A DNA stretch of 10,018 bases from positions 1-10,018 of the forward strand of contig CAZHPN010000206.1 in assembly GCA_964534375.1 (NCBI GenBank). The letters are read 5' to 3'. The notes beneath the pieces are model-generated. The model ran no database searches. It was not told the origin of the DNA and was given only the letters and a program-made list of their open reading frames with translations. This DNA comes from an uncultured bacterium. Lineage in GTDB: Bacteria; Lernaellota; Lernaellaia; Lernaellales; Lernaellaceae. The position numbers were made by a program, and so were the translations under genes. This document shows positions 1-10,018 of this stretch, piece after piece; within the stretch, counting starts at the first letter, position 1; each line of letters begins with the position of its first letter.

Positions 1-1039
1 CGGCGCGCCGGATCAGCGCCGCCTCGACGAAATCGTGGCTCAGGATGTGCCCGCCGAACGGCGGTTTGCCGCGCAGTTCGGGCAGCCCCGCGGCCGACAT
101 GAACGCGCGCGTGCGAACGATTGCGTTATGGCCCCAAAACGTGGCCTCGCGGCCGGTCCACCAGGCGAGCCCGCGACCGAGCAACGGGCCGTAAACCGAG
201 CCCGCGAATTGCTGTATCCGGGCCATCAGCGTCGTGCCCCGGTGCAGGCTTGGCATGGTCTGGATCAGCCCGGCATCCGGGTCGGCTTCCATGCGGCGCG
301 CCAGTTCCACGACGGTCGCGCCGTCCATCAGGCTGTCGGCGTCGAGCATTAGCAAATGATCGTAACGGCTGCCCCAGCGCTCGCAGAAATCCTGGATATT
401 GCCGGATTTATGGGCCGTGTTGCGCAACCGCCGGCGATAATACACGCGCATCGACCCGGCCAACCGCCGGCGGAGCGTCCACACCGCCTCTTGTTCCGCT
501 CGCGCGACGTCGCCGTCGGTCGTGTCGCTGAGAATGAAAATATCGAACGAACCGCTCTCGCCAAGCGCCGCGATTCCGTGCGCCATTGCATCGAGCGCTG
601 CGGCGACGCGGGCGGCGTCCTCATTGTATGTCGGCATCAAGACCGCGGTGCGGCTCGACAGCGGCTCGGGGTTCGACGACTTCCGCCGCCGCCGAAACAT
701 GCTGCGCAAGAGACCGACGACGGACATCACAAACGGGAACGTGATCCACGTAATGTTGATCGCGAAAAGCACGAGGATCAGCATTTCGTCGGCGGACAGG
801 CCGTTGACGGACAACACCAGGCGCATCTCGTTGACGAGCAGCGCGGCGAGCACGACCGACGTTCCCAGCACCGAAAAGCGGCGCCAGCGCTCGGTCCGTG
901 TCGCCAACCTGCGGCGGACGGACTTGTCGAACCGCTTGAACTCCTGAGCGGGCATCGGCGCCGGCGTTTCCGGCGGCATGCCCGGCGCTTCTGGCTCCAT
1001 CGTCGGCGCGGCGCCGAAGTCGTTCAGGGCTTCGTCCAT
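1..1039 (-). CDS. mdoH: Glucans biosynthesis glucosyltransferase H (GT2 family), C-terminal part beyond the left window edge
   Basis: Not in the ORF track because no stop lies in the window; translated by hand. Starts MDEALNDFGAAPTMEPEAPGMPPETP and has two TM segments, then TAVLMPTYNED, DIFILSD, YYRRR..N.AHKSGNI.DFC.RWG, LMLDADSLM, AGLIQT, FWGHNAI.R and FGGHILSHDFVEAALIRRA, all hallmark MdoH/OpgH motifs. The ATG at 1039 overlaps the mdoG 3' end; an alternative in-frame ATG is at 1000. Confidence 0.96.
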   Translation of the reverse strand, partial: MDEALNDFGAAPTMEPEAPGMPPETPAPMPAQEFKRFDKSVRRRLATRTERWRRFSVLGTSVVLAALLVNEMRLVLSVNGLSADEMLILVLFAINITWITFPFVMSVVGLLRSMFRRRRKSSNPEPLSSRTAVLMPTYNEDAARVAAALDAMAHGIAALGESGSFDIFILSDTTDGDVARAEQEAVWTLRRRLAGSMRVYYRRRLRNTAHKSGNIQDFCERWGSRYDHLLMLDADSLMDGATVVELARRMEADPDAGLIQTMPSLHRGTTLMARIQQFAGSVYGPLLGRGLAWWTGREATFWGHNAIVRTRAFMSAAGLPELRGKPPFGGHILSHDFVEAALIRRA

Positions 1040-2607
1040 CGGTAAAGCCAAACCTCCGCCTTCCGACCGTCGTCGTATTTCAGGTCGACGCGAAGTTCGG
1101 ACAATTCCGTGTTTTCCGGGTCGAACACGAAGGTGACGCGATCGCCGTGCGTGAGCGGGTTGTCGCTGACGACCACGTTGCTGATTTTCCCGGCCGACGC
1201 GGCGACCGCCGCGTGGGGCAACGGACTTCGCCGGCCGTGCGGCGCAACGTTGGGCGAATAGTCGATGACGAAGCGGCGCACCGGCGTCGGGGCAAGCGGG
1301 TCCGCGCGGCCGTGGGCGGTCGCAATGACGCGAACGTGGTCGCTCGCGGCCTTCGGTTCCTCGCCCCAGGACAAACGGTAGCTTTGGCGTAGCTCCGCGC
1401 CCGTCCGGATGATTTCCTTGGAACGCCAAAAGGCCACGATGTTGTCGTGTATTTCGGCATCGGACGGTATTTCCACGAGAATCACCGAACCGGGGCCCCA
1501 GTCGCCGACCGGCTCGACCCACAAACTCGGCCGACGTTCGAATTGCTGCTCGAAATCTTGATAGTCGGCCGGGTTCCGATCGCGTTGCATGAGGCCGAAA
1601 CCCTGCGGCGCGTGGTCCCCGAACGCGCTGAGTTGCAGCAACGCGGGGTTGGCGAGCGGGCGCCAGATGTGCTCGCCGCGGCCGTTGAAGATGAGCAGGC
1701 CGTCGGAATCGTGGATTTGCGGCCGGAAGTCATCGGCCTTCCGGCGGCCGTTGAACGAGAACATGAACATGCTATTTCCGGGCGCGATGCCGATCTCGTC
1801 GAGGTCAACTCGCGGGAAGAGCACGGACTGCACATCCATGATCGTGTTCGCGCCGGGCTGAATGGCGAAGCGGAAGGCGCCCGAGACGCTCGGGCCGTCG
1901 AGCAGCGCGTGTACGACGACGGTCGTGCTCGATCGCGCGGGCTCTTCGATCCAGAACGCGCGGAAAATCACAAACTCCTCGCCCTTCGGGTCGCCCGTGC
2001 GCATCGCGAGGCCGCGCGCCGACAGCCCGTAACCCTGATTGCGCCCGACGGCGCGAAAATAGCTGGCGCCCTGGAAGACCGCGAACTCGTCGAAAAGGCG
2101 CGGCTTGTTGATCTGGAACTGCAGACGAATGCCGGAAAAACCGATGTCCTTCGCCGGCAGCGGGCCGGGCGCGACCTTGCCTGTGGTGAACATCTCCGGT
2201 CGGAACGCGACGTGCGTGGCCCTGCCATCTTTGACGAGCGCGATCTCCACCGCGGCGTTAAAAAGGTACCCGACCGGCAGAAGTTGCAACCGGAACCGGC
2301 TGCCGGGTTTGGTCCAGAATGTGGCCGACGGCGCGACGCGGATGTCGCGGTATTGGTCGTAATTCAGCTTGTCGATCGGCGGCGGCAGCGCCGTGTTTGG
2401 CGGCGCATAGGGCGACTTTGACAGCTTGCGGGCAATCTCGACGACGGTGCTCGCGTCGAATGCGCCGCTGCGTGCGTAGGTCGGGTCCGCATTGGCGCGC
2501 GATGAAAACAGCATGATCGACGCAACGGCGACGACGATCGTGGCCATACGCCGGCCGGAAAGTCGACCGTCGCCGCAGGAGAAGTTGTTTGCGGCCCGTT
2601 CCAACAT
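1024..2607 (-). CDS. mdoG: Periplasmic glucan biosynthesis protein G (MdoG/OpgG-OpgD family)
   Basis: Motifs LNYDQYRDIR, FQGASYFRA.G..Q.YGLSARGLA, GEEF..F.AFW, DDFRPQIHDSDGL, WRPL.NP, GFGLMQR.R, ERRPSLWVEP.GDWG.G, EIHDNIVAFW and EVWLYRWT. N-terminal signal peptide ends ANA|DP. The ATG at 2607 is preferred over 2619 because GGGAGG lies just upstream. It precedes mdoH as in the canonical operon. Confidence 0.95.
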   Translation of the reverse strand: MLERAANNFSCGDGRLSGRRMATIVVAVASIMLFSSRANADPTYARSGAFDASTVVEIARKLSKSPYAPPNTALPPPIDKLNYDQYRDIRVAPSATFWTKPGSRFRLQLLPVGYLFNAAVEIALVKDGRATHVAFRPEMFTTGKVAPGPLPAKDIGFSGIRLQFQINKPRLFDEFAVFQGASYFRAVGRNQGYGLSARGLAMRTGDPKGEEFVIFRAFWIEEPARSSTTVVVHALLDGPSVSGAFRFAIQPGANTIMDVQSVLFPRVDLDEIGIAPGNSMFMFSFNGRRKADDFRPQIHDSDGLLIFNGRGEHIWRPLANPALLQLSAFGDHAPQGFGLMQRDRNPADYQDFEQQFERRPSLWVEPVGDWGPGSVILVEIPSDAEIHDNIVAFWRSKEIIRTGAELRQSYRLSWGEEPKAASDHVRVIATAHGRADPLAPTPVRRFVIDYSPNVAPHGRRSPLPHAAVAASAGKISNVVVSDNPLTHGDRVTFVFDPENTELSELRVDLKYDDGRKAEVWLYRWTKP

Positions 2608-2689
2608 GCGCCCTCCCATTGCCCGGAGACTTCGTCAAGTTTCGCGAGCGACTGGCGCTCGTCGCCGCTGCCTCCGAAACGCCGGTTTG

Positions 2690-2717
2690 AATGTAGGGCC
2701 GTCGACGCACCGCGCAA
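2690..2717 (-). promoter_or_regulatory. Possible sigma70-type promoter for mdoGH
   Basis: Minus strand reads TTGCGC-N16-TACATT, about 80 nt upstream of the mdoG start and downstream of the terminator. Confidence 0.3.
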
Positions 2718-2800
2718 GGCGCAACGGTTGGGTCGGGCCGTCCAGCAAAGGATGTGCACAACAATGCGCAACGAGGCCGCTCCGACTGTTGATTGCCGGC

Positions 2801-2840
2801 AAAGAAAAACCCCCTGTTTCCATAATAGATTCAGGGGGTT
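2801..2840 (-). terminator. Rho-independent terminator downstream of the tRNA 3' fragment
   Basis: Minus strand reads AACCCCCTG-(15 nt)-CAGGGGGTT followed by TTTCTTT: a perfect 9-bp inverted repeat (2808-2816/2832-2840) plus a U-tract. Confidence 0.75.
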
Positions 2841-2847
2841 ACAGTTG

Positions 2848-2889
2848 CGCGGCTGGAGGGATTTGAACCCCCGGCCGACGGATTCGTAG
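2848..2889 (-). other. Attachment site (att core): 3' half of tRNA-Arg(ACG), not a complete tRNA
   Basis: Minus strand CTACGAA-TCCGT-CGGCC-GGGGG-TTCAAAT-CCCTC-CAGCCGC-G gives the anticodon loop (ACG), 3' anticodon strand, variable loop, T arm, 3' acceptor strand and discriminator. The upstream AAGCC cannot pair with TCCGT, and there is no D arm or 5' acceptor strand. The integrase stop codon is 4 nt away. Confidence 0.9.
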
Positions 2890-2893
2890 GGCT

Positions 2894-4015
2894 TCATCTT
2901 GGGACCGGATTCTTGTTTCCTTTCGATACGTTAGTCCGCATGGCCAAAACTGCTTTGACAATGGTTTGACAAGACGGCAGCTTGCCAATCTCGCGGATCA
3001 GGTCGGCATCAGTGACGCGCACGTACCGCTCCTGCACCGACCGCGCAAACGCCAAGTCGCGGCCGTGGCCCATTAAAACCTTACGGTAAATCTCATCGAC
3101 GCCGGCGCGGAGTAGTTCATTATGGAAAGCGGCGCGAAGATCGTGAATACGGAAATATCCGCCATCGCGTTGGGCGGCGCGAAACCCATTCGAGATGCCG
3201 AAGATTTTGCGGCCGTGATACGTCAGTACCGGCCCCTTGCCGCTCTCTGGACGCTCGCCGAGGGCCGCCCACAAGCCTTCACGAATCGGCACGCGGCCGA
3301 CCCTCTTGCGCGAAGCTGCCTGTTCCTGGGTCGGATAGATGATGCCGTCGTTCGTGATTTGCGCCCAATCCAAACCGATGATTGCGGCGCGCCGCAGTCC
3401 GGTGAAACGGGCGATCAAGAACAGACGACGGACGTGCTCGGATCGGCCGGCGCAGACGCGCAGCAAGTCATTGTCGGAAATTTCGCGCTCGATGACCGAT
3501 GGTTCCGGCAACGCCTTCAAGTACAGACAAGGATTGTGCGGCGGGTTGAGCCGTCCGGTACGAATTCCGAAGGTGTAGATCGCGGACAGCAGGGCCATTT
3601 CACGATTTACCGTCGCCGGCGCGATCAGACGGCCGTGTGTCCCTGTTTCCTTCGCGCGTTTGGCCTGATAGCGCACGGCCGCGTCAAGTTGCACGGCCCT
3701 GGCCGGAACTGCGCCAAAAAACTTTTTCAATTTTTCGGCACGCCAAACGTCGTCCGAGTAACTTTTCTTGGTCAACTTGGAATGTTTTAGGTATTCGTCG
3801 GCGAGCGCGTGGAACGTGAGCGCGCCGCCCGCGGCAACGCCAAGCAAAACCTCATCCTGCATTTCGGAAATCAGCTTGCGCTCGCGCGCTTCCGTCCATT
3901 TTCTGTTTCGATAGACGACTTCGCGCAGTCGTCGCGTGTGGCCGTCGCGCGTGATCGAAACGTCAATCTGCCAGCCGTGCCGACCATCGGGGGATTTGTA
4001 CGGACGAATCGGCAC
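2894..4015 (-). CDS. Tyrosine recombinase / phage integrase (373 aa)
   Basis: Arm-binding-type N-terminus (GWQIDVSI..GHTRRLRE), core-binding APATVNREMALLSAIY, and catalytic motifs TGLRR, HDLR, MGH and ERY. GTG start preceded by GGAG; abuts the att site. Confidence 0.95.
   Translation of the reverse strand: MPIRPYKSPDGRHGWQIDVSITRDGHTRRLREVVYRNRKWTEARERKLISEMQDEVLLGVAAGGALTFHALADEYLKHSKLTKKSYSDDVWRAEKLKKFFGAVPARAVQLDAAVRYQAKRAKETGTHGRLIAPATVNREMALLSAIYTFGIRTGRLNPPHNPCLYLKALPEPSVIEREISDNDLLRVCAGRSEHVRRLFLIARFTGLRRAAIIGLDWAQITNDGIIYPTQEQAASRKRVGRVPIREGLWAALGERPESGKGPVLTYHGRKIFGISNGFRAAQRDGGYFRIHDLRAAFHNELLRAGVDEIYRKVLMGHGRDLAFARSVQERYVRVTDADLIREIGKLPSCQTIVKAVLAMRTNVSKGNKNPVPR
2954..2972. repeat. 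Tandem direct repeat TTTGACAA x2, putative integrase arm-type binding sites
   Basis: TTTGACAA at 2954-2961 and 2965-2972 (11-bp period), about 65 bp inside the att core and within the integrase 3' end. Confidence 0.55.
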
Positions 4016-4062
4016 CGTTCACTCCATTCAGGCGGGGAATGGTAGAAGCCGCTCCCCGTCTG

Positions 4063-4650
4063 TTATTTTTTCGTGAAGTTGGTCCAGCGACCAACGATCT
4101 TAATAAGTCGTGCGCCTTTCGGAACATGACGCAACTCACCTCCGTCAATAGGATGAATCAGGCTTTTTCCTTTAAGCAGGAAACCGACAACGGCAAAGTC
4201 ATCATCGACGCAAAGCACCAGATCGCCGACTTTGGCGTTGTCAGATGGAACACAAGTGTATTCGTTTTCCCCCTCAGTGTAGACGAATGGCATATTCGGA
4301 ACCCCCCCCGCCCTGATGGCATGTGCATCCACCTTCGCTGTTTTGTCGTTTCGACGGGGAGCGACTTCACCGATTAACGCAAACGGTTCGAGGTTCAGTT
4401 TTTTCTCGACTACGGCAAGAGCTTCATGCGAGCAGCCGGCAGGACCGGCAAGAAACCAATCGGCCGGTATGCCCGTACAGGCGGCGATTTTGGGGACATG
4501 ACGCGCAGATGGGGCCGTGTCGTCACGATACCACGCATAGATTGTCGAGGCGGCCATGCCAGATTCACGCGCAAATTTGGCAACGCGGCCGTGGCCCCCG
4601 CCATACAGCGCCGTAATTGCTTGGTCGATTCTGGCTAAAATCTCATTCAT
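4063..4650 (-). CDS. CI-like repressor: XRE-family HTH plus degenerate S24/LexA-like C-terminal domain
   Basis: HTH segment VAKFARESGMAASTIYAWYRDDTAPSARHVPKIAACTGIPADWFL. The C-terminal region echoes S24 (LIGEVA.., VGDLVL, IKIVGR). It is divergent from the early operon and upstream of the integrase. ATG at 4650; in-frame TTG at 4656. Confidence 0.8.
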   Translation of the reverse strand: MNEILARIDQAITALYGGGHGRVAKFARESGMAASTIYAWYRDDTAPSARHVPKIAACTGIPADWFLAGPAGCSHEALAVVEKKLNLEPFALIGEVAPRRNDKTAKVDAHAIRAGGVPNMPFVYTEGENEYTCVPSDNAKVGDLVLCVDDDFAVVGFLLKGKSLIHPIDGGELRHVPKGARLIKIVGRWTNFTKK

Positions 4651-4730
4651 AATCAAATACTTATTGAATAATGAAGAAAGCCGTAAAATTCTTGTTGACT
4701 AAATTAGAGATTTCCATAATTATAAACCCC
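4651..4730. promoter_or_regulatory. AT-rich divergent control region (genetic switch) with a rightward promoter
   Basis: Very AT-rich relative to the flanks. TTGACT (4695-4700)-N17-AATTAT (4718-4723) on +. Palindromes TTATT-G-AATAA (4661-4671) and ATAATTAT (4716-4723). Confidence 0.7.
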
Positions 4731-4790
4731 ATGAAAACCCGCAAATCAGTCAAAACCAGCAAAACCAGCAACCGAGCGACGCTACCATGA
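4731..4790 (+). CDS. Putative 19-aa basic leader peptide / uORF (MKTRKSVKTSKTSNRATLP)
   Basis: The ATG lies 7 nt after the predicted -10 box. Its TGA overlaps the next ATG (ATGA 4787-4790), and the downstream gene has no clear SD. Confidence 0.45.
   Translation: MKTRKSVKTSKTSNRATLP
4751..4768 (+). repeat. 9-bp tandem repeat CAAAACCAG x2 with degenerate flanking copies
   Basis: 4733-4776 reads gaaaacccg caaatcagt caaaaccag caaaaccag caaccgag. Confidence 0.7.
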
Positions 4791-5083
4791 CCAGTGAACT
4801 TTTGTCCACCGGCGAAGTCGCAAGCCTTTTCGGCGTGTCGATTCCCACGATTCACAACTGGATCGCCGCCGGCCACCTGACGCCGGCGCACACGACCCCA
4901 GGCCGGCAACTCCGCTTCGATCGCTTGACGGTTATTGCCTTTCTTCATCGTCAATCTCGTCAACAAGGCGCGGCGGGTCGAGATTCCGCAATCGCAATCG
5001 AAGCGCCAGCCGACCCGACCCCGGCCCCGCCAGCATCGCCACCAGACGATCAAACGGAAGTTGAGGCCGCAGCAAATGCGTAA
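4787..5083 (+). CDS. Excisionase/BldC-like (HTH_17, truncated-MerR) DNA-binding protein at the cro position
   Basis: LLSTGEVASLFGVSIPTIHNWIAAGHL....TPGRQLRF is a typical truncated-MerR winged HTH, followed by a Pro/Ala/acidic low-complexity tail. Confidence 0.85.
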   Translation: MTSELLSTGEVASLFGVSIPTIHNWIAAGHLTPAHTTPGRQLRFDRLTVIAFLHRQSRQQGAAGRDSAIAIEAPADPTPAPPASPPDDQTEVEAAANA

Positions 5084-5360
5084 ACCCCTCGGCGGCATCG
5101 GCAATCTTGAGCCGCGCTTTCTCTCGGTCGATGGCGCGGTCATTTACAGCGGTCTGCCCCGTACTCAAATCCTCGACCTCGTGGCGCAGGGCGTTCTCAC
5201 GCACAAACGCAACGCCGCGCCCGACCCTCACTATTTCACTCGCGGCGGCAAGGGCCGGAAGGCTGGCGCAATCCTGATCTGCAAACAAAGCCTCGACGGC
5301 TTTCTTGATTCGCTTCCGGCGTATGGCGGCGCGACCGCTGCGGGTGGTTCTCATGCTTGA
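5076..5360 (+). CDS. Second excisionase/AlpA-like HTH protein (94 aa)
   Basis: Frame of ORF 4935..5360 with the start moved to ATG 5076 (GAGG upstream, ATGCGTAA overlap with the previous stop). PRFLSVDGAVIYSGLPRTQILDLVAQGVL...ILICKQSLDGFLDSLP resembles excisionases. Confidence 0.7.
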   Translation: MRKPLGGIGNLEPRFLSVDGAVIYSGLPRTQILDLVAQGVLTHKRNAAPDPHYFTRGGKGRKAGAILICKQSLDGFLDSLPAYGGATAAGGSHA

Positions 5361-5931
5361 CTTACATCACGAAACGCCGCGCCGGCCAATTATTACTTTT
5401 TCCGAAAGTGATAATCGGTCCTGGGAACTGCTCGCCGAGCTAATCGGGTCGGTTCGCGGAAAAAGCGCGACGTTCGCCCGCGCGATGAAAATTTCGGTTT
5501 CCCTCGTCCACAAATGGATCGAGCCGCCCGCGTCGGCGGAATCCCCCTACGGTTCGGGCGCGATCAACCCGCTTGATCGTATCGCGCAAATTTGCGCGGT
5601 GCTGACCAGCGACGGCCAACAAGAGCGCGCCGTCGAAACGGTGCGGTGGCTGGCGGCGCGCGTCGGTTGTCGCGTCGAGCGAATCCGGCCGGCGTCGGGC
5701 GAAATCGAAACGGTAATCCTCGAAACCCTCACGCTCGCCGCGAACAGCGGCGACGTGGTTTCCGCGGTGCGCGCGGCCCTGGCCGAGCAGCGGATTGACG
5801 CGAGGGCGGCGCGGGCGATCTTCGCGCGCCTTGACGCACTACACGAAGAAACCGAGGCGGTGCGGCGCTGCATCGAACTGCACGTCGCGGACAGCAGCGC
5901 CGGCCGGAAAACGAGGCGCGCCAATGGATGA
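5353..5931 (+). CDS. Phage regulatory protein, CII-like (186 CII/CP76-type), 192 aa
   Basis: ATG 5353 overlaps the previous stop (ATGCTTGA). HTH-like FARAMKISVSLVHKWIEP, then GAINPLDRI, VRWLAARVG and a helical C-terminus GDVV.AVRAALAEQRID. Position is typical of cII. Confidence 0.6.
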   Translation: MLDLHHETPRRPIITFSESDNRSWELLAELIGSVRGKSATFARAMKISVSLVHKWIEPPASAESPYGSGAINPLDRIAQICAVLTSDGQQERAVETVRWLAARVGCRVERIRPASGEIETVILETLTLAANSGDVVSAVRAALAEQRIDARAARAIFARLDALHEETEAVRRCIELHVADSSAGRKTRRANG

Positions 5932-6016
5932 CCGGGAACTCGTGAAAGAAATCATTTTCGGCGCGCTCTTTTTCGGCGCGATCTGCGCGGGCGTGATTGC
6001 GGTGTTTTCACTATGA
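5924..6016 (+). CDS. Small single-pass membrane protein (30 aa, MDDRELVKEIIFGALFFGAICAGVIAVFSL)
   Basis: GAGG at 5913-5916. Overlaps the upstream stop (ATGGATGA) and the downstream start (ATGA), exactly filling the gap. About 21 hydrophobic residues. Confidence 0.65.
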   Translation: MDDRELVKEIIFGALFFGAICAGVIAVFSL

Positions 6017-6471
6017 CAACCCCGCGCTGTCCCGATCATCATTACACGACCCTAAACACGCTGGTCGCGGTCCTGGCGTTGTCCGTTGCCGTTGTCGGCG
6101 GGTGCGCGCAAATCCTCAATCATTACAAAAGCCCTCCACAATTCAGCGCGCCCGCCGTCATCGTCAACGCCTCGCCCTCCCCCTCGTGCGCGGCCCCGAC
6201 CTACTACGTCGAACGGCCGGCGACCATCCACGACCCGACCACGCTCAAAGCCATCGCCGACTACAAAAAGACGGCGGCGTACAAGCGCGGCCGGGCCGAA
6301 CTTGAAGGACAACTATTTTTTGCCCTGCGTCCCATCGGGGGCCGGTGCAAATCCGCCGCTGAGAAATTCCAAGGCGCGAGCGCCGCGTACTACGTTTTTG
6401 CGTATTGCGGCGGGCGGGGCAACTCTCTAACACCCAGGACCGGAAAGGAGATACCGTGGAAAAAATCTTGA
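6013..6471 (+). CDS. Hypothetical membrane-anchored or secreted protein (152 aa), possible lipoprotein
   Basis: ATGA-coupled start. Hydrophobic LVAVLALSVAVVGG followed by Cys, then a Pro/Ser-rich linker. The 3' end overlaps the nuclease start. Confidence 0.55.
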   Translation: MTTPRCPDHHYTTLNTLVAVLALSVAVVGGCAQILNHYKSPPQFSAPAVIVNASPSPSCAAPTYYVERPATIHDPTTLKAIADYKKTAAYKRGRAELEGQLFFALRPIGGRCKSAAEKFQGASAAYYVFAYCGGRGNSLTPRTGKEIPWKKS

Positions 6472-7604
6472 CCAGTTATTCTATGTGGCGAGTTTTCGCC
6501 AACTGCCGCAAAAAGGCGTACTGGCGCTATATTCGCAACCTCGTGCCAATCACGCGCGACAAGAATCTCGACTTCGGCACGGTCATCCATTCCGCGCTCG
6601 ACCTTTGGCACGGCGGCGTCGGCATTGCCGCGGTGCGCAGTTTCCTGCGTGCGGAGTACGGGCGCGCCGTTGCCGGGCGAAATCCCCTCGACTACGCGAA
6701 AGCCCTGGCAATGGTTGACGGCTACGCGCGGCGTTATCCCGAAGGGTCCGAGCCGTTCAAGGTGGTCGCTCTTGAGCGCGTTTTCCGCGGCGACATTCAC
6801 AACCCCGCGACGGGCGCGTGCAGCCGCAAACTCGACCTCGGCGGCAAGGTGGACGGCCTCGTGCAGACCCAGGACGGCCGTTATTGGCTGCTGGAACACA
6901 AGACGGCGACGAACCCCGATGGCTCTTACCTCGAAAACCTCTGGACGGATTTTCAGATCACGCTCTACAGCTATTATGTGCAAAAGCTGTTCGGCGTGAA
7001 CCTGTCCGGCGTGCTTTACAACATTCTCGCCAAGAACAAGTTGCAGCAGCGCGCGGGCGAAACCGAAGCCGAATACCAAATCCGTTACGCGGACCTCTGC
7101 TCGAAAAACAAGAGCGGCAAATCGACGGCAACGCGCAACATGCCCGAAACCGACGACGAGTTTGCCGCTCGGCTGGCGACGTGGCACGGCGACTCCGGCG
7201 CGTATATCCGGCAGGAAATTCTCATTTCGCAAGATCGGTTCACTCTCGTCGCCGGCGAACTTTGGGAACTGACGCAGACCTTCCTCGATTGTCGCCGCCG
7301 CGGCGCGTGGTTCCAAAACCCCGGCCAATGCTTCGGGAAATTCGGCCAAAAATGCGAATACTTCGCGCTCTGCTCGTCGGGCGACAGCCCCGTTGTGATG
7401 GGAAACCAGTATTGCCACCAAGACCCGCACGAAGAATTGCGCGAATCGCTCGGAATCGCGGAAAACAACCCGTTCCTGAATGACGCGGCGGGCGCGGTGG
7501 TCGATCTCGCAGACGACGCCCTTTTCGCTGACGAACTCGCCGCCCTCGACGGCGCAATCCCCAACAATGGCGGCGGCGACACGGCCGCGGCCCTCACGTT
7601 CTAA
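6456..7604 (+). CDS. PD-(D/E)XK exonuclease, Cas4/AddB/RecB-like (PDDEXK_1), probable 4Fe-4S (382 aa)
   Basis: GTG 6456 with AAGGAG SD. Motifs LTSYS...FANCRKK.Y.RY, FGTVIHSAL, E, GKVDGLV, LLEHKT and QITLY, plus C-terminal C-x7-C-x5-C (CFGKFGQKCEYFALC). Acidic tail. Confidence 0.9.
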   Translation: MEKILTSYSMWRVFANCRKKAYWRYIRNLVPITRDKNLDFGTVIHSALDLWHGGVGIAAVRSFLRAEYGRAVAGRNPLDYAKALAMVDGYARRYPEGSEPFKVVALERVFRGDIHNPATGACSRKLDLGGKVDGLVQTQDGRYWLLEHKTATNPDGSYLENLWTDFQITLYSYYVQKLFGVNLSGVLYNILAKNKLQQRAGETEAEYQIRYADLCSKNKSGKSTATRNMPETDDEFAARLATWHGDSGAYIRQEILISQDRFTLVAGELWELTQTFLDCRRRGAWFQNPGQCFGKFGQKCEYFALCSSGDSPVVMGNQYCHQDPHEELRESLGIAENNPFLNDAAGAVVDLADDALFADELAALDGAIPNNGGGDTAAALTF

Positions 7605-7629
7605 CGAACAAACGAAGGACGAAAAAACC

Positions 7630-8436
7630 ATGACGCAAACACCCGAAACGGCAATCCCGAACCCGCCAGCGGGCGGCAATGGCGCGCCGGGGCCGGCAGC
7701 GCCCCCGGCGAAAGCGTCGTTCACGCTCCCCACGGCCAAGACCGCGCCGAAAAGCGCCTTCGCGGACCTAACGACGTTCGTGTACGGCCCCCCGAAAATC
7801 GGCAAAAGCACCCTCGCGTCGCAGTTCCCCGGCGCGCTGTTCCTGGCGACCGAGGCGGGGCTGAACCACCTGGAAACGTATCAAATCCCCATTAGTTCTT
7901 GGGACGACTTCATCCGTGCGTGCGCGTTGATCCTCCAAGGAAAACACGAATTCCGCACGATCGTCATTGACACAGCCGACAACCTCTATCGCTACTGCAC
8001 GGACCAAATATGCAAGAAGCACGGCGTCGAAACCGTGGGCGACATTGCCGGGTTCGGCAAGGGCTTCGCGCTCTTGAACAACGAATTTCATCGCGTTCTG
8101 ACCAAGCTGACGCAGTTGCCGTATGGCCTCGTGCTGATCTCGCACAGCAAGCAGATCGAACTCGAAGATCGCGGCGGCAAATACAATAAGACGGTCCCGA
8201 CCCTGCCGGAAGGGGCGCGCAAGACGGTTCTCGGCATGGCTGACGTGATTCTCTACTGCACGCAGACGACGGGGCGCAACGAGGCCAACGAGCCGGTCGA
8301 GCAGCGCGTCATCATCACCAAACCCTCGCGGTTGTGGGAAGCGGGCGACCGGACGGGGCGGTTGCCCGAAGTGATGCCTCTCGATTTCCAAGCGTTCAAA
8401 GCGGCATGGCTCGCCTCGGCCGCGAAAAAACAATAA
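7630..8436 (+). CDS. AAA_24-family P-loop ATPase (Sak4-like phage recombinase/annealase), 268 aa
   Basis: Walker A YGPPKIGKST, FLATE.G, Walker B TIVIDT, FGKGF, LVLISH, MADVILY and EAGDR. ATG 7630 follows an A-rich leader containing AAGGA. Confidence 0.88.
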   Translation: MTQTPETAIPNPPAGGNGAPGPAAPPAKASFTLPTAKTAPKSAFADLTTFVYGPPKIGKSTLASQFPGALFLATEAGLNHLETYQIPISSWDDFIRACALILQGKHEFRTIVIDTADNLYRYCTDQICKKHGVETVGDIAGFGKGFALLNNEFHRVLTKLTQLPYGLVLISHSKQIELEDRGGKYNKTVPTLPEGARKTVLGMADVILYCTQTTGRNEANEPVEQRVIITKPSRLWEAGDRTGRLPEVMPLDFQAFKAAWLASAAKKQ

Positions 8437-8464
8437 CGAACAGACGAAGAAAGGCTAAACGAAC

Positions 8465-8983
8465 ATGACGGAAGCAAACGCAGACATCGACATCACGGCC
8501 GAACTCGCCAACATGGACGACGATTTCGACCAGCAAGAAGTGAGCGACAACCCGAACGACACGGTGCCCGACGGCCCCTATCAGGTGCGTGTCGTGAAAG
8601 CGGAACTCGGCCGCACGCAAGAGCGGAACGTGCCGATCCTCAAATGGCAGCTTCGCGTGTTGAGCGGCCCGCACGCGAAACGGCTGATTTTCCGCCACAA
8701 CCTCATCGAGAGCAAAGAAAACGTGAAGTGGCTGAAACAGGACTTGCACACCGCGGGGTTGGACCTGACGAAGCTGCACGAGTTGGCGGACCGCATCAAT
8801 GAATTGTTCGGCGTGACGCTGGACGTGAAAGTCACGACGAAAGGCCAATTCACGAACGTCTTTCTGCTGCGCCGCATCGTCGTCGCGGACGCCCCCGAAG
8901 ACGGTTTCGGGTTCGGCCACAACGCCGCGGCCGGCGCGGGAAGCCCCCCACCGACCAACGACGCCCTCGACGCCGTGTTCTAG
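8465..8983 (+). CDS. DUF669-family protein (putative phage single-stranded DNA-binding protein)
   Basis: VPDGPYQVRVVKAEL, ILKWQLRVLSG.HAKRLIF, LDVKV...GQFTNVF. Flexible acidic tail ending DALDAVF. Follows the Sak4-like ATPase as commonly seen. Confidence 0.8.
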   Translation: MTEANADIDITAELANMDDDFDQQEVSDNPNDTVPDGPYQVRVVKAELGRTQERNVPILKWQLRVLSGPHAKRLIFRHNLIESKENVKWLKQDLHTAGLDLTKLHELADRINELFGVTLDVKVTTKGQFTNVFLLRRIVVADAPEDGFGFGHNAAAGAGSPPPTNDALDAVF

Positions 8984-8986
8984 GCG

Positions 8987-9036
8987 CGGTCCCTCACGGT
9001 GCGCCCTGCGGCGGCGGGGCGCGCCGCGGGCGACCG
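8987..9036 (+). repeat. Long GC-rich stem-loop immediately after the DUF669 stop codon
   Basis: Arms 8987-9009 and 9014-9036 pair at 21 of 23 positions (3 G-U) with a 4-nt loop and no U-tract. Confidence 0.7.
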
Positions 9037-9065
9037 ACCACCACAACACGACCACCGAGGAAAAT

Positions 9066-9533
9066 ATGACACAACAAGCAGGACAAGAATGCGACGGCGA
9101 ACCTTTCACTTTTATCTGCGACACGCGCGAGCGCCAGCCTTACGGATTCTCCGCGCGCACAACCTTGAAAGCCCTTGACGCGGGCGATTACTCGGTTGTC
9201 GGCCACGAGGCCGAAATCGCGGTCGAGCGCAAAAGCCTCGACGACTTCGTGAACACGGTGATCCGCGCCCGCGCGCGATTCCACGACGAACTAAAAAAAC
9301 TCGCGCGTTACCGCTTCGCGTGCATCGTCGTCGAAGCCAGTTTTCAGGACATTTTGAGCGAGGGCTACACCAGCGGCGCCACCGGCTTTTCCGTCGCCCA
9401 GGCGGCAATGTCGATCATCGTCGATTGGCATGTGCCGATCTTCTTTTGCGGAGATCGCCAGGGCGCGCGGGAATTTACCACCATGTTTTTGCAGCGCGCC
9501 GTTCAAGCCATCCGGGGCAAAAACAACCAATGA
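9066..9533 (+). CDS. Stand-alone ERCC4/XPF/Mus81-domain nuclease (155 aa)
   Basis: ICDTRE.QPY, LDAGDYS, IAVERKSLDDF, RFHDEL and IVVEA match the ERCC4 D-x-R-E and GD-xn-ERK-x3-D signature. GAGG SD. Confidence 0.9.
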   Translation: MTQQAGQECDGEPFTFICDTRERQPYGFSARTTLKALDAGDYSVVGHEAEIAVERKSLDDFVNTVIRARARFHDELKKLARYRFACIVVEASFQDILSEGYTSGATGFSVAQAAMSIIVDWHVPIFFCGDRQGAREFTTMFLQRAVQAIRGKNNQ

Positions 9534-10018
9534 CCAGACGCGCCGCCAAGCCAACCAAGCCCTTGCACGAGCAAACGTCGATCACCGGGACGGTCGAGCG
9601 CATTTATTTCTCGTCGCCCACGTTCTCGGCCGGCGTGCTGCGCGACGACGACACCGGCGCGACCCTCAAGTTTTCGGGCAAATTCGCGGCGGCGGAAAAC
9701 GACGCGCTCGTGTTGACCGGCGAATGGACGACCCATGAAAAATACGGGCGGCAATTTACCGCGACCCTCGCAACACGCAACACGGCCCTGTCGGGCGCGG
9801 GCCTCGCGGCCTATCTCGAAAAGTCGCCGGCGTTCAAAGGCATCGGGCCGGTCAAGAGCAAAATAATCGCCCTGCGCTACGGCGCGCAATTCGCGGAAAT
9901 CATCGTTGCCGACCCGGCGCGCGTGGCGCGCGAGTGCAAAATCCCGATCCCCGTCGCGTTCGCCCTGTCGGCCGAATGGAAAAAGCATCACGCGGTCAAT
10001 GCCCTGGCGACACAGCTT
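9530..10018 (+). CDS. RecD2-like ATP-dependent DNA helicase, N-terminal part (runs off the window)
   Basis: Not in the ORF track; translated by hand from the ATGA overlap. SITGTVERIYFSSPTFSAGVL...LVLTGEWTTHEKYGRQF...LAAYLEKSPAFKGIGPVKSKII matches the RecD2 N-terminus and its HhH motif. Open for 163 codons to the edge; helicase motifs are not visible. Confidence 0.85.
   Translation, partial: MTRRAAKPTKPLHEQTSITGTVERIYFSSPTFSAGVLRDDDTGATLKFSGKFAAAENDALVLTGEWTTHEKYGRQFTATLATRNTALSGAGLAAYLEKSPAFKGIGPVKSKIIALRYGAQFAEIIVADPARVARECKIPIPVAFALSAEWKKHHAVNALATQL

Follow-up and report, generated by a model that had tools for sequence, protein, structure and literature searches.

An exonuclease-Sak4-DUF669 trio joined by a minimal ERCC4 nuclease and a RecD2 helicase in the early operon of a probable prophage

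The Sak4 family was defined by Lopes et al. 2010 (PMC2896510), and the Sak4 protein of HK620 has been described as an annealase stimulated by SSB, its cognate SSB being a DUF669 protein (Hutinet et al. 2018, PMC5928155). DUF669 has itself been argued to be an SSB family (PMC4889955). As presented in the HK620 work, the duo is paired with Abc2, a RecBCD hijacker, and not with an exonuclease of its own (PMC5928155). In Pseudomonas phage Phi47, the DUF669 protein Gp63 and the Sak4-like Gp64, a pair called 'Healer', were reported to repair CRISPR-cut phage DNA, and pull-down with Gp63 recovered a helicase together with an exonuclease that has a Cas4 domain (Zhu et al. 2026, PMC13687109). The pair is flanked by the Cas4-domain exonuclease Gp61 and the helicase Gp60, in the order helicase, exonuclease, intervening gene, SSB, Sak4 (PMC13687109). 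A RusA-like resolvase, Gp11, is encoded elsewhere in Phi47, which is described without ERCC4; the term does not occur in the text of that paper, whose supplements, covering 152 DUF669-phage neighbourhoods, may hold related cases (PMC13687109).

The window analysed here is a stretch of 10,018 nt that spans one whole contig. It carries five co-oriented genes on the + strand, between positions 6456 and 10018, encoding a Cas4-like Fe-S exonuclease, Sak4, a DUF669 SSB, an ERCC4 nuclease and RecD2 (Table 1). The first-pass annotation, made from the sequence alone, had described these five genes and their motifs. Coordinates, Pfam scores and conserved motifs agree with it, as do Pfam and PHROGs searches for all five family assignments. 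The first four genes are separated by 25, 28 and 82 nt, in that order, and the ERCC4 stop overlaps the RecD2 start by 4 nt (ATGA). All five proteins score above the Pfam cut-offs and, in alignments, all have intact catalytic residues. As in HK620, genes for a core-only RecA-like Sak4 and a DUF669 SSB are neighbours in the early part of a temperate phage genome, and both proteins belong to the same Pfam and PHROGs families. Unlike HK620, the cassette brings its own Fe-S exonuclease together with an ERCC4 nuclease and RecD2.

Table 1. Features of the window, with the evidence for each.
Feature	Position	Strand	Evidence and remarks
Host opgG/opgH-like genes	2-2619		Left of integrase
MdoG match	1024-2619		Pfam, 587 bits
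Tyrosine integrase, prophage edge	2894..4015	-	phrog_1 integrase, E 1e-34; Pfam Phage_integrase 23.6 bits, under the 27.1 cut-off
CI-like repressor (HTH_3)	4063..4656	-	HTH_3 23.8 bits vs 23; PHROGs transcriptional repressor families; weak Phage_CI_repr match (Pfam); divergent from early operon
Promoter-like site	4695-4723	+	Consensus match only
Cro/Xis-like small HTH protein	4787..5083	+	Pfam HTH_17, 40.5 bits vs 27; opens rightward operon
CII-like regulator	5305..5931	+	phrog_101 'CII-like transcriptional activator', E 1.5e-6; Pfam Phage_CP76 23 bits, under the 26 cut-off
Small ORF, lipoprotein-like N-terminus (lipobox read by eye)	6013..6471	+	ORF and translation; overlaps exonuclease start by 16 nt; no match in Pfam, PHROGs, PADLOC or NCBIfam
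Cas4/RecB-family PD-(D/E)XK exonuclease, 382 aa	6456-7604	+	PDDEXK_1 59.5 bits vs 22; phrog_1218 exonuclease, E 6.6e-36
Sak4-type core-only RecA-like ATPase (single-strand annealing protein), 268 aa	7630-8436	+	AAA_24 154.8 bits vs 27; phrog_124 'Sak4-like', E 1.8e-51
DUF669 phage SSB, 172 aa	8465-8983	+	DUF669 52 bits vs 21; PHROGs SSB families
Minimal ERCC4 (XPF/Hef/Mus81-type) nuclease domain, 155 aa	9066-9533	+	Pfam ERCC4 56.8 bits vs 24
RecD2 SF1B helicase, first 163 codons of 761 aa	9530..10018 (runs past contig end)	+	OB_YrrC (RecD2 N-terminus)

The exonuclease gene starts with GTG, 8 nt downstream of an AAGGAG motif. Across 20 sequences, residues D133, E147-H148-K149 and Q167...Y171 of the protein are invariant, together with C17, C292, C300 and C306, the four conserved cysteines that form a putative 4Fe-4S site. 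Walker A and B are conserved in 23 Sak4 sequences. The DUF669 protein consists of an OB-fold core and a disordered tail with an SSB-like tip, which reads D-A-V-F here and x-P-F in most relatives. Its structural model (pLDDT 80 overall, 93-97 at residues 41-140) best matches PrgE, an OB-fold protein of solved structure that binds ssDNA (E 1.5e-4, TMt 0.57-0.61); SSBs come next, as weak matches. The terminal Phe was found in 113 of 121 DUF669 proteins; the C-terminal tail of the exonuclease is acidic and likewise ends in Phe, a residue present in 117/121.

The ERCC4 protein has the fold and the GDXnERKX3D active-site signature of archaeal Hef and XPF (1J22-1J25; A. pernix XPF 2BGW/2BHN). Its profile matched the P. 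furiosus Hef nuclease 1J22 and A. pernix XPF with E-values of 3.6e-15 and 2e-8, and its model (pLDDT 93) gave 1J22/1J24 as best fold matches (model-to-structure TMt 0.76-0.78), with A. pernix XPF and Mus81 next. The GDY...ERKxxxD motif does not vary, and the residues conserved throughout 29 sequences are D19, R21, E22, G40, D41, Y42, E54, R55, K56, D60 and E90. Unlike the archaeal enzymes, the protein is a nuclease domain alone, encoded by a bacterial virus, with neither a fused helicase nor the (HhH)2 domain, which aids dimerisation and DNA binding in XPF and Hef. It scores well under the NCBIfam equivalog cut-offs (43.8 vs 610 and 43 vs 300).

Since the window is an entire contig, the RecD2 gene overruns its end. 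The first-pass annotation had raised the possibility that the frame is truncated beyond this point. The gene is whole in the element: viral contig L005, which starts at window position 2803 and is 100% identical to 2803-10018, goes on to match C319, another contig of this genome, at 99.9% identity, and through L005 RecD2 reads as an uninterrupted 761-aa gene, the contig end being its only interruption. The part on C319 contains HHH_RecD2, AAA_30, SH3_13 and UvrD_C_2. The helicase motifs are invariant in alignment, D. radiodurans RecD2 (3E1S) was matched at E 6e-59, and the score against NCBIfam TIGR01448 helicase_RecD2 (521.9 bits, cut-off 500) passes the equivalog threshold. RecD2 had been taken as usually a housekeeping gene; here it is an element-borne second copy, with 31% identity to the other RecD2-like gene of the genome. 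B. subtilis RecD2 is reported to prefer forked DNA and to work with SsbA (PMC12143592, PMC8989531), and YrrC (RecD2) is listed as a member of the SSB C-terminal interactome (PMC3000357).

The part of the window from 2803 to 10018 lies beside the opgGH-like genes and is probably the left arm of an integrated temperate tailed phage, the five genes being its early recombination-replication cassette. This reading is based on the integrase, repressor, HTH_17 and CII-like genes upstream, on the primase gene (AEP-TOTE and PriCT_2, with a P-loop) that follows RecD2, and on a related 61-kb provirus (CheckV 100% complete) carrying the same cassette along with terminase, portal, head and tail genes. The cassette would be transcribed rightward after the CI/Cro/CII switch, followed by the primase-helicase. 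What had been called a 'self-contained' module is rather part of a temperate tailed-phage early operon, with the primase-helicase directly after it in relatives.

ERCC4-based searches gave 351 viral and 332 genomic matches. Conservation of the cassette was followed at the best 80 of each, which make up 160 loci of the ERCC4 clade and are not a random sample. In these loci tblastn detected DUF669 in 159, RecD2 in 155, Sak4 in 152 and the exonuclease in 141; these locus counts overstate the number of independent events because many loci are near-identical, and the RecD2 sequences fall into 23 clusters at <75% identity. The five genes were present as complete ORFs in 121/160 loci, with a median span of 4948 bp, and all five had the same order and strand in 116 of the 127 loci with room on both sides. 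Loci with the cassette are spread over many bacterial phyla. As a control, 55 loci were reached through distant relatives of ERCC4, and most of them had no cassette (Sak4 in 8, DUF669 in 5, exonuclease in 4). The five-gene grouping is far beyond chance, which disposes of the concern, voiced in the first-pass annotation, that the genes might not be co-conserved. As an annealing module of phages, the exonuclease-Sak4-DUF669 trio is already known (HK620; 'Healer', 2026). The cassette with ERCC4 and RecD2 appears to be a new form of it, and our searches returned neither a cultured-phage example of the five-gene cassette nor a paper describing it.

We then considered loci found through Sak4 that have at least 2.6 kb downstream. 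Where Sak4 identity was at least 54%, ERCC4 and RecD2 were each present in 33/35 loci. At 48-54% identity ERCC4 was found in 14/20 and RecD2 in 11/20, at 40-48% in 3/14 and 5/14, respectively, and below 40% in 0/3. These sequence comparisons indicate that the trio is older and wider and that the ERCC4-RecD2 pair was added to it and became fixed in one sub-clade. The five-gene combination noticed at first pass thus holds as a co-conserved unit but not as a uniform invention.

Inspection of seven hand-picked loci lacking ERCC4 revealed RusA directly after DUF669 in three (L259, L260, L261), after one intervening gene in L279 and farther downstream in L286. Sister cassettes of viral contigs L259-L262 and L279, where Sak4 identity is 48-52%, and of Akkermansia phage Chambord (ON453894.1) share the exonuclease-Sak4-DUF669 core, the operon position and the replication genes that follow. 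They differ in having RusA and not ERCC4 after the SSB, and in place of RecD2 an 889-aa protein without Pfam matches, a D5-type primase-helicase or DnaB. In Chambord, a cultured phage, the order is Sak4, exonuclease, two hypothetical genes, RusA, further genes and DnaB. ERCC4 and RusA occurred together in none of 295 loci (ERCC4 alone in 271, RusA alone in 6, neither in 18), as counted with a RusA HMM built from five sequences, four of them close relatives, in loci reaching 7-8 kb on each side, a range that a resolvase elsewhere in the genome would escape. Pfam RusA, RuvC and Endonuclease_7 had no match in five ERCC4-bearing proviruses, a weak negative because the Endonuclease_7 control matched nowhere and a similar Pfam search also missed the terminase and portal that PHROGs found in one provirus record. 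Given RusA in the post-DUF669 slot of sister cassettes and the lack of co-occurrence, ERCC4 is most likely the branch- or flap-cutting enzyme of the phage, in the role that RusA has in the sister cassettes. It may not be a true RusA equivalent, since nucleases of the XPF family cut flaps, forks and nicked junctions and are not known to cut intact Holliday junctions. The unusual parts of the cassette are this minimal XPF/Hef-type nuclease in the RusA slot and the RecD2 helicase.

The exchange with RusA, a recombination enzyme, also speaks against ERCC4 and RecD2 being a nuclease-helicase defence system against other phages, carried by the prophage as a moron. RecD-like helicases are present in several defence models, and RecD2 matched generic PADLOC helicase models, e.g. 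typeIV_RecD (E 2.4e-62) and PDC-S68. However, ERCC4, Sak4 and DUF669 matched no PADLOC model, RecD2 exceeds the RecD2 equivalog cut-off, and the pair sits inside the early operon, with the SSB on one side and the primase-helicase on the other, which is not a moron position. We regard this explanation as highly improbable.

Another explanation is that ERCC4 and RecD2 are the two subunits of one physical helicase-nuclease and act on stalled or reversed forks as a unit, not as separate enzymes; such a complex would be a counterpart of archaeal Hef, split in two and built on an SF1B helicase. Their genes are direct neighbours in 139 of the 149 loci with downstream room, the RecD2 frame overlaps the ERCC4 stop in 146/155, and in the Sak4-found loci the two tend to come and go jointly. 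In addition, the solved structure nearest to ERCC4 is that of the Hef nuclease domain, Hef being itself a helicase fused to a nuclease, and a RecD2-like tblastn match (SF1-like helicase) was found near 16 of the 55 distant ERCC4 loci. The overlap is not specific to the pair, however, because tight overlaps are typical of the whole operon, RecD2 and the primase overlapping too in several loci. No fusion of ERCC4 to a longer protein was found, which counts only weakly, and none of the 12 longer ERCC4 representatives checked had a helicase domain. Furthermore, L264, L265 and L267 carry a clade-level ERCC4 (39-54% identity) downstream of DUF669 and no RecD2 match; L264 has about 2 kb downstream, leaving room for RecD2 only in L265 and L267. 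Taken together, a dedicated two-subunit enzyme appears unlikely.

From homology we infer every step of the following pathway for the early recombination-replication cassette. The Fe-S Cas4-like exonuclease would resect DNA ends in the 5'-3' direction, the 3' tails would be coated by the DUF669 SSB, and Sak4, stimulated by the SSB, would anneal or pair them with homologous DNA. The minimal ERCC4 nuclease would cut the branched products (3' flaps, forks, nicked junctions), while RecD2, as a fork-preferring 5'-3' helicase, would remodel or unwind intermediates and hand them on to the adjacent primase-helicase. Such a pathway might, as the first-pass annotation proposed, be independent of RecA and RecBCD. 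In eukaryotic single-strand annealing, resection is followed by RPA, by Rad52 and then by 3'-flap removal by Rad1-Rad10/XPF-ERCC1. The cassette may follow the same logic, with a flap nuclease from the same protein family: by analogy, if an annealer acts on resected ends coated with SSB, an XPF-type nuclease would be needed to remove the DNA that fails to anneal. It differs from the eukaryotic pathway in its annealer, which is a Rad51-paralogue-like ATPase and not Rad52, and in that its parts are viral and minimal.

The pathway could serve genome circularisation, recombination-dependent replication, debranching before packaging and break repair, including repair of host-nuclease cuts as with the DUF669 and Sak4-like 'Healer' pair. 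Selection mainly for counter-defence, as an extended 'Healer' against CRISPR or restriction cuts with replication and recombination as by-products, is somewhat doubtful. The cassette occupies the replication slot beside the primase-helicase, and Sak4/Sak recombinases are reported to be needed for S. aureus phage replication itself (PMC5499656). Sequence cannot tell repair of host cuts from recombination-dependent replication, and the two roles are compatible. The guess of the first-pass annotation that CRISPR cuts might be repaired has nevertheless gained experimental backing for Phi47, in which the DUF669 and Sak4-like pair is reported to defeat CRISPR immunity by post-cleavage repair and the neighbour-encoded helicase and Cas4-domain exonuclease to co-purify with the SSB (PMC13687109). 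The window cassette has homologues of all four of these Phi47 proteins, and a nuclease in addition.

The first-pass annotation had claimed five genes between 6456 and 10018, and all five were found there, with their families confirmed by Pfam and PHROGs (see table). Each of the five proteins exceeded the curated Pfam cut-off, and the names returned by PHROGs were, in gene order, exonuclease, Sak4-like annealing protein, SSB, ERCC4-type nuclease and exonuclease V. The intergenic gaps measure 25, 28 and 82 nt, and the last two genes overlap in an ATGA sequence. Chance, or an artefact of gene calling, was ruled out by the profile scores, the conservation of motifs and the synteny.

Features of the contig, with position, strand and supporting match or remark
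Feature	Position	Strand	Match or remark
opgH/opgG-like host genes	left end of window		MdoG 587 bits (Pfam)
Tyrosine integrase	2894-4015	-	
CI-like HTH repressor	4063-4656	-	
Small HTH_17 protein	4787-5083	+	divergent from CI-like gene
CII-like regulator	5305-5931	+	
Small lipoprotein-like ORF, 152 aa	6013-6471	+	between CII-like gene and exonuclease
Gene 1, exonuclease	6456-7604	+	GTG start at 6456 behind AAGGAG box; PDDEXK_1 59.5 bits (cut-off 22)
Gene 2, Sak4	7630-8436	+	AAA_24 154.8 bits (cut-off 27)
Gene 3, DUF669 SSB	8465-8983	+	DUF669 52 bits (cut-off 21)
Gene 4, ERCC4 nuclease	9066-9533	+	ERCC4 56.8 bits (cut-off 24)
Gene 5, RecD2, N-terminal part	9530 to contig end	+	OB_YrrC 40 bits

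The window, one complete contig of 10,018 bases among the 381 of the genome, has a G+C content of about 65% at its left and of 52-63% from about position 2500 on, and temperate-phage genes occupy it from about 2800 rightward (Pfam, PHROGs). The small ORF that precedes the exonuclease gene overlaps its start by 16 nt and has, judged by eye, a signal- or lipobox-like N-terminus; it had no family match in four libraries, and it may encode a surface or exclusion protein of the prophage. Shortly beyond the stop codon of the integrase gene lies an inverted repeat of 16 nt with a 1-nt loop (2808-2840), which may be a terminator or part of an attachment region; the viral contig identical to part of the window (L005) begins at this place (2803). 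No tRNA gene, as a candidate integration site, was found within the 10,018-base window. Terminator-like sites were rarer than in shuffled sequences (7 versus a mean of 10.1), and we draw no meaning from this. Among clusters of proteins resembling the window's MdoG, Pseudomonadota predominate, a signal too weak to name a host.

The truncation of RecD2 at the contig end, named beforehand as a possible objection to the cassette, was not borne out, the break being one of assembly only. L005 is identical to window positions 2803-10018 and then continues into C319, another contig of the source genome, at 99.9% identity; along L005, RecD2 is one open gene of 761 aa. Beyond the window the protein carries the Pfam domains HHH_RecD2, AAA_30, SH3_13 and UvrD_C_2. 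It scored 521.9 bits against the equivalog TIGR01448 (cut-off 500), matched D. radiodurans RecD2 (3E1S) with an E value of 6e-59 and has helicase motifs that are invariant in 21 sequences, which places it in the RecD2 family. Positions 9994-10018 of the window correspond to the end of C319 (L003, 3840-3864) but for one synonymous difference. Contigs C371 and C224 hold 69%-identical C-terminal copies of the downstream primase, which raises the possibility that the assembly was interrupted by related elements in the sample. A second RecD2-like gene, probably the chromosomal copy, was found on contig C3 of the source genome (G000, ~28749-30719; 31% identity over residues 63-735). The divergence of this gene and its location on another contig indicate that the cassette RecD2 is an extra, element-borne copy.

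The gene following RecD2 encodes a primase of the AEP-TOTE + PriCT_2 type, which exceeds 677 aa and has a P-loop. In 7 of 10 relatives the gene directly behind RecD2 is one for a large primase or primase-helicase (AEP-TOTE, DnaG-type or DUF5906/D5); in L009, L013 and L033, three loci from the same ten, the ORFs that follow RecD2 had no match to a Pfam family. The slot behind the cassette, downstream of RecD2 or RusA, holds large primase-helicases of unrelated types in loci L039, L087, L161, L128, L098 and L279: AEP-TOTE, a DnaG-type of about 1100 aa, a CHC2 zinc finger with DUF5906/D5, and an NrS-1-like protein with D5_N. In L259-L261 it is filled by an 889-aa protein without Pfam match. Loci L036, L042, L055 and L153 have 2.5-4.4 kb inserted between ERCC4 and RecD2.

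The exonuclease has a PD-(D/E)XK core and a RecB-type QxxxY motif, with D133, E147-H148-K149, Q167 and Y171 invariant in 20 sequences. Also invariant, among 20 aligned relatives, are one N-terminal cysteine (C17) and three C-terminal ones (C292, C300, C306), a set of ligands as in the Fe-S Cas4/RecB family that would hold a putative Fe-S cluster. The spacing of the C-terminal cysteines is C-x7-C-x5-C in the window protein and C-x6-C-x5-C in its relatives, and differs from the C-x2-C-x5-C of Cas4 and AddB. No sequence match was found in the PDB. The Cas4 models of PADLOC gave only an E value of 3e-4 and no significant stretch, and CRISPR-associated Cas4 proper was rejected. Judged by its sequence, the protein is 'Cas4-like' and not Cas4.

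Sak4, at 268 aa, has the size of a RecA-like core only; its Walker A and B motifs are conserved and it matched phrog_124 'Sak4-like' (E 1.8e-51), which assigns it to this family. Its gene adjoins the DUF669 gene in 133 of the 134 loci with room upstream. PMC5928155 describes adjacency to a DUF669 SSB gene as typical of the family, and the HK620 Sak4 as a single-strand annealer stimulated by its cognate DUF669 SSB; DUF669 itself has been argued to be an SSB family (PMC4889955). The structure predicted for the window DUF669 protein comprises a confident core (pLDDT 93-97) and a disordered tail, and among solved structures it is closest to PrgE of plasmid pCF10, which has an OB fold and binds ssDNA (E 1.5e-4), with weak SSB matches next. 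With its profile, OB-like fold and flexible tail with a tip, the modelled protein has the features of a phage SSB and is a putative ssDNA binder.

In the ERCC4 protein (155 aa) the GDXnERKX3D site is intact, G40, D41, Y42, E54, R55, K56 and D60 being invariant in 29 sequences. A search with the profile retrieved A. pernix XPF and, at E 3.6e-15, the Hef nuclease domain from P. furiosus (1J22), and the predicted structure (pLDDT 93) superposed best on 1J22 and A. pernix XPF 2BHN, then on Mus81/XPF. This model consists of the nuclease domain and one long C-terminal helix, without the (HhH)2 domain. Scores against the NCBIfam equivalogs were 43.8 for Hef (cut-off 610) and 43 for Xpf (cut-off 300); the protein is a minimal relative, and not an orthologue, of Hef or XPF. 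XPF-type nucleases are best known from archaea and eukaryotes; the cassette places one in a defined bacterial-virus pathway. The profile reaches 8821, 5308 and 1019 representatives, counted at 50% identity, at E values of 1e-3, 1e-10 and 1e-30. A search for fused ERCC4 forms among proteins of 273-2000 aa returned none, which is weak evidence. None of 12 longer representatives was fused to DUF669 or to a helicase; one is tandem and one an HNH-ERCC4 protein. The former, P0101 (297 aa), has two ERCC4 stretches (Pfam) and is possibly a tandem pseudo-dimer, which may hint at a dimeric working unit; the latter, P0184, is an HNH_3-ERCC4 fusion of 310 aa.

Lack of co-conservation was a further objection that the first-pass annotation had foreseen. 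Loci were gathered through the alignment of ERCC4 relatives, by taking the best 80 of 351 viral and the best 80 of 332 genomic matches, all of them confirmed. Comparison of the window proteins with these 160 loci detected DUF669 in 159, RecD2 in 155, Sak4 in 152 and the exonuclease in 141, with strand and gene order preserved. Where enough DNA was present on both sides, all five occurred in order in 116 of 127 loci, and the objection therefore fails. Five complete ORFs were present in 121 loci, with a median span of 4948 bp; these loci form only 23 clusters at <75% RecD2 identity, so that many are close relatives of each other. In a control of 55 loci reached via distant ERCC4 relatives the cassette was mostly absent (Sak4 in 8, DUF669 in 5, exonuclease in 4), indicating that the synteny belongs to a single clade and does not arise from the method. 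The titles of the genomic loci are of Acidobacteriota type in 45 of 80 cases. Other titles name Planctomycetota, Myxococcota, several sulfate-reducer lineages, Victivallales, Opitutus, Nitrospiraceae, Armatimonadota, Dehalococcoidia, Latescibacterota and Hydrogenedentales, and the titles thus include taxa of Desulfobacterota and Verrucomicrobiota type.

The surroundings of the cassette are those of a phage. In ten relatives the flanks carry LexA-like repressors, sigma-70-like proteins and serine recombinases with DUF2924, and a related provirus of 61 kb, estimated to be complete, combines the cassette with terminase, portal, head-protease, decoration and tail genes. Among 50,697 records of cultured phages, searched by tblastn at E 1e-5, the cassette had no example; the ERCC4 protein matched only haloarchaeal virus genes regarded as unrelated to the cassette, in 18 records of haloarchaeal tailed viruses (30-42% identity). 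In the one such neighbourhood inspected, that of the Halorubrum virus HRTV-27 (L165), no Sak4, DUF669 or RecD2 was annotated, unlike in the cassette. RecD2 matched 904 records of cultured phages, with about 32% identity or less in the best rows listed, and Sak4 matched 364, all below 60% identity (both by tblastn). That the ERCC4-RecD2 pair is a defence system of the prophage appears extremely improbable: no PADLOC 2.0 model matches ERCC4, Sak4 or DUF669, and RecD2 matches generic helicase models only.

A survey that started from Sak4 instead of ERCC4, restricted to loci with room downstream, gave a graded picture. At Sak4 identities of at least 54%, ERCC4 and RecD2 were each present in 33 of 35 loci; at 48-54% they were present in 14 and 11 of 20, at 40-48% in 3 and 5 of 14, and below 40% in 0 of 3. 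As ERCC4 and RecD2 fade with Sak4 identity, the exonuclease-Sak4-DUF669 trio is the wider core. In 3 of 7 hand-picked loci without ERCC4 (L259, L260, L261) RusA immediately follows DUF669; a fourth (L279) has one extra gene between the two, and in a fifth (L286) this position is taken by a UvrD-type helicase, with RusA lying further downstream. Local profiles found ERCC4 alone in 271 of 295 loci, RusA alone in 6, neither in 18 and both in none, with a RusA profile of five sequences only and loci extending no more than 7-8 kb either way. A RusA version is present in a cultured phage, Chambord of Akkermansia, with Sak4, exonuclease, two hypothetical genes, RusA, further genes and DnaB. No Pfam match to RusA, RuvC or Endonuclease_7 was obtained in five ERCC4-bearing proviruses. 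The same route missed terminase and portal genes, later found by PHROGs in one provirus, and the Endonuclease_7 control matched nowhere; these resolvase negatives thus carry little weight. The presence of ERCC4 or RusA in one slot is a natural experiment on the enzyme that a phage needs after annealing.

We consider it likely that the five genes form a phage recombination-replication cassette in which ERCC4 serves as a branch or flap nuclease. For the detailed order of steps we see roughly even chances. The exonuclease would resect, the SSB would coat the tails and Sak4 would anneal them; ERCC4 would then remove flaps or cut branches, in RusA's stead, and RecD2 would remodel the fork-like products for the primase-helicase. 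Eukaryotic single-strand annealing, in which 3' tails that remain once the strands have annealed are trimmed by a nuclease of the XPF family, offers a parallel to the proposed pathway. In 146 of 155 loci the reading frame of RecD2 begins before the end of ERCC4 or runs across its stop codon, and the two proteins might be thought to form a physical helicase-nuclease, a split Hef. We regard this as unlikely; it is suggested by adjacency and overlap, which are usual throughout this operon. A prediction of the complex of RecD2 and ERCC4 (alignments A5 and A1) gave 'no answer' (0.00 against a mark of 0.32), which speaks neither for nor against binding. To return to the recombination-replication cassette, a main role in counter-defence, compatible with it and not opposed to it, is doubtful, if somewhat less so than the split Hef.

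In the 121 loci with five complete ORFs, a C-terminal phenylalanine ends the exonuclease in 117, mostly as P-x-F, and the DUF669 SSB in 113, mostly as x-P-F; the corresponding tails in the window lie at 7560-7604 and 8940-8983. The tails before this residue are mostly acidic and resemble the tip of bacterial SSB. Phenylalanine is not among the common end residues of Sak4, ERCC4 and RecD2. That both the exonuclease and the SSB are Phe-tipped points to a common docking site on a single partner. B. subtilis RecD2 works together with SsbA and has a preference for forked DNA (PMC12143592, PMC8989531), and RecD2, under its old name YrrC, belongs to the SSB C-terminal interactome (PMC3000357). A more speculative reading, to which we give little credence, joins these elements into a complete, portable break-repair and annealing machine, with a viral minimal XPF nuclease in place of RusA, paired with RecD2 as a split Hef, and docking by Phe tails. 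The Phe-tipped exonuclease and SSB, as mimics of the SSB tip, would alternate on RecD2, Sak4 or the primase-helicase, and this alternation would order resection, coating, annealing and cutting. If so, the cassette would be a bacterial-virus counterpart of eukaryotic single-strand annealing with XPF-ERCC1, and a five-part 'extended Healer' for recombineering in phyla without genetic tools.

Recombineering is built on phage annealing modules, among them lambda Red, RecET and Sak4-SSB, and in 2026 one phage annealing module was shown to undo CRISPR cuts. In the Pseudomonas phage Phi47, DUF669 and Sak4-like proteins repair CRISPR-cut phage DNA and co-purify with a neighbouring helicase and a Cas4-domain exonuclease (Zhu et al. 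2026, PMC13687109). The window resembles this 'Healer' in its adjacent DUF669 SSB and Sak4-like genes in a phage replication region; it differs in that Sak4 precedes DUF669, the reverse of gp63-gp64. Four of the five parts were already known together from Phi47 and partly characterised, and the Sak4 + DUF669 pair is well known. To the known trio the cassette adds an XPF-family nuclease and a RecD2 helicase. What is new is a widespread cassette, fixed at five genes, that includes RecD2 and a minimal nuclease of XPF type and is absent from the cultured-phage records, and the exchange of ERCC4 and RusA in the same slot. Our literature search, which left most subscription journals outside, found no paper joining ERCC4 with Sak4, DUF669 or AAA_24, none with ERCC4, bacteriophage and RecD2 together, and no description of a viral XPF-for-RusA replacement with RecD2 or of paired Phe tips; papers on ERCC4 and prophages do not, by title and opening of the abstract, describe the cassette.

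Two of the loci belong to cultured strains, Desulfosarcina alkanivorans PL12 (L164) and Bryobacterales bacterium F-183 (L122), which makes bench testing possible. Cassette-bearing prophage DNA is closely similar between some contigs whose titles name different taxa, which could reflect binning or labelling error, broad host range or recent transfer. Loci L124, L127, L131, L132 and L133 share 94-98.5% identity along 12-16 kb of such DNA, on contigs of 100 kb to 2.6 Mb titled Desulfobacterium, Desulfatitalea, Nitrospiraceae, Candidatus Ozemobacter and Desulfosoma. Desulfosarcina alkanivorans PL12 and a Gammaproteobacteria MAG (L162) share 92.6% identity over 12.3 kb.
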